Part shown: piece by piece, positions 1 to 64,000 of the stretch
Layout of the letters: every line of letters starts with the position of its first letter
Position numbering within the stretch: the stretch's first letter is position 1
NCBI GenBank assembly: GCA_946220775.1
Contig: CAMIFC010000001.1
Location: forward strand, 30,260-94,259
DNA from: an uncultured Corynebacterium sp.
GTDB taxonomy: Bacteria; Actinomycetota; Actinomycetes; Mycobacteriales; Mycobacteriaceae
Direction of reading: 5' to 3'
Length of the DNA stretch: 64,000 nt
The notes under the pieces: model-generated
Database searches by the model: none
What the model was told of the DNA's origin: nothing
Seen by the model: only the letters and a program-made list of their open reading frames with translations
Position numbers and translations under genes: made by a program

Positions 1-1205
1 CCGCTCGAGTCGGCGGCCCGTTGGAGGTTCGCGGCGTGGCCGTGAGTGACCTGACGAAACCTCGCCCAGGAGTCGACGAAAGCCTACTCACCGACGACGC
101 GCTCTCACTCGTTCGCCGAGACGACATCGATCTCGTCATCGAAGTCATCGGCGGCATCGACTACCCGAACCAGGTAGTCACCGCTGCGCTGGAATCCGGC
201 AAGTCCGTGGTGACGGCCAACAAGGCACTGATCGCAGCCCATTTTGATGAGCTATCCGCCGCCGCCGAAAGCACCGGCGCTGACCTGTTCTTTGAGGCGG
301 CAGTAGCCGCCGCGATCCCGGTCGTTGGACCGCTGCTGCGTTCCCTCGCCGGCGACAAGGTCGAATCGATCATGGGCATCGTCAACGGCACGACCAACTT
401 TATCCTCGACGCGATGTACACCCGTGGGGCCAGCTACGATGAGATGCTCCAGGAAGCAACCGACCTTGGTTACGCCGAAGCTGACCCAACCGCCGACGTT
501 GATGGCCTCGATGCTGCATCCAAGGCGGCAATTCTGGCTTCGCTTGGTTTCCACTCGCAGGTGGGTGCCAAGGACGTCCACACCGAGGGCATCCGCAAGA
601 TCACGACGGATGACATTGATGCAGCGAAGGCAGCAGGTTGCACCATCAAGCTGCTGGCCATCTGTGACCGCGTCGAAAGTCAGGACGGAACCCCTGCAGT
701 GTCTGCACGGGTGTACCCGGCTCTCATCCCACTGTCCCACCCGCTGGCGAGCGTCTCCGAGTCCTACAACGCGATTTTCGTTGAGGCAGAATCGGCCGGT
801 CGATTGATGTTCTACGGCAACGGCGCTGGCGGCGCCCCAACTGCTTCTGCAGTCCTGGGTGACGTCGTGTCCGTTGCACGCAACATCATTCACGGTGGTC
901 GCGGCCCACGTCGCTCCACCTACGCGGCTCTGCCAATTGCGGACTTTGGAGATATCTTGACTCGCTTCCACGTCGACATGATCGTTAACGACCGGGCCGG
1001 CGTCCTAGCCGAGATCGCTAACGAGTTCTCTGCTCACGGGGTTTCTCTGAAAACCGTGCGTCAGGAGAACCTCGAGGGCAAGGCACGCCTCGTCGTCATC
1101 ACCCACAGCGCGAAGGAGCGCGACCTCGAAGAAACCGTTCGGGCGCTCAAAAATCTCGATGCTGTTCAGGAAGTTCGTTCCGTGTTGCGAATGGAAGGCA
1201 AGTAA
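1..1205 (+). CDS. hom: homoserine dehydrogenase, 5' partial (gene begins upstream of the window)
   Basis: ORF 21..1205 matches the Hom catalytic and C-terminal ACT regions (VIEVIGG, NKALIA, DPTADVDG); the frame is open to the window start; thrB follows directly, as in the corynebacterial hom-thrB operon. Confidence 0.9.
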   Translation, partial: ARVGGPLEVRGVAVSDLTKPRPGVDESLLTDDALSLVRRDDIDLVIEVIGGIDYPNQVVTAALESGKSVVTANKALIAAHFDELSAAAESTGADLFFEAAVAAAIPVVGPLLRSLAGDKVESIMGIVNGTTNFILDAMYTRGASYDEMLQEATDLGYAEADPTADVDGLDAASKAAILASLGFHSQVGAKDVHTEGIRKITTDDIDAAKAAGCTIKLLAICDRVESQDGTPAVSARVYPALIPLSHPLASVSESYNAIFVEAESAGRLMFYGNGAGGAPTASAVLGDVVSVARNIIHGGRGPRRSTYAALPIADFGDILTRFHVDMIVNDRAGVLAEIANEFSAHGVSLKTVRQENLEGKARLVVITHSAKERDLEETVRALKNLDAVQEVRSVLRMEGK

Positions 1206-1211
1206 TAACTC

Positions 1212-2132
1212 ATGGCCACTGAGATTCCCGTCGGCCGCAGCGTCGCAGTTAAGGTTCCCGGCTCGTCCGCAAACCTTGGCCCCGGCTTCGACACCCTCGG
1301 ACTAGCGCTGAGTATTTACGATCACGTTGAAGTTGAGGTCATCGACTCTGGTTTGATCGTGGAAGTCACCGGCGAAGGCGAAGGCGAAGTGCCGCTGGAT
1401 GAACGCCACCTGGTTGTTCGTGCACTTCGTTCCGGGCTGAAGGAAGCCGACGTTACCGTTCGCGGACTGCGCGTTTCCTGCAACAACTCCATCCCGCAAT
1501 CCCGCGGGCTGGGGTCCTCAGCGGCAGCGGCAGTGTCCGGTGTTGTCGCCGCCAATGCCCTGGCCGGGGGAGTGCTCAGCGAAGAAACAGTGATCCAACT
1601 GGCGTCCGCATTCGAAGGCCACCCGGATAACGCTGCGGCGTCGGTGATGGGCCAGGCCGTCGTCTCGTGGACGAATACCCCGGTCGATGGCACGGCGCCA
1701 CAGTTTCACGCTGCGAAGATCGATGTGCACAAGGACATTCGCGCGACTGCCCTGATTCCGGAGTCCCATGCCTCCACGGAGGCGGTGCGTCGCGTGTTGC
1801 CGAATGAGATCTCGCACTTGGATGCCCGCTTCAACGTCTCGCGTACTGCGGTGATGACTGTCGCGCTCCGGGATAACCCGGAACTGCTGTGGGAAGGCAC
1901 TCGCGACCGCATGCACCAGCCATATCGCGCGGAAGTTCTGCCGATCACCACGGAATGGGTTAACCGGTTGCGCAACCAGGGCTACCCGGCGTTCCTTTCT
2001 GGTGCCGGCCCGACGGTGTTGGTGCTGTCAACGGAGCCGGTGGCCGAGCATTTCCTCCAAGAAGCTCGTGACCGCGACATTCGCGTGGAGGAACTGAGCA
2101 TCGCGGGACCAGCGGAGATCCTGCAACACTAG
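1212..2132 (+). CDS. thrB: homoserine kinase
   Basis: GHMP kinase motif [18 protein letters not shown] at the N-terminus; 306 aa; 6 bp after the hom stop. Confidence 0.9.
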
Positions 2133-3952
2133 TTCCGCTTCGGGGCGCCAGCATCTGGTGCCCCGCTTGCGTCAGTTCCGATTTCTTCAGCAGTGTCTTC
2201 CGGACCTAGCTCTTCCTCAGGCAGAGTAATGATCTGCAACTGACCTTTCCGGAAGAGCTTGCGAAGCTCCTTCTTATCGAACTTTTCCACACTTGTGCGT
2301 TGGATAGAGTTCACAAACGTCCAGTTCTCTGGCGCCATCCAGCGGGGCACGTTGGAGAGAAGCGAATCGTGCAGCTCCTGTGCGGTTTCTGCGCCCGGTT
2401 CGAACCCCTCGCTCAACACCACGATGGCCAGCGGGCGCTGCCCCCATTTTTCGTCTGGAATGCCGATGACCGACGCCTCGTTGACGCCCGGCCGGTCCAT
2501 CAAATAGTTCTCCAATGCAGCAGAGTAAATCCACTCGCCACCAGAGCGGATCAAATCCGACTGGCGGTCGTGGATCGTCAAGAAGCCATCTTTGGTGACC
2601 GTGCCGATGTCCCCAGTGCGCAGCCACCCATCGACCGTAAAGCGATCATCGCCATCGTCAACCGCATGCCCGCGGAACACACTGGCCGTTCCGTCCTGCT
2701 GTTCGGTGGGGGAATGGTAGTAGCTACCGGTGACGGTATTTCCGCGAACCTGCAGCTCACCGGCATTGCGGTCGTGGTTATCGAGCACCTGGCCAGCATC
2801 ATTGACCACCCGGTATTCTAGACCAATGGGGAAGCGGCCCTGGGAGTAGCGGTAGCGTGCCCGGGCAGGGCCGGATACGCCGGCCGGAGGGTGGGCGACG
2901 GTTCCGATCGGTGAGGTTTCTGTCATTCCCCACACATGGATCATGTCCACACCGAAGCGTTCCTCCCAGGCGTCGATCAGCGCAGGTGGAACTTGGGAAC
3001 CACCAGAGTAGATCTCCTGCAAGCTCATTCGCCGTGGTGGATGGGCCTCGTAGTGGAGCAACAGGCTCATCCATACTGATGAAGCGCCGTGAGCCTGTCG
3101 GGGCATCGCGTCCTCAATGACGTGCGCGAGGTGCTCGGGCTCTGCATTGCTGCCGGTGAACACCAGCGAGGCGCCCGTCATGAACGCCGCCAGCGGAACG
3201 CCCCAGCTCAGAACGTGATAAATAGGCACGCAGCACAAGAAGACCGTGCCGTTTCGAACACCAAAACTGTCGGCAGCTCGCAGTCCCATGGAGTGGATCC
3301 ATAAGGACCGATGTGAATAAGCCACGCCCTTGGGGGCACCTTCCGTACCCGTGGAGTAGCACAGCGCGGCGGGAGCTGTTTCCGGAAGTGACGGCCAGGG
3401 GTAGTTTGTCGGCCAGCCGTCGAGGAATGCCTCGTATCCTTCGACCCGGACTTCGCGTCGTGGGGTGGCGTCCTGAAAAAGAAGGGTGGCGGAATCGCGC
3501 GCGCGGGAGATGGCGGACATTTCTGTGCTGGTGATGAGGATGGCCTCGATTGCGGGGCAATGTGGCAACAGGTCGAGGATGCGGTCGATGGATTCGGCGT
3601 CGCAGACAATGACTTTGTCTTCGGAGTGGTTGATTACGTGGATCAATTGATCGTCAGCTAACTGCCGATTGAGTGGCTGGAAAACCGTACCCATGGCAGC
3701 CACACCCAGGAAAATCTCGAGGTGTTCGGTGGTGTTCGTCAGCAGTGTCCCAACACGGTCGCCGATGCCGATGTTAAATTCGCGGGACAGCCCGTGGGCG
3801 AGAGCCGCAGCGCGGGAACCGATGTCCTTAAATGTGGTGACCTCAGGTTCTGCTCCCATGTAGGTTGTCACTGTGGAGTTGCGGTGGGCATTCGCGCCGT
3901 ATTCCACGATGTGCGATACCGAAAACGGGAGTTCCTGCATCGTTGATTCCAT
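2129..3952 (-). CDS. AMP-dependent acyl-CoA synthetase/ligase (FadD-like)
   Basis: AMP-binding family features ([11 protein letters not shown]-like box, WGMTET, GWLRTGD); the start was moved to the [13 protein letters not shown] at 3952, so the N-terminal 41 aa of the ORF-track translation are probably not translated; the stop overlaps the thrB stop in a shared CTAG. Confidence 0.8.
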
Positions 3953-4134
3953 AGGGCTAACCCTACCGCGCTGCCTGGGGCGTACTAGGGGTATCTGCTG
4001 CGTGTGTGCGAAACAATTGTGAGTGCTAAGCTTAATCCGACTTCGTTGGCACGTGCTCGAGTTGACCGTCGCCAATCATGATCGATTGTTTCAAAGCGAA
4101 GTAGTTTGTTCGTGGCGCCATTTCTTCTTTTTTA

Positions 4135-4152
4135 TTTTTTGACGCCACCGCG
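4135..4152 (+). repeat. degenerate copy of the TTTTT-GGACGCCAA motif (TTTTTTGACGCCACCGCG) in the fadD/rho divergent region
   Basis: Direct match to the family core GACGCCA preceded by a T-run; flanked by inverted GTGGCGCC / GACGCCAC. Confidence 0.4.
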
Positions 4153-4320
4153 TCGCACCCTTGGATATGATCCACGGTCGATGCACGTCAACGATGCGCC
4201 CCGCAACCGGGATGGTGTAGCGCGGGTGTCGTCTTCACAATATTTGTCAATATCGCCCAGCTTTAGAGGCGAATCCTTGGGTTGGCTTCGGGACCGCTGT
4301 GGCACACGGAAAGGACTCAC

Positions 4321-6129
4321 GTGAGCTTGTCCGAAATTTTGACGCGGGCTGAGACACAAGGCCTGGCGTCATTGAGGCTGGTGGAGCTGCGACAAATCGC
4401 GGCGGCTCAGGGCCTCCGGGGAACGTCTGGATTCCGCAAGGGGGAACTTGTTAACGCGATCGAAGAGGCGGGGAGGGGCGGTAAAGCATCGACATCGCGG
4501 CAGGAACCTCGAGCCGAGCGGCCGAAGGAAAAACAGCAGCCAGACGCAGCGCCAACGACCAGCGAACAGGCGAAAGATGAGGGGGCACGCAACGTGACCA
4601 CCAAGGAAAAGGAAGGCTCCCAGCAGGATTCTTCAGAACAAAGCTCTGGAGAACAGGGCGAAGAACGCCAGGGGCAGCGTGATCGCCAGGATCACAATGA
4701 CCGCCACGAACACAACGATCGTCACGAGCACCGGGAAGGTCGCCGCAACCGGCGCAACCGCCGAAGCCGACGCAATCGCCGTGGCCATGATCGCAACCAG
4801 GATCGGAACCAGGACCGCCATGGCGACCGCGAGGATCGCGGGCATGGGCGAGACCGGGATGGTCGACGTCGCAATCGCCAGGACAATCGCTCGGGCGGCA
4901 ACGGCCAGCAGCATAGCGATGGCAACAATGACGGTGAGAACAACGCAAAGCAGGAGCCACAGCAGACTCCCGTGGCCGGAATTCTCGACTTCGCAGACGC
5001 CAACACCGCGTTCATCCGCACCACCGGCTATCACGCGGGGTCGACGGACATTTACGTCCCAATCAACATGGTGCGAAAGAACGGCATGCGCCACGGTGAT
5101 GCTGTCACGGGCATGATTCGCCCGAACCGGAACCAGTCCGGCGGGGGAGGCCGGGGACGTCACCGGCAGAAGTACACTCCGCTGCATTCTGTGGACACCG
5201 TCAACGGGCTCAGCCCCGAGCAGGCTGCGGCTCGCCCGGATTTCTCGAAGCTCACGCCGCTGTACCCAAATCAGCGCCTGCGTCTAGAGACCACGCCGAA
5301 GGTCCTCACCACGCGCGTGATCGACCTGATCATGCCGATCGGTAAGGGGCAGCGCGCGCTGATCGTCTCGCCACCAAAGGCTGGTAAGACCACCATTCTG
5401 CAGGACATCGCCAACGCGATCTCCACCAATAACCCAGAGTGCTACCTGATGGTCGTGCTGGTGGACGAACGCCCCGAGGAAGTTACGGACATGCAGCGCA
5501 GCGTCAAGGGTGAGGTTATTGCCTCAACCTTCGATCGTCCGCCATCAGAGCACACCGCCGTCGCCGAGCTCGCTGTGGAGCGGGCAAAGCGCCTGGTGGA
5601 GCAGGGCAAGGACGTCGTCCTGTTGCTGGACTCGATCACCCGTCTGGGGCGTGCCTACAACAACTCGTCTCCAGCGTCGGGGCGCATCCTTTCCGGTGGT
5701 GTGGATTCGAATGCGCTGTACCCACCGAAGCGATTCCTCGGCGCTGCGCGAAACATCGAGCACGGCGGTAGCTTGACCATTATCGCCACCGCCATGGTGG
5801 AGACCGGTTCTGCCGGCGATACCGTGATCTTCGAGGAATTCAAGGGAACCGGTAACGCGGAGCTGAAGCTGGATCGAAAGATCGCGGAGCGGCGCGTGTT
5901 CCCCGCAGTGGACGTCAACCCTTCGGGCACCCGAAAGGACGAACTGCTACTGGGACCAGACGAAGCCCGCATCATGCACAAGCTTCGCCGTATTCTTTCC
6001 GCACTTGACCCACAGGCAGCAATTGATCTGCTGATCAAGCAGCTGAAGAAGAGTAAGACGAACCGCGAATTCATGATTCAAATCGCAAGCTCGGCTCCGC
6101 TGGCCGGCGAGGATGAGGACGACGATTAG
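4321..6129 (+). CDS. rho: transcription termination factor Rho with an Arg/Asp/Asn-rich N-terminal insertion domain
   Basis: The C-terminal RecA-like ATPase is intact (PKAGKTTILQ Walker A, DSITRLGRAYN); a GTG at 4321 is preceded by GGAAAGGA; the low-complexity insertion spans about 4660-4960. Confidence 0.9.
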   Translation: MSLSEILTRAETQGLASLRLVELRQIAAAQGLRGTSGFRKGELVNAIEEAGRGGKASTSRQEPRAERPKEKQQPDAAPTTSEQAKDEGARNVTTKEKEGSQQDSSEQSSGEQGEERQGQRDRQDHNDRHEHNDRHEHREGRRNRRNRRSRRNRRGHDRNQDRNQDRHGDREDRGHGRDRDGRRRNRQDNRSGGNGQQHSDGNNDGENNAKQEPQQTPVAGILDFADANTAFIRTTGYHAGSTDIYVPINMVRKNGMRHGDAVTGMIRPNRNQSGGGGRGRHRQKYTPLHSVDTVNGLSPEQAAARPDFSKLTPLYPNQRLRLETTPKVLTTRVIDLIMPIGKGQRALIVSPPKAGKTTILQDIANAISTNNPECYLMVVLVDERPEEVTDMQRSVKGEVIASTFDRPPSEHTAVAELAVERAKRLVEQGKDVVLLLDSITRLGRAYNNSSPASGRILSGGVDSNALYPPKRFLGAARNIEHGGSLTIIATAMVETGSAGDTVIFEEFKGTGNAELKLDRKIAERRVFPAVDVNPSGTRKDELLLGPDEARIMHKLRRILSALDPQAAIDLLIKQLKKSKTNREFMIQIASSAPLAGEDEDDD

Positions 6130-6181
6130 CGAAGCACCTCGTCCATAATCGTCTTTTTAATCAGTAGGGAGAACAGCACAC

Positions 6182-7291
6182 ATGTCTAAGGCAGCAGACT
6201 CGACCCCGAGCGCGGCCACCCACACCCCATCGGTTGTGGATGACATCCTGGCGGAATACCAGGGACTCGAAGCACAACTCGCAGACCCAGAACTGCATAA
6301 CGACCAAAAGGCTGCCCGCCGGGTCGGCAAACGGTTCCAGGAATTGCAACCAATCATTCAAACCCACAACGCGCTGATTCAGGCGCGCGAAGACCACGAA
6401 GCCGCCGAAGAGATGGCCTCCGAAGACGCCGAATTTGCTGAAGAAGCAAAGCGCCTGGCCGTCGAGATCGAAGAGCTGGAAGAAAAGCTCACCGACCTGC
6501 TCGCACCTCGTGACCCCAATGATGGTGATGACATCATCATGGAGATCAAGTCGGGCGCTGGCGGCGAAGAAGCCGCGTTATTTGCTGGCGAGCTAGCTCG
6601 CATGTACCAGCGCTATGCCGAGCGCCACGGTTTCACCACCGAGATCCTCGGTTTAAACGAGACCGACCTGGGTGGCGTCAAGGATATGACCATGTCGATC
6701 CGTTCCAAGAACCCATCTCGCGATGGCGCCTGGGCGGACTTCAAGTTCGAGGGCGGCGTTCACCGCGTGCAGCGTGTTCCCGTCACCGAATCTCAGGGTC
6801 GCATCCAGACCTCCGCCGCCGGCGTGCTGGTTTACCCAGAGCCCGATGAGATCGAAGATGTCCAGATCGACGATAAGGACATCCGTGTGGACGTCTACCG
6901 TTCTTCGGGTAAGGGCGGCCAGGGCGTGAACACCACGGACTCCGCTGTTCGCATCACGCACCTGCCCACCGGCGTGGTCGTCACCTGTCAGAAGGAACGT
7001 TCGCAGATCCAGAACCGCGCCCGCGCAATGCAGGTGTTGGCGGCTCGTCTGCAGCAAATGAAGGAAGAAGAAGCCGAGGCCGAGGCAGCCGAGGGACGTG
7101 CAGCACAAATCCGGACGATGGACCGCTCGGAGCGCATCCGTACCTACAACTTCCCAGAATCTCGGGTGTCGGATCACCGCATCGGCTACAAGGCTAACAA
7201 CCTGGATTCGGTGCTGTCTGGTGACCTGGAATCCCTGTTCGGCGCGTTGAAGGAAGCCGAGCGCATCGAACGACTCGAGGCCGACCACTAG
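6182..7291 (+). CDS. prfA: peptide chain release factor 1
   Basis: GGQ motif ([23 protein letters not shown]) and the RF1-type PxT region; GGGAGA RBS upstream. Confidence 0.95.
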
Positions 7292-8349
7292 TGCCGGACG
7301 TCACCGTCGCCAGCGCCATCCGCGCTGCAGCGGCCGCGTTTGCGCAGGCCGGCGTCGCCAGTCCCATGAATGACGCCAGACTGCTCATGTCCTACGCCCT
7401 GAACTCACCGGAAGGTGGCGACAACGACGAAGTGCCACGAGCAGCCAGTTTCAGCGACGTGTTTCTGGCCGGTGACGAGCCATCCCCGAACATCTACGAT
7501 GACTGGGCGCGACGACGCGCCTACCGGGAACCCCTGCAGCACATCGTCGGAGCGACAAACTTCTTCGGCTACGACTTTCACTGTGCGCCGGGCGCATTCA
7601 TTCCGCGGCCAGAGACCGAATTGCTCGTTGAATGGGCACTCCAACAGACCATTCAAGATATCGAGCTCACGGACTCTTCAGAGCTCACTCGCGGTCTGCA
7701 CCCCGGAACGATCACCATCGTGGATCTCTGCTCGGGGCCAGGAACGATCGGACTGAGTGTTGCGGCCGGGCTGGCGTCCTACCTGAAGAACCGACGGGAA
7801 CAACCTGGACAATCTGACGCGGTGGCGTGGCTGCGGACGGTGCGGATTATTGGCGTGGAGATCGACGAGGTGGCGGTCGAGCTGGCGGAACGCAATGCCG
7901 CACAGTTCCGGCGTGATGGTCTGCTGGGCAGCGACGTGGAAATCAGCTTTATCCGCGGTGATGTACGGGACGACAAACTATTGCCGCGGCACGGCCTGGT
8001 TGCTGAGGCGCAGTATGTCCTCGCTAATCCGCCGTATGTCCCCGACGATGGGGAAGTGGATCGGGAAACGATCGCGGACCCCGCGCACGCCGTGTTTTCT
8101 GGTACCGATGGCATGGAACTGATGCCGCATGTGATTCGGCAAGCGGCGTTGGCGGCAGCACCGCATGCAAGAATCGCAGTGGAACACGACGACGCCACCG
8201 GCCCGCACACCTGCGCAGAACTCAGTGCTTTGGGGCCGGACCAAGTGCTGCAAGGCAGCATTGAACAGCACCAAGACCTCGCAGGCCGCGACCGGTTCGT
8301 CACGGGAACGATTCAACGTGACCCCGGGTTTGTGCCGCAGCGACCGTAG
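7291..8349 (+). CDS. prmC: release factor glutamine N5-methyltransferase (PrmC/HemK)
   Basis: NPPY motif (VLANPPYVPDD) and a SAM-binding DLCSGPGTIG; the GTG start overlaps the prfA stop (TAGTG). Confidence 0.88.
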   Translation: MPDVTVASAIRAAAAAFAQAGVASPMNDARLLMSYALNSPEGGDNDEVPRAASFSDVFLAGDEPSPNIYDDWARRRAYREPLQHIVGATNFFGYDFHCAPGAFIPRPETELLVEWALQQTIQDIELTDSSELTRGLHPGTITIVDLCSGPGTIGLSVAAGLASYLKNRREQPGQSDAVAWLRTVRIIGVEIDEVAVELAERNAAQFRRDGLLGSDVEISFIRGDVRDDKLLPRHGLVAEAQYVLANPPYVPDDGEVDRETIADPAHAVFSGTDGMELMPHVIRQAALAAAPHARIAVEHDDATGPHTCAELSALGPDQVLQGSIEQHQDLAGRDRFVTGTIQRDPGFVPQRP

Positions 8350-8403
8350 CTAAACTGTACTGATAGAAAACCTTTGAAATTCTAGGGAGCGAAAGCAAAG
8401 CCA

Positions 8404-9057
8404 ATGGCGCAGCGAGTAGACGCGAAGAATCCAGCTGACCGCGAAGCGGCCATCGACACAGCGGCCAACGCGGTAAAAGGCGGTCGCTTGGTGGTGTTGC
8501 CGACGGACACTCTGTACGGCATCGGTTGCGACGCCTTCGACAACGCAGCGGTTGAAAGCTTGCTGCGTGCCAAGCACCGGGGACCCGATATGCCGGTGCC
8601 TGTGCTCGTCGGGTCATGGGACACGATTGAAGGCTTGGTCTCACAATTCAGCGCACACATGCGCAAGCTGGTGGAAGCGTTCTGGCCGGGCGGACTTTCT
8701 CTTGTTGTGCCACAGGCGCCGAGCCTTCCCTGGAACTTGGGGGACACACGAGGCACGGTGATGCTCCGCATGCCGAACCATCCGGTGGCCATTGAACTCC
8801 TGCAACGTACCGGCCCCATGGCGGTATCCAGCGCGAACGTGTCCGGTCAGCCACCAGCAACCACTGCCCAAATGGCAGAAGACCAGCTGGGCAATGATGT
8901 CGCGGTCTACCTCGATGGGGGAGAAGCGACGATCGGTGAGCCCTCGACCATCATCGACCTGTCGACTCATCGCCCACGAATTCTGCGCGAAGGCGCGATT
9001 TCCGCAGAACAGTTGGGCGAAGTGCTGCAAATGAGCGCGACTGAACTGCGGTCATGA
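8404..9057 (+). CDS. tsaC: L-threonylcarbamoyladenylate synthase (YrdC/TsaC type, short form)
   Basis: YrdC domain signature VVLPTDTLYGIGCDAF; same position as Sua5 (Rv1301) in the mycobacterial rho-prfA-hemK block. Confidence 0.8.
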   Translation: MAQRVDAKNPADREAAIDTAANAVKGGRLVVLPTDTLYGIGCDAFDNAAVESLLRAKHRGPDMPVPVLVGSWDTIEGLVSQFSAHMRKLVEAFWPGGLSLVVPQAPSLPWNLGDTRGTVMLRMPNHPVAIELLQRTGPMAVSSANVSGQPPATTAQMAEDQLGNDVAVYLDGGEATIGEPSTIIDLSTHRPRILREGAISAEQLGEVLQMSATELRS

Positions 9058-10262
9058 TGCTGATCGCACAGGATTCCGCCATGAGTATTGGGGCGGGCGT
9101 GCCGTTGCGCGAACTCGCTCTAGTGCTGCTGGTCGGCTGTGCGATGACCTTCCTCATCACCGGGTCGATTCGCTACTTGATGCTGCGCTATGGCAACCTC
9201 GCGGCCCCGCGCGAACGTGACGTGCACACTGTTCCGACTCCTCGCTTGGGTGGCGTGGCGATGTTCGCGGGTGTGGTGCTCGCGATAGTTACTGCTGCTC
9301 AATTGCCGGCGCTGAACCGCGGATTCCCGCCGGTGACTCCGGATATGACCGCCGTGCTGGCAGCGGCTTTTGTGATCGTGGTCGTCGGAGTGTTGGACGA
9401 CCTTTATGACATCGCCTGGTGGGCCAAGCTCGGTGGCCAGGTGTTGGGTGGCATTTTCATGTCGGTGTTGGGTCTGAGCTGGTACTTGTTTTTCTGGCCG
9501 GTCGGGGAAGGGACCACGTTGATCCTCGGCCAGGTCCAATCGACGATCGTCACGGTGCTGCTGACCGTCACCATCATTAATGCGATGAACTTCGTTGACG
9601 GACTGGACGGCTTGGCCGCAGGACTGGGCCTGATTGCGGCTACCACGATCCTGATTTACTCCATGACGATCCTGCACGATCAAGGTGGAGCGGTCTCTGC
9701 GTACCCGCCAGCCATCATTAGTGCTGTGCTGGCTGGAGTTTGTGCTGGGTTCTTGCCCCACAATTTCTCACCCGCGAGGATTTTTATGGGTGATTCGGGC
9801 TCGATGCTGATTGGTACGTTGCTAGCGGCTGCGTGTGTGTCGGCTTCCGGCCGAATCAACCTTTCGCTGTATGGCGTTGCCGATATGTTTGCGTTGCTAT
9901 CCCCGGTGGTTGTGGCTCTCGCTGCACTGTTCATCCCACTGCTGGACTTGGTCATGGCTGTGATTAGGCGAGTCAGCGCTGGAAAGAGCCCATTTTCTCC
10001 CGATCGGAAGCATCTGCACCACCGCTTGCTGAGCTTGGGTCATAGCCAGAAGAAGGTTGTGTTGGTGCTCTACATCTGGGTGGGTGTGGCAGCTTTTGGT
10101 GCGGTGGGAGCGACGGTTCTGCCATTGGGGCTGACTGCCATCGTGTTTGGGGTGTTGCTGATTATTGCTGTGATCGCGACCGTGATTCCCCTTTGGCAAA
10201 CGGTCCGCAAAGCAGAGGCGTCGAGCTCCGCTGATAGTGCAATTCAACCTACAGAAAGCTAA
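9054..10262 (+). CDS. wecA: undecaprenyl-phosphate GlcNAc-1-phosphate transferase (MraY/WecA glycosyltransferase family 4)
   Basis: Polytopic membrane protein with the conserved GDSGS and VDGLDGLAAG motifs; syntenic with mycobacterial rfe (Rv1302). Confidence 0.85.
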   Translation: MMLIAQDSAMSIGAGVPLRELALVLLVGCAMTFLITGSIRYLMLRYGNLAAPRERDVHTVPTPRLGGVAMFAGVVLAIVTAAQLPALNRGFPPVTPDMTAVLAAAFVIVVVGVLDDLYDIAWWAKLGGQVLGGIFMSVLGLSWYLFFWPVGEGTTLILGQVQSTIVTVLLTVTIINAMNFVDGLDGLAAGLGLIAATTILIYSMTILHDQGGAVSAYPPAIISAVLAGVCAGFLPHNFSPARIFMGDSGSMLIGTLLAAACVSASGRINLSLYGVADMFALLSPVVVALAALFIPLLDLVMAVIRRVSAGKSPFSPDRKHLHHRLLSLGHSQKKVVLVLYIWVGVAAFGAVGATVLPLGLTAIVFGVLLIIAVIATVIPLWQTVRKAEASSSADSAIQPTES

Positions 10263-10272
10263 GGTAACCTGC

Positions 10273-10731
10273 GTGACTAACCAAGATTCTTCCCCTGAAC
10301 TTCCACCCGTCGAAGACGATCCTGGCATCGGGGATTCGCGACGCCCATTGCTTCGGGCCGCTCGTGGCGGTGCCATCGCGCTTGCGGTGATCACCGTCTT
10401 GTCGTTGGCTCTGTGGGGTGCGGTTCGCGATCTTTCGGGGCTTTATGGGGCGCTGATTGGCGCTGCAATCGGTGGTGGCTTCATGCTCGTCACCGTGTTC
10501 ATCGTGCTGGCGAGTGCGAAAACGAGTCCGCAGATGACGATGGGGCTTATTTTAGGTTCGTGGGTGGCCAAGGCTGCGATTCTATTGGTCGTGTTGTTGG
10601 CCCTTAAGGACAAGACCTTCTATGACGCCACCGCGCTCGGGGTGACAGTGATTCTGGTCCTGGTAGCCATTTTGGCGACAGAAACCCTTGCTGTAACTCG
10701 TACCAACTTGATGTACATTCCCGAGAAATAA
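10273..10731 (+). CDS. small hydrophobic membrane protein immediately upstream of the atp operon (AtpI/Rv1303-like)
   Basis: About 150 aa with 3-4 predicted transmembrane segments; conserved position before atpB; start taken at a GTG (VTNQDSSP), RBS weak. Confidence 0.6.
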   Translation: MTNQDSSPELPPVEDDPGIGDSRRPLLRAARGGAIALAVITVLSLALWGAVRDLSGLYGALIGAAIGGGFMLVTVFIVLASAKTSPQMTMGLILGSWVAKAAILLVVLLALKDKTFYDATALGVTVILVLVAILATETLAVTRTNLMYIPEK

Positions 10732-11263
10732 TCACTTTCGGGGGTAGTCATTGGGGGTGAAAATGGGCGCAGGGAACTCGGTGGAGTGGGGCTGCCGATG
10801 TTCCCGAACCTGAGAAAAAGGGAACGAGTGAGAGACTGGCAACTAGCTGTGTGCTGTCCAGTATGGAAATTTTTGGTGAAAAATACAGATTTCCGCCGGA
10901 TTATTGAGCAAAACGGCGTACCTGGAGCAAAAGCGCAGATGACTTGCGCTTTAGACTGGTCAATCAAACGGGTTTAACGCGTGATGGCGAAGCCTTGGCG
11001 AGGTGGAGGAATCTCAAAGATTCCTGGGGATGGTAGGAATCTCGCTTAGCGGGGTAGGGGGAAACCTGATAGAGTCATTCCGGGCCAAATGGGCTGCCGG
11101 TGCGATGCGCCATGGCAGCAGAAACGGCACCTGCCGAACCCTCGCGGACGTGCGACGGAGTCCAAGGGTAATCGGTACATCCAAGACAGACCTCCATCGC
11201 ACCGCCTGACTTTTTGAAGTTCACGCGGCCCAATCACGGGAGAGAACGCTGAGTGTAACAACC

Positions 11264-12070
11264 TTGGCAATCAAGGGTGATTTTCACGCACCCTCATTGG
11301 AGCACGAATTCTTCCCGGGGCAGGTGGATCCAAGTCAGTTGTGGCTGACCGGCTTTGCGGGGGACGCCTTTGCGCTCGACCGCTTGATGCTGGTCCGCAT
11401 CTTGATGATCGCTGTTGTGGCAGCTTTCTTCTTCTTCGCTATGCGAAAGCCACGGTTGATCCCACGTGGAGTGCAGAACGTCGCAGAGATTGCTCTGGAC
11501 TTCGTACGGATTCACATCGCGGAGGAAATTCTGGGCAAGAAGGAAGGTCGCCGGTTCTTGCCGGTGATCGCGGCAATCTTCTTTACTGCTGTAGCCGTAA
11601 ACCTGCCAACCCTCATCCCGTTCTTGAACATCTCGCCTAGCGCACGTGTCGGCCTTCCGCTGGTGCTTGCGATCGTGGCGTACGTGGTGTTTATCTACGC
11701 GGGTGTGAAGCGGTACGGATTCGGCAAGTACATGAAGTCCTCGCTGGTCATCCCTGGCCTGCCGACGGCAATCCACTTCATCGTGGTGCCAATCGAATTC
11801 TTCTCGACCTTCATCCTCCGTCCGGTAACCCTGACCATTCGTCTTATGGCCAACATGTTGGCCGGACACATCATTCTTGTGATGCTTTTCAGCGCCACGA
11901 ACTTCTTCTTCTGGCAGCTGAACGGCTGGACGCTAGTCTCGGCTGGAACGATGGCGTTTGCGATCGCATTCTCTCTTTTCGAGCTCATGATCGTCTTCTT
12001 GCAGGCATACATCTTTGCCCTGCTGACGGCCGTGTACATCGAACTGAGCTTGCACGCTGACGACCACTAG
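11264..12070 (+). CDS. atpB: F0F1 ATP synthase subunit a
   Basis: N-terminus KGDFHAPSLEHEFFPGQ resembles corynebacterial AtpB, plus the conserved Arg helix (LTIRLMANMLAGH); TTG start. Confidence 0.9.
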   Translation: MAIKGDFHAPSLEHEFFPGQVDPSQLWLTGFAGDAFALDRLMLVRILMIAVVAAFFFFAMRKPRLIPRGVQNVAEIALDFVRIHIAEEILGKKEGRRFLPVIAAIFFTAVAVNLPTLIPFLNISPSARVGLPLVLAIVAYVVFIYAGVKRYGFGKYMKSSLVIPGLPTAIHFIVVPIEFFSTFILRPVTLTIRLMANMLAGHIILVMLFSATNFFFWQLNGWTLVSAGTMAFAIAFSLFELMIVFLQAYIFALLTAVYIELSLHADDH

Positions 12071-12103
12071 TCCCCGGATAGCAAACTGAAATTGAACAAC
12101 TGA

Positions 12104-12415
<312 letters not shown>

Positions 12416-12506
12416 GAGCGTCGCGTCTTAATTTGAACTAGGTGATCGAGATCTAACTGATGTCGGGAACCTTTAAGACAACGCACCTAAGCGAAAGCTG
12501 GAGACT

Positions 12507-13067
12507 ATGACGAACACTTTTTTGCTGGCAGCAGGATCGCTGCCTTTGGAAGAGCCTATTAACCCGCTCATTCCACCGCTTTACGACATCGTCTGGTCGC
12601 TCATCCCATTTGCCGTAATCCTGTTCGTCTTCTGGAAGTTTGTTCTTCCGAAGTTCCAGGAAGTGCTGACTCAGCGCGAGGACAAGATCGAAGGTGGCAT
12701 TCAGCGTGCTGAACAAGCACAGAATGAAGCAAAGGCCGCCCTCGAGAAATACAACGCTCAGCTAGCTGAGGCTCGTACTGAAGCAGCACAGATTCGCGAT
12801 GACGCACGGTCCCAGGGCCAGAAGATCATTGCGGACATGAAGACTCAGGCAACTGAGGAGTCCAATCGCATCGTGGAGTCCGGCAACAAGCAGCTGCAGG
12901 CACAGCGTGCAGCCGTTGTCGCGGATCTGCGTAAGGAGATGGGGGAGAACTCCATCAACCTGGCTGAGCGCCTGCTGGGCGAGCAGCTGAGCGATGACGT
13001 CAAGCGTTCGGGCACCATCGACCAATTCCTCGCCGGCTTGGATAACGTCGGCAGCGCTGGGAAGTGA
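12507..13067 (+). CDS. atpF: F0F1 ATP synthase subunit b
   Basis: N-terminal transmembrane helix followed by a long charged coiled coil; operon position. Confidence 0.9.
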
Positions 13068-13072
13068 TCGGT

Positions 13073-13891
13073 ATGCACGCAGCGAGCCGTGAGGCACTAG
13101 ATAAGCTCCTGCAAACCCTCGATACGGGTTTGAAGGAGTCGTCCAACGCGGTAGGCACAGGAGCTACTACCGGAACTGAGCTTTTCGACGTTGTCGATCT
13201 GCTCGACCAGGAGCGAAGCTTGCGCGTCGCTTTGGTTGATGCCGCAGCGACCCCAGAGAAGCGAGCAGAGCTGGTCAAGGCTCTGTTCTCTGGCAAGGTG
13301 TCGGCCTCCACTGAAGAGATCGTGTCCGCTGCTGTATCCCAAACTTGGTCTAATGCACGCGACCTACGCACCGGTCTGGAGCAGCTGGGGCGTCGCGCCC
13401 TGCTGCGCTCGGCTGAGGCACAAGGTCAGCTGGATCGAGTGGAAAGCGAGCTTTTCGCACTCGCCCGCGTACTTGAGCGGGAGGCAGAGCTTGAACTGCT
13501 CCTATCTGACAAGGCAGCTTCTGCCGACGATCGCCGTGACCTTTTGGCCAAGGTGATTTACGGCAAGGTGTCCTCTGTCACCGAGGCGCTAGCACTGCAG
13601 GCAATTGGGCGGGCTCGCAAGAGTCCAGTCGATTTGCTTGACGGTCTGTGCGCGGAGGCATCTGCACTCAACGGCTTCGAGGTTGCTCGAGTCCGTAGTG
13701 CCGCCCCTCTGAGCGATGATCAGCGCTCTGGCCTCGAAGCCAAGTTGGAAAAGATTTACGGTCGCAAGATTACGGTTCACTCTGAGGTTGACTCCAGCCT
13801 CCTCGGCGGTGCCGTAGTCCGCGTCGGTGACGAAGTGATCGACGGGAGCACAGCTGGCAAGCTGGCTCGCATGCGTCGTTCCCTCGCCTAA
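13073..13891 (+). CDS. atpH: F0F1 ATP synthase subunit delta
   Basis: OSCP/delta family; ATG at 13073 ([12 protein letters not shown]) directly after the atpF TGA. Confidence 0.85.
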
Positions 13892-13947
13892 GACGGGCCA
13901 AGCTAGAACACGAAATGCTGGAACACGAAACCGAGAGCAGGAAAAAC

Positions 13948-15585
13948 ATGGCGGAGCTGACGATCTCCTCCGATGAGATCCGTAGCGCGATTGCGAACTA
14001 CACCTCGAGCTACTCCCCGGAGGCCTCCCGCGAGGAGGTCGGCGTGGTCACAACGGCAGCTGACGGTATTGCCAACGTAAGCGGCATGCCATCGGTGATG
14101 GCCAACGAGCTGCTCGAGTTCCCAGGCGGCGTGATCGGCGTCGCACAGAACCTCGACACCGACACTGTCGGCGTCGTGATCCTGGGTAACTACGAGTCCC
14201 TCAAAGAGGGCGACGAGGTCAAGCGGACCGGTGAGGTCCTTTCCATTCCGGTCGGGGAAGACTTCCTCGGCCGCGTTATCAACCCACTGGGCGAGGCTAT
14301 CGACGGCCTCGGCGACATCAACAGTGATGAGGAGCGTGCACTTGAGCTGCAGGCACCTTCCGTCCTGATGCGTAAGCCAGTGCACGAGCCGATGCAGACC
14401 GGTATCAAGGCTATCGACGCCATGACGCCGATCGGCCGTGGTCAGCGTCAGCTGATCATTGGTGACCGTAAGACGGGTAAGACCTCCGTCTGTATTGACA
14501 CCATCTTGAACCAGAGTGCGAACTGGGAGTCGGGCGATCCGACCAAGCAGGTTCGCTGCATCTACGTTGCAATTGGTCAGAAGGGCTCGACCATCGCGTC
14601 GATCCGTCAGACCCTGGAAGAGCACGGTGCACTGGAATACACCACCATCGTCGCTGCACCAGCATCTGACTCCGCTGGTTTCAAGTGGCTGGCGCCGTTC
14701 GCCGGTGCTGCACTGGGTCAGCACTGGATGTACCAGGGCAAGCACGTCCTGGTCATCTACGATGACTTGACCAAGCAGGCAGAGGCATACCGTGCGATTT
14801 CCCTGCTGCTGCGTCGTCCACCAGGACGCGAAGCATACCCAGGTGACGTGTTCTACCTGCACTCCCGCCTGCTGGAGCGTGCAGCAAAGCTCAATGATGA
14901 GCTGGGCGGCGGTTCTTTGACCGCACTGCCGATCATTGAGACGAAGGCAAACGACGTGTCTGCCTTCATTCCAACTAACGTTATTTCCATTACCGACGGT
15001 CAGGTCTTCCTCGAGTCTGACCTGTTCAACCAGGGTGTTCGCCCTGCAATTAACGTTGGTGTGTCTGTTTCCCGTGTGGGTGGTGACGCACAGACCAAGG
15101 GCATGAAGAAGGTGTCCGGTAACCTGCGTCTGGACCTCGCTGCCTACCGCGACCTTGAGGCATTCTCCGCTTTCGCATCTGACCTGGACTCCGTGTCCAA
15201 GGCACAGCTGGAACGCGGTAAGCGCCTGGTCGAACTGCTGAAGCAGACCGAGCACCAGCCACAGACCGTGGAAAACCAGATGGTTTCCATCTGGCTGGCT
15301 GGCGAGGGCGAGTTCGATGATGTCCCAGTTGAGGACGTTCGTCGTTTCGAGTCCGAGCTGCTGGAACACCTCCACGCAAACGCAACCGGCGTTTATGACC
15401 AGATCGATGGTGGTCAGCCACTCAGCGACGAGTCCAAGGACGCGCTGCTGCAGGCAACCACTGAATTCAAGCAAAGCTTCCAGACCACCGATGGCACCCC
15501 TGTCATCCCGGAGGAAGCCTCGCGCGCCATGGAGCAGGACGAAGTTCAGCAGTCCGAGATCACCGTTACCCGTAAGACCACTTAA
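13948..15585 (+). CDS. atpA: F0F1 ATP synthase subunit alpha
   Basis: Walker [10 protein letters not shown] and the alpha signature; start set at the ATG preceded by AGGAAAAAC. Confidence 0.95.
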
Positions 15586-15645
15586 GGGCCCGGAGGAATC
15601 TCAAGCACCATGACTAACTACGGACAAGAAGGGAGGCGGTAGCAG

Positions 15646-16623
15646 ATGGCTAATCTTCGCGAACTGCGGACACGTATTAAGTCCGTGAACTCGACTAAGA
15701 AGATCACGAAGGCCCAAGAGCTTATCGCCACCTCGAGGATCACGAAGGCACAGCGTCGTGTGGCCGCATCGCAGCCGTACGCCTCCGAGATCACCAAGGT
15801 GATCGAGCGACTGGCGTCCGCGAGCTCCTTGGATCACAAGATCCTCAAAGAGCCAGTCGATGCCAAGCGCGCAGCTATCCTCGTGGTTTCGAGTGACCGT
15901 GGCATGTGCGGTGGCTACAACAACAACGTCTTCAAGACGACTGCGGAACTCCGCAAGTTGCTTGAAAGCGAAGGCAAGGAAGTCGTTTTGTACGTCACGG
16001 GCTCAAAGGGCCTGGGCTACTACAACTTCCGGAATGAGAGCATCGGTGGCTCCTGGACCGGATTCTCGCAGGATCCGGTGTACCTGGAGACCGAAAACCT
16101 GCGTAAGCACCTGATCGACGGCTTCCTCGCCGGTTCCGAGGGAACCGTGGACGCTGTCGATGGTGTTAACGCTGAGTCTGACCAGGTACAGGGCTTCGAC
16201 GAAGTCCACATGGTTTACACCGAGTTCCACTCCATGCTTTCCCAGACGCCGAAGGCACACCGCCTGTTGCCTATCAAGACTGTCGTCGAAGAGGAAAAGC
16301 TCGACATGGGCACCGACCTGGTGTCCGATTCCGAGAAGGAAATTACCTCTGAGGTGGAGTTCGAACCGGACGCAGACACGCTTCTCGCTGCTCTGCTTCC
16401 GCAGTACGTCTCCCGTGGCATCTTTGCCGCGATGCTGGAAGCAGCAGCCTCCGAGTCTGCAGCGCGTCGTACCGCAATGAGCGCTGCGACGGACAACGCT
16501 AGCGAGTTGGTGGAAAATCTGTCTCGTATCGCCAACCAGGCTCGTCAGGCGCAGATTACCCAGGAAATCACAGAGATCGTCGGTGGCGCGTCTGCGCTCG
16601 GCGATAGCGGAGAGAGTGACTAA
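15646..16623 (+). CDS. atpG: F0F1 ATP synthase subunit gamma
   Basis: MANLRELRTRIKSVNSTKKITKA N-terminus and the gamma C-terminal helix. Confidence 0.95.
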   Translation: MANLRELRTRIKSVNSTKKITKAQELIATSRITKAQRRVAASQPYASEITKVIERLASASSLDHKILKEPVDAKRAAILVVSSDRGMCGGYNNNVFKTTAELRKLLESEGKEVVLYVTGSKGLGYYNFRNESIGGSWTGFSQDPVYLETENLRKHLIDGFLAGSEGTVDAVDGVNAESDQVQGFDEVHMVYTEFHSMLSQTPKAHRLLPIKTVVEEEKLDMGTDLVSDSEKEITSEVEFEPDADTLLAALLPQYVSRGIFAAMLEAAASESAARRTAMSAATDNASELVENLSRIANQARQAQITQEITEIVGGASALGDSGESD

Positions 16624-18075
<1,452 letters not shown>

Positions 18076-18086
18076 GAGGAGCGCAC

Positions 18087-18461
18087 ATGGCTGAGATTGC
18101 CGCAGAACTGGTGGCTGTGGAGAAGGCGTTGTGGTCTGGTACCGCAACCGCCGTTATCGCGCAGACCACTGAAGGCGAGATCGGCGTGCTCCCCGGCCAC
18201 GAGCCCGTGCTCGGCCAGCTGGTCGACAACGGTGTCGTGGTCATCCGGACCAACGAGGGTGAAAAGCTTGTTGCTGCAGTCCAGGGTGGTTTCCTGGCTG
18301 TGTCTTCGGAGAAGATCACCATCCTCGCAGACTCCGCGACGTGGGCCCACGAGGTCAATGAAGCGGATGCCGAGGCTCGGGTGCGTGATGCATCTTCCGA
18401 AGAGGATAAGTCTCGCGCCGAGTCCGAGTTGCGCGCTGTGAAGCGTTCTAAGGAAAGCTAG
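18087..18461 (+). CDS. atpC: F0F1 ATP synthase subunit epsilon
   Basis: 124 aa, last gene of the operon; epsilon N-terminal beta-sandwich pattern. Confidence 0.9.
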
Positions 18462-18506
18462 CCCACCGCTCGCTGTTGTGAGCTGGGCGCTTGCCTAGAC
18501 CCGAAG

Positions 18507-18557
18507 CCGCGTATCTGCCTTTTTGGCACGATGCGCGGTTTTCTTTTTGTTTTTTTC
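18507..18557 (+). terminator. putative rho-independent terminator of the atp operon
   Basis: Stem CCGCG...CGCGG followed by TTTTCTTTTTGTTTTTTT; a second GC-rich hairpin lies at 18461-18489. Confidence 0.5.
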
Positions 18558-18580
18558 GGACGCCAACCCGCTATAGTGGA
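18550..18580 (+). repeat. motif copy TTTTTTTCGGACGCCAACCCGCTATAGTGG
   Basis: Shares the core GGACGCCAACCCG and a following TATAG with the copy at 37206. Confidence 0.55.
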
Positions 18581-18633
18581 CACATTCCATCAGGCAAATT
18601 CTTAGGTTCCACTGAGAGGGCAGAGGTGACGCC

Positions 18634-19062
18634 ATGACTTCGGTATACATCATTGCTGGAGTCCTCTTGGTGCTGCTGATCGCAGCCGTGGTGTGGCGCT
18701 TCTTCGCCCTCCGGAGTAAGGGATACCCCGTGTTGCTTCGTCCACTTCCCGCTGAAGATGGTCGGAATTGGCGACACGGGGTTTTGGTTTATGCGGAGAC
18801 TTCCGCGAAGTTGTATAAGCTGCGCAGCCTCCGACCTGAGTCGGACTTGGTGCTGACCCGGTTGGGGACGGACATTATTGATCGTCGGGAATTGATCGAT
18901 CGAGAGCGCAACATCATCGAAGATGATTGCCACATTGTGATTATTCGCCACCGGGGGAAGAACTATGAATTGGCTGTTGACCAGCAGGGGGATACGGCGT
19001 TGGTTGCGTGGCTCGAGTCTGCTCCGTCGGCGCGTCGGGTACGCACCAGCCGTCCGCGCTGA
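18634..19062 (+). CDS. DUF2550-family membrane-anchored protein (Rv1312-like, conserved after atpC)
   Basis: N-terminal transmembrane helix and conserved placement downstream of atpC in actinobacteria. Confidence 0.75.
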   Translation: MTSVYIIAGVLLVLLIAAVVWRFFALRSKGYPVLLRPLPAEDGRNWRHGVLVYAETSAKLYKLRSLRPESDLVLTRLGTDIIDRRELIDRERNIIEDDCHIVIIRHRGKNYELAVDQQGDTALVAWLESAPSARRVRTSRPR

Positions 19063-19209
19063 AAAGGCGCGATTGTATTGGGGGAGATGACGGGGGTAGT
19101 GGGGCTGCACTTTTGCTTGTTTTGGGGATAAGCCGCTCATGGGTGTGTAAGATTCTCTTAGGATGTTATTCAATAAAGCAATGGATTAATCCCGCAAATG
19201 CACTGCGGA

Positions 19210-19224
19210 TTGGCGTCCTAAAAA
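19210..19224 (-). repeat. motif copy, reverse orientation (TTGGCGTCCTAAAAA)
   Basis: Reverse complement of TTTTTAGGACGCCAA; 20 bp upstream of the ABC substrate-binding gene. Confidence 0.55.
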
Positions 19225-19243
19225 CAAAGAAGGAAAAGAAAAC

Positions 19244-20863
19244 GTGCAGAAGAAACTTGGAATGAAGATTGTCGCGGCGCTCGCTGCTGGATCGCTGGGG
19301 TTGGGGCTCGCGAGCTGCTCGGATGGTGGTTCCCAATCGACGGTTGCGCAGGGCTCGGAGGATGAAATGGTCTTTGCGATCGGCGAGCCCTCCGGCGAAT
19401 TTGATCCCAAGAAGGGGTGGGGTGACCATGGTCAGCAACGTCTGCTGCATAGCTCCTTACTTAAGGCCAGTGACAAGGGGGACGGCGAACTCGAAGGGGA
19501 TCTCGCTAAGGATTTCAAGCAATCGAAGGACGGAAAATCGTGGGAATTTGAGCTGAATCCGGAGTTCAAGTTCTCTGATGGGGCGCCCGTGACCGCCAAG
19601 GACGTGAAATTCACGTACGACATGTTGATCAAGGACGGCACGAATTGGGATCTCAGCGCCATCGATAAGGTGACCACCGAAGGGGATCACAAGGTTCGCA
19701 TTGACCTGAAGAAGCCAGACACGATCTTCTCTATTCTGCTGACCCAGATCGGGATCGTGCCGGCGGACAAGTACGGCGACGATTACAGCCATAATCCGAT
19801 CGCTTCTGGGCCGTATAAGGTCGTGGAGTTCCGCCCAGGGGAGCAGCTGATCATGGAACAAAACGAGTATTACCCAACCAAGCCGAAGCACAAGAAGCTG
19901 GTTTTCATGCTGTCTGACGAGGACCAGTCGATTCAGGCGGCGAAGTCGGGGCAGGTTGACGTCCTTGCGGTTTTCCCTGGCAATGCGAATCAGAAGATCA
20001 AGGGCATGCACGATGAGTCCATTAAGACCGTCGAGTCGCTGGGCATGACCATGCCTACTCTTCCTGCTGGTGGCAAGGGGGAAACCAACGGCATGCCGGT
20101 CAAGGTCGGTAACGACGTGACCTCCGATAAGGCAATTCGGCAAGCGCTGACCGTGGGGATCGACCGCGAGGCGCTGGTCGATCTGACGCTTGATGGGCGC
20201 GGCAAACCGGCGTACTCCTCGGTAGACGATCAGCCGTGGTTCAACGAAGAGACCACCTTCGAGGACGGCAAGGCCGACGAAGCCAAGAAGATCCTAGAGA
20301 AGGCTGGCTGGAAGGATACGAACGGGGATGGCACCGTCGATAAAGACGGTAAGGAAGCCGAATTTGAGCTGTACTACGCTTCGGATGATTCAAACCGTTC
20401 CGACCTGTCGAACGCTGTTGCTGCACAAGCAAAGGATCTAGGCATCAAGATCAAGCCGAAGGGCGTGACGTGGGACGACATCTATAAGGATGGAAAGACT
20501 GTTCCAGTGATGTTCGGCCTCGGTGCACATGCGCCGAGTGACTTGTACTTCTATTACGCCTCGGACCAGATCGGGGTGGGCTATCACAACCTTTCTTCCT
20601 ACAAGAACAAGACCGTGGACAAGCACCTGAAGGCGGCCCGTCATGCCAAGAGCCTGGAGGCATCCCTGCCTGATTGGAAGGCCGCTCAGTGGGATGGAAA
20701 GCAGGGTATGTCGAGCCGTCCAGATGCCGACAACCCATTCGTGTGGTTGGTTCGCCGCGACCACGTGTACTACGTGAAGGATGGTCTGGACTTGGGTAAG
20801 CAACCGATTCACGCTCACGGCCACGGCTGGCAGATCTTCCTCAACTACGAGGAATGGCTGTAA
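19244..20863 (+). CDS. ABC transporter substrate-binding lipoprotein (peptide/nickel family 5)
   Basis: Signal peptide with lipobox LASC; SBP family 5 length and pattern; first gene of a five-gene ABC importer operon. Confidence 0.85.
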   Translation: MQKKLGMKIVAALAAGSLGLGLASCSDGGSQSTVAQGSEDEMVFAIGEPSGEFDPKKGWGDHGQQRLLHSSLLKASDKGDGELEGDLAKDFKQSKDGKSWEFELNPEFKFSDGAPVTAKDVKFTYDMLIKDGTNWDLSAIDKVTTEGDHKVRIDLKKPDTIFSILLTQIGIVPADKYGDDYSHNPIASGPYKVVEFRPGEQLIMEQNEYYPTKPKHKKLVFMLSDEDQSIQAAKSGQVDVLAVFPGNANQKIKGMHDESIKTVESLGMTMPTLPAGGKGETNGMPVKVGNDVTSDKAIRQALTVGIDREALVDLTLDGRGKPAYSSVDDQPWFNEETTFEDGKADEAKKILEKAGWKDTNGDGTVDKDGKEAEFELYYASDDSNRSDLSNAVAAQAKDLGIKIKPKGVTWDDIYKDGKTVPVMFGLGAHAPSDLYFYYASDQIGVGYHNLSSYKNKTVDKHLKAARHAKSLEASLPDWKAAQWDGKQGMSSRPDADNPFVWLVRRDHVYYVKDGLDLGKQPIHAHGHGWQIFLNYEEWL

Positions 20864-21886
20864 TTGCACGTACTGAAGTTCCTAGCCGGGCAGAGTGTTC
20901 GGCTCATCAGCCTATTGGTGGGCATCACTCTGCTCACCTTCGGGCTGCTGAAAATGTCACCGCTGGACCCGGTTGGTCAGTACATCGCGAAAATGCCGGG
21001 CGCTAATGCCGAGCAGATTGCGAAGCTCCGCGAATTGTGGGGGCAGGATTTGCCGTGGTGGGAACAGTATTGGGGCTGGGCGAGTCACGTCCTGCGTGGC
21101 GACTGGGGCATGAGCTACGCCTTCCGGGAGTCCGTGTGGCACATCATTTCCCGCGCTTTCGTGAATTCCTTGATGCTCATGGTGTTCGCGTGGCTGCTCG
21201 CCACCGTTGTTGGTTACGTCTTGGGAATGCTAGCGGCGGTCGCGAGCCGCAGTGATCGTCGGGGGTGGCGTGGCGTGGACCGGCTCATCACGGCCTATTG
21301 CTGGACGCTGTGGTCGACCCCAACGTTTATCGTTGGGCTGCTGTTGATCATGGTTTTTGCAGTGTGGCTCGGCTGGTATCCGACGGGACTCTCGCAACCA
21401 TTGGGCACCCAACTTGGCGAGGTGAGCTTTGCAGACCGATTCAACCACATGGTGCTTCCCGGCATCGCAGTCGCCGCCGTGGGGGTTGCCCAAGTCGCTT
21501 TGCATACGTGACAGGAGTATTTGGATTTTTTGGATTCGGACGTCAGCCGGTTCGCCCGTGCCCGGGGCATGGGAACGTGGACGGTCGTTCGTCGTCATGG
21601 GTTGAGAAATACCGCCTTGCCGGCGTTGATGCTGCAGTTCTCGCAGTTCGCAACACTATTTGGTGGTTCGGTACTGGCCGAGGTTGTGTTCAGCTACGCC
21701 GGACTGGGCTCTGCCATTACCGAAGCGGGATTGAACTCTGACGTGCCTTTGCTGCTGGGGTGCGTGGTTCTCATGGCGGTTTTTGTGTTCACTGGGAACC
21801 TGATTGCGGATGTGTTGGCGCGAGTGATTGATCCGCGCGTGCGACGTTCCCAAGCCACCACGGGGCAGGTGGACTCACGTGACTGA
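20864..21886 (+). pseudogene. DppB/NikB-like ABC permease interrupted by an in-frame TGA at 21509-21511
   Basis: ORFs 20864..21511 and 21521..21886 lie in the same frame and together align colinearly with DppB permeases; the TGA falls where homologs carry Arg (TRSSML motif; here HT*QEYL), consistent with CGA to TGA. Confidence 0.7.
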
Positions 21887-22751
21887 GATTCTGCCGAAGA
21901 ATACACAGAGCCTGCCGAAGAAACTGGGTGCATACCGCAACAATCGGGTGCTTCTCGCCGCATTGGCGGTGACCAGTGTCGCAGTGATTGGTGCAGTGTT
22001 GGTTCTCGCTGCCGTTGTGCCGAATGATCACGTAGAAGTCGGGTTCGGTGGCCGGAACGAAGATCCAAGCAGTGGGCTGTGGCTGGGAACGGATTGGCTG
22101 GGCCGAGACATGTTTGCCCGCCTGGTCAAAGGTCTCCGCTTGTCGATCGGGGTCGGGATCGCAGTGGCGATCTTGTCTGTTGTGGTTGCCACAGTGGTCG
22201 CTGGCTTCAGCAGCCTTGGTGTGAAGGCAATAGATCGGGGAGTCAATTGGATTATCAATTGCTTCCTTGGACTGCCTTCCGTGGTGCTCATGCTGATTCT
22301 GGCTTTCGCTTTTGGTGGTGGGCTGTGGGGAATTGTCTTCGCTGTGGGGCTGAGTACCTGGCCTCACTTGGCTCGAGTCTTACAGGCTCAAGTGTTGAAG
22401 GTGCGGTCAGAAGGTTACGTCATGGCGTCCTTGCGTCAGGGCCGAAGTCGGCCGTGGATTGCGGTTCATCATGTGATCCCTTCGTTGACCCCGCACATCG
22501 TTGTCGGGTTGGCGACGGGGTTGCCGCACGCGATTCTGCATGAGGCAATGCTGTCTTTCCTTGGATTTGGATTTGATCCATCGATTCCCTCGTTGGGGAT
22601 CATCTTGAACGAGGCATCGCGATACATCACCTCAGGGCAGTGGTGGCTGATCTTGTGGCCGGTCGTCGCATTGGTTGGGTTGGCCGTGCTGCTGGATCAA
22701 ACAGGAGACCGCCTCCGACGAGTGCTCACGCCATCGAGCAGCCAAGAATGA
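21879..22751 (+). CDS. DppC/NikC-like ABC permease
   Basis: Binding-protein-dependent transport permease with the EAA-like loop; the GTG at 21879 follows AGGTGGA. Confidence 0.85.
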   Translation: MTEILPKNTQSLPKKLGAYRNNRVLLAALAVTSVAVIGAVLVLAAVVPNDHVEVGFGGRNEDPSSGLWLGTDWLGRDMFARLVKGLRLSIGVGIAVAILSVVVATVVAGFSSLGVKAIDRGVNWIINCFLGLPSVVLMLILAFAFGGGLWGIVFAVGLSTWPHLARVLQAQVLKVRSEGYVMASLRQGRSRPWIAVHHVIPSLTPHIVVGLATGLPHAILHEAMLSFLGFGFDPSIPSLGIILNEASRYITSGQWWLILWPVVALVGLAVLLDQTGDRLRRVLTPSSSQE

Positions 22752-22773
22752 TGCTCAAGAACCAGGAGACGTT

Positions 22774-23574
22774 ATGAAGGTAGAACGTGAAGCTATGCAA
22801 GATCAGCAGCTGAGCCGGTCTCCGTTGCTGGAGATCGAGGATCTCAGCGTGTCCTTCGCGAGTTATGAGTCCCTCTTCCGCCTTGGCCTGCACAGTCCAC
22901 TTCACAGGCTGAATTTGAAGGTATATCCGGGTGAACTCGTCGCAGTGATTGGCCAATCCGGCGCAGGTAAATCTTTGCTTGCGGAATCGATCATGGGAAT
23001 CTTGCCTCGAAACGCGCGCCGATCAGGAAATATCCACTTTGCCGGTCAGCCCTTGAATCCGCGCGCGGAACGGGGTCGGACTATTCGGTATATCCCGCAG
23101 CCGATCAGCAACCTCGATCCGACGATGACGGTGAAAAGGTTTGTTGCCGCCGTCGGATCGTCCGCCGAACAACGCCTGAGCCAATTCGGCATCGAGAAAC
23201 CACTGACTAAGAGATACCCGCAAGAACTATCCGGCGGTCAGCTCCGGAGGGTGCTGCTGGCCACGGCAGTGGATACCCCGAAGCACAGTGGCGACATGCG
23301 GTTATTGATCGCAGATGAGCCCACGCCAGGCCTGCATAGGGAGGCCGCCGAGCAAGTGCTTGAGTATTTCAACCACCTGAAGACCCTCGGTGTCGTGGTG
23401 ATGATTATTACCCACGACATGGTCGCGGCCGCGCAGATTGCGGACCGGATCATCGTCCTCAATGAAGGACGAATGGAAGCTGACTTTCCAGCCGAACAAC
23501 TGGGGGAGATCAATGGCTACACAAAGAAACTGTGGGATGCGCAGCCAAGCAATAAATTCTGGGACGCGTTGTGA
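22774..23574 (+). CDS. ABC transporter ATP-binding protein (DppD/NikD-like)
   Basis: Walker A GQSGAGKS, signature LSGGQLRR, Walker B LLIADEPT; an AGGAGA RBS precedes the ATG at 22774. Confidence 0.85.
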   Translation: MKVEREAMQDQQLSRSPLLEIEDLSVSFASYESLFRLGLHSPLHRLNLKVYPGELVAVIGQSGAGKSLLAESIMGILPRNARRSGNIHFAGQPLNPRAERGRTIRYIPQPISNLDPTMTVKRFVAAVGSSAEQRLSQFGIEKPLTKRYPQELSGGQLRRVLLATAVDTPKHSGDMRLLIADEPTPGLHREAAEQVLEYFNHLKTLGVVVMIITHDMVAAAQIADRIIVLNEGRMEADFPAEQLGEINGYTKKLWDAQPSNKFWDAL

Positions 23575-23583
23575 GCGAATACT

Positions 23584-24204
23584 GTGGAGAATAACGACGT
23601 GAACGCAGATTTAGCCGTAACCAATGTCAGCTACCGGGTGGTGGCTAATGTCAGCTTCACGCTGTCACCCGGTGAAGTTGTTGGTTTGCAGGGACACTCG
23701 GGCACCGGGAAAACCACCTTGGCCCGAATCGTGGCTGGGCATGTGATTCCGACGACCGGCGAAGTGGCGTCCGGAAATAAAAAAATCCCAGGACGTGGGT
23801 ACTGTCCGGTTCAATTGATTCAACAACACCCGGAAAAGGCAATTGACCCGCGCTGGCGCTTGCGGCGGGTGGTCGACGGAATTGATCAGGAGGTGCTGGA
23901 TCGGCTCGGTATTCGACCGGAATGGCTCTCGCGCCGGGCGTTGGAGGTTTCAGGTGGGCAGTTGCAGCGCATTAATATCGCGCGTGCGTTTGATCGTCGG
24001 ACACGATTCATCATTGCTGATGAGATCACTGCGGCGCTCGATGGCATCAGCGCAGCTCAACTGTGGCGGGAGATCATCGCGATGGCGCGGGAACGCAACC
24101 TGGGGTTGCTGGTGATTTCGCACCAGGAGGCATTGCTGGAACGGCTGAGTAATCGTCGGTTGTATTTGCACCATGGCGTCCTGACCGAAGAACCGTATGA
24201 GTAA
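23584..24204 (+). CDS. ABC transporter ATP-binding protein (DppF/NikE-like, compact nucleotide-binding domain)
   Basis: Walker A GHSGTGKT, signature SGGQLQR, Walker B FIIADE, H-loop ISH. Confidence 0.85.
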   Translation: MENNDVNADLAVTNVSYRVVANVSFTLSPGEVVGLQGHSGTGKTTLARIVAGHVIPTTGEVASGNKKIPGRGYCPVQLIQQHPEKAIDPRWRLRRVVDGIDQEVLDRLGIRPEWLSRRALEVSGGQLQRINIARAFDRRTRFIIADEITAALDGISAAQLWREIIAMARERNLGLLVISHQEALLERLSNRRLYLHHGVLTEEPYE

Positions 24205-24232
24205 CAGGGGACAGGTGCGGTAGCCTGAGCCA

Positions 24233-24958
24233 ATGCGTTTGATTATCGCGACCTGTGCTGTCGATTATGTTGGCCGGCTGGAGGCTCACTTGCCCCGCGC
24301 GGATCGATTGATCATGGTTAAGGCAGATGGTGCTGTGTCCATCCATGCTGACGACCGCGCCTATAAGCCGTTGAATTGGATGACGCCACCGTGCTCCACG
24401 ACTGAATACACCCAGGGTTCGGAACTGTCGGAGGAAGGCCGTTTGGCAGTACCGGAATTGGATAACGACGACGTTGAGGCGCTCTGGGTCGTGGAGAACC
24501 CGAAGGGCGAACAGCTCCGGATTCAGCTGTTCGAGATCCATTCGGATAATACTTTCGACCTGGGGGAGGACCCGGGCTTGCAAAAAGACGGTGTGGAGTC
24601 CCATCTTCAAGAACTGTTGGCCGAGCAGATTGAGGTGCTCGGCGAGGGATACACCTTGGTGCGCCGGGAGTATCCAACCGCGATCGGCCCGGTCGATATT
24701 TTGTCGAAGGACTCCACGGGCGCCACAGTTGCCGTGGAGATTAAGCGTCGTGGTGGGATTGACGGGGTGGAGCAGCTCACCCGTTACGTGGAGCTGCTGA
24801 ATCGTGACGAATTGTTGGCGCCGGTGACAGGAGTCTTCGCAGCTCAGGAGATCAAACCGCAGGCGCGAACGCTTGCGGAGGATCGCGGGATTCGGTGTGT
24901 GACGCTGGACTACGCAGCGATGCGTGGCACGGATGATTCGGAGTTCCGCTTGTTCTAA
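24233..24958 (+). CDS. nucS: endonuclease NucS (mismatch-specific EndoMS)
   Basis: NucS/RecB-like nuclease family pattern over the full length; same position as Rv1321 after the atp locus. Confidence 0.85.
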
Positions 24959-24964
24959 GCAGCG

Positions 24965-26017
24965 GTGTCCGGTGTGGTCGATAGGATGGGGGATATGACT
25001 GCACCACATGGATCAGAATCTTCGAAACCAGCTCAATCTTCTCCGGCATCCGGGGCGGGCCAGCAACGGTCCGCGCAACCGGCAGCGCCACAGCGATTTG
25101 TGGCAGGCGCTGTTGATTTAGGCCATGTCAAGGCTCAGGCGGATCAGCGCGATCGCCACGCGGAACAGGCGGCCGCCGCGGGGGTCAGCGTCGATTATGT
25201 GGCACGGACTGCCACGATCGAGGCAGATACTTTTGAACCCGACCTAGTGATGCGTTCCACGCAGGTGCCGGTGGTCCTGCTGGTCGGCTCGGAGCGTTCG
25301 GAGGCCAGCGAGGGGCTTCGCGCGTTGCTGTCTCGCCTGGTGGAAATTCCGGACGTGCCCCAGGAACAGCTTGCTTGGGTCTTCCGCTATATCAATGCGG
25401 ATCAATACCCCGAAATGGCGCAAGCGCTGGGGGTTCAGGGCCTCCCCACGGTGATCGCCCTGGCCGGCGGTCGCCCCGCAACGAGCTTCCAGGGCGCACA
25501 GCCGGAAGAGCAGGTGGAGCAGTGGATCGCCCAGCTCACCCAGGCTTTCGCCGGTCGCTTGCAGGGGCTTCCCTCGGATGGAACTGCCGAGGAAGAAGAC
25601 GTTGACCCGCGCATGGCCCAGGCCGCCGAGGCACTATCGGCCGGCGATCACGATGCTGCGATTTCTATTTATGACGCCATCCTGGCCGACACCCCGAACG
25701 ACTCCGAGGCAAAGTCCGCGCGAGCACAGACAGTCGTGCTGAAAAGGGTGGGCGACCGGACTGACTTATCCGAGCAGATTGCAGCCGCCAAGGCCGATCA
25801 CACGGATGTTGCTGCCGCGGAGGTGGCGGCCGATGCACTGTTGCTTCAGGGAGATAAGGTCGCTGCTTTTGATGCCCTCATCGCGACGATCTCTGCGACA
25901 GTCGGCGATGAACGCATCCGGACGAAGGACCGACTGCTGGAACTATTTGCGATGTATGACCCCGCCGATCCGGAGGTCATCGCCGCGCGCACCAAGATGG
26001 CTAGCGCATTGTTCTAA
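24965..26017 (+). CDS. thioredoxin-domain / TPR co-chaperone (YbbN-like)
   Basis: Central thioredoxin-like fold and a C-terminal TPR-like helical region. Confidence 0.65.
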   Translation: MSGVVDRMGDMTAPHGSESSKPAQSSPASGAGQQRSAQPAAPQRFVAGAVDLGHVKAQADQRDRHAEQAAAAGVSVDYVARTATIEADTFEPDLVMRSTQVPVVLLVGSERSEASEGLRALLSRLVEIPDVPQEQLAWVFRYINADQYPEMAQALGVQGLPTVIALAGGRPATSFQGAQPEEQVEQWIAQLTQAFAGRLQGLPSDGTAEEEDVDPRMAQAAEALSAGDHDAAISIYDAILADTPNDSEAKSARAQTVVLKRVGDRTDLSEQIAAAKADHTDVAAAEVAADALLLQGDKVAAFDALIATISATVGDERIRTKDRLLELFAMYDPADPEVIAARTKMASALF

Positions 26018-26068
26018 GCCCGCAGGTATCCTGCGATTCAGACCCCTGCTCTAGGCAAAATAGAAAGC

Positions 26069-26950
26069 GTGAAAGATCCCGTGCAGCAGCCTCCTGACCC
26101 GATGATTTCTACCCCAGAGACCGCCCCCGTCGCCCCCGAAGACCTCGTGGTGAACATGAAGGACGTGTCTGTCATCCGCGACGGCCACCAAATTCTCCAC
26201 GAGCTCGATTGGCAAGTGGAACTCGATGAACGTTGGATCATCATGGGACCCAATGGGGCGGGTAAGACCACACTATTGAAGCTTGCTGGTGGCCAGATGT
26301 TCCCGTCCACGGGAACCGTCGACGTCGTTGGGGAGCGGCTCGGCAAGACCGACATCCGCGAATTGCGCACTGCCGTCGGTATGGCATCCGCGGCGATTGT
26401 TCACCGCATTCCGGCGGAAGAAAAAGTCGCGGACATCGTGATTTCCGCAGGTTACGATGTGATCGGCCGGTGGCGCGAAACATATGACGAGATGGACTAC
26501 GAACGCGCGATCAACATTCTGGAAACCGTGGGTGCCTATCACATTGGGGATCGGAAATGGGGCACGTTGTCCGAAGGTGAGCGCAAGCGCACCCTCATTG
26601 CCCGAGCCCTCATGACGGATCCGGAGCTGCTGCTCCTCGACGAACCCGGGGCGGGATTGGACTTGGGCGGCCGTGAGGACCTCATTGAGCTGCTCTCGGA
26701 CATCGCAGAAGACCCAGACGCCCCGGCGACGGTAGTAGTCACCCACCACGTGGAGGAAATCCCGCCACACTTCACTCACGCCTTGCTGCTGGATGAAGGG
26801 CACGTGGTTGCTCAAGGGTTGTTGCAGGACATCATGACCAGCGAGAACCTCTCCAAGGCTTATCACCAACCAATTGAAGTGAGAGAAGAAGATGGCCGGT
26901 GGTTCGCCCGTCGGACTCGCCGAGGCGGCTCCCACAGGGCTCGGAATTAG
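26069..26950 (+). CDS. standalone ABC-type ATP-binding protein
   Basis: Walker A GPNGAGKTT, signature LSEGERKR, Walker B LLLLDEPGAGLD; no adjacent permease. Confidence 0.75.
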   Translation: MKDPVQQPPDPMISTPETAPVAPEDLVVNMKDVSVIRDGHQILHELDWQVELDERWIIMGPNGAGKTTLLKLAGGQMFPSTGTVDVVGERLGKTDIRELRTAVGMASAAIVHRIPAEEKVADIVISAGYDVIGRWRETYDEMDYERAINILETVGAYHIGDRKWGTLSEGERKRTLIARALMTDPELLLLDEPGAGLDLGGREDLIELLSDIAEDPDAPATVVVTHHVEEIPPHFTHALLLDEGHVVAQGLLQDIMTSENLSKAYHQPIEVREEDGRWFARRTRRGGSHRARN

Positions 26951-27007
26951 TTAGAGTATCTTCTATAGCGCTTTTATATATCTAAAGGTAAGTGAGGTGG
27001 ATCTCGG

Positions 27008-27931
27008 GTGGAGCCTGGAAAATATAGCAACCAGCTTGGACCGGTTGAACCTCGGCACGCGTCCACAGTGATTTTGCTGCGTGACACGCTGTCTGGGCCT
27101 GAAGTCTATGTGCAGGAACGCGCATCGACGATGGCCTTTTGTGCAGATATGACCGTCTTTCCCGGTGGTGGCGTGGATGCCCGCGATATGCCCGGCGATG
27201 CCGATGGGGATGGTATCGATTCCCCCGATATTCGTTGGTCCGGACCTGATGTGCGTTGGTGGGCGGAGCGACTGCAGAAGGATCCGGCTATTGCCCGGGC
27301 CTTGGTCTGTGCCGCAGTGCGGGAGACCTTCGAGGAATCCGGCACGCTATTGGCGTCCTTCGAAAACGGAGACATCGTCGGTGACACGTCGCCGTACCAG
27401 GAAGAGCGGATCCAGCTGGAAAACCACCTCCTGCCGTTCACGGATTTCATGGATCGGCACAAGCTGATTTTGCGCGCCGATCTGCTGCGTCCGTGGGCCA
27501 ATTGGGTGACCCCGGAGGGGCAGCCCATCCGCTATGACACGGCGTTTTTCGTCGCGCGCCTTCCGGAAGGGCAGGACACGACTGGGGATACGCGCGAGGC
27601 CACCTCAACCGGCTGGTTCCGGCCTTCCACGCTGCTGGATGGTTGGCGTTATCGGAAAATCAGCCTGATGCCACCGACGTGGGCGCAGTTGAAGCTGCTG
27701 GATACGTTCCGTTCTGTCGATGAAGTGATGGAGTTTTCCGCCAGCCTGTCGGTCGACCCGGTCGTTCAGGAGCCGGTCGACGAGCCCTACATGGCGGAGT
27801 ATTACCTCATGGAGTCCAAGATGTACGGCAGTCCGAAGCGCGCGTTCGCGCCGGGAATGAAGTTCGCGGTTGACCCGGCTGACCTGCCGGAACACCCGTT
27901 CGAGCACCGCCCGGGATCCTTCCTGCAGTAG
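27008..27931 (+). CDS. NUDIX-family hydrolase
   Basis: Nudix box remnant AAVRETFEESG; GTG start preceded by GAGGTGG. Confidence 0.7.
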   Translation: MEPGKYSNQLGPVEPRHASTVILLRDTLSGPEVYVQERASTMAFCADMTVFPGGGVDARDMPGDADGDGIDSPDIRWSGPDVRWWAERLQKDPAIARALVCAAVRETFEESGTLLASFENGDIVGDTSPYQEERIQLENHLLPFTDFMDRHKLILRADLLRPWANWVTPEGQPIRYDTAFFVARLPEGQDTTGDTREATSTGWFRPSTLLDGWRYRKISLMPPTWAQLKLLDTFRSVDEVMEFSASLSVDPVVQEPVDEPYMAEYYLMESKMYGSPKRAFAPGMKFAVDPADLPEHPFEHRPGSFLQ

Positions 27932-27968
27932 TTTCCCGGCCATTCACGCCGCCGGTAAGGTTGGCGGC

Positions 27969-29288
27969 GTGTCTTTCTCCCTTGATGAACTCCGTTGGTT
28001 GTCCTCTTCGTCGGACGCCAACCGGGCCATAGCCGAGGCCACCGCACTGCCATTGACGAAGAAAAGCGTGGTGGCAGATGTTGCCACGCTGCGCAAAGAA
28101 TACGGCGACTACGCGCGAGCACTCGCCGAACTGGTAGAAGCCCGGCGCATCGCTGCCGCCAAGATGGATCCGGAGCACGCCACCTCGTGGTGGACGGACA
28201 AGGATGCCGCCCAACAATCCACCCCAATGGCGGTGGCAGAATTCCGCGCACAATACCTGAAGAATCTCGGGGTAGAACGCGTTCGAGATGTGACGTGTTC
28301 TGTGGGCACGGAATTGGTTGCGCTCCGCGGTGTCGGGCTGAGCGTGAGCGGTGGGGATCTGGACCCCGTGCGGGTCGAGATGGCACGCCTCAACGTGGGT
28401 GAAGGTGTCGACATTGCCGTAGCCGATGCCCTGAAGCCCGAGGTTGAAAGTACTCGATCGGGGGCCGGAGATAGTCAGCGAGCCGACGTTATTGTGGCGG
28501 ATCCGGCACGGCGGAACTCCTCGGGGCGAATCCATCGTCTTGCAGATATGCAGCCGTCGGTGCCAGATCTGATTGGGGCGTATCCAGGTCGGGAATTAAT
28601 GATCAAGTGTGCCCCCGGCGTGGACTTCGCGGATCTTGCGGGGTGGGCTGGTCAGGTGGATGTCATCAGCGTCAACGGGGATGTCAAAGAGGCCTGCGCC
28701 GTCACACGGGGGCTCGTTGAACCAGGCCGTGGTGGTGAGGATGGTGAACTCATTCGCCGGGCGGTGGTGATCACGGAAAGTGAGGCGGGGGTAGTGGTGG
28801 ACCGGGTGGCGTCCTATGAAGAGGGGCTGACGGACGACCAGGTCGCTGAAAAAGCAGGGGAGCACGGGCGCTACATCATGGAGCCTGACGGGGCGATTAT
28901 TCGAGCCGGCGTGGTTCGGCAGTTTGCAGCGCGGGAGGGGCTGTGGCTGCTGGACCCGCATCTGGCGTACGTGACTGGGGATCGCATTCCGCTGGGACTG
29001 CGTGGTTTTGAGGTTAAGGACGTGGTTCCGGTGAAGCGCCTGAAAGCTGAACTGGCAGCTCGCGGTGTGGGGAAGGTAGAGATTCTGGTACGTGGCGCGG
29101 ATATCGATCCGGATCAGCTGCGGAAGAAAATGAAGCTCAAGGGTGCAGCGATCGCAACCGTTGTGATTGCGCAATTGGGGGAGCGAGGCTCCAAAACTAA
29201 TGCGGTGGTGGCGTATATCTGCCAAGCCACGGCACGCTCGCTAAGAGCAAACGATGGAACTGCGCAAACCCCCGACATCGGCAAGTGA
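27969..29288 (+). CDS. class I SAM-dependent methyltransferase with C-terminal THUMP-like region (Rv3030-like position)
   Basis: Methyltransferase fold motifs (DVTCSVGTE, VIVADPARR); start tentatively at the GTG at 27969, giving 439 aa rather than the 472 aa of the ORF-track translation. Confidence 0.6.
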   Translation: MSFSLDELRWLSSSSDANRAIAEATALPLTKKSVVADVATLRKEYGDYARALAELVEARRIAAAKMDPEHATSWWTDKDAAQQSTPMAVAEFRAQYLKNLGVERVRDVTCSVGTELVALRGVGLSVSGGDLDPVRVEMARLNVGEGVDIAVADALKPEVESTRSGAGDSQRADVIVADPARRNSSGRIHRLADMQPSVPDLIGAYPGRELMIKCAPGVDFADLAGWAGQVDVISVNGDVKEACAVTRGLVEPGRGGEDGELIRRAVVITESEAGVVVDRVASYEEGLTDDQVAEKAGEHGRYIMEPDGAIIRAGVVRQFAAREGLWLLDPHLAYVTGDRIPLGLRGFEVKDVVPVKRLKAELAARGVGKVEILVRGADIDPDQLRKKMKLKGAAIATVVIAQLGERGSKTNAVVAYICQATARSLRANDGTAQTPDIGK

Positions 29289-29433
29289 ACTCCGGTAGAA
29301 CTTAGGGAAGAGACCTTGGACCGTCATGGTTCGGGGGTACTTCTAAAAAAAATACCGACATTTTGTGGTTAACGTCACGATTGAACGGTTAAGCTGACAG
29401 AGAAAACATCACCCAAGCACGAAAGGCCAACGT

Positions 29434-30222
29434 ATGTCGAACATCGTTGTTCTGGTCAAGCAGGTGCCGGACACCTACTCGGAGCGCAAGCTCAACGAGG
29501 ACGATTTCCGCCTGGACCGCGATAGCGCAGATGCTGTGCTCGATGAAATTAACGAAAACGCGGTTGAGGCTGCACTACAGCTGAAGGAAGCGGACGATTC
29601 TCGCAACGTGATCGTCCTTTCCGTTGGACCAACCCGCGCGACCGAGGCACTGCGCAAGGCACTGTCCCTGGGCTGCGACGAGGCCATCCTGGTGACGGAT
29701 GAGGCCCTGGAAGGCTCCGACGTTCTGGGGACCGCCTGGACTCTCAGCAACGCGCTGAACCAGATCGAGGATATCGAGCTGATCATTGCTGGTAACGCCT
29801 CCACCGACGGTGTCGCTGGCGCGATCCCAGGTCTGCTGGCCGAATACCGCCAGATCCCAGCCCTGACTCACATGGAAACCCTGGCCGTTGAAGGCGGCAA
29901 GGTGACCGGTAACCGCGTGACCGAAGAGGGTGTCTTTGGCCTCGAGGCTCCAACCCCGGCGATTGTTTCTGTCACGGAGAAGGCCAACACCCCACGCTTT
30001 GCCGTGTTCAAGGGCATCATGGCGGCGAAGAAGAAGGAAATCAAGGAACTCAGCCTGTCGGACATCGGAGTGGACCCGGCCAACGTCGGTGGCGGCAACG
30101 CAACCACCTCTGTTTCTGGCGTGACCCCGAAGCCGCCTAAGGCTGCCGGTGAGATCATCACGGACGAGGGCGACGGCGGCAAGAAGCTCGTCGAGTTCCT
30201 CGCCAACGAAAAGCTCATCTAG
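29434..30222 (+). CDS. etfB: electron transfer flavoprotein subunit beta
   Basis: MSNIVVLVKQVPDTY N-terminus typical of EtfB/FixA. Confidence 0.9.
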   Translation: MSNIVVLVKQVPDTYSERKLNEDDFRLDRDSADAVLDEINENAVEAALQLKEADDSRNVIVLSVGPTRATEALRKALSLGCDEAILVTDEALEGSDVLGTAWTLSNALNQIEDIELIIAGNASTDGVAGAIPGLLAEYRQIPALTHMETLAVEGGKVTGNRVTEEGVFGLEAPTPAIVSVTEKANTPRFAVFKGIMAAKKKEIKELSLSDIGVDPANVGGGNATTSVSGVTPKPPKAAGEIITDEGDGGKKLVEFLANEKLI

Positions 30223-30301
30223 TTCACCCCTTTTACTAGACAACTTCTAGAAGGCCTCGCGTGTGCGCACGCGAGCAACAACCCAGAAAGAGGTAAAACT
30301 C

Positions 30302-31252
30302 ATGACCAACGTATTGGTACTGGTCGAGCACGTCGAGGGTGAACTGCAGAACTCCACCCGCGAGCTCATCACTGCTGGTCGAGTATTTGGCCAGGTCGGC
30401 GCGGTCGTCGTCGGTGCCCCAGGCACCGCCGAGGGACTGAAGGACAAGCTGGCCGCAGCTGGCGCAGAGACTGTCTACGCAGCAGAGTCCGAAGACGCTC
30501 CAAAGCTGCTGATCACCCCATCTGTCGATGCCCTGTCTGGCCTGGCAGCACACCTGCAGGTTCCAGTTCTGGTCACCGCATCCGCTTCCGGCAACGAGAT
30601 CGCCGGTCGTGTCTCCGCCCGTGTGGCCTCCGGCGCCGTCTACGACGTCGTGTCCGTTGACGCCGACCGCAAGGCAACGAAGTCCATCTTCGGTGGCGAG
30701 TTCATCGTGGACACCACCGCTGCGGGCGCATCCCCAGTGTTCTCCCTGCGCGCTGGCGCTGTGGAACCAGAGGACCAGGCTGCTGCCGGTAACCTCCAGC
30801 AGGTCGAGCTGCCAGGCGCTGGCCCAACCGCTGTGACGATCACCAGCTTCTCCGCTGCTGAGGCCGGCGACCGTCCAGAGCTGGCAGAGGCAAAGATCGT
30901 GGTCTCCGGTGGCCGCGGTGTTGGCGGTGCCGAAGGCTTCAACGATGTTGTTGAGCCACTGGCAGACGCACTGGGTGGCGCAGTTGGTGCCTCCCGTGCA
31001 GCAGTTGATGCCGACTACTACCCAGGCAAGTTCCAGGTTGGTCAGACCGGCGTGACCGTGTCCCCGAACCTGTACATCGCCCTCGGTATTTCCGGCGCTA
31101 TCCAGCACAAGGCTGGTATGCAGACCTCGAAGACCATCGTGGCTGTCAACAAGGACGAGGAAGCATCCATCTTCGAAATCGCAGATTTCGGTGTGGTGGG
31201 CGACCTGTTCAACGTGGCACCGCAGGCAACCGAAGAGATCAAGAACCGCTAG
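30302..31252 (+). CDS. etfA: electron transfer flavoprotein subunit alpha
   Basis: EtfA/FixB FAD-binding C-terminal domain; ATG at 30302 preceded by AAAGAGGT. Confidence 0.9.
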
Positions 31253-31297
31253 TCGTTAACGGCGACTAAGGTTCGGCGACTACTCGTCGCCACAGCT

Positions 31298-31333
31298 AAA
31301 GGGCACCACCGATCACGGTGGTGCCCTTTTGTC
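31298..31333 (+). terminator. rho-independent terminator after etfA
   Basis: Perfect 14-bp stem AAAGGGCACCACCG / CGGTGGTGCCCTTT with an ATCA loop, followed by TTTTGT; a second hairpin GGCGAC-tactc-GTCGCC at 31274-31290. Confidence 0.6.
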
Positions 31334-31367
31334 GATCAGGTACTGCCACAGTGGCACACTGGAAGAC

Positions 31368-32597
31368 ATGAACTCGACGGGAACTTCCAGCACTGGCCGC
31401 ATCTATGTGGATCACGCCGCGTCCAGCCCGCTGCGCCCAGAAGCAGCAACTGCGATGCGAGAGGCAGAACAAAAGCTGAACCCCGCGGGACAATACGCGA
31501 CCGGCCGAGATGCCCGGCGCATGTTGGAAGATGCCCGCGAGCAGATTGCCGATTTGCTCGGGGCCGACCCCGTAGAAGTAGTTTTCACCGCCGGCGGCAC
31601 GGAGGCGGACAACATCGCGATCCAAGGCCTCGCATTCGGGGCGAGGTCCGCTGATCGGGAACGCACCCGCATCGTCGCACCCAGTATCGAGCACCCGGCC
31701 GTCAATGAAGCCATCGATTGGCTCTGCACGGCAGACCTGGGGATTCTCTCGGAGCCAAACAGCGGGTTCGGCTTCGAACGAGTCGGGCTCCCCGTGGACG
31801 GGTTTGGTCGGGTCGACCTCGCTGATCCCGCCACCGCCCAGGTCGTGGATTCTCTCGACAACTCAACCACCGCACTGCTGAGTTGCATGTGGGCCAACAA
31901 CGAGACCGGCAACATCCAGCCCGTCGCCGACCTCGCTGCTGCTGCCACCACGGCGGGCGTACCGATGCACGTCGACGCGGTGCAAGCGATCGGCCGAGTG
32001 CCCATCAACTTCCACGATCTCAGCGCAACCACGCTGGCCGCCTCGGCACATAAATTCGGCGGCCCACGATCCACCGGCTTGCTGCTTGTTCGTCGGGACG
32101 CCACTCTGAAATCCCCACTCCGTGGTGGAAACCAAGAACGCGGACTGCGGTCCGGCACAGTCAATGTTCAAGGTGCGGTTGGGACTGCGGCGGCTCTGGC
32201 GTCCGAAATAGAGAATATGGAAAACTACAACGCGGCGATGCGGGCGGTGCGCGATCGCGTGTGGGCGGTCATCGAAACGATCGATGACGTGCGCGTATGG
32301 ACGAACGAACCGGCACTACCAGGGCATCTGCACGCCAGTTTTCCGGGGGCTGAAGGCGATAGCCTCATCATGCTGCTGGATGCGAAGGGCGTGGATGCAT
32401 CGACCGGCTCGGCGTGTGCAGCGGGCGTGAATCGAGCCAGCCACGTGCTGGCCGCCATGGGGGTCGACGTGCAGGTCGCGCGCGGGGCACTCCGGCTGAC
32501 TTTCGGCGCGGACACAAACCCGGCGGATGCACAGAAGATCGCCGACATGCTGCCGGATGTGGTGGCGCAAGCACGCGCGGCGGGGATGGCCTTCTAA
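31368..32597 (+). CDS. iscS: cysteine desulfurase (NifS/IscS family, PLP-dependent)
   Basis: Class V aminotransferase pattern (HVDAVQAIG, SAHKFGGP with the PLP Lys); immediately upstream of mnmA, as in mycobacteria. Confidence 0.85.
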   Translation: MNSTGTSSTGRIYVDHAASSPLRPEAATAMREAEQKLNPAGQYATGRDARRMLEDAREQIADLLGADPVEVVFTAGGTEADNIAIQGLAFGARSADRERTRIVAPSIEHPAVNEAIDWLCTADLGILSEPNSGFGFERVGLPVDGFGRVDLADPATAQVVDSLDNSTTALLSCMWANNETGNIQPVADLAAAATTAGVPMHVDAVQAIGRVPINFHDLSATTLAASAHKFGGPRSTGLLLVRRDATLKSPLRGGNQERGLRSGTVNVQGAVGTAAALASEIENMENYNAAMRAVRDRVWAVIETIDDVRVWTNEPALPGHLHASFPGAEGDSLIMLLDAKGVDASTGSACAAGVNRASHVLAAMGVDVQVARGALRLTFGADTNPADAQKIADMLPDVVAQARAAGMAF

Positions 32598-32707
32598 CTG
32601 ATCGTGGACTTAACTTAAACCCGCAGGTGGGTGTAGGGTGCAGAGGGTAAAACACCTCGCTGCCACCAGCGGCAGCACAGGGCACGAAGCAACAGAAGGG
32701 GAGCGCC

Positions 32708-33904
32708 ATGCGAGTTGTCGCAGCCATGTCCGGTGGAGTGGACTCCGCCGTCGCCGCCGCCCGAGCGTTAGAAGCCGGCCACGAAGTCATCGGGGTGCAC
32801 TTGGCACTATCGCAATCGCCGGAAGCCGTCCGCGCCGGATCCCGGGGGTGCTGCAGCCTCGAGGATTCCGCCGATGCGCGCCGCGTGGCGGACAAGCTCG
32901 GTATCCCGTTCTACGTGTGGGACTTTTCGGATCGCTTTAAAGAAGATGTCATCGACAACTTCGTGGATTCCTACGCCATCGGAGAAACGCCGAACCCGTG
33001 CTTGCGCTGCAACGAGAAGATCAAGTTCGAGGCCTTGTTGGATCGCTCGATCGCGCTGGGCTTCGATGCCGTGGTCACCGGCCACTATGCCCGGTTGAAG
33101 GACGGTGTGATGCGCCGTGGCGTCGATAGTGACAAGGACCAGTCGTATGTGCTGGGAGTACTGACGGATGAACAGCTCGCGCACTGCATGTTCCCGGTGG
33201 GAGACACGGTCAAGCCGGAGATCCGGGAAGAGGCGGCGGACAATGGTTTCGGGGTGGCGTCCAAGCCGGATAGCCACGATATTTGCTTCATTCCGGATGG
33301 CCGCACGCAGGCGTTTTTGGGTAACAAGATCGGCCTGCGCCCAGGCATGGTCACGGACAGCACCGGGGAGCAAGTTGCCGAGCACGATGGCGTGTATGGC
33401 TTCACCATTGGTCAGCGCAAGGGCCTGGGCGTGCCACGTGAGGCGCTGGATGGTCGCCCCCGGTACGTCACCGATATCAACGCCCACACCGGCACCGTGA
33501 CGATCGGCACCCGCGAAGATCTGCGCGTCGGCGGGATCATCGCTGACCGTTTGAAGCGGTTGGATCCTGCCGTGCATGGCCGCGAATTCCGTTGTGACGT
33601 GCAGGTTCGTGCTCACGGCGGCGTCGTTCCTGCCATCGGTCGGTTGGTCGACGATCCAGATTCAAGGACGCCAGCCGGTCGCATCAAGGACTCTGACGAG
33701 CGACCATGGCGCCTGGAGCTGGAATTGCTTGAACCGCTCGAGGGCGTGGCTCGTGGCCAAGCTGCCGTGGTGTACCAGCCAGACGACGAGGGGGACATCC
33801 TCCTGGGGTCCGGCACGATTCGAGCAACGGTGCCCGTGGGCGCGCCACTGGTGGAGACGGTCGTAGGGGACACGACTGCAGAAGCCACTGCGTCCAACGC
33901 ATAG
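32708..33904 (+). CDS. mnmA: tRNA-specific 2-thiouridylase
   Basis: PP-loop SGGVDSAV and the catalytic Cys region (NPCLRCN). Confidence 0.9.
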
Positions 33905-37233
<3,329 letters not shown>

Positions 37234-37354
37234 TTAGTTACATCTTTCCTCGCAGAAAGTGATGTGGGTCATAATTGCTGACGGTGGGTAAAATTAACCG
37301 GGTGTAGTGATTAGGTTGGCCAATATAGTTAAGTATTTATAGTTGGCGGCCGGA

Positions 37355-37370
37355 ATGGCGTCCTAAAAAA
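37355..37370 (-). repeat. motif copy, reverse orientation (ATGGCGTCCTAAAAAA)
   Basis: Inverted partner of the 37206 copy, 125 bp away across an AT-rich segment. Confidence 0.55.
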
Positions 37371-37599
37371 GGGGGATGAACAGGGGGAAGGTGGAAGGTC
37401 TCGCATGGGGGAAAGGGGCATAATTATTTAATTAGCGGGGGCAATTTGTCGACATGGGGGCGCTGGGCGACGGGTGATTGGGATGAAAAGTCCTTAGAGT
37501 GTGCCAATCCCGCTAGATCCGACTCGGTTGCTGAAAAAACGGCGATCGAGTGGGTGATGGCGGTCACACATGACATCTCCCACGTCGAAAGGATCCTGC

Positions 37600-39477
37600 A
37601 TGCTCGCACCGGACGCGTCCAAGATATTGATTGCGAATCGAGGTGAGATCGCGGCCCGCATCATCCGCACCTGCCTCGATCACAACATCCCCACGGTTGC
37701 CGTCTACGCAGACCAAGACCGTGAATCCCCCGCGGTGGAGCTCGCCACCGAGGCCTACGCGCTCGAGGGAACGACGATCCAGGACACCTACCTGGACGCC
37801 GACAAGATCCTGGACATCGCCCGTGCAGCAGGGGCAACCCACATTCACCCCGGCTACGGCTTCCTTTCCGAGATTGATACCTTCGCCGACCAGATCACCG
37901 AGGCGGGCATCACCTGGATCGGCCCATCGGGAGACACGATCCGCCAACTCGGTGACAAAATCAGTGCCCGCCGCACCGCGACTAAAGCTGGCGTATCTCC
38001 GGTGCCAGGCACCAACGACCCCGTCAGCGGCATGGCAGAAATCAATGCTTTCATCGACGAGCACCAGCTGCCGATCGTCTTGAAGCGCGCCGACGGCGGA
38101 GGTGGCCGCGGCATCTACATCCTGCGCACCGACGCGGACGTCACCGCATTCGAGGCACGACACGCCGCAAACGACGCCGACCTCGAGGGCTTCTTCATCG
38201 AGAAGTTCGTGGAAAATGGCCGCCACGTCGAAACCCAGTGCATGCGCGATAGCCACGGCAACTTCGCCGTCGTTACCACGCGTGACTGCTCCGTACAGCG
38301 ACGCAACCAGAAGCTGATCGAAGAAGCACCCGCACCGGGCCTATCGGATGCAGTGATGGCACGGCTTGAAGAATGGTCACGCTCCCTGTTCGATACCACC
38401 GACTACGTCGGCCTTGGCACCTGTGAGTTCCTGGTCGAAGGCGACAACGTGTACTTCCTGGAGGTCAACCCACGCCTGCAGGTCGAGCACACGGTCTCCG
38501 AGGAAATCACAGGACTGGACATGGTCGCCGAGCAGCTCCGCATCGCTAACGGCGAGGAACTGACGACGGTGCCCGAGCTGCGTGGACACTCCGTGGAATT
38601 GCGCATCACCTCCGAGGACCCGCTTGATGGCCTGACCCCGACCTCCGGCACGATTCGCTCCCTGACCTGGCCACTGGGCCACGGCGTGCGCATCGAAACC
38701 GGCGTGCGCGAGGGAGACACCGTCACGGCAGACTTCGACTCGATGATCCTCAAACTGATCATCACCGCGTCCGACCGCAAGACCGCGCTGGCGCGTTGCC
38801 GCCGCGCGCTATCGGAATTCCGCATCGACGGAATCGCCACGCCGGTGCCACTGCTCGATGCCGTGCTCGGCCACCCAGACTTCACAGGCGAGACCGAACG
38901 CGGCTTCGCCGTGGGCACCACCTGGCTGGAAAAGAAGTACCTGCCCAACACGGATATGGCCGAGTTGGTCGCAAACTTCGCGACCAGCAACGGCGTGACC
39001 CTCACCAACTCTTCGCCGGAGACCACCGAGACGGAAGGCGGCGAGCTCAAGGACCTCGTCATCGAGCTGGACGGCAAGCGTCGTCATCTGCGCCTGCCCG
39101 CAGGCGTGTTCACCGGAGGCGGCGGATCCGGTGCCGTGCAGAAGCCACAGCAGCCACGCCGTGGCAGCCGGAAGCGCGCAGCAGGCGCCGGGTCGGGCGA
39201 CGGCCAGATCGGCGCTGATGGCGTGCTGGCGTCCCCGATGCAGGGCATCGTCGTTTCCATTCCAGTGACCCCAGGACAAGAAGTCGCGGAAGGCGACCTG
39301 TTGGTGGTCATGGAAGCGATGAAGATGGAGAAATACGTGCACGCCAGCCGGGCTGGCGTCATCGAAGAAATCCTCGTCGACGTCGCGGCCAATATACCAG
39401 CGGGCACCCCGATGCTGAAGGTCGGCGAGTCCGAAAACGCAGCCGTCGCAACCACTGAAACCCAGGAAGAGGCGTAA
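37600..39477 (+). CDS. accBC: acyl-CoA carboxylase alpha subunit (biotin carboxylase fused to biotin carboxyl carrier domain)
   Basis: Biotin carboxylase N-terminus ILIANRGEIAARIIR, ATP-grasp fold, and C-terminal biotinylation motif EAMKME; ATG at 37600 preceded by AAAGGA. Confidence 0.85.
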   Translation: MLAPDASKILIANRGEIAARIIRTCLDHNIPTVAVYADQDRESPAVELATEAYALEGTTIQDTYLDADKILDIARAAGATHIHPGYGFLSEIDTFADQITEAGITWIGPSGDTIRQLGDKISARRTATKAGVSPVPGTNDPVSGMAEINAFIDEHQLPIVLKRADGGGGRGIYILRTDADVTAFEARHAANDADLEGFFIEKFVENGRHVETQCMRDSHGNFAVVTTRDCSVQRRNQKLIEEAPAPGLSDAVMARLEEWSRSLFDTTDYVGLGTCEFLVEGDNVYFLEVNPRLQVEHTVSEEITGLDMVAEQLRIANGEELTTVPELRGHSVELRITSEDPLDGLTPTSGTIRSLTWPLGHGVRIETGVREGDTVTADFDSMILKLIITASDRKTALARCRRALSEFRIDGIATPVPLLDAVLGHPDFTGETERGFAVGTTWLEKKYLPNTDMAELVANFATSNGVTLTNSSPETTETEGGELKDLVIELDGKRRHLRLPAGVFTGGGGSGAVQKPQQPRRGSRKRAAGAGSGDGQIGADGVLASPMQGIVVSIPVTPGQEVAEGDLLVVMEAMKMEKYVHASRAGVIEEILVDVAANIPAGTPMLKVGESENAAVATTETQEEA

Positions 39478-41172
39478 TTGATGACTATTCGTAACTTGCG
39501 TCAACTTGCTACCGCGGTGCTGCCTAACCGGCAGGTTGCGGTGAGCCCACGCACCAGCACCCAGAAACGAAACCAGGCCGACGCTCGCGCCCAGCACCTC
39601 GAGGGCATGTCGGTGGACGCGGCGTCTGAGACCACGCCGAAGGGTGAAACAATCGACTACGCCGCGGTAGAGGACTACGCGGAGGCCAAGGCCGCAAAGT
39701 TCCAACACGGCAAGGGAAAAAACACCGCACGCGAACGCATCGAAATGCTGCTCGACGAGGACTCCTTCGTGGAGTTCGGCCGCTTCCACGGCGGCGACGT
39801 GCGCGAGGGCTTCCTCGGTGCTGGCGTGATCACCGGATTCGGTGAAATCGACGGCCGCCAGGTGGCGCTGTATGTTCAGGACTTTTCCATCAAGGGCGGC
39901 ACCCTCGGCAAGGTTGAGGGAATCAAGATTTGCGAGTTGCTCGACCGCGCGATGGCGTTGAAAATCCCAGTGATCTCCATGCTGGACTCCGGTGGCGCGC
40001 GCATCCAGGAAGGCGTGGAGGCGCTGGCTCAGTACGGCCGCATCTTCCGCCGTTCTTGCAAGGCGTCCGGCATGATCCCGCAGATTTCGCTGATCCTCGG
40101 GCCATGCGCCGGTGGTGCGGTATATTCCCCAGCTCTGACGGATTTCATCGTTATGACCCGCGAGAACTCCCACATGTTCGTCACCGGGCCAGACGTGGTG
40201 CGCGCCGTAACCGGCGAGGCCGTGTCCCCGGCAGAACTCGGTGGCGCTGAACTGCACAACTTCCAGTCGGGTGTGGCTCACTACCTGGCGGAAGACGAAC
40301 TCGAAGCGATGGACTACGTCCGCTCGCTGCTGGCCTACCTGCCGAGCCACTGTGGGGAAGAAGCTCCCAGCTACAGCTACACCGCCAGCGCCGAGGACGA
40401 AGAAGCCGCAACCTCCGTGGGCAATATTGTGCCGTCGGATTCGCGTCAGCCATACGACATGGTCGAGGTCGTCGAAGTCCTCGTTGACCACGGCGAGTTC
40501 GTCGAGGTCCAGGCCAATTTCGCGCAATCCATTCTGGTTGGCTTTGCCTGCATCAACGGTCAAACCATCGGCATCGTCGCCGATCAACCGATGGTCAATG
40601 CCGGAACGCTGGACGTGGACGCGTCTGAAAAGGCCGCCCGTTTCGTCCGCTGCTGCGATGCGTTTGGCATCCCAGTGGTGACGCTGGTTGACGTCCCTGG
40701 CTACCGCCCCGGAACTGACCAAGAGCAGGCCGGAATCATCCGCCGCGGCGCGAAGCTGATCTTCGCTTACGCCAACGCTACGGTGCCGGTCATCACCATC
40801 ACCCTGCGTAAGGCCTACGGCGGTGCCTACATCGTCATGGGTTCCAAGGGCATCGGGGCGGACTTCACCTACGCCTGGCCAGAAGCCGAACTCGCAGTCA
40901 TGGGTGCCGATGGTGCAGTGCAGATTCTGAACCGCCGCGAGATCAAGGCTGCCGGCGATACCCCAGAAGAGCAGGCCGCCAAGGCCAAGCAGCTCGCCGA
41001 TGAATATGCGGCGGAAAACATCAACCCGAACCTGTCCGTCTCCTCCGGTGAGCTCGACGGAATCATCGACCCAGCCAACACTCGACAGGCCATTGCTGAG
41101 GCCCTGCATGTGATGAAGACCAAGAACAAGGACTTCCTCGGCCACAAGCGTCACTCGAACGGTCCACTATAA
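39478..41172 (+). CDS. accD: acyl-CoA carboxylase beta subunit (carboxyltransferase, AccD/PccB family)
   Basis: Two crotonase-like carboxyltransferase domains (ERIEMLLDEDSFVEFG, GPCAGGAVYSPALTDF); translationally coupled to the alpha subunit (TAATTGATG). Confidence 0.85.
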   Translation: MMTIRNLRQLATAVLPNRQVAVSPRTSTQKRNQADARAQHLEGMSVDAASETTPKGETIDYAAVEDYAEAKAAKFQHGKGKNTARERIEMLLDEDSFVEFGRFHGGDVREGFLGAGVITGFGEIDGRQVALYVQDFSIKGGTLGKVEGIKICELLDRAMALKIPVISMLDSGGARIQEGVEALAQYGRIFRRSCKASGMIPQISLILGPCAGGAVYSPALTDFIVMTRENSHMFVTGPDVVRAVTGEAVSPAELGGAELHNFQSGVAHYLAEDELEAMDYVRSLLAYLPSHCGEEAPSYSYTASAEDEEAATSVGNIVPSDSRQPYDMVEVVEVLVDHGEFVEVQANFAQSILVGFACINGQTIGIVADQPMVNAGTLDVDASEKAARFVRCCDAFGIPVVTLVDVPGYRPGTDQEQAGIIRRGAKLIFAYANATVPVITITLRKAYGGAYIVMGSKGIGADFTYAWPEAELAVMGADGAVQILNRREIKAAGDTPEEQAAKAKQLADEYAAENINPNLSVSSGELDGIIDPANTRQAIAEALHVMKTKNKDFLGHKRHSNGPL

Positions 41173-41283
41173 AACTCGTTTTTCGGGGCAGGGAAGAGCC
41201 CGCCTCGTCCACACGACCAGCATGAATTGTGGTCGGCCAGTGTTTGGCCGCCCCACCATCTTCGAAAGGGAAGACTCACTTTC

Positions 41284-44200
41284 ATGACGACTTCGTCCGT
41301 CACCCCGTCCTCCGTCACGAATAACTCGTCGGCTAGTTCCGCTGATGCCGCAAGTTTCCTTGACACCTTGAACTCTGGTGCGCCTTATGCGCTGGTATTC
41401 GCCGGCCAGGCCAGCCCATGGCAGGAGTCGTTGCGAGAGCAGCTCCTCGACCCAACCCTGACCAGCCAGATTGATGGCCTTATCCGTGATTCTGACCAGC
41501 TGCTGGCACCGCTGGCGACCCGCCTGGCCGCCATCGGTGGCGCAGGCCTGACGACCCACCAGCTCCAGGCCACCGATCACCCCTACGATGCGGTGCTCTC
41601 GGTTCCCGGTATCGTCGCCAGCCAGGTCGCCCAGATTCAGGCGATCAGCTGGTCTGGCCTTGATTTTTCTTCGACGCCACCCGTTGCAGTCCTGGGACAC
41701 TCACAGGGTGTCCTTGCTGTCGCCTATGCCAAAGCACGCCTGAAGCTGACCGGCCTTGGAGACAAGAAAGCTGCCGACGAGCTGAGCCCAGCGCAGGTTT
41801 TCGCGATTGCTCGGCTGATCGGCGCGGCAGCGAGCCGCACCGCCCGCCACGCCGGTGTCTCTGGATACCCAAGCCACGGCCCAGCGTTGGGCGCTGCAGA
41901 TTCCGATGAGCAGCAGGCCACCCCCATGCTGGCGATCAACGGCGCGACCGCCGAGCAGGTCAAGCCCATCATCGATCAGGCCACTGCAGAGGGCAGTTCT
42001 GTTCGGTTGGCGTTGGTCAACGCGCGCACCTCGCTTGTTGTGTCTGGCAAGCCATCCGACCTGGAGAACTTCAAGGACACCCTGGCTGTTGCCGAGACTC
42101 GCTACAACAAGACCCGCACCGACAAGCTGCGCGGTGGCGCGCCCCTGGCAATCACTACGGAATACCTGCCGGTCACGGTGCCGTTCCACAACGAGCTTAT
42201 GGAACCTGCCGTGCAGCAGACCATCGAATGGGCGCAGGCATGTGACCTGTCGGCAGAGGCCGCAGAGAAATTGGCTCGCGCCGTGCTCACGGACCACATT
42301 GATTGGCCTGCCCAAATCCGCGAAGCACTGGATGCCGACGCGAAGTGGTTCCTGGACGTTGGGCCAGGCACCGCAGTGGGCACCCTCGTGCACACCACGC
42401 TGGAGGGCACCGGCGCGGGTGTCGTCCCACTGGGCGACCTGGATGATATCGACCAGATGTGCGCGCCAGGGGAGCAGCCGTCAACGACCGCCGACTGGTC
42501 TGCATGGGCGCCCAAGCTCATTCACACCGCTGCCGGCCCGAAGGTGGAGACTGCCTTCACCCGTTTGACCGGCAATTCGCCAGTCATGCTCGCAGGCATG
42601 ACCCCGACCACGGTCGACCCAGAGATCGTTTCCGCTGCAGCTAACGCCGGCTACTGGGCCGAGCTGGCTGGTGGCGGACAGGTCACCGAGCCCGTCTTCG
42701 CGAAGCACCTGGCTCAGCTGCGCGAACAGCTGGAACCTGGCCGTACCGCCAAGTTCAACGCGATGTTCATGGACCGCTACCTGTGGAACCTCCACTTTGG
42801 TGCGCAGCGCATCGTCACGAAGGCTCGCCAGTCCGGTGCACCGATCGATGGTGTGGTCATCACCGCCGGTATCCCGGAATTGGATGAAGCACCGGAACTG
42901 ATCGCTGAGCTGCAGGGCGCTGGTTTCCGCTACATCGCCTTCAAGCCAGGAACCACAACCCAGATCGCATCGGTACTGGCCATCGCGCGCGTCCTGGAAG
43001 ACACTGACACGACCGTCATCATGCAGGTCGAGGACGGCCACGCTGGTGGCCACCACTCCTGGGAAACGCTGTCTGACCTGCTGCTGGCCACCTACGCGGG
43101 CATCCGCGAGCAATCCAACGTGGTGTTGTGTGTCGGCGGTGGCATCGGCACCCCGGACAAGGCTGCGGACTACATCACTGGTCAATGGTCAGTGGAACAC
43201 GGTGTTCCAGCGATGCCCGTCGATGGCGTCCTGACTGGTACGGCCGCAATGACTGCGAAGGAGGCCCGCACCACCGAGTCGGTGAAGGACCTGCTCGTCG
43301 CCACCGACGGTGTGCCGGTCGAAGACAATGACGGCTGGGTCGGTCGAGGCAAGTCCAACGGCGGCATGACCTCCGGCATGTCTCACCTGCGCGCGGATCT
43401 TTACGAGATCGACAACGCGGCGGCCCGCTGTGCCCGCCTGATCATGGAAGTCGAGGGCGATTCTGCACGTGTCGCGGCCCGTCGCGATGAGCTCATCGAG
43501 GCGATGAATCAGACCGCCAAGCCATACTTCGGCGATCTCGAAGACATGACGTACGCACAGGTCGTGAACCGCTTCGTCGAGCTTTCCTTCCCGTTCGTGG
43601 ACCCAAGCTGGCAGCAGCGCTTCTGGGAGCTGTTGCAGCGTGTGGAGGCTCGTCTGTCGGATGCCGATCACGGCCCCGTTGCCACGATGTTCGCCTCCGT
43701 CGACGAGGTTTCGGACGCCAAGGCCACCGCTGACAAGCTACTGTCCGCATTCCCTGAAGCCGAGAAGTTCTACCTCACCGCACAAGACGTCGCCTGGTTC
43801 GTGGCGCTGTGCCGCAAGTACCCGAAGCCCATGGGCTTCGTTCCACGCCTGGACGATGACCTGCTGCGGTGGTGGGGACAGGACTCCCTGTGGCAGGCAC
43901 AGGATCCTCGCTACACCGCCGACCAGGTGCGCATTATCCCTGGTCCCATGTCGGTTCGGGGCATCAAGTCCAAGAATGAGCCGATCGCAGAGCTACTCGG
44001 CCGCTTCGATGCTGAGGTCCGGGCACAGGTGGCAGAAGTGGCGTCCGAAGAAAAGGAACGCGTATCCCGTCTGGCCAGCGCAGAGAACGACGAAGAGTTG
44101 CTGCGCGCCGTACCGTTCATTTCCTGGATGGGGCACCTGATCGATAACCCGGCAAATCTGCTGGATCGCGACGCCGTGGACATCGAATTTGATGAGGTCG

Positions 44201-47200
44201 ATGGCAAGCGCACCGCAACCTTGCGCATCAAGCTGGACACCTACTGGGACGACGCTCCAGACAGTGTTGCCCAGGCTTCCTTCGCCGTGCGCGAACTGAC
44301 CTTCCCGCTGCTGCTCACCGACGCGCTGGCTGATGGTGGCGTTCCGGTCATCGACCAAGAACGCCTGCCGGATGCCATGTTTGCGCAGCTCGCGGGGACC
44401 GCTGGCGTGGGCAATACCGCCGTGACCGGCGAAAAGATCACGGACCTGCCAACGATTGAAAGCTCGGAGCGTTCCGAGTCCGGCGAGGCACACTACAGCT
44501 TCACGCTGTCCGCAGACCTCGGCGCGGATCACACCTCTGTGACCGGTACAGCTCTGGGCAGTCAGTCTGATCTGATCGTGCCCGATGCGCTGCTCGGGCC
44601 CTGCTGGCCAGCAATCTATGCTGCACTGGGGTCGGCTCAGGTTAATGACTACCCAGTCATCGCGGGGCTGCTCAACGCAGTTCACCTGGATCACCGCACC
44701 CACATGATCGTCCCGGTCACCGAGCTGGCAGACAAGCTGTCCGGTGCCACTGTGAACGTCACCAGCTGGGCTGATGCTGTTGAGGAATCCGCCTCCGGCC
44801 GTGTGGTTCAGGTGAACCTCGAATTAGCCATCGAGGGTGAAACCATCGCAACAATGGTCGAACGCTTCGCCATTCGTGGTCGCGCCTTTGGTACCAACCT
44901 GCCAGCCGACCCACCATTGGCTGGTGGCATCGACGCACAGGTCGAGGACACTCCCCGATCCACCCTGCTGCGCGCTGTCGCGAAGGCACCATCGGACATG
45001 ACCCCGTTCGCGTGGGTGTCCGGTGACTTCAACCCGATCCACACCAGTCACGCCGCCGCCAAGGTCGCCGGGCTGGAAGCACCGCTGGTGCACGGCATGT
45101 GGCTGTCCGCTGTCGCCCAGCACGCCGCGGCCGCTGCTGCTGGCGCGCCGGGGGATGATCGTCGCTTCCGTCTTTTGGGCTGGACCTACCGCATGTTCGG
45201 CTTGGTTCAGCTGGACGAAGAAGTCCAGGTCAGCGTGGAACGCGTCGGCCGAATCAATGGTGGCGGCCTCGTGCTGGAGGTCAACTGCCGCGTGGGCGAG
45301 CAGCTGGTTTCCCAGGCCACGGCCATCACCGATGTGCCACGGACCGCGTACGTTTACCCGGGCCAGGGCATTCAGTCTGCTGGTATGGGACTGGATGAGC
45401 GCACGAAGTCCCAGGCCACCGCCGCTGTGTGGGATCGCGCCGACGCGCATACCCGCGAGGCCCTGGGCTTCTCGATTCTCGCGGTGGTTCGCGATAACCC
45501 AACCACGCTGGTGGCTGGGGGCCAGACCTTCCGCCACCCAGAAGGCGTGCTGAACCTGACCCAATTCACCCAGGTTGCGCTGGCCACCCTGGCGTTCGCA
45601 CAGACCGCCCGTCTGCGCGAGGCTGGGGCACTTAACGACGGCGCTTTCTTCGCCGGGCACTCCCTGGGCGAGTACAACGCGCTGTCTGCGTACGCGGATT
45701 CCTTGGACCTGGAAACGGTGCTGGAGCTGGTCTTCCACCGCGGTACCACCATGCACAACTTGGTGCCCCGTGATGAACAGGGGCGGTCCAACTACCGCAT
45801 GGGCGCGCTGCGTCCGAACCAGTTCGGCGTCGGCGACGATGGGGTGCGCGAGTACGTCGCCAGCGTCGCCGAAAAGACCGGTGAGTTCCTGGAGATCGTC
45901 AACTTTAACCTCGAAGGCCAGCAGTACGCCGTGGCCGGTACGGTCGCCGGAGTCAAGGCATTAGAGAAGGACGCCAACCAGCGTTCAGTCGAGGCCGGTG
46001 GCAAGGGCGCGTTCATGTTGGTGCCTGGTATCGATGTGCCATTCCACTCCGCGGTGCTGCACGACGGTGTGCCTGATTTCCGTGCCAAGCTGCAGGAGCT
46101 GGTGCCGCAGACCATCGACCCGACGGTCCTGGTCGGTCGCTACATTCCGAACCTGGTCGCTCGCCCGTTCGAGCTGACGGAGGACTTCCTGAAGTCGATC
46201 TTGGACGTGGTTCCTTCGGAGCCGGTGCAGAAGATTGCCGATGAGTGGGCTGACTGGAGCGCCAAACTGGCGGACGACGCGCAGTGTGACGCCGCCGCCC
46301 AGGAGCTGACCCGCGAGCTGTTGATTGAGCTGCTGTGCTGGCAGTTCGCCTCGCCGGTGCGCTGGATCGAGACCCAGTCCCTGCTGCTTGGGGCTAAGTC
46401 CAACGGGCCGAACATCGACGCTGCCACCAGCGGCGCGACCCCGGTCGAGGAGTACATCGAGATCGGCCTCGGTGCCGCCCCGACCCTGGCGAACCTGGGT
46501 GCCAAGACCCTTTCGCTGCCAGGCTTCGCTAACTCCCTGTCCATCGTTCGCAACGTGCAGCGTGACGAGGCCGCGGTCTACCACGAAGACGTTCGCACGA
46601 TCGACCTGCCCGAGTCGACCGACCTTGAGGACTCCACCGCTTCCGCCGAAGAACTGGTCGCCGACCAGGCTTCCGAAGCTGGAGCCGTTGCCGACGCCGA
46701 AGCTGCTGGCGATATGGATAACGCGCCAGCACAGGCGCAAGAACCGGCCGCTCCGGCAGCAGCACCAGCTGCTGCCATGCCAGCGGCACCGGCAGGCAAT
46801 GCTGCCGATAACCCAGAGCTGGACTTCACCGCCGCCGATGCCCTGCGCACGTTGCTGGCCTACGCGGCGAAAGTTCGCCTGGACCAGGTCGGCGACGCCG
46901 ATACCACTGGCTCGCTGACCAACGGCGTGTCCTCCCGTCTCAACCAGCTGCTGATGGATATGTCCGCAGAGCTGGGCCTCAGCAGCGTCGAAGGTGCTGC
47001 CGAAGCAGACGTGGCAACGCTGTCCGCGACCGTGAACAAGGCCGCGTTCAACTACAAGCCATTCGGCCCGGTGCTCTCCGAGGCGATCAAGGATCGCGTC
47101 CGCAAGCTCTTCGGCGCCGCTGGCGCTAAGCAGTCGCTGATCGCAGAGCACGTCGAATCCGAATGGGGCCTGTCCGCCGGGTGGGCCGCTCACGCGACCG

Positions 47201-50200
47201 CGACCATCCTGCTGTCCACCCGCGAAGGTGCCTCCACCCGTGGCGGGGACCTCGCGACCCTGGCGGCCGCGCCGGGTGGCGCGGCGCCGACCAACAAGGC
47301 TGGCGTCCTGGCGCTGATTGATGAGGCGATCCAGGAAACTGCGTCCGCACGTGGCTTGGCTGTGGCGAAGAAGTCCGCCGGGGCTGCCGGTGGTGGGGCA
47401 GCGGTGGATTCCGCGGCTCTCGATGCCTTCGAAGACAAGGTCATCGGTGACAGGGGCATCTTGGCTAACTCGGCCCGGGCACTGCTGGGCCAGCTCGGCC
47501 TGAACCAGCCGGTCGCAGAAGACTTCGATCACAGCGAAGCTTCCGAGACCCAGGCTGTGCTCGACGCCGTGGCAGAAGAGCTCGGCAGCAACTGGCCATC
47601 CCTGGTTGCGCCGGTCTTCGATGAAGCCCGCGCGGTACTGATCGACGACCGATGGGCTACTGCCCGTGAGGACGTCGCTCGCATCGCCGCTGGTGAATTC
47701 GACTCCGAGGCTGCGACAGGAGAAGGCCTGCCGAACTTCACCGGCACCGGCGCCATCGTGGCGCGACAGGCACGCTGGTGGGTGGACAACCTGGCGTCCG
47801 AACTGTCGAACGTTATTGATGCGGACACGCTCGCTGCACGCAAACGCACCCTGGAAACGGTCGTTGAACAGGCCGAAGACACTTCCGTGGGTGAATACGC
47901 TGGCAAGATCGCCGTCGTGACCGGTATGGCGCCAAACTCCATCGCCGGTGGGGTAGTGGAGCGCCTGCTGGCCGGTGGAGCCACCGTCGTGGCCACCGCA
48001 TCCCGCATCAGCGAATCCCGCCTGAGCTACGCGAAGAACCTGGTCCGCAACCACGGCCGCGACGGTGCCGCGCTGTGGCTCGTGCCAGCAAACCTGGCGA
48101 GCTACCGGGACGTCGATGCGCTGGTCAACTGGATCGGCTCCGAGCAATCCGAGACGGTCGGTTCCGAGACAAAGGTCATCAAGCCAGTCTTCGTTCCGGA
48201 TCTGTACTTCCCATTCGCAGCACCACCAGTGATGGGCACCGCCCAGGACGCTGGTGCCGCGACCGAGCACCAGACCCGCCTGCTGCTGTGGTCCGTGGAA
48301 CGCTCCATGACGGCACTCGCGCAGATCGGCTCTGACTACGATGTCGACCACCGACTGCACGTCGTGCTGCCAGGCTCCCCGAACCGCGGCACCTTTGGCG
48401 GCGACGGTGCCTACGGCGAAACCAAGGCAGCCTTCGACGCCATCGCGAACAAGTGGGCAGTCGAACCGTGGAGCGCGCAGATCACCCTGGCGCACCCACG
48501 CATCGGCTGGGTCGCTGGAACCGGCCTGATGGGTGGCAACGATCCACTGGTCGACGTGGCTAAGGCCAAGGGCGTGCACGTGTGGAGCCCGCAGGAGATC
48601 TCCGAGAACCTGCTTGAACTGTGCACCGAGGACGCGCTGATTCAGGCCCGCACGGAGGTGCTCGAGTCCGACCTCACCGGTGGGCTGGGCAATATCTCCT
48701 TGCCAGCGTTGGCCGCCGAAGCTGCAGCGGAATCCACCACCTCCGGCGCAGCGGACGCTGCGGCGGGAGATGGGCTGGCGTCCGAAGAAAAGACGACGCC
48801 TGCCACCGTCATGGCGCTGCCGACCCCGGCGCAGAAACTGCAACCGCAGCTGGCGGGCGACTGGGGCACGACGACGGCGACGCTCGAGGACACGTACGTG
48901 ATCGTTGGTTTGGGCGAAGTCAGCCCATGGGGTAGTGGTCGTACCCGCTTCGAGGCGGAATACGGCGTTCAAACCAGCGGTGACGTTGACCTCACGGCCG
49001 CGGGTGTACTGGAACTGGCGTGGATGACCGGCCTGCTGACGTGGAAGGAATCTCCGAAGGCTGGTTGGTATGACGATAACGACGAGCTCGTCGACGAAGC
49101 TGACATTTACGCGCGCTTCCGCGACGAGGTGATTGCCCGAAGCGGTGTCCGTGAGTTCATCACGGATGCAGCGATCGACGGCGCCGCCGACGGCGAGACC
49201 GGGCCACACGGCGAATGGCCGAACAGTCCAGAAGCCGTGGAGATGTTTCTCGACCGCGACGTGACGTTCAGCGTCGACACCGAGGACGAAGCGCGCCAAC
49301 TGGTCGAGGCGGACCCACAGTTCACCGTGGCGACCTTCGTCACCGACGACGACGGATCCGGCGAATGGCAGATCACCCGCACCGCCGGCGCCCGGGCACG
49401 AGTCCCACGCCGCGCGACGCTGGCCCGCCGTGTCGGTGGCCAGTTCCCAACGGACTTCGCCCCCGCACGCTGGGGCATCCCACAGGACATGGTCGACTCT
49501 ATGGACCGCATGGCCGTGTGGAACTTGGTCACGACTGTGGACGCCTACCTGTCCGCCGGGTTCAGCCCAGCGGAGATCCTGCAGGCTGTCCACCCGTCCG
49601 AGGTGGCGATGACGCAGGGCACCGGTTTCGGTGGCATGACCTCCATGCGTCGCCTGTTTGTTGAGCGCTTCCTGGGTGAGGACATCCCATCCGACATCCT
49701 GCAGGAGACCCTGCCGAACGTGATCGCCGCGCACACCATGCAGTCCTTCGTGGGCGGTTATGGCGCGATGATCCACCCGGTTGGTGCTTGTGCCACCGCG
49801 GCGGTCTCCATCGAGGAGGGCGTGGACAAGATGGCCTGCGGCAAGGCGGACTTCGTGGTCGCCGGTGCCGTGGATGACATCTCCGTGGAGTCCATCACGG
49901 GCTTTGCCAACATGAACGCCACCGCGGATTCGACTGCGATGAGCGCCAAGGGTATCGACGATGGCTTCTTCTCTCGGGCAAACGACCGCCGTCGCGGTGG
50001 CTTTGTCGAAGCCCAGGGTGGCGGCACGGTGCTGCTGACCCGCGGTTCGATCGCGGCGAAACTGGGCTTGCCAGTTTTCGGCGTGGTTGGCTACGCGCAG
50101 TCCTTTGCGGACGGCGTGCACACGTCGATTCCGGCACCAGGCCTCGGTGCGCTGGCGGCTGCTCGTGGTGGCAAGGACTCGCGACTAGCTCGCAGCCTGG

Positions 50201-50868
50201 CGGCATTGGGCGTGTCGGCGGATGACATCACTGTGGTGTCCAAGCACGACACCTCGACCAACGCTAACGATCCGAACGAGTCCGACCTGCATACTCGCCT
50301 GGCCAACCAGCTGGGCCGTACCCCGGGTAACCCGATGTACGTGGTGTCTCAGAAGACCCTGACCGGCCATGCCAAGGGCGGCGCCGCGGTATTCCAGGTC
50401 GCTGGCTTGGTGGACATGTTCCGCACTGGTCGGGTGCCAGCTAACAAGGCGCTGGACTGCGTTGACCCAGAGATGAAGACCGCGGAGCATTTCGTGTGGC
50501 TGCGCGAGCCGTTGCAGGCGCCGACCGCAATTAAGGCTGGTCTGGTGACGTCCCTGGGCTTCGGACACGTGTCCGCTGTAGTCGCCCTGGTTCACCCGGC
50601 CGCGTTCGAGGCAGTTCTGGCCGCCGAGCGTGGGCAGGACGCAGCTGCAACATGGCGGGAACGCGCCAACGGCCGTCTGACCGCTGGTGCCCGCCACGTC
50701 GAGGCCGGAATGCTGGGTCGCCGCGAACTGTTCACCCGCATCGACGATCGTCGCTTTGCTAGCGCCGATCACGACGCGGACACCATCGGCGATGCCGAGG
50801 CAGCAATGCTGCTCGACCCGAACGCCCGACTGGGTGAGGATGGGCTGTATGCCAACTACACCAAGTAA
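41284..50868 (+). CDS. fas: type I fatty-acid synthase, single 3194-aa polypeptide (AT-ER-DH-MPT-ACP-KR-KS)
   Basis: Acyltransferase GHSQG near residue 160, malonyl/palmitoyl transferase GHSLGEY, ACP phosphopantetheine site LGLSS, KR Rossmann GMAPNSIAGG, KS active site GACATAA; ATG at 41284 preceded by AAGGGAAG. Confidence 0.95.
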   Translation: MTTSSVTPSSVTNNSSASSADAASFLDTLNSGAPYALVFAGQASPWQESLREQLLDPTLTSQIDGLIRDSDQLLAPLATRLAAIGGAGLTTHQLQATDHPYDAVLSVPGIVASQVAQIQAISWSGLDFSSTPPVAVLGHSQGVLAVAYAKARLKLTGLGDKKAADELSPAQVFAIARLIGAAASRTARHAGVSGYPSHGPALGAADSDEQQATPMLAINGATAEQVKPIIDQATAEGSSVRLALVNARTSLVVSGKPSDLENFKDTLAVAETRYNKTRTDKLRGGAPLAITTEYLPVTVPFHNELMEPAVQQTIEWAQACDLSAEAAEKLARAVLTDHIDWPAQIREALDADAKWFLDVGPGTAVGTLVHTTLEGTGAGVVPLGDLDDIDQMCAPGEQPSTTADWSAWAPKLIHTAAGPKVETAFTRLTGNSPVMLAGMTPTTVDPEIVSAAANAGYWAELAGGGQVTEPVFAKHLAQLREQLEPGRTAKFNAMFMDRYLWNLHFGAQRIVTKARQSGAPIDGVVITAGIPELDEAPELIAELQGAGFRYIAFKPGTTTQIASVLAIARVLEDTDTTVIMQVEDGHAGGHHSWETLSDLLLATYAGIREQSNVVLCVGGGIGTPDKAADYITGQWSVEHGVPAMPVDGVLTGTAAMTAKEARTTESVKDLLVATDGVPVEDNDGWVGRGKSNGGMTSGMSHLRADLYEIDNAAARCARLIMEVEGDSARVAARRDELIEAMNQTAKPYFGDLEDMTYAQVVNRFVELSFPFVDPSWQQRFWELLQRVEARLSDADHGPVATMFASVDEVSDAKATADKLLSAFPEAEKFYLTAQDVAWFVALCRKYPKPMGFVPRLDDDLLRWWGQDSLWQAQDPRYTADQVRIIPGPMSVRGIKSKNEPIAELLGRFDAEVRAQVAEVASEEKERVSRLASAENDEELLRAVPFISWMGHLIDNPANLLDRDAVDIEFDEVDGKRTATLRIKLDTYWDDAPDSVAQASFAVRELTFPLLLTDALADGGVPVIDQERLPDAMFAQLAGTAGVGNTAVTGEKITDLPTIESSERSESGEAHYSFTLSADLGADHTSVTGTALGSQSDLIVPDALLGPCWPAIYAALGSAQVNDYPVIAGLLNAVHLDHRTHMIVPVTELADKLSGATVNVTSWADAVEESASGRVVQVNLELAIEGETIATMVERFAIRGRAFGTNLPADPPLAGGIDAQVEDTPRSTLLRAVAKAPSDMTPFAWVSGDFNPIHTSHAAAKVAGLEAPLVHGMWLSAVAQHAAAAAAGAPGDDRRFRLLGWTYRMFGLVQLDEEVQVSVERVGRINGGGLVLEVNCRVGEQLVSQATAITDVPRTAYVYPGQGIQSAGMGLDERTKSQATAAVWDRADAHTREALGFSILAVVRDNPTTLVAGGQTFRHPEGVLNLTQFTQVALATLAFAQTARLREAGALNDGAFFAGHSLGEYNALSAYADSLDLETVLELVFHRGTTMHNLVPRDEQGRSNYRMGALRPNQFGVGDDGVREYVASVAEKTGEFLEIVNFNLEGQQYAVAGTVAGVKALEKDANQRSVEAGGKGAFMLVPGIDVPFHSAVLHDGVPDFRAKLQELVPQTIDPTVLVGRYIPNLVARPFELTEDFLKSILDVVPSEPVQKIADEWADWSAKLADDAQCDAAAQELTRELLIELLCWQFASPVRWIETQSLLLGAKSNGPNIDAATSGATPVEEYIEIGLGAAPTLANLGAKTLSLPGFANSLSIVRNVQRDEAAVYHEDVRTIDLPESTDLEDSTASAEELVADQASEAGAVADAEAAGDMDNAPAQAQEPAAPAAAPAAAMPAAPAGNAADNPELDFTAADALRTLLAYAAKVRLDQVGDADTTGSLTNGVSSRLNQLLMDMSAELGLSSVEGAAEADVATLSATVNKAAFNYKPFGPVLSEAIKDRVRKLFGAAGAKQSLIAEHVESEWGLSAGWAAHATATILLSTREGASTRGGDLATLAAAPGGAAPTNKAGVLALIDEAIQETASARGLAVAKKSAGAAGGGAAVDSAALDAFEDKVIGDRGILANSARALLGQLGLNQPVAEDFDHSEASETQAVLDAVAEELGSNWPSLVAPVFDEARAVLIDDRWATAREDVARIAAGEFDSEAATGEGLPNFTGTGAIVARQARWWVDNLASELSNVIDADTLAARKRTLETVVEQAEDTSVGEYAGKIAVVTGMAPNSIAGGVVERLLAGGATVVATASRISESRLSYAKNLVRNHGRDGAALWLVPANLASYRDVDALVNWIGSEQSETVGSETKVIKPVFVPDLYFPFAAPPVMGTAQDAGAATEHQTRLLLWSVERSMTALAQIGSDYDVDHRLHVVLPGSPNRGTFGGDGAYGETKAAFDAIANKWAVEPWSAQITLAHPRIGWVAGTGLMGGNDPLVDVAKAKGVHVWSPQEISENLLELCTEDALIQARTEVLESDLTGGLGNISLPALAAEAAAESTTSGAADAAAGDGLASEEKTTPATVMALPTPAQKLQPQLAGDWGTTTATLEDTYVIVGLGEVSPWGSGRTRFEAEYGVQTSGDVDLTAAGVLELAWMTGLLTWKESPKAGWYDDNDELVDEADIYARFRDEVIARSGVREFITDAAIDGAADGETGPHGEWPNSPEAVEMFLDRDVTFSVDTEDEARQLVEADPQFTVATFVTDDDGSGEWQITRTAGARARVPRRATLARRVGGQFPTDFAPARWGIPQDMVDSMDRMAVWNLVTTVDAYLSAGFSPAEILQAVHPSEVAMTQGTGFGGMTSMRRLFVERFLGEDIPSDILQETLPNVIAAHTMQSFVGGYGAMIHPVGACATAAVSIEEGVDKMACGKADFVVAGAVDDISVESITGFANMNATADSTAMSAKGIDDGFFSRANDRRRGGFVEAQGGGTVLLTRGSIAAKLGLPVFGVVGYAQSFADGVHTSIPAPGLGALAAARGGKDSRLARSLAALGVSADDITVVSKHDTSTNANDPNESDLHTRLANQLGRTPGNPMYVVSQKTLTGHAKGGAAVFQVAGLVDMFRTGRVPANKALDCVDPEMKTAEHFVWLREPLQAPTAIKAGLVTSLGFGHVSAVVALVHPAAFEAVLAAERGQDAAATWRERANGRLTAGARHVEAGMLGRRELFTRIDDRRFASADHDADTIGDAEAAMLLDPNARLGEDGLYANYTK

Positions 50869-50923
50869 TGGTGAGGCTGGCGGCGGCTCGGCTGGTGCAA
50901 ATCAGCCCGGGGAGAGCTCCGCG

Positions 50924-51376
50924 GTGCTCGTAGGCGCAGGGATCGACCTGGTCCACGTGCCGAGCTTCGCCGAGCAGTTCGCGGTTCCTGGGAGCCGGTT
51001 CGCCGAGGTATTTTCCCCGGCGGAGCGACGCCTGGTGCGGCGCCGTGCAGCGACCAGTGGAGCGGAGGCTGAGCATTTGGCGGCCCGATGGGCGGCCAAG
51101 GAGGCCTTCGTGAAGGCGTGGTCCGTGGCGATTCTGGGCAGCCCGCCAGTGATCGCCCCCGTGGATTTCCCCTGGGCTCAGGTGGAACTGCTGAGCGATC
51201 AGTGGAACCGGCCGCGGTTGAACCTGACGGGTGAACTGGCTGGCATGCTGAATACATCTCTGCAACGTGATTGTGCGCTCGCGGGAGGGCGCGCAGGCAC
51301 GGCGTACCTGGTGGCGAGTGTGACCCACGATGGGGATTACGCGCAAGGAAGCGTGCATGTGATGTGGTATAGCTAG
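50924..51376 (+). CDS. acpS: holo-[acyl-carrier-protein] synthase (4'-phosphopantetheinyl transferase)
   Basis: AcpS N-terminus VGAGIDLVHV and WAAKEAFVKAW; GTG start 56 nt after the fas stop, in a different frame. Confidence 0.8.
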   Translation: MLVGAGIDLVHVPSFAEQFAVPGSRFAEVFSPAERRLVRRRAATSGAEAEHLAARWAAKEAFVKAWSVAILGSPPVIAPVDFPWAQVELLSDQWNRPRLNLTGELAGMLNTSLQRDCALAGGRAGTAYLVASVTHDGDYAQGSVHVMWYS

Positions 51377-51398
51377 CCGCAGTTGGCCACGTAGTCAG

Positions 51399-51447
51399 CG
51401 GGGTGGTGCCGAGAACAACTCGGTCCCACCCCGTTTTTGTTGTGTTT
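51399..51447 (+). terminator. rho-independent terminator after fas-acpS
   Basis: GGGGTGGTGCCGAG-aacaa-CTCGGTCCCACCCC hairpin followed by GTTTTTGTTGTGTTT. Confidence 0.65.
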
Positions 51448-51708
51448 CTATCGCTGTGAGCTGGCCTTTTACGTGACCTTCATTACATAAGTTGTGTTGG
51501 GTAGGAAACAATCGGGGGTGGCGTTGTCTGATTGAAAGATAACTACATTTTTTCCCACCGACGCCGTGACCTGTTTCTTTACTAAAATGGATCTACATTT
51601 ATTGGGGGTAATTGGGGCTGTGACCTGCGAAACTCTCGTGGATTCTGGTTGGCGATCTCGCCTAGCGTGATGGGCGTTCACAACACGACATCCCACAGAG
51701 GAGTTTTC

Positions 51709-51831
51709 ATGTTCTTCATTCGCGAAGCTGCATCCATGGCCGAGTTCGGTACCTATATCTTTGGTGATGATGGCGCCCTGACCATCGAGGTCGACAACTC
51801 CGATCGTCTCTCTGGCGACATGTTGGCATAG
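51709..51831 (+). CDS. standalone 40-aa acidic small protein (MFFIREAASMAEFGTYIFGDDGALTIEVDNSDRLSGDMLA)
   Basis: ATG preceded by AGAGGAG at a 6-nt spacing; GC-rich third positions consistent with coding; an intrinsic terminator follows immediately. Confidence 0.5.
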   Translation: MFFIREAASMAEFGTYIFGDDGALTIEVDNSDRLSGDMLA

Positions 51832-51840
51832 TCTGCGGTA

Positions 51841-51890
51841 CGCGAAATCTTCGGCGGGACCACTCAAAGGTCCCGCCTTTCGCGTTTCTA
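51841..51890 (+). terminator. rho-independent terminator after the small ORF
   Basis: CGCGAAA..GGCGGGACC-actcaaa-GGTCCCGCC..TTTCGCG extended hairpin followed by a T-rich tract. Confidence 0.6.
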
Positions 51891-51906
51891 TCCTCGTTTT
51901 TTAGGA

Positions 51907-51926
51907 CGCCAAACCGTTCATCCTCC
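51907..51926 (+). repeat. motif copy TTTTTTAGGACGCCAAACCG
   Basis: Immediately after the small-ORF terminator, 55 bp upstream of the exonuclease gene. Confidence 0.55.
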
Positions 51927-51980
51927 CACTGGTAGCGCAAGCGCCAAGTGTTGTCCGGAGCGCCGGTTAGAGTGATAAGC

Positions 51981-52688
51981 ATGAACCAACCAGCGAATAA
52001 TTCCACGCAGCATTTCAACCCCGGCCATATGCTCAGCTTTGATCTCGAGACCACCGGAACTGATCCACTGACAGCCCGCATTGTCACGAGTGCCATGGTG
52101 ACCATCAAGGGTCGGGACGTGCAGGATAAAGAACTGCTCGCCGATCCTGGCGTCGAAATTCCCGAGGGGGCGGCCGCGGTCCACGGGATCACGACGGAGT
52201 ACGCCCGGGAACACGGACGTCCGCATGATGAAGTCTTGGCCGAAACCATCGAGGCCATTAGGGCGGGGTGGCGGGCCGGTGCCACGTTGATCGTCTACAA
52301 CGCGGCATATGACCTGTCCATCCTGCGCGCGCAAGACCCTAGCTTTACCGTCGATGGGCTCGTGTTTGACCCCTATGTGGTCGACCGGAAGATGAACAAG
52401 TTCCGTAAGGGCAAGCGCACCCTGGAGAAGGTGTGTGAGGCCTATAAGGTGTCGCTGGATAATGCGCACGAGGCCACAGCAGACGCCATTGCTGCGGCAC
52501 GTGTGGCGTGGAAGATCGCTCGCGAGCATCCAGAGCTCACCCAAATGACTGCCGACGAGCTCATGCTGGCGCAGTCCACCTGGCACTATGAGGCGCAGAC
52601 GAGTCTCGCGGAGTACTTCCGCTCACGAGGGCGTGATACGAACGTCAACACCAGCTGGCCACTTCAGGAAGGGGAGCCCGCGTCGTAA
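51981..52688 (+). CDS. DnaQ-like 3'-5' exonuclease (DEDDh family)
   Basis: Exo I FDLETTG, Exo II YNAAYDLS, Exo III HEATADAIAAARV. Confidence 0.75.
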   Translation: MNQPANNSTQHFNPGHMLSFDLETTGTDPLTARIVTSAMVTIKGRDVQDKELLADPGVEIPEGAAAVHGITTEYAREHGRPHDEVLAETIEAIRAGWRAGATLIVYNAAYDLSILRAQDPSFTVDGLVFDPYVVDRKMNKFRKGKRTLEKVCEAYKVSLDNAHEATADAIAAARVAWKIAREHPELTQMTADELMLAQSTWHYEAQTSLAEYFRSRGRDTNVNTSWPLQEGEPAS

Positions 52689-52705
52689 CCGCAGATTAAG
52701 CTGCC

Positions 52706-52711
52706 TATAAT
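52706..52711 (+). promoter_or_regulatory. candidate -10 box (TATAAT) 8 nt upstream of the ilvA ATG; likely leaderless ilvA transcript
   Basis: A perfect TATAAT ends 8 nt before the ATG at 52720, and there is no Shine-Dalgarno sequence. Confidence 0.45.
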
Positions 52712-52719
52712 TATTTGGC

Positions 52720-54258
52720 ATGTCCACTTCACAACCAGCAACTGCTGCTGACTATCTGCGCAAGATTGTCGCTGCACCCGTATATCGCGCGGCAAAACAC
52801 ACACCTATCAATCCGATGCCGGGGCTGACTTCCCGAATTAGTAACAATGTGCTGGTCAAGCGTGAAGATCTGCAAGAAGTGCACAGCTTCAAGATCCGCG
52901 GTGCGTTCAACCGCATGGCACAGCTGACGGAAGCGGAAAAGCGCGCCGGGGTCATCGCGGCGTCCGCCGGCAACCACGCACAGGGGGTGGCACTGTCCGG
53001 CCGCGAGCTGGGTGTGCAGACCACCATCGTGATGCCGGTGATCACCCCACAAATCAAGATCGAGGCCGTGCAAGGCTACGGCGGCACGGTATTACTGCAC
53101 GGGGCGAACTTCGACGAGTCCAAAGCCAAGGCGATGGAGCTGGCAGAGTCCGAGGGGATGACCTTCGTCCACCCATTCGATGACGAAGCCGTGATCGCCG
53201 GTCAGGGCACTATCGGTCTGGAAATCTTCCAAGACGTCCCCGACGTTGACCGGGTGTTTGTCCCCATCGGTGGTGGCGGTCTGGCTGCTGGTGTGGCTGT
53301 GCTGCTCAAGCAGCTCAACCCAGACATCGAGGTCATCGGTGTGGAGCCGGAAGAATCTGCTTGCTACGCGGAAGCCGTCAAGCAGGGCGCACCGGTGGAG
53401 CTTGCCCGGACAAGCCTGTTTGCCGAAGGCGTGGCGGTGAAGCGGATTGGTGACGAAAACTTCCGGCTGCTGCAGGAATTCTTCGATGAGGTCATTACCG
53501 TCAGCTCGGATGAAATCAGTGCGGCGATCAAGGACGTCTTTGACGACACCCGCGCCATCGCGGAACCTGCGGGTGCTGTGGCGCTTGCTGGCCTGAAGCG
53601 TTACGTAGCCACGAACAACATCATGGGTGAAACTCTGGTTCATGTTGTGTCTGGCGCTAACGTGAACTTCCACTCTCTGCGCTATGTGTCGGAGCGTGCG
53701 GAGTTGGGCGAGGGCAGCGAGGCGATCTTTGGTGTGACCATTCCCGAGGCCAAGGGCGCCTTCTTGGACTTCTGCAACGTCCTGGGCAACCGCGCCGTCA
53801 CGGAGTTCAGCTACCGAGTGGGGGAGCAGGACCTGCCCGCCAAGATCTTCGTGGGTGTTCAGCTCAAGGGTGGAGACTCCGAACGGCAGGCCATCCTCGC
53901 CGACCTCGAGGCAGCAGACTACGGGGTCGTGGACCTATCCGATGATGATGTGGCCAAGGAACACGTGCGCTACATGATCGGTGGCCAGCCACCGAAGTCG
54001 GTTAATGAGAACGTCTTTGCGTTCGAGTTCCCAGAGCACCCCGGCGCACTGATGCGTTTCCTAGAGATCCTGGGAACGCGTTGGAATGTGTCGGCCTTCC
54101 ACTACCGCAGCTTCGGTATGGACTACGGGCGCATCTTGGCGGCGTTTGAAAACGTTGCGGATGACCCGGAATTCGAGGAGCACGTGGACAAACTGGGCTA
54201 CCACGCCACCGACGTCTCAGACAGTCCGGCGTACCGATTCTTCCTGCAGAACCAGTAG
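52720..54258 (+). CDS. ilvA: biosynthetic threonine dehydratase, long form with two C-terminal regulatory domains
   Basis: PLP Lys motif SFKIRGA, glycine-rich loop, and about 190 aa of C-terminal ACT-like regulatory region. Confidence 0.9.
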   Translation: MSTSQPATAADYLRKIVAAPVYRAAKHTPINPMPGLTSRISNNVLVKREDLQEVHSFKIRGAFNRMAQLTEAEKRAGVIAASAGNHAQGVALSGRELGVQTTIVMPVITPQIKIEAVQGYGGTVLLHGANFDESKAKAMELAESEGMTFVHPFDDEAVIAGQGTIGLEIFQDVPDVDRVFVPIGGGGLAAGVAVLLKQLNPDIEVIGVEPEESACYAEAVKQGAPVELARTSLFAEGVAVKRIGDENFRLLQEFFDEVITVSSDEISAAIKDVFDDTRAIAEPAGAVALAGLKRYVATNNIMGETLVHVVSGANVNFHSLRYVSERAELGEGSEAIFGVTIPEAKGAFLDFCNVLGNRAVTEFSYRVGEQDLPAKIFVGVQLKGGDSERQAILADLEAADYGVVDLSDDDVAKEHVRYMIGGQPPKSVNENVFAFEFPEHPGALMRFLEILGTRWNVSAFHYRSFGMDYGRILAAFENVADDPEFEEHVDKLGYHATDVSDSPAYRFFLQNQ

Positions 54259-54297
54259 GCGTTACTGGCGGGGAGCCCAGCGCCGGTTCGGCGCAGG

Positions 54298-54978
54298 CTA
54301 GGAGAAGAAAGCACCAACTATCGCGCCGAGCTGGCGCAGGTGCTCAACTTCAGACAACAGGAAGTCCGGGCCACCCGGACGGCCGATCATGAGGAGCAAA
54401 CTGGTGCCCTCGATCGGGGTTGCAGCCAACGCGGAATCCATGACCTTCCACGAATCGGGGATCCACTCTTCCGTTTCCCCATCGAGTACTCGGGCTTCCG
54501 TGACCGGAGCATTCGCGAGCTCCTGGCCATTATCTTCCGGTGCCGCCGAGGACGCCGACACACGATGTGTCGTCGGTTGGGTATCGAGTACGATCGTCCA
54601 GCCTGCCGACATGGATTTCGGCAGGCTGGCCATCAGCGCATCCAGCGCCGACTGGCGGTTATGCCTGACGTGAGCCACGTGGGCGAGCATCTGAACCTGG
54701 CCACGTCGGTCGATCGTTCCGGAAAACGGGCGGATGGAATCGACATACACGCCATCGAGCTCCTGTGCTGCGGTGATCAGCGCATCCGGCAGATGACCGG
54801 CAGGCAGGTCTACAACGATGTCGTCAATAACGGTGGGGAGCCCGCCGACAGTGTCGGCTTCGTCCAATCCCACAATGTCAACGCCACGAATATCGGCGTC
54901 CACAGAGCCCAGTGCTTCCGCGACCTTTCCCAGGGCGCCGGGGGAATCGGGCATGCGAACGCGCATCAAGAATGACAT
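54298..54978 (-). CDS. ACT-domain protein (Rv3013-like), divergent from gatC
   Basis: N-terminal ACT domain MSFLMRVRMPDSPGALGKVAEALG; start tentatively at ATG 54978, giving 226 aa rather than the 288 aa of the ORF-track translation; an alternative ATG lies at 55035. Confidence 0.7.
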   Translation of the reverse strand: MSFLMRVRMPDSPGALGKVAEALGSVDADIRGVDIVGLDEADTVGGLPTVIDDIVVDLPAGHLPDALITAAQELDGVYVDSIRPFSGTIDRRGQVQMLAHVAHVRHNRQSALDALMASLPKSMSAGWTIVLDTQPTTHRVSASSAAPEDNGQELANAPVTEARVLDGETEEWIPDSWKVMDSALAATPIEGTSLLLMIGRPGGPDFLLSEVEHLRQLGAIVGAFFS

Positions 54979-55087
54979 GACTCGATAGTCTAACGTGTCC
55001 ACGAAACTAATTGTGGGAAACCAGGACATGTTCATGTTGCGCCCCTTGCGATGGGGTAGGGCGCACCTCTTGACTAGAGTGGTGCGT

Positions 55088-55393
55088 ATGTCTGAAATTT
55101 CCCGCGACAATGTTGCCCACTTGGCCCGGCTGGCGCGCCTCGATCTGACCGAGGACGAGCTCAAAGAATTCGCTACTCAGATCGATGACATCGTCGAGCA
55201 TGTGGCCGCAATCGGAGAAGTCGATACCGAAGGCGTTGAACCGCTGAGTCACCCAACACAGAATGTCGACGGCGCGGTGTCTGAGATGCGCGAAGACGTG
55301 GTCATCCCGAGCCTCACCGCCGAACAAGCTCTGGATCAAGCCCCAGCTGTACAGGATCAGCGCTTCCAGGTTCCGCAAATCCTGGCTGATTAA
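55088..55393 (+). CDS. gatC: Asp-tRNA(Asn)/Glu-tRNA(Gln) amidotransferase subunit C
   Basis: MSEISRDNVAHLARLARLDLTEDEL is the canonical GatC N-terminus; 101 aa. Confidence 0.85.
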   Translation: MSEISRDNVAHLARLARLDLTEDELKEFATQIDDIVEHVAAIGEVDTEGVEPLSHPTQNVDGAVSEMREDVVIPSLTAEQALDQAPAVQDQRFQVPQILAD

Positions 55394-55460
55394 TCGGTGG
55401 TGCCCGGTCGGCACTCCGTGAACTCAACGATTTAGACTCGATAATTTCCAAAGGACAATC

Positions 55461-56969
55461 ATGACTGAACCACAGCGCCTCACCGTCGGGGAGCGCACCG
55501 ATTCCGATTTGACGACATGGACCGCAGCTGAGCTCGCCGAAAAGATTCATTCGCGGGAAATTAGCTCTGCCGAGGTCACCCAGGCTCACCTCGATCGCAT
55601 CGAGGCGACGAACGAAAAGCTGAACTCTTTCCTTTACGTCGGTGCTGACGAGGCACTGGCAGCTGCTCACAACGTGGACTCCGCACTGGCTGCCGGGGAT
55701 TCCCCAACATCCGCGCTAGCTGGTGTGCCGATCGCTTTGAAAGACGCGTTCGTCACGACAGACGCCCCGACGACCGCAGGTTCGAAGATGCTCGAGGGCT
55801 ACATGAGCCCTTACGACTCAACGGTCACGCTGGCTCTGCGCAAGGCTGGCATTCCTGTGCTGGGTAAGACGAACCTCGATGAGTTCGCCATGGGATCCTC
55901 GACGGAGAACTCCGCTTATGGCCCAACACTCAACCCATGGGACCTGGACCGTACCCCAGGCGGCTCGGGCGGCGGCTCGGCGGCGGCGCTGGCTTCGGGC
56001 CAGGCACCGCTGGCAGTTGGTTCGGACACTGGTGGTTCGATCCGCCAACCAGCAGCACTGACCAACACCGTCGGCGTGAAGCCGACCTACGGCACGGTCT
56101 CTCGCTACGGCTTGGTCGCCTGCGCGTCCTCGCTGGACCAGGGCGGCCCGACCGCGCGCACCGTGCTGGATACCGCGCTTCTGCACGCTATCCTTGCCGG
56201 CCACGATAAGAATGACGCCACCTCGTCGCACCGGGACATCCCAGACGTCGTTGGTGCTGCGAAGCAGGGAGCTTCCGGCGACCTGAAGGGTGTGAAGGTC
56301 GGTGTGGTCAAGCAATTCGACCGCGCTGAGGAGCTCCAGCCGGGTGTGAAGGAAACCTACCGCGCCAACCTGGAACAGCTGAAGAGCCAGGGCGCCGAGC
56401 TGGTGGAGGTCGATTGCCCGAGCTTCGACCATGCCCTGAATGCGTACTACCTGATCATGCCGTCGGAGGTGTCCTCGAACCTCGCTCGCTTCGATGGCAT
56501 GCGCTTTGGCAAGCGCGTCGGTGATGACGGCACCCGGTCCGCAGACGAGGTCATGAGTCTGACCCGCGCGCAGGGCTTTGGTCCAGAGGTCAAGCGACGC
56601 ATCATGCTGGGCACTTACGCCCTGTCCGTCGGCTACTACGACGCCTACTACCTGCAGGCGCAGCGCGTCCGTAACCTCATCGCGCAGGATTTTGCCAAGG
56701 CCTACGAGCAGGTGGACGTCATCGCCGCACCAACCACGCCAACCACGGCGTTCAAGTTGGGCGAGAAGATCGAAGATCCGCTGCAGATGTACCTGTTCGA
56801 CCTGTTCACCCTGCCGCTGAACCTGGCTGGCGTGTGTGGCATGTCGGTGCCGGGTGGCTTTGCTCCGGACACGAACCTGCCAACCGGCCTGCAGCTGATG
56901 GGGCCAGCTCACGGCGATGATCGCCTGTACCGGGTTGGTGCCGCGTTCGAGGCCGGTCGCCGCAACTAA
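55461..56969 (+). CDS. gatA: Asp-tRNA(Asn)/Glu-tRNA(Gln) amidotransferase subunit A
   Basis: Amidase signature (GGSSGGSAAA-like [12 protein letters not shown]) and Ser-cisSer-Lys triad region. Confidence 0.95.
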
Positions 56970-57041
56970 GCTGTCGTCGGCGCTCGTCATGAGCGCCAGG
57001 GGTGCCCGTCGCCTCTAGCAGCGGGCAATCACCGACCGCGT

Positions 57042-57752
57042 ATGCTGGTCGGCATGATGTACACCGGTGATGGTTGGGCAATTGGTGCCGATGGTTCGCG
57101 GCGCTGGGGAACTCTGGGCGCCGCGGGACTGTTGCTATACACCGTTGATCCCGACGAGCCTGAACGGTTGCTGGTGCTGATGCAGCACCGCGCACCGTGG
57201 ACCAACCGGGGGGATACGTGGGCGCTGCCCGGAGGCGCGATTGACGTGGGAGAGAGCGTCGAAGAAGGTGCGCTGCGTGAAACATGGGAGGAAACCGGCG
57301 TCAACCCGTCGGACGTCATGGTTGATCGCACGATCGTCACTACCCGGATTCCGCTGAAACACACGCTTCGTCGCGTTCCCATCGAGCCAGAGGACGAGCC
57401 ACTGCTCGACCCGATCAAGTCCATGATTGAGCGCGATGGCGACGTGGCGCAGGCGCTCCGGGATCATCCGATAATTCACCCGGAGCACGGCGGTCGTGCC
57501 GTGTTCGGCCTGGGTGCGCGATTCTGGTGGGAGATTCCGGACGCCACCGCGGCGGAGTGGACATATTCCACTGTCATCGGACATGCGTCGAAGCCCTTAG
57601 AGCTGAATCCAACGGAGGAGTCGCAGGATCTGACTTGGTGGCCTCTCGACACTCTTGAGGAGCTTAACCTCATGCCGGATTTCTTGGAGGATGTTCCCAT
57701 GCTTCGTAAGGCCGTGACCGAGACCGCGAAGCAGCGGGGGATACTTAATTAG
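57042..57752 (+). CDS. NUDIX-family hydrolase
   Basis: Nudix box GGAIDVGESVEEGALRETWEETGV. Confidence 0.7.
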   Translation: MLVGMMYTGDGWAIGADGSRRWGTLGAAGLLLYTVDPDEPERLLVLMQHRAPWTNRGDTWALPGGAIDVGESVEEGALRETWEETGVNPSDVMVDRTIVTTRIPLKHTLRRVPIEPEDEPLLDPIKSMIERDGDVAQALRDHPIIHPEHGGRAVFGLGARFWWEIPDATAAEWTYSTVIGHASKPLELNPTEESQDLTWWPLDTLEELNLMPDFLEDVPMLRKAVTETAKQRGILN

Positions 57753-57811
57753 GAATAGCCCGCGGCTAAGTTCGCGCTGCGCATTCGTCGGAAATCATTA
57801 AAGTAAAGACT

Positions 57812-58852
57812 ATGCGTATTGCGACTCTGACCAGTGGTGGGGACTGTCCCGGACTGAATGCCGTCATCCGCGGTATCGTCCGGACAGCAGGACAAGACGA
57901 TATTGAAGTCCTCGGCTTCGAAGATGGCTTTGAAGGCTTACTAGATGACCGCGTGGTGCCGTTGTATGACGATGCCTACATCGACCGCATCATCCGCTTT
58001 GGTGGCACGATCCTCGGAACGGGGCGGCTACACCCCGATACGTTCCGGGCGGGAATCGACCAAATCAAGGAAAACCTGGCCAAAAATAAAATCGATGCGC
58101 TAATCCCCATTGGTGGCGATGGCACGATGAAGGGCGCCCAATGGCTGCGCGATAATGGGGTGCCAGTGGTTGGCGTCCCAAAAACTATCGATAACGACGT
58201 GGACGGCACGGATTACACTTTCGGCTTCGATACTGCGGTCTCTGTCGCGACGGACGCCATTGACCGGCTGCACACTACCGCGGAGTCGCACGACCGGATC
58301 ATGGTCGTCGAAGTGATGGGGCGGCATGCAGGCTGGATCGCGTTGCACGCGGGCATGGCTGGTGCGGCGCACGACGTCTTGTTGCCGGAATTCCCCTTCG
58401 ATATCGACGAAGTGTGTCGCCGAATGGCCATCCGCATCACGCAGGGGGAGCGCTACGGAATCATTGTCGTCGCTGAAGGCGCGCAACCCATCGGCGGCTC
58501 CATGGGTGGCGACCTGACCGTAGGGGAAGAGGAATACGACCGTTTCGGTCACATCAAGTTCAAGGGCATGGGCGACATGGTGGCCAAGGCCATCGAGGAA
58601 CGCATGGGGCTGGATGTGCGCTCCACAGTGCTTGGCCACATTCAGCGCGGTGGCACCCCAACAGCGTTCGACCGAGTGCTGGCAACTCGCTATGCAGTCA
58701 ACGCGACGCGTGCGGCACTACGCGGGAACTTCGGCAAGGTGGTAGCGCTGCGCGGCGAGAAGATCAAACTGATCAGCTTCGAAGAAGCAGTAGGAAAGCT
58801 GAAGACCGTGCCCTATTACCGCTACCGGAATTTGAAGGCACTGCTGGGATAA
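57812..58852 (+). CDS. pfkA: ATP-dependent 6-phosphofructokinase
   Basis: [22 protein letters not shown]-terminus and GGDGS / MGR motifs. Confidence 0.9.
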
Positions 58853-58922
58853 AGTCCTAGGACAATTCCTAGGGTTGAGGCTGTTATGCGCGCTGCGACG
58901 GCACCGTACTAGACTGGCACGC

Positions 58923-60437
58923 ATGACTGCGCCTGTGTATGACTACTCGGACGACGTGATGGACTTTGACGAAGTGCTGGAGCGCTTCGACCCCGTGATG
59001 GGTATGGAAGTTCACGTCGAACTGTCCACGAAAACCAAGATGTTCTCCGCCTCTACCGCGGAGTTCGGTGGCGAACCGAACACCCACGTTGACCCCTGCA
59101 GCCTCGGCCTGCCGGGGGCATTGCCTGTGGTGAATCGCCAGGGTGTGGAGTGGGCGATCAAAATTGGTCTGGCGCTGAATTGCAAGATCGCGCCGTACTC
59201 CCGCTTTGCCCGGAAGAACTACTTTTACCCAGACCAGCCGAAGAACTACCAGATCAGCCAGTACGATGAGCCAATTGCTTACGACGGCTACCTGGACGTT
59301 GTTCTTGAGGACGGCACCGAATGGCGCGTGGAGATCGAGCGTGCCCACATGGAAGAAGACACCGGCAAGCTGACCCACCTGGGTGGCACCTCGGGCCGTA
59401 TTCATGGCGCCACCGCATCCCTCGTGGACTGCAATCGCGCCGGTGTGCCGCTGATTGAGATCGTGACAAAGCCAATCGAAGGTGCCGGCGAGCGCGCACC
59501 AGAGGTAGCCAAGGCTTACGTCACGGCTCTGCGCGACTTGGTGAAGGCGCTGGGTGTCTCCAACGCCCGCATGGACCAGGGTTCCATGCGCGTGGACTCG
59601 AACTTGTCGCTGATGGAAAAGGGCGCCACGGAGTACGGAACCCGCACGGAGACGAAGAACATTAACTCCCTGCGTTCCGTCGAGCAGGCAGTGCGTTTCG
59701 AAATGCAGCGTCAGGCGGCGTGCATCGTCAACGACGTGGAGATCCAACAGGAAACCCGCCACTACCAGGAAGATGGCACCACCTCGAAGGGGCGTCCGAA
59801 GGAGTCCATGTCGGACTACCGCTACTTCAACGACCCAGACCTGCCGCCGGTGATCGCGCCAGCCGAGTGGGTAGAGGAAATCCGAGCCACCCTGCCAGAG
59901 ATGCCATGGATTCGCCGCGTCCGCATCCAGGAGGAGTGGAAGCTGAAGGACGAGGAAATGCGTGACCTCCTCAACGCTGGCGCTCTCGACCTGATTATCG
60001 AGACCGTTGAAGCTGGCGCCCAGCCAACAGAGGCTCGCAGCTGGTGGGTTGCCTACCTGGCACAGAAGTCCAACGAGCAGGGCGTCGAGTTGGAACAGCT
60101 GGCTATCACCCCAGCACAGGTTGCCCGGATCATTGAGCTGGTAGGTGAAGGCAAGCTGACCACCAAGCTGGCCCGCACGGCCGTTGATGGTGTGCTCGCC
60201 GGTGAAGGCGACGTCGACCAGGTTGTCGCTGACCGCGGCCTAGAGGTCGTTCGAGACGACGGCGCCATCGAAGCCGCCGTTGACGAAGCACTGGCCGCCA
60301 ACCCAGACATCGTGGAAAAGTACCGCGCTGGCAACAAGAAGGTCACCGGCGCAATCGTCGGTGCAGTCATGAAGGCCACCAAGGGTAAAGCTGACCCAGC
60401 ACAGGTCAACAAGCTGATCGCGGAGAAGCTCAGCTAG
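58923..60437 (+). CDS. gatB: Asp-tRNA(Asn)/Glu-tRNA(Gln) amidotransferase subunit B
   Basis: GatB/GatE catalytic domain ([17 protein letters not shown]) and C-terminal YqeY-like domain; start set at the ATG at 58923. Confidence 0.93.
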
Positions 60438-60450
60438 TCTCCTCGGCGTT

Positions 60451-60471
60451 GCCTGGCCGTCATGGCCAGGC
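60451..60471. terminator. hairpin between the convergent gatB and lysE genes (possible bidirectional terminator)
   Basis: GCCTGGCC-gtcat-GGCCAGGC perfect 8-bp stem; no strong U-tract on either side. Confidence 0.35.
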
Positions 60472-60512
60472 CGGTGCCCACAGCGGTAACGAACGTCGCT
60501 AGGGGCAGGGCA

Positions 60513-61142
60513 TCACAGCAGCGCGATCTTCACCGTCAGCACCGTCAGAATGATGCCGAAGATCGCGTTGATAACCCGCCACACATTAGGGCGGGATAGC
60601 GGACCGGCCAGGAATCCTGCGCCATAGCCGACGAGGGGAAACCACACGGCGCTGGCTAAAAGTGCACCGATGGTGAGTAGCCAGCGATCCGTGGGGCCGT
60701 ATTGGTTGGCGATGCCGCCCAACAGCACGAAAGTATCGATGTACGCCGAGGGGTTGAGCCAAGTTAAGGCAATGGCGGCAACAACTGGGCGGGACGACAT
60801 GCCTGGCCGTTTCGTTCGCTCCTGCCGCTCGGCGCGCTCTTCCGTCGAGATATCGACCTTGGTGGGGAAGAACGCGTCTTTAAACGCGGAGAACGCGAAC
60901 CATCCCAAAAATGCGACGCCGATGAATTTCAGTACGTCCAGGACCATGGGGAACTGGGTGACAACAAGCCCACTGCCTAGGGTTCCCAGTGGAATCAGGA
61001 TGGCGTCCGAAAAGAAACAAACAAGGATGACCGCCGTGATGGACTCCCGACGGATGCCTTGTTTGATGAGCAGAATATTCTGCGGGCCGAGCGCGACAAT
61101 TAGGGAAATGCCGAGCAAGAAACCGGCGAGCAGAACCTCCAT
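60513..61142 (-). CDS. lysE: LysE-family basic amino acid exporter (ortholog of C. glutamicum LysE)
   Basis: N-terminal 60 aa almost colinear with C. glutamicum LysE (LGPQN.L.IKQGI.RE....V.LVC..SD) and C-terminal LTWLNPxAYxDxF..GG...QYG motif. Confidence 0.85.
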   Translation of the reverse strand: MEVLLAGFLLGISLIVALGPQNILLIKQGIRRESITAVILVCFFSDAILIPLGTLGSGLVVTQFPMVLDVLKFIGVAFLGWFAFSAFKDAFFPTKVDISTEERAERQERTKRPGMSSRPVVAAIALTWLNPSAYIDTFVLLGGIANQYGPTDRWLLTIGALLASAVWFPLVGYGAGFLAGPLSRPNVWRVINAIFGIILTVLTVKIALL

Positions 61143-61204
61143 ACTCTAGAAACTACCGGTTTTCCGACGACCAGAAGCCGTCGGGGTGAAATTAAGTGGC
61201 GAAA

Positions 61205-62251
61205 TTACGCGAAAGCGCCAGCCTCGTCGCCCTCGAGCTTGTCTTCCGGACGGACCGGGCCTGGGGCAGTGCCAGCACCAAACGGGGTGCCCGGCAAGGA
61301 TTCGCGGTCATGGGCAGCGTAGAACTGCTTCGGGTTCGGTCCGATTGGGACGACACCCGTGGGGTTGATGTCCTGGTGCACCAGGAAGTAGTGGTCCTTG
61401 ATCTGCTGGAAGTTCGTTGTGTCGCCAAAGCCTGGTGTCTGGAACAGATCGCGCAGGTAGCCCCACAGGTTTGGCATTTCCATGATCTTGTTGCGGTTGG
61501 TCTTGAAGTGGTTGTGGTAGACCATGTCGAACCGGATCAGGGTGGGGAAGAGGTACACGTCGGCCAGCGTGATGTGGTCGCCGACCAGGTAGCGGCGGGT
61601 GGATAGGCGTTCCTCGAGCCAGTCAAGGGAGTCGAAGAGCTCCTTGAACGCGGCCTCGTAGGCATCTTGGCTTCCGGCGAAACCGCAGCGGTACACGCCG
61701 TTGTTCACTGTGCGGAATACTCGCTTGTTGACTTCGTCGATCTCGGAGCGGAGCTCTTCCGGGTAGAGGTTCGGCGCGCCCTCGCGGTGGAATTCTCCCC
61801 ATTCGGTGACGAAGTCTTCCACGATCGTGAAGAAATCATTAGACACCACGGATTTGCTCTCGATGTCGACAATTGCCGGAACCGTGATGCCCTTGGGGTA
61901 GCCGGGGAAGCGGTGCATGTAGGCGTCGCGCAGTTTGCCGATTTTCAGCACGGGGTCGATCGAATCCTCATTGAGGTCGAAGGTCCAGGACTGCCAATCG
62001 TGCGTCGGCCCGGTGAGGCCCTGCGAGACTGCATCTTCCAGCCCCATGAGTCGGCGCGTAATGACCGCGCGGTGTGCCCATGGGCAGGCGCGGGCAGCGA
62101 TCAAACGGTATTTTCCGGACGCCACTGGCCAAGGTTTTCCCTCACCTGATTTGGTCGTTGCTGGGTCGAAGTTGTCGGGGGTGGCGACGATGCGGTCGTC
62201 AATGTAGTTCATGTCGCGGTTAAATTCTCCGCCGGTTGCTACGTATGCCAT
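61205..62251 (-). CDS. Xi-class glutathione S-transferase / glutathionyl-hydroquinone reductase (YqjG/ECM4-like)
   Basis: CPWAHR active-site motif; GST N- and C-terminal domains; ATG preceded by a perfect AAGGAGG. Confidence 0.8.
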   Translation of the reverse strand: MAYVATGGEFNRDMNYIDDRIVATPDNFDPATTKSGEGKPWPVASGKYRLIAARACPWAHRAVITRRLMGLEDAVSQGLTGPTHDWQSWTFDLNEDSIDPVLKIGKLRDAYMHRFPGYPKGITVPAIVDIESKSVVSNDFFTIVEDFVTEWGEFHREGAPNLYPEELRSEIDEVNKRVFRTVNNGVYRCGFAGSQDAYEAAFKELFDSLDWLEERLSTRRYLVGDHITLADVYLFPTLIRFDMVYHNHFKTNRNKIMEMPNLWGYLRDLFQTPGFGDTTNFQQIKDHYFLVHQDINPTGVVPIGPNPKQFYAAHDRESLPGTPFGAGTAPGPVRPEDKLEGDEAGAFA

Positions 62252-62409
62252 GAGAGCCTCCTTATATGTGGTGAATCTGTTAAACACCATTGTAGGTGAT
62301 GTGTCACCCAAATGCATGTTTGGCTGATGGTGTGTAGTTTTAGTGTGGCTTATCCGACACTCCGGCTGTCGTCGCAGCATTCGTGCGGTCTGCACCTTAG
62401 GCTGGTGAT

Positions 62410-63828
62410 ATGAACGATGCATCGAAAAAAGACCGGAAGAATCCCCGCCGATTCGGCAAGTCCCTATTTAGTCATGAGGATCAGGATGGTACGCCCGATG
62501 CTGATATCGATGTTCCTGATTATGAAGGCACGCTGAACGACCCTGAAGAAGAAGTAGCGCCGAAGCCTGCTGAGAAAGCCAAGGAAACAGAAGATGTTCC
62601 TGAGACTGAGCAGTTTGAGGCAGCCAAGCCGGAGCCAACGTCTAACCCCGGCGTTACCACCGATACTTCAGAAGCTGACGACGCGCCAAAGGCCTCGGCA
62701 AAGGATGTGCCAAAGGATATGGGCACGCCGGAAGGAGTAGAGGGGGCGACCGCGAGTGCGCCACGACCACGTCGAGATATTTATGAGCTTTCCGGAAGGG
62801 CGCGCCCCCAGCGCATTAGTGCACCAAAAAAGGAACCGGTGAAATCACCGAAGGCTGGTAGTGCCACGAGCGAAGACGCAGCCTTGGATGCTGGTGCCAC
62901 CAAGCACCAGCCTGATTTCGCCGATGCGAAGACAGAGCAGATCAATCTAGGTGACGCTGCCGCAGCATCAGGCGCGGGCGCTGGTGCGACCGCGCACGAT
63001 AGCGAGTCTGAGGCGGATACCTCCGCAGGTGTCGGCCCCGCCGGCGGCGCAGCCGCCTCCGGTGCCGCGCTCGCTGGTGCTGGTGCCCTCGGTGGTGCCG
63101 GCGCACATAACGCCGCGGAGGCGAATGCCGGGGCAACAACACACACCGGACCGGAGTTACATGATGGCCACGGGCTGCACGGCGGTGCTGGAACGCCCGG
63201 CGAAGTTGACCCGAACACCGGAGAGGCCCTGGCAACAGATCCAGCAGCTCCGGGTGCAGCGGGGGCCACCGATGCAGCGGCCACGGATCCAGTCGCCATT
63301 GAGAATGCCAACAAGCGAGGAACACAGTCCTTCGGCCTGGCACTCCTACGGATTGTCGCTGGCGCCGTGTTGTTGGTGACTGGGTTGCAAACCCTCTTCG
63401 GGGTCGCGGGCGATCCGGGCATTAGCGCTCTGGAATCGCGCTTCGGTGGCCTCAACGGTGCCGGGGTGCTGGCGATCGCTGTGCCAACGGTCGAAGTAGT
63501 GGCCGGTGGTCTGCTGATCCTTGGGTTGCTCACCCCCTTTGCTGCGGCAGCCGCCTTCGTTGTTTCGGCCTTTATGGCGACCTTCCATCTGGCGGGTACT
63601 AGTGGTTCACTGTGGCCTTATGGCCTCAACCCGGTCGTTCACCAGTGGGCACTTTATGCATTGATCAGCCTCTCTCTGGTGTTCACAGGACCGGGTCGAG
63701 CCGCATTGGATCGTTCGCGTGGCTGGGCGACCCGCCCACTGGCGTCCGCATGGATCTTTGCAGCTATCGGTATCGTCGGATTCGCCGGACTGTGGCTGGT
63801 TGCCGGTGGGGGTAACCCGCTGCGTTAA
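62410..63828 (+). CDS. DoxX-family membrane protein with an approximately 300-aa acidic, Ala/Gly/Pro-rich low-complexity N-terminal extension
   Basis: The C-terminal 150 aa form a four-helix DoxX pattern (LLRIVAGAVLL...); the N-terminal two-thirds are compositionally biased and probably disordered. Confidence 0.7.
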   Translation: MNDASKKDRKNPRRFGKSLFSHEDQDGTPDADIDVPDYEGTLNDPEEEVAPKPAEKAKETEDVPETEQFEAAKPEPTSNPGVTTDTSEADDAPKASAKDVPKDMGTPEGVEGATASAPRPRRDIYELSGRARPQRISAPKKEPVKSPKAGSATSEDAALDAGATKHQPDFADAKTEQINLGDAAAASGAGAGATAHDSESEADTSAGVGPAGGAAASGAALAGAGALGGAGAHNAAEANAGATTHTGPELHDGHGLHGGAGTPGEVDPNTGEALATDPAAPGAAGATDAAATDPVAIENANKRGTQSFGLALLRIVAGAVLLVTGLQTLFGVAGDPGISALESRFGGLNGAGVLAIAVPTVEVVAGGLLILGLLTPFAAAAAFVVSAFMATFHLAGTSGSLWPYGLNPVVHQWALYALISLSLVFTGPGRAALDRSRGWATRPLASAWIFAAIGIVGFAGLWLVAGGGNPLR

Positions 63829-63916
63829 TACTCCGTAAACCCTTGTGCATTGTGGTTAGCTAGTGAAAAGTTGTTGAACGAACACCGTTGGCGTACACAT
63901 CACAAGGGGATTTTTA

Positions 63917-64000
63917 ATGGCGAAACGCTTACTGTCCACCGCCGTAGCAACAGCGATTGTCGGGATGACATCGACATTCTGCATGGGGGTGGCCAGCGCA
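63917..64000 (+). CDS. 3' truncated ORF, probable secreted protein (signal peptide MAKRLLSTAVATAIVGMTSTFCMGVASA)
   Basis: AAGGGGA RBS followed by ATG and a hydrophobic N-terminus; runs off the window. Confidence 0.4.
   Translation, partial: MAKRLLSTAVATAIVGMTSTFCMGVASA

Follow-up and report, generated by a model that had tools for sequence, protein, structure and literature searches.

Between the fas-acpS genes and a gene pair coding for an exonuclease and ilvA, the window (by which we mean the whole 64-kb stretch of Corynebacterium DNA analyzed here) carries an open reading frame of only 40 codons. Is so short a frame a gene at all, and, if it is, how would it be expressed and what might a protein of this size do? 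The original prediction described it as a standalone, independently transcribed micro-gene for an acidic peptide with a faint resemblance to DUF3117. The frame is present on the forward strand (Table 1), and its translation, MFFIREAASMAEFGTYIFGDDGALTIEVDNSDRLSGDMLA, is a product of 40 aa and 4.4 kDa with 8 acidic and 2 basic residues, from which EAASMAEFGTYIFGDDGALTIEVDNSDR may serve as an example of a mass-spectrometry target. The Shine-Dalgarno motif said to lie 6 nt before the ATG is there as well, although the true spacing is 5 nt. GC content by codon position is 0.55/0.40/0.65, a pattern of the same shape as in fas, the exonuclease, and ilvA, and the spacer upstream (51440-51708, 269 bp) is lower in GC, as had been claimed, at 47% against 60.6% across the window. 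Upstream, 270 nt separate the small ORF from the acpS terminator. Short ORFs are common here, 51 of them with 25 aa or more overlapping the 3.5 kb around this locus; a 40-codon ORF is unremarkable by itself, and its status as a gene rests on conservation.

Table 1. Positions in the window of the small gene, its expression signals, and the promoter of the neighboring exonuclease gene.
Feature	Position	Strand	Description
Micro-protein CDS	51709-51831	+	40 codons; TAG stop included in span
Shine-Dalgarno sequence	51697-51703	+	AGAGGAG, 5 nt before ATG; equivalent in 15/16 loci
Intrinsic terminator	51837-51902	+	Two-tier hairpin 51837-51888; T-rich tail ending in T6 51897-51902
Proximal promoter-like element	51639-51668	+	TGGATT 51639-51644 (-35-like), 18-nt spacer, TAGCGT 51663-51668 (-10-like)
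Direct-repeat unit 1	51543-51573	+	CTACATTT 51543-51550; GTGACCTG 51566-51573, the latter aligning with TGTGnnCTG(CG) block of 13 species
Direct-repeat unit 2	51593-51627	+	CTACATTT 51593-51600; GGGGGT 51604-51609; GTGACCTG 51620-51627
CRP/GlxR-like site	51472-51487		CGTGACCTTCATTACA; 8/10 to TGTGA-N6-TCACA; contains third GTGACCT
Distal element	51513-51543	+	CGGGGGTG-N17-GATAAC; abuts/overlaps first CTACATTT; 15/16 loci, fixed internal spacing, both subfamilies
Exonuclease promoter	51952-51983	+	TGTCCG-N10-TAGAGT-N7-ATG; PafBC-type, conserved; outside small gene

We collected 46 loci around homologs of the downstream exonuclease and scanned them by tblastn and by motif. C. falsenii, C. glyciniphilum, C. 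kalidii, and several further Corynebacterium species proved to have the small ORF in the same frame, either shortly before the exonuclease gene or behind acpS, and its frame, start, Shine-Dalgarno sequence, and length are retained in 16 loci that represent about 15 species, the Shine-Dalgarno sequence preceding an M-F start in all but one of them (15/16). A check on conservation in relatives had been proposed along with the original prediction, with loss of the frame as the refuting outcome; what it returned was same-frame homologs. A TTG-extended form of the ORF, 60 aa in length, is not conserved among the relatives.

Profile searches of 5.8 billion proteins recovered about 35 clusters of 36-45 aa, every one of them from Corynebacterium, with E values from 1e-9 to 1e-19. 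The entries, which include proteins of C. anserum, C. urogenitale (CUROG_06615), C. suicordis, C. kalidii, C. terpenotabidum, and C. variabile, are unnamed or called "hypothetical protein" and nothing more, in keeping with the remark in the original prediction that such small proteins escape annotation. The exact window peptide is absent from the protein collection searched; a copy that is 98% identical to it (P0001) had profile scores of 4e-15 and 2e-10, and the nearest named relatives are 49-57% identical. An exhaustive phmmer search of 1.8 billion representatives gave two true relatives of 40-45 aa. It also gave giant repetitive proteins, which we rejected as homologs since their scores are inflated by the summing of VCBS-like repeats of the form GTY..L.GDDG..TYT. 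Across the two collections (5.8 billion and 1.8 billion proteins) there was no sign of a pan-actinobacterial spread, the homologs all being from Corynebacterium, and searches of phages, plasmids, and viral contigs found no relatives. By the homologs found, the family is confined to one branch of Corynebacterium.

The members fall into two subfamilies that share the pattern M-F...[YF][ILF]FGDD...D-x-L-x. Subfamily A, to which the window peptide and its nearest named relatives belong, reads MFxxR[DN]...AN[AT]Y[IL]FGDD[EG]AL.I..DN[ST][DN]R[LI].DDMLI, and subfamily B reads MFN[LQ]LSREEI..[LM][ST].GA[NS]Y[FY]LFGDDE[AG][IL]AV.TP[ED][HY][DE]D.L. In the family alignments no substitution occurs at M1, F18, G19, D20, or D21, F2 and D37 are close to invariant, and most members keep L39; the window peptide has the length of 36-45 aa, the M-F start, the F-G-D-D core, and the D-x-L-x C-terminus. 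The nucleotide changes behind these alignments point to selection on the protein. Over the 25 codons that can be aligned between the window and C. falsenii, pS is 0.76 and pN is 0.21, dN/dS within subfamily B is 0-0.56, and divergence by codon position within subfamily A is 0.33/0.23/0.50, greatest at the third. Across 15 loci the FGDD codons (TTT/TTC, GGT/GGC/GGA/GGG, GAT/GAC, GAT/GAC) differ by synonymous third-position changes only. With frame, start, and Shine-Dalgarno sequence conserved and the codons under purifying selection, the small ORF is almost certainly a real gene, and the micro-gene of the original prediction holds up in the 16 loci.

At its 3′ end, beginning 5 nt past the stop codon in the window, stands a hairpin with a folding energy of −30.5 kcal/mol (z = −4.6) that was equaled by none of 200 shuffled sequences, followed by the tail UUUCUAUCCUCGUUUUUU. 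A hairpin with a T-tract had been predicted here at 51841-51890, and the terminator is confirmed with its limits corrected to those in Table 1; a pattern scanner gave no terminator call at this place, as an internal loop interrupts the stem. In a strain that is 98.3% identical (L052), an A-U pair of the stem has become G-C by a compensatory change. Strong hairpins lie 3′ of the small gene in most relatives, at variable distances from the stop codon, between about 5 and about 55 nt. On the 5′ side, a TAG(C/T)NT box with a TGG-type hexamer 18 nt upstream occurs in both subfamilies and in 15 of the 16 loci, TAGCGTG being common to 4 of the 5 subfamily A species (0.02 expected), and the ATG follows TAGCGT at a distance of 41-173 nt. 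We take TGGAyT-N18-TAGCGT as the promoter-like element of the small gene and infer the position of the transcription start from it.

The gene that follows codes for an epsilon-like DEDDh exonuclease (NCBIfam NF005927, E 5.5e-99), and its promoter fits the PafBC consensus tGTCgg(N10)tA(N3)T (PMC8635444). Placed 7 nt before the ATG, this promoter implies a leaderless exonuclease mRNA, and an exonuclease with a promoter of its own would need no read-through from the small gene. A convergent cassette of four genes on the opposite strand (ABC-transporter/histidine-kinase/LuxR) lies between the small gene and the exonuclease in at least four species, among them C. anserum, C. urogenitale, and C. falsenii type-strain-like loci, the insertion before the exonuclease being 3.6 kb; there is no ABC/two-component cassette at this place in the window. 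Its own promoter-like box and terminator, the separate promoter of the exonuclease, and the cassette insertion together argue that the small gene is an autonomous, separately transcribed unit. Independent transcription had been part of the original prediction, and the conserved promoter-like box, the compensatory change in the terminator, and the separate exonuclease promoter all speak for it.

The spacer upstream of the small gene had attracted attention for its direct repeats. The pairs of CTACATTT and GTGACCTG lie where they had been placed, and a third GTGACCT, which had been put at 51483, in fact starts at 51473 (51473-51479). When the spacer is compared with 2000 dinucleotide-shuffled versions of itself, three GTGACCT copies have a P of about 0.03, three 8-mer repeat diagonals (0.5 expected) a P of about 0.014, and the collinear pair of 8-mer repeats a P of about 0.0015. 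The suggestion that the repeats are regulatory stands in part: they exceed chance and several of the copies lie inside conserved blocks, but the repeats do not recur as a pair in the other species compared. What is conserved is a series of collinear blocks, which anchored alignments recover in both subfamilies in the order of a CRP/GlxR-like site, CGGGGGTG-N17-[TCG]ATAAC, TGTGnnCTG(CG), GGGGTG, and TGGAyT-N18-TAGCGT; in the 13-species alignments the GGGGGT of the second repeat unit aligns with the second conserved GGGGTG block. The consensus for GlxR/CRP is TGTGA-N6-TCACA (PMC7999487). In a scan of 330 nt, 12 of 13 species have a site with 1-2 mismatches to it at the corresponding upstream position, and a CRP/GlxR-like site of L004 lies just outside that limit. 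The site in the window is weak, with a shuffle P of 0.14 for its 8/10 match, against 9/10 and P values of 0.000-0.014 in the relatives, and CGTGACCTTCATTACA is a putative binding site of GlxR/CRP. The distal element, which as CGGGGGTG-N17-ATAAC is unique in the 64-kb window, lies 137-152 nt from TAGCGT in 13 species and may be a second promoter or the site of a regulator.

Within the window, these control-region elements are unique to the locus of the small gene. Other small ORFs of the upstream spacer were set aside, as their tblastx matches reflect the conserved DNA blocks and their lengths are not conserved. A riboswitch, a structured 5′ leader, and an sRNA were likewise rejected: the Rfam scan had no relevant match at the locus, and upstream of the gene no conserved RNA structure was found, the RNAalifold consensus energies being −1.2 and 0 kcal/mol. 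We therefore read the region of about 200 bp as DNA-level control. Conserved block by block, it probably sets the expression of the small gene as DNA and not as an RNA leader, with the CRP/GlxR-like site, the two GGGGTG boxes, and the TGTGnnCTG box as the candidate points of control. The promoter of the small gene does not fit the PafBC motif (in the window it reads GGTTGG-N10-TAGCGT, in which the critical C is replaced, and in subfamily B TTCACC), and LexA/SOS boxes are absent before the gene except in C. suicordis, which has a single isolated LexA-like palindrome. With neither motif in place, the small gene is without obvious co-regulation with the DNA-damage genes.

If the controls of the small gene and the exonuclease are separate, their order is nonetheless constant. 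Small gene, optional cassette, exonuclease, optional SDF transporter, and ilvA follow one another in 16 of 16 loci, and the small gene lies upstream of the exonuclease and ilvA on the same strand, in the window as elsewhere. It is the other neighbor that varies: fas-acpS in the window, C. falsenii, and C. anserum, a divergent ligA in subfamily B, and VWA-ligA in C. urogenitale. More distantly related Corynebacteria lack the small gene, and their ligA and exonuclease genes are divergent neighbors with only about 100 nt between them. The C. jeikeium clade has the arrangement ligA-VWA-360 nt-exonuclease, in which the small gene is missing and in which no convincing remnant of it was found; the search gave just a conserved ATGTTCCC, some 150 nt before the exonuclease. 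By these comparisons ligA is the apparent ancestral divergent neighbor, and the adjacency of ligA and exonuclease in distant species suggests that the small gene is a taxonomically restricted insertion or birth between the two, lost again in some lineages.

What the protein does must be approached from its composition, its conserved core, and its place on the chromosome. Family members have 8-10 acidic and 1-2 basic residues, and inspection of the sequence and the family alignment showed neither a Cys/His motif nor a signal peptide nor a hydrophobic span. Structure prediction with AlphaFold2 gave mean pLDDT values of 55.7 and 62.1 with two alignments, with a short N-terminal helix in subfamily B only and nothing confident over the invariant core; the alignment is shallow, so that low pLDDT is weak evidence for disorder. 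The best explanation, to which we give somewhat better than even chances, is that this is a separately transcribed gene for an acidic cytoplasmic micro-protein that would act by binding a partner. Such a protein would, as we think rather probable, lack a stable fold alone and work as a linear binding motif, which would modulate a partner protein by folding its invariant [YF][ILF]-F-G-D-D core and its acidic D-x-L-x C-terminus onto it. If the partner is to be sought nearby, the adjacent DEDDh exonuclease or another replication/repair protein such as LigA is a candidate on account of gene order, which is the sole pointer to it, and we hold this identification to be unlikely. The two genes appear to be separate transcription units, the small gene has no damage-type promoter, and no residues of the exonuclease track the presence of the small gene (1 alignment column discriminates genomes with it from genomes without it, against 0.43 expected, which is not significant), all of which makes the pointer to the exonuclease a weak one; the gene-order link could be synteny inherited within one clade. 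Taken furthest, the argument would make the protein a lineage-specific micro-regulator of replication/repair that arose in the ligA-exonuclease intergenic region, binds or modulates the PafBC-type damage-inducible exonuclease or LigA/SSB-interacting machinery, and is expressed under CRP/GlxR-type metabolic input. This is a speculative and doubtful extension, but if it were true, such an input to a micro-regulator would make a link between nutritional state and proofreading or mutagenesis.

Several other readings of the locus start from the same observations. If the ORF were a cis-acting leader peptide, its translation would control read-through of the hairpin into exonuclease-ilvA, and the peptide would matter only for ribosome stalling. 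The constant position of the small gene directly 5′ of exonuclease-ilvA in the same orientation in every genome, the hairpin close behind its stop codon in the window, and a gap of just 34-36 nt to the called exonuclease start in two species, which is too short for a terminator, are what one would expect of such a leader. The exonuclease, however, owns a conserved promoter that at the sequence level is fit for a leaderless mRNA, the cassette parts the two genes in at least four species, and the stop-to-hairpin distance is not conserved, while runs of regulatory codons, for Ile/Val/Leu or otherwise, are missing and the peptide is conserved in its N-terminus, core, and C-terminus alike, so that we consider a leader quite improbable. 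That the ORF has arisen by chance in the 3′ region of acpS, or marks a non-coding RNA, could be argued from the abundance of short ORFs at the locus and from the lack of the exact peptide in the protein collection. Against this, the frame is kept across two deeply diverged subfamilies with synonymous changes only in the core and with Shine-Dalgarno sequence and start conserved, the acpS terminator stands well upstream, and neither an Rfam match nor a conserved RNA structure was found; a chance ORF is accordingly scarcely credible.

Other alternatives accept the protein and differ on its action. Its 8-10 Asp/Glu per 40 residues, the invariant GDD, and the lack of a predicted fold would suit an acidic cation-binding peptide that needs no partner, such as a metal buffer or chaperone, but it has no EF-hand, DxDxDG, or His/Cys motif, the aromatic and aliphatic residues that flank GDD resemble a protein-contact motif, and metal-related neighbors are absent in all genomes examined, which leaves this reading with a slim chance. 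Size and a conserved core motif are likewise typical of the precursors of exported or modified peptides (a RiPP or a signaling peptide). For these, too, the rest does not follow: there is no signal peptide and no Cys/Ser/Thr-rich core, no modifying enzyme, protease, or dedicated exporter is conserved alongside the gene, the ABC/two-component cassette is convergent and found in some genomes only, and PADLOC and PHROG(s) scans had no match for the protein, so that a precursor is very improbable. Distant membership in DUF3117 was the suggestion of the original prediction, and the pattern G-hydrophobic-L-x-[IV]-E-[LV]-x-x-[DS]-[DE] does fit the window sequence. It does not fit most members of the family, in which the stretch "IEVDNSD" varies; no match to DUF3117 or any other Pfam family at E ≤ 10 was obtained with the peptide, with its 60-aa extended form, or with 22 relatives, and an NCBIfam scan had none either. 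With the family limited to Corynebacterium besides, we give DUF3117 membership next to no probability. The preferred reading remains the acidic micro-protein that would act on a partner.

The family is not new to the databases: it is already in RefSeq/UniRef as hypothetical proteins, and the window adds a new member, at about 50-57% identity, in a rearranged context. We found no family name, model, or dedicated literature for it, a literature search giving general small-protein papers only. What the present analysis adds is evidence of coding selection, a definition of the family and of its control region, and the link to the locus of a PafBC-type exonuclease. It is a well-supported addition to the under-annotated micro-proteins of bacteria, with an unusually elaborate control region of about 200 bp, and its fixed position near a damage-type proofreading exonuclease is a testable lead; if there is no link to DNA metabolism, the small protein remains an ordinary orphan. 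The genus includes opportunistic pathogens (the C. jeikeium/urogenitale/falsenii group) as well as species of cheese and fermentation (C. variabile and C. glyciniphilum). The C. jeikeium clade itself is without the small gene despite its membership in the pathogen group.

Comparison with known systems helps to place the micro-protein. Attenuator leaders and ribosome-arrest peptides share with it a short ORF with a strong Shine-Dalgarno sequence and a close hairpin upstream of biosynthetic and repair genes, and it departs from them in the promoter downstream, in a gene pair that a cassette can split, in the missing run of regulatory codons, and in a variable stop-to-hairpin geometry. DUF3117 is spread broadly across Actinobacteria; its members, too, are small actinobacterial proteins, and the window sequence itself has a stretch of loose likeness, G-x-L-x-[IV]-E-[LV], but there is no HMM match, the stretch is not conserved in the micro-protein family, and the range of that family is far narrower. 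A profile search of the PDB returned chance matches only (E ≥ 0.28). The match to the D2 domain of ClpC1 (E 0.35), which is made of two segments that are not collinear, LFGDDDAL and FHQLTREEI, is a coincidence.

The closest parallels are functional. In E. coli, theta (HolE) binds the epsilon proofreading exonuclease, and DinI is a small acidic modulator of RecA. Like these, the micro-protein is very small, acidic, and non-enzymatic and lies in a DNA-metabolism neighborhood, with an NF005927 exonuclease under a PafBC-type promoter on one side and, ancestrally, a divergent ligA on the other. The likeness is an analogy of function only: the micro-protein has no sequence similarity to either, is half their size or less, has no predicted fold, and has a promoter that is not of the DNA-damage type, and the Pfam and NCBIfam scans were empty for named small replisome subunits, HolE included. 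The system it does match is the Corynebacterium family of hypothetical proteins, with which the window peptide has in common its length, its M-F start, its FGDD core, its D-x-L-x end, and its position upstream of the exonuclease; the window differs from other members in that the small gene follows fas-acpS and is not separated from the exonuclease by the cassette.

The region upstream of the small gene, a 40-codon ORF for an acidic micro-protein, shows a fixed spacing in the window and in the equivalent region of 12 other loci. Between CGGGGGTG and the TAGCGT box, the −10-like part of the proximal promoter-like element, the interval stays at 137-152 nt, while the leader of the small gene varies four-fold in length. 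Two GGGGTG boxes are spaced about 90 nt apart in this region. In the leaders of L004, L047, and L048 (C. falsenii type-strain-like), a unit of roughly 45 nt (catgagcatgacccggccacccagac...) is repeated in tandem some 40-170 nt upstream of the gene. These loci also offer a second possible start, 6 codons earlier (MIFPPQ-MF...), and the Shine-Dalgarno sequence is positioned to suit this longer form. A perfect LexA-like palindrome, TAGAACATGTGTTCTA, which includes GAAC-N4-GTTC, lies 293 nt upstream of the small gene in L061 (C. suicordis); a check of the 14 other loci turned up nothing similar.

Positions of features in the window
Feature	Window position	Strand	Basis or score
atpB RNA motif (Rfam RF02916)	11133-11262	+	99.3 bits, E 3e-20
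acpS terminator, shared stretch	51422-51452		
Region from CGGGGGTG to TAGCGT box	51513-51668		
Small-gene terminator, shared stretch	51869-51892		
PafBC/RecA-NDp-type promoter of exonuclease	51952-51983		motif

The small-gene module as a whole is bracketed by an imperfect direct repeat, since the acpS and small-gene terminators share a 3' arm and tail (GGTCCCaCC...GTTTCTATC versus GGTCCCgCC...GTTTCTATC, respectively) at a spacing of 440-447 nt. This repeat may record the way in which the module became joined to fas-acpS; an unsystematic look among relatives revealed no comparable pair. The small gene is absent from the C. jeikeium clade (L002-L011, L032); roughly 150 nt ahead of its exonuclease gene, this clade has a conserved stretch, ATGTTCCC...GGAAAGTTCC. 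The ORFs in this stretch begin with MF but differ in length (9 to 48 aa), and the stretch may be what is left of the lost small gene or else an unrelated regulatory site.

When the family alignment of the small protein (A2) was compared with the ClpC1 D2 module (PDB chains 8a8u and others), two segments, ANFLFGDDDALI and FHQLTREEIIRM, resembled the core and N-terminus of subfamily-B peptides in non-collinear order, a likeness that we judged to be chance (E 0.35).

The junction of small gene and exonuclease gene is precisely the site of an insertion/deletion polymorphism. Five loci (L053, L055, L056, L062, and L004) carry here a convergent cassette of four genes, some 3.6 kb long, encoding an ABC ATPase, an ABC permease, a HisKA_3 kinase, and a LuxR-type response regulator, which the window lacks. 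The gene for the exonuclease itself, an epsilon-like DEDDh enzyme, carries TGTCCG-N10-TAGAGT-N7-ATG, a PafBC/RecA-NDp-type promoter whose geometry predicts a leaderless mRNA. This promoter is kept in nearly all Corynebacterium loci fetched (L001-L039, L053-L062), which suggests that the LexA-independent DNA-damage regulon includes the exonuclease.
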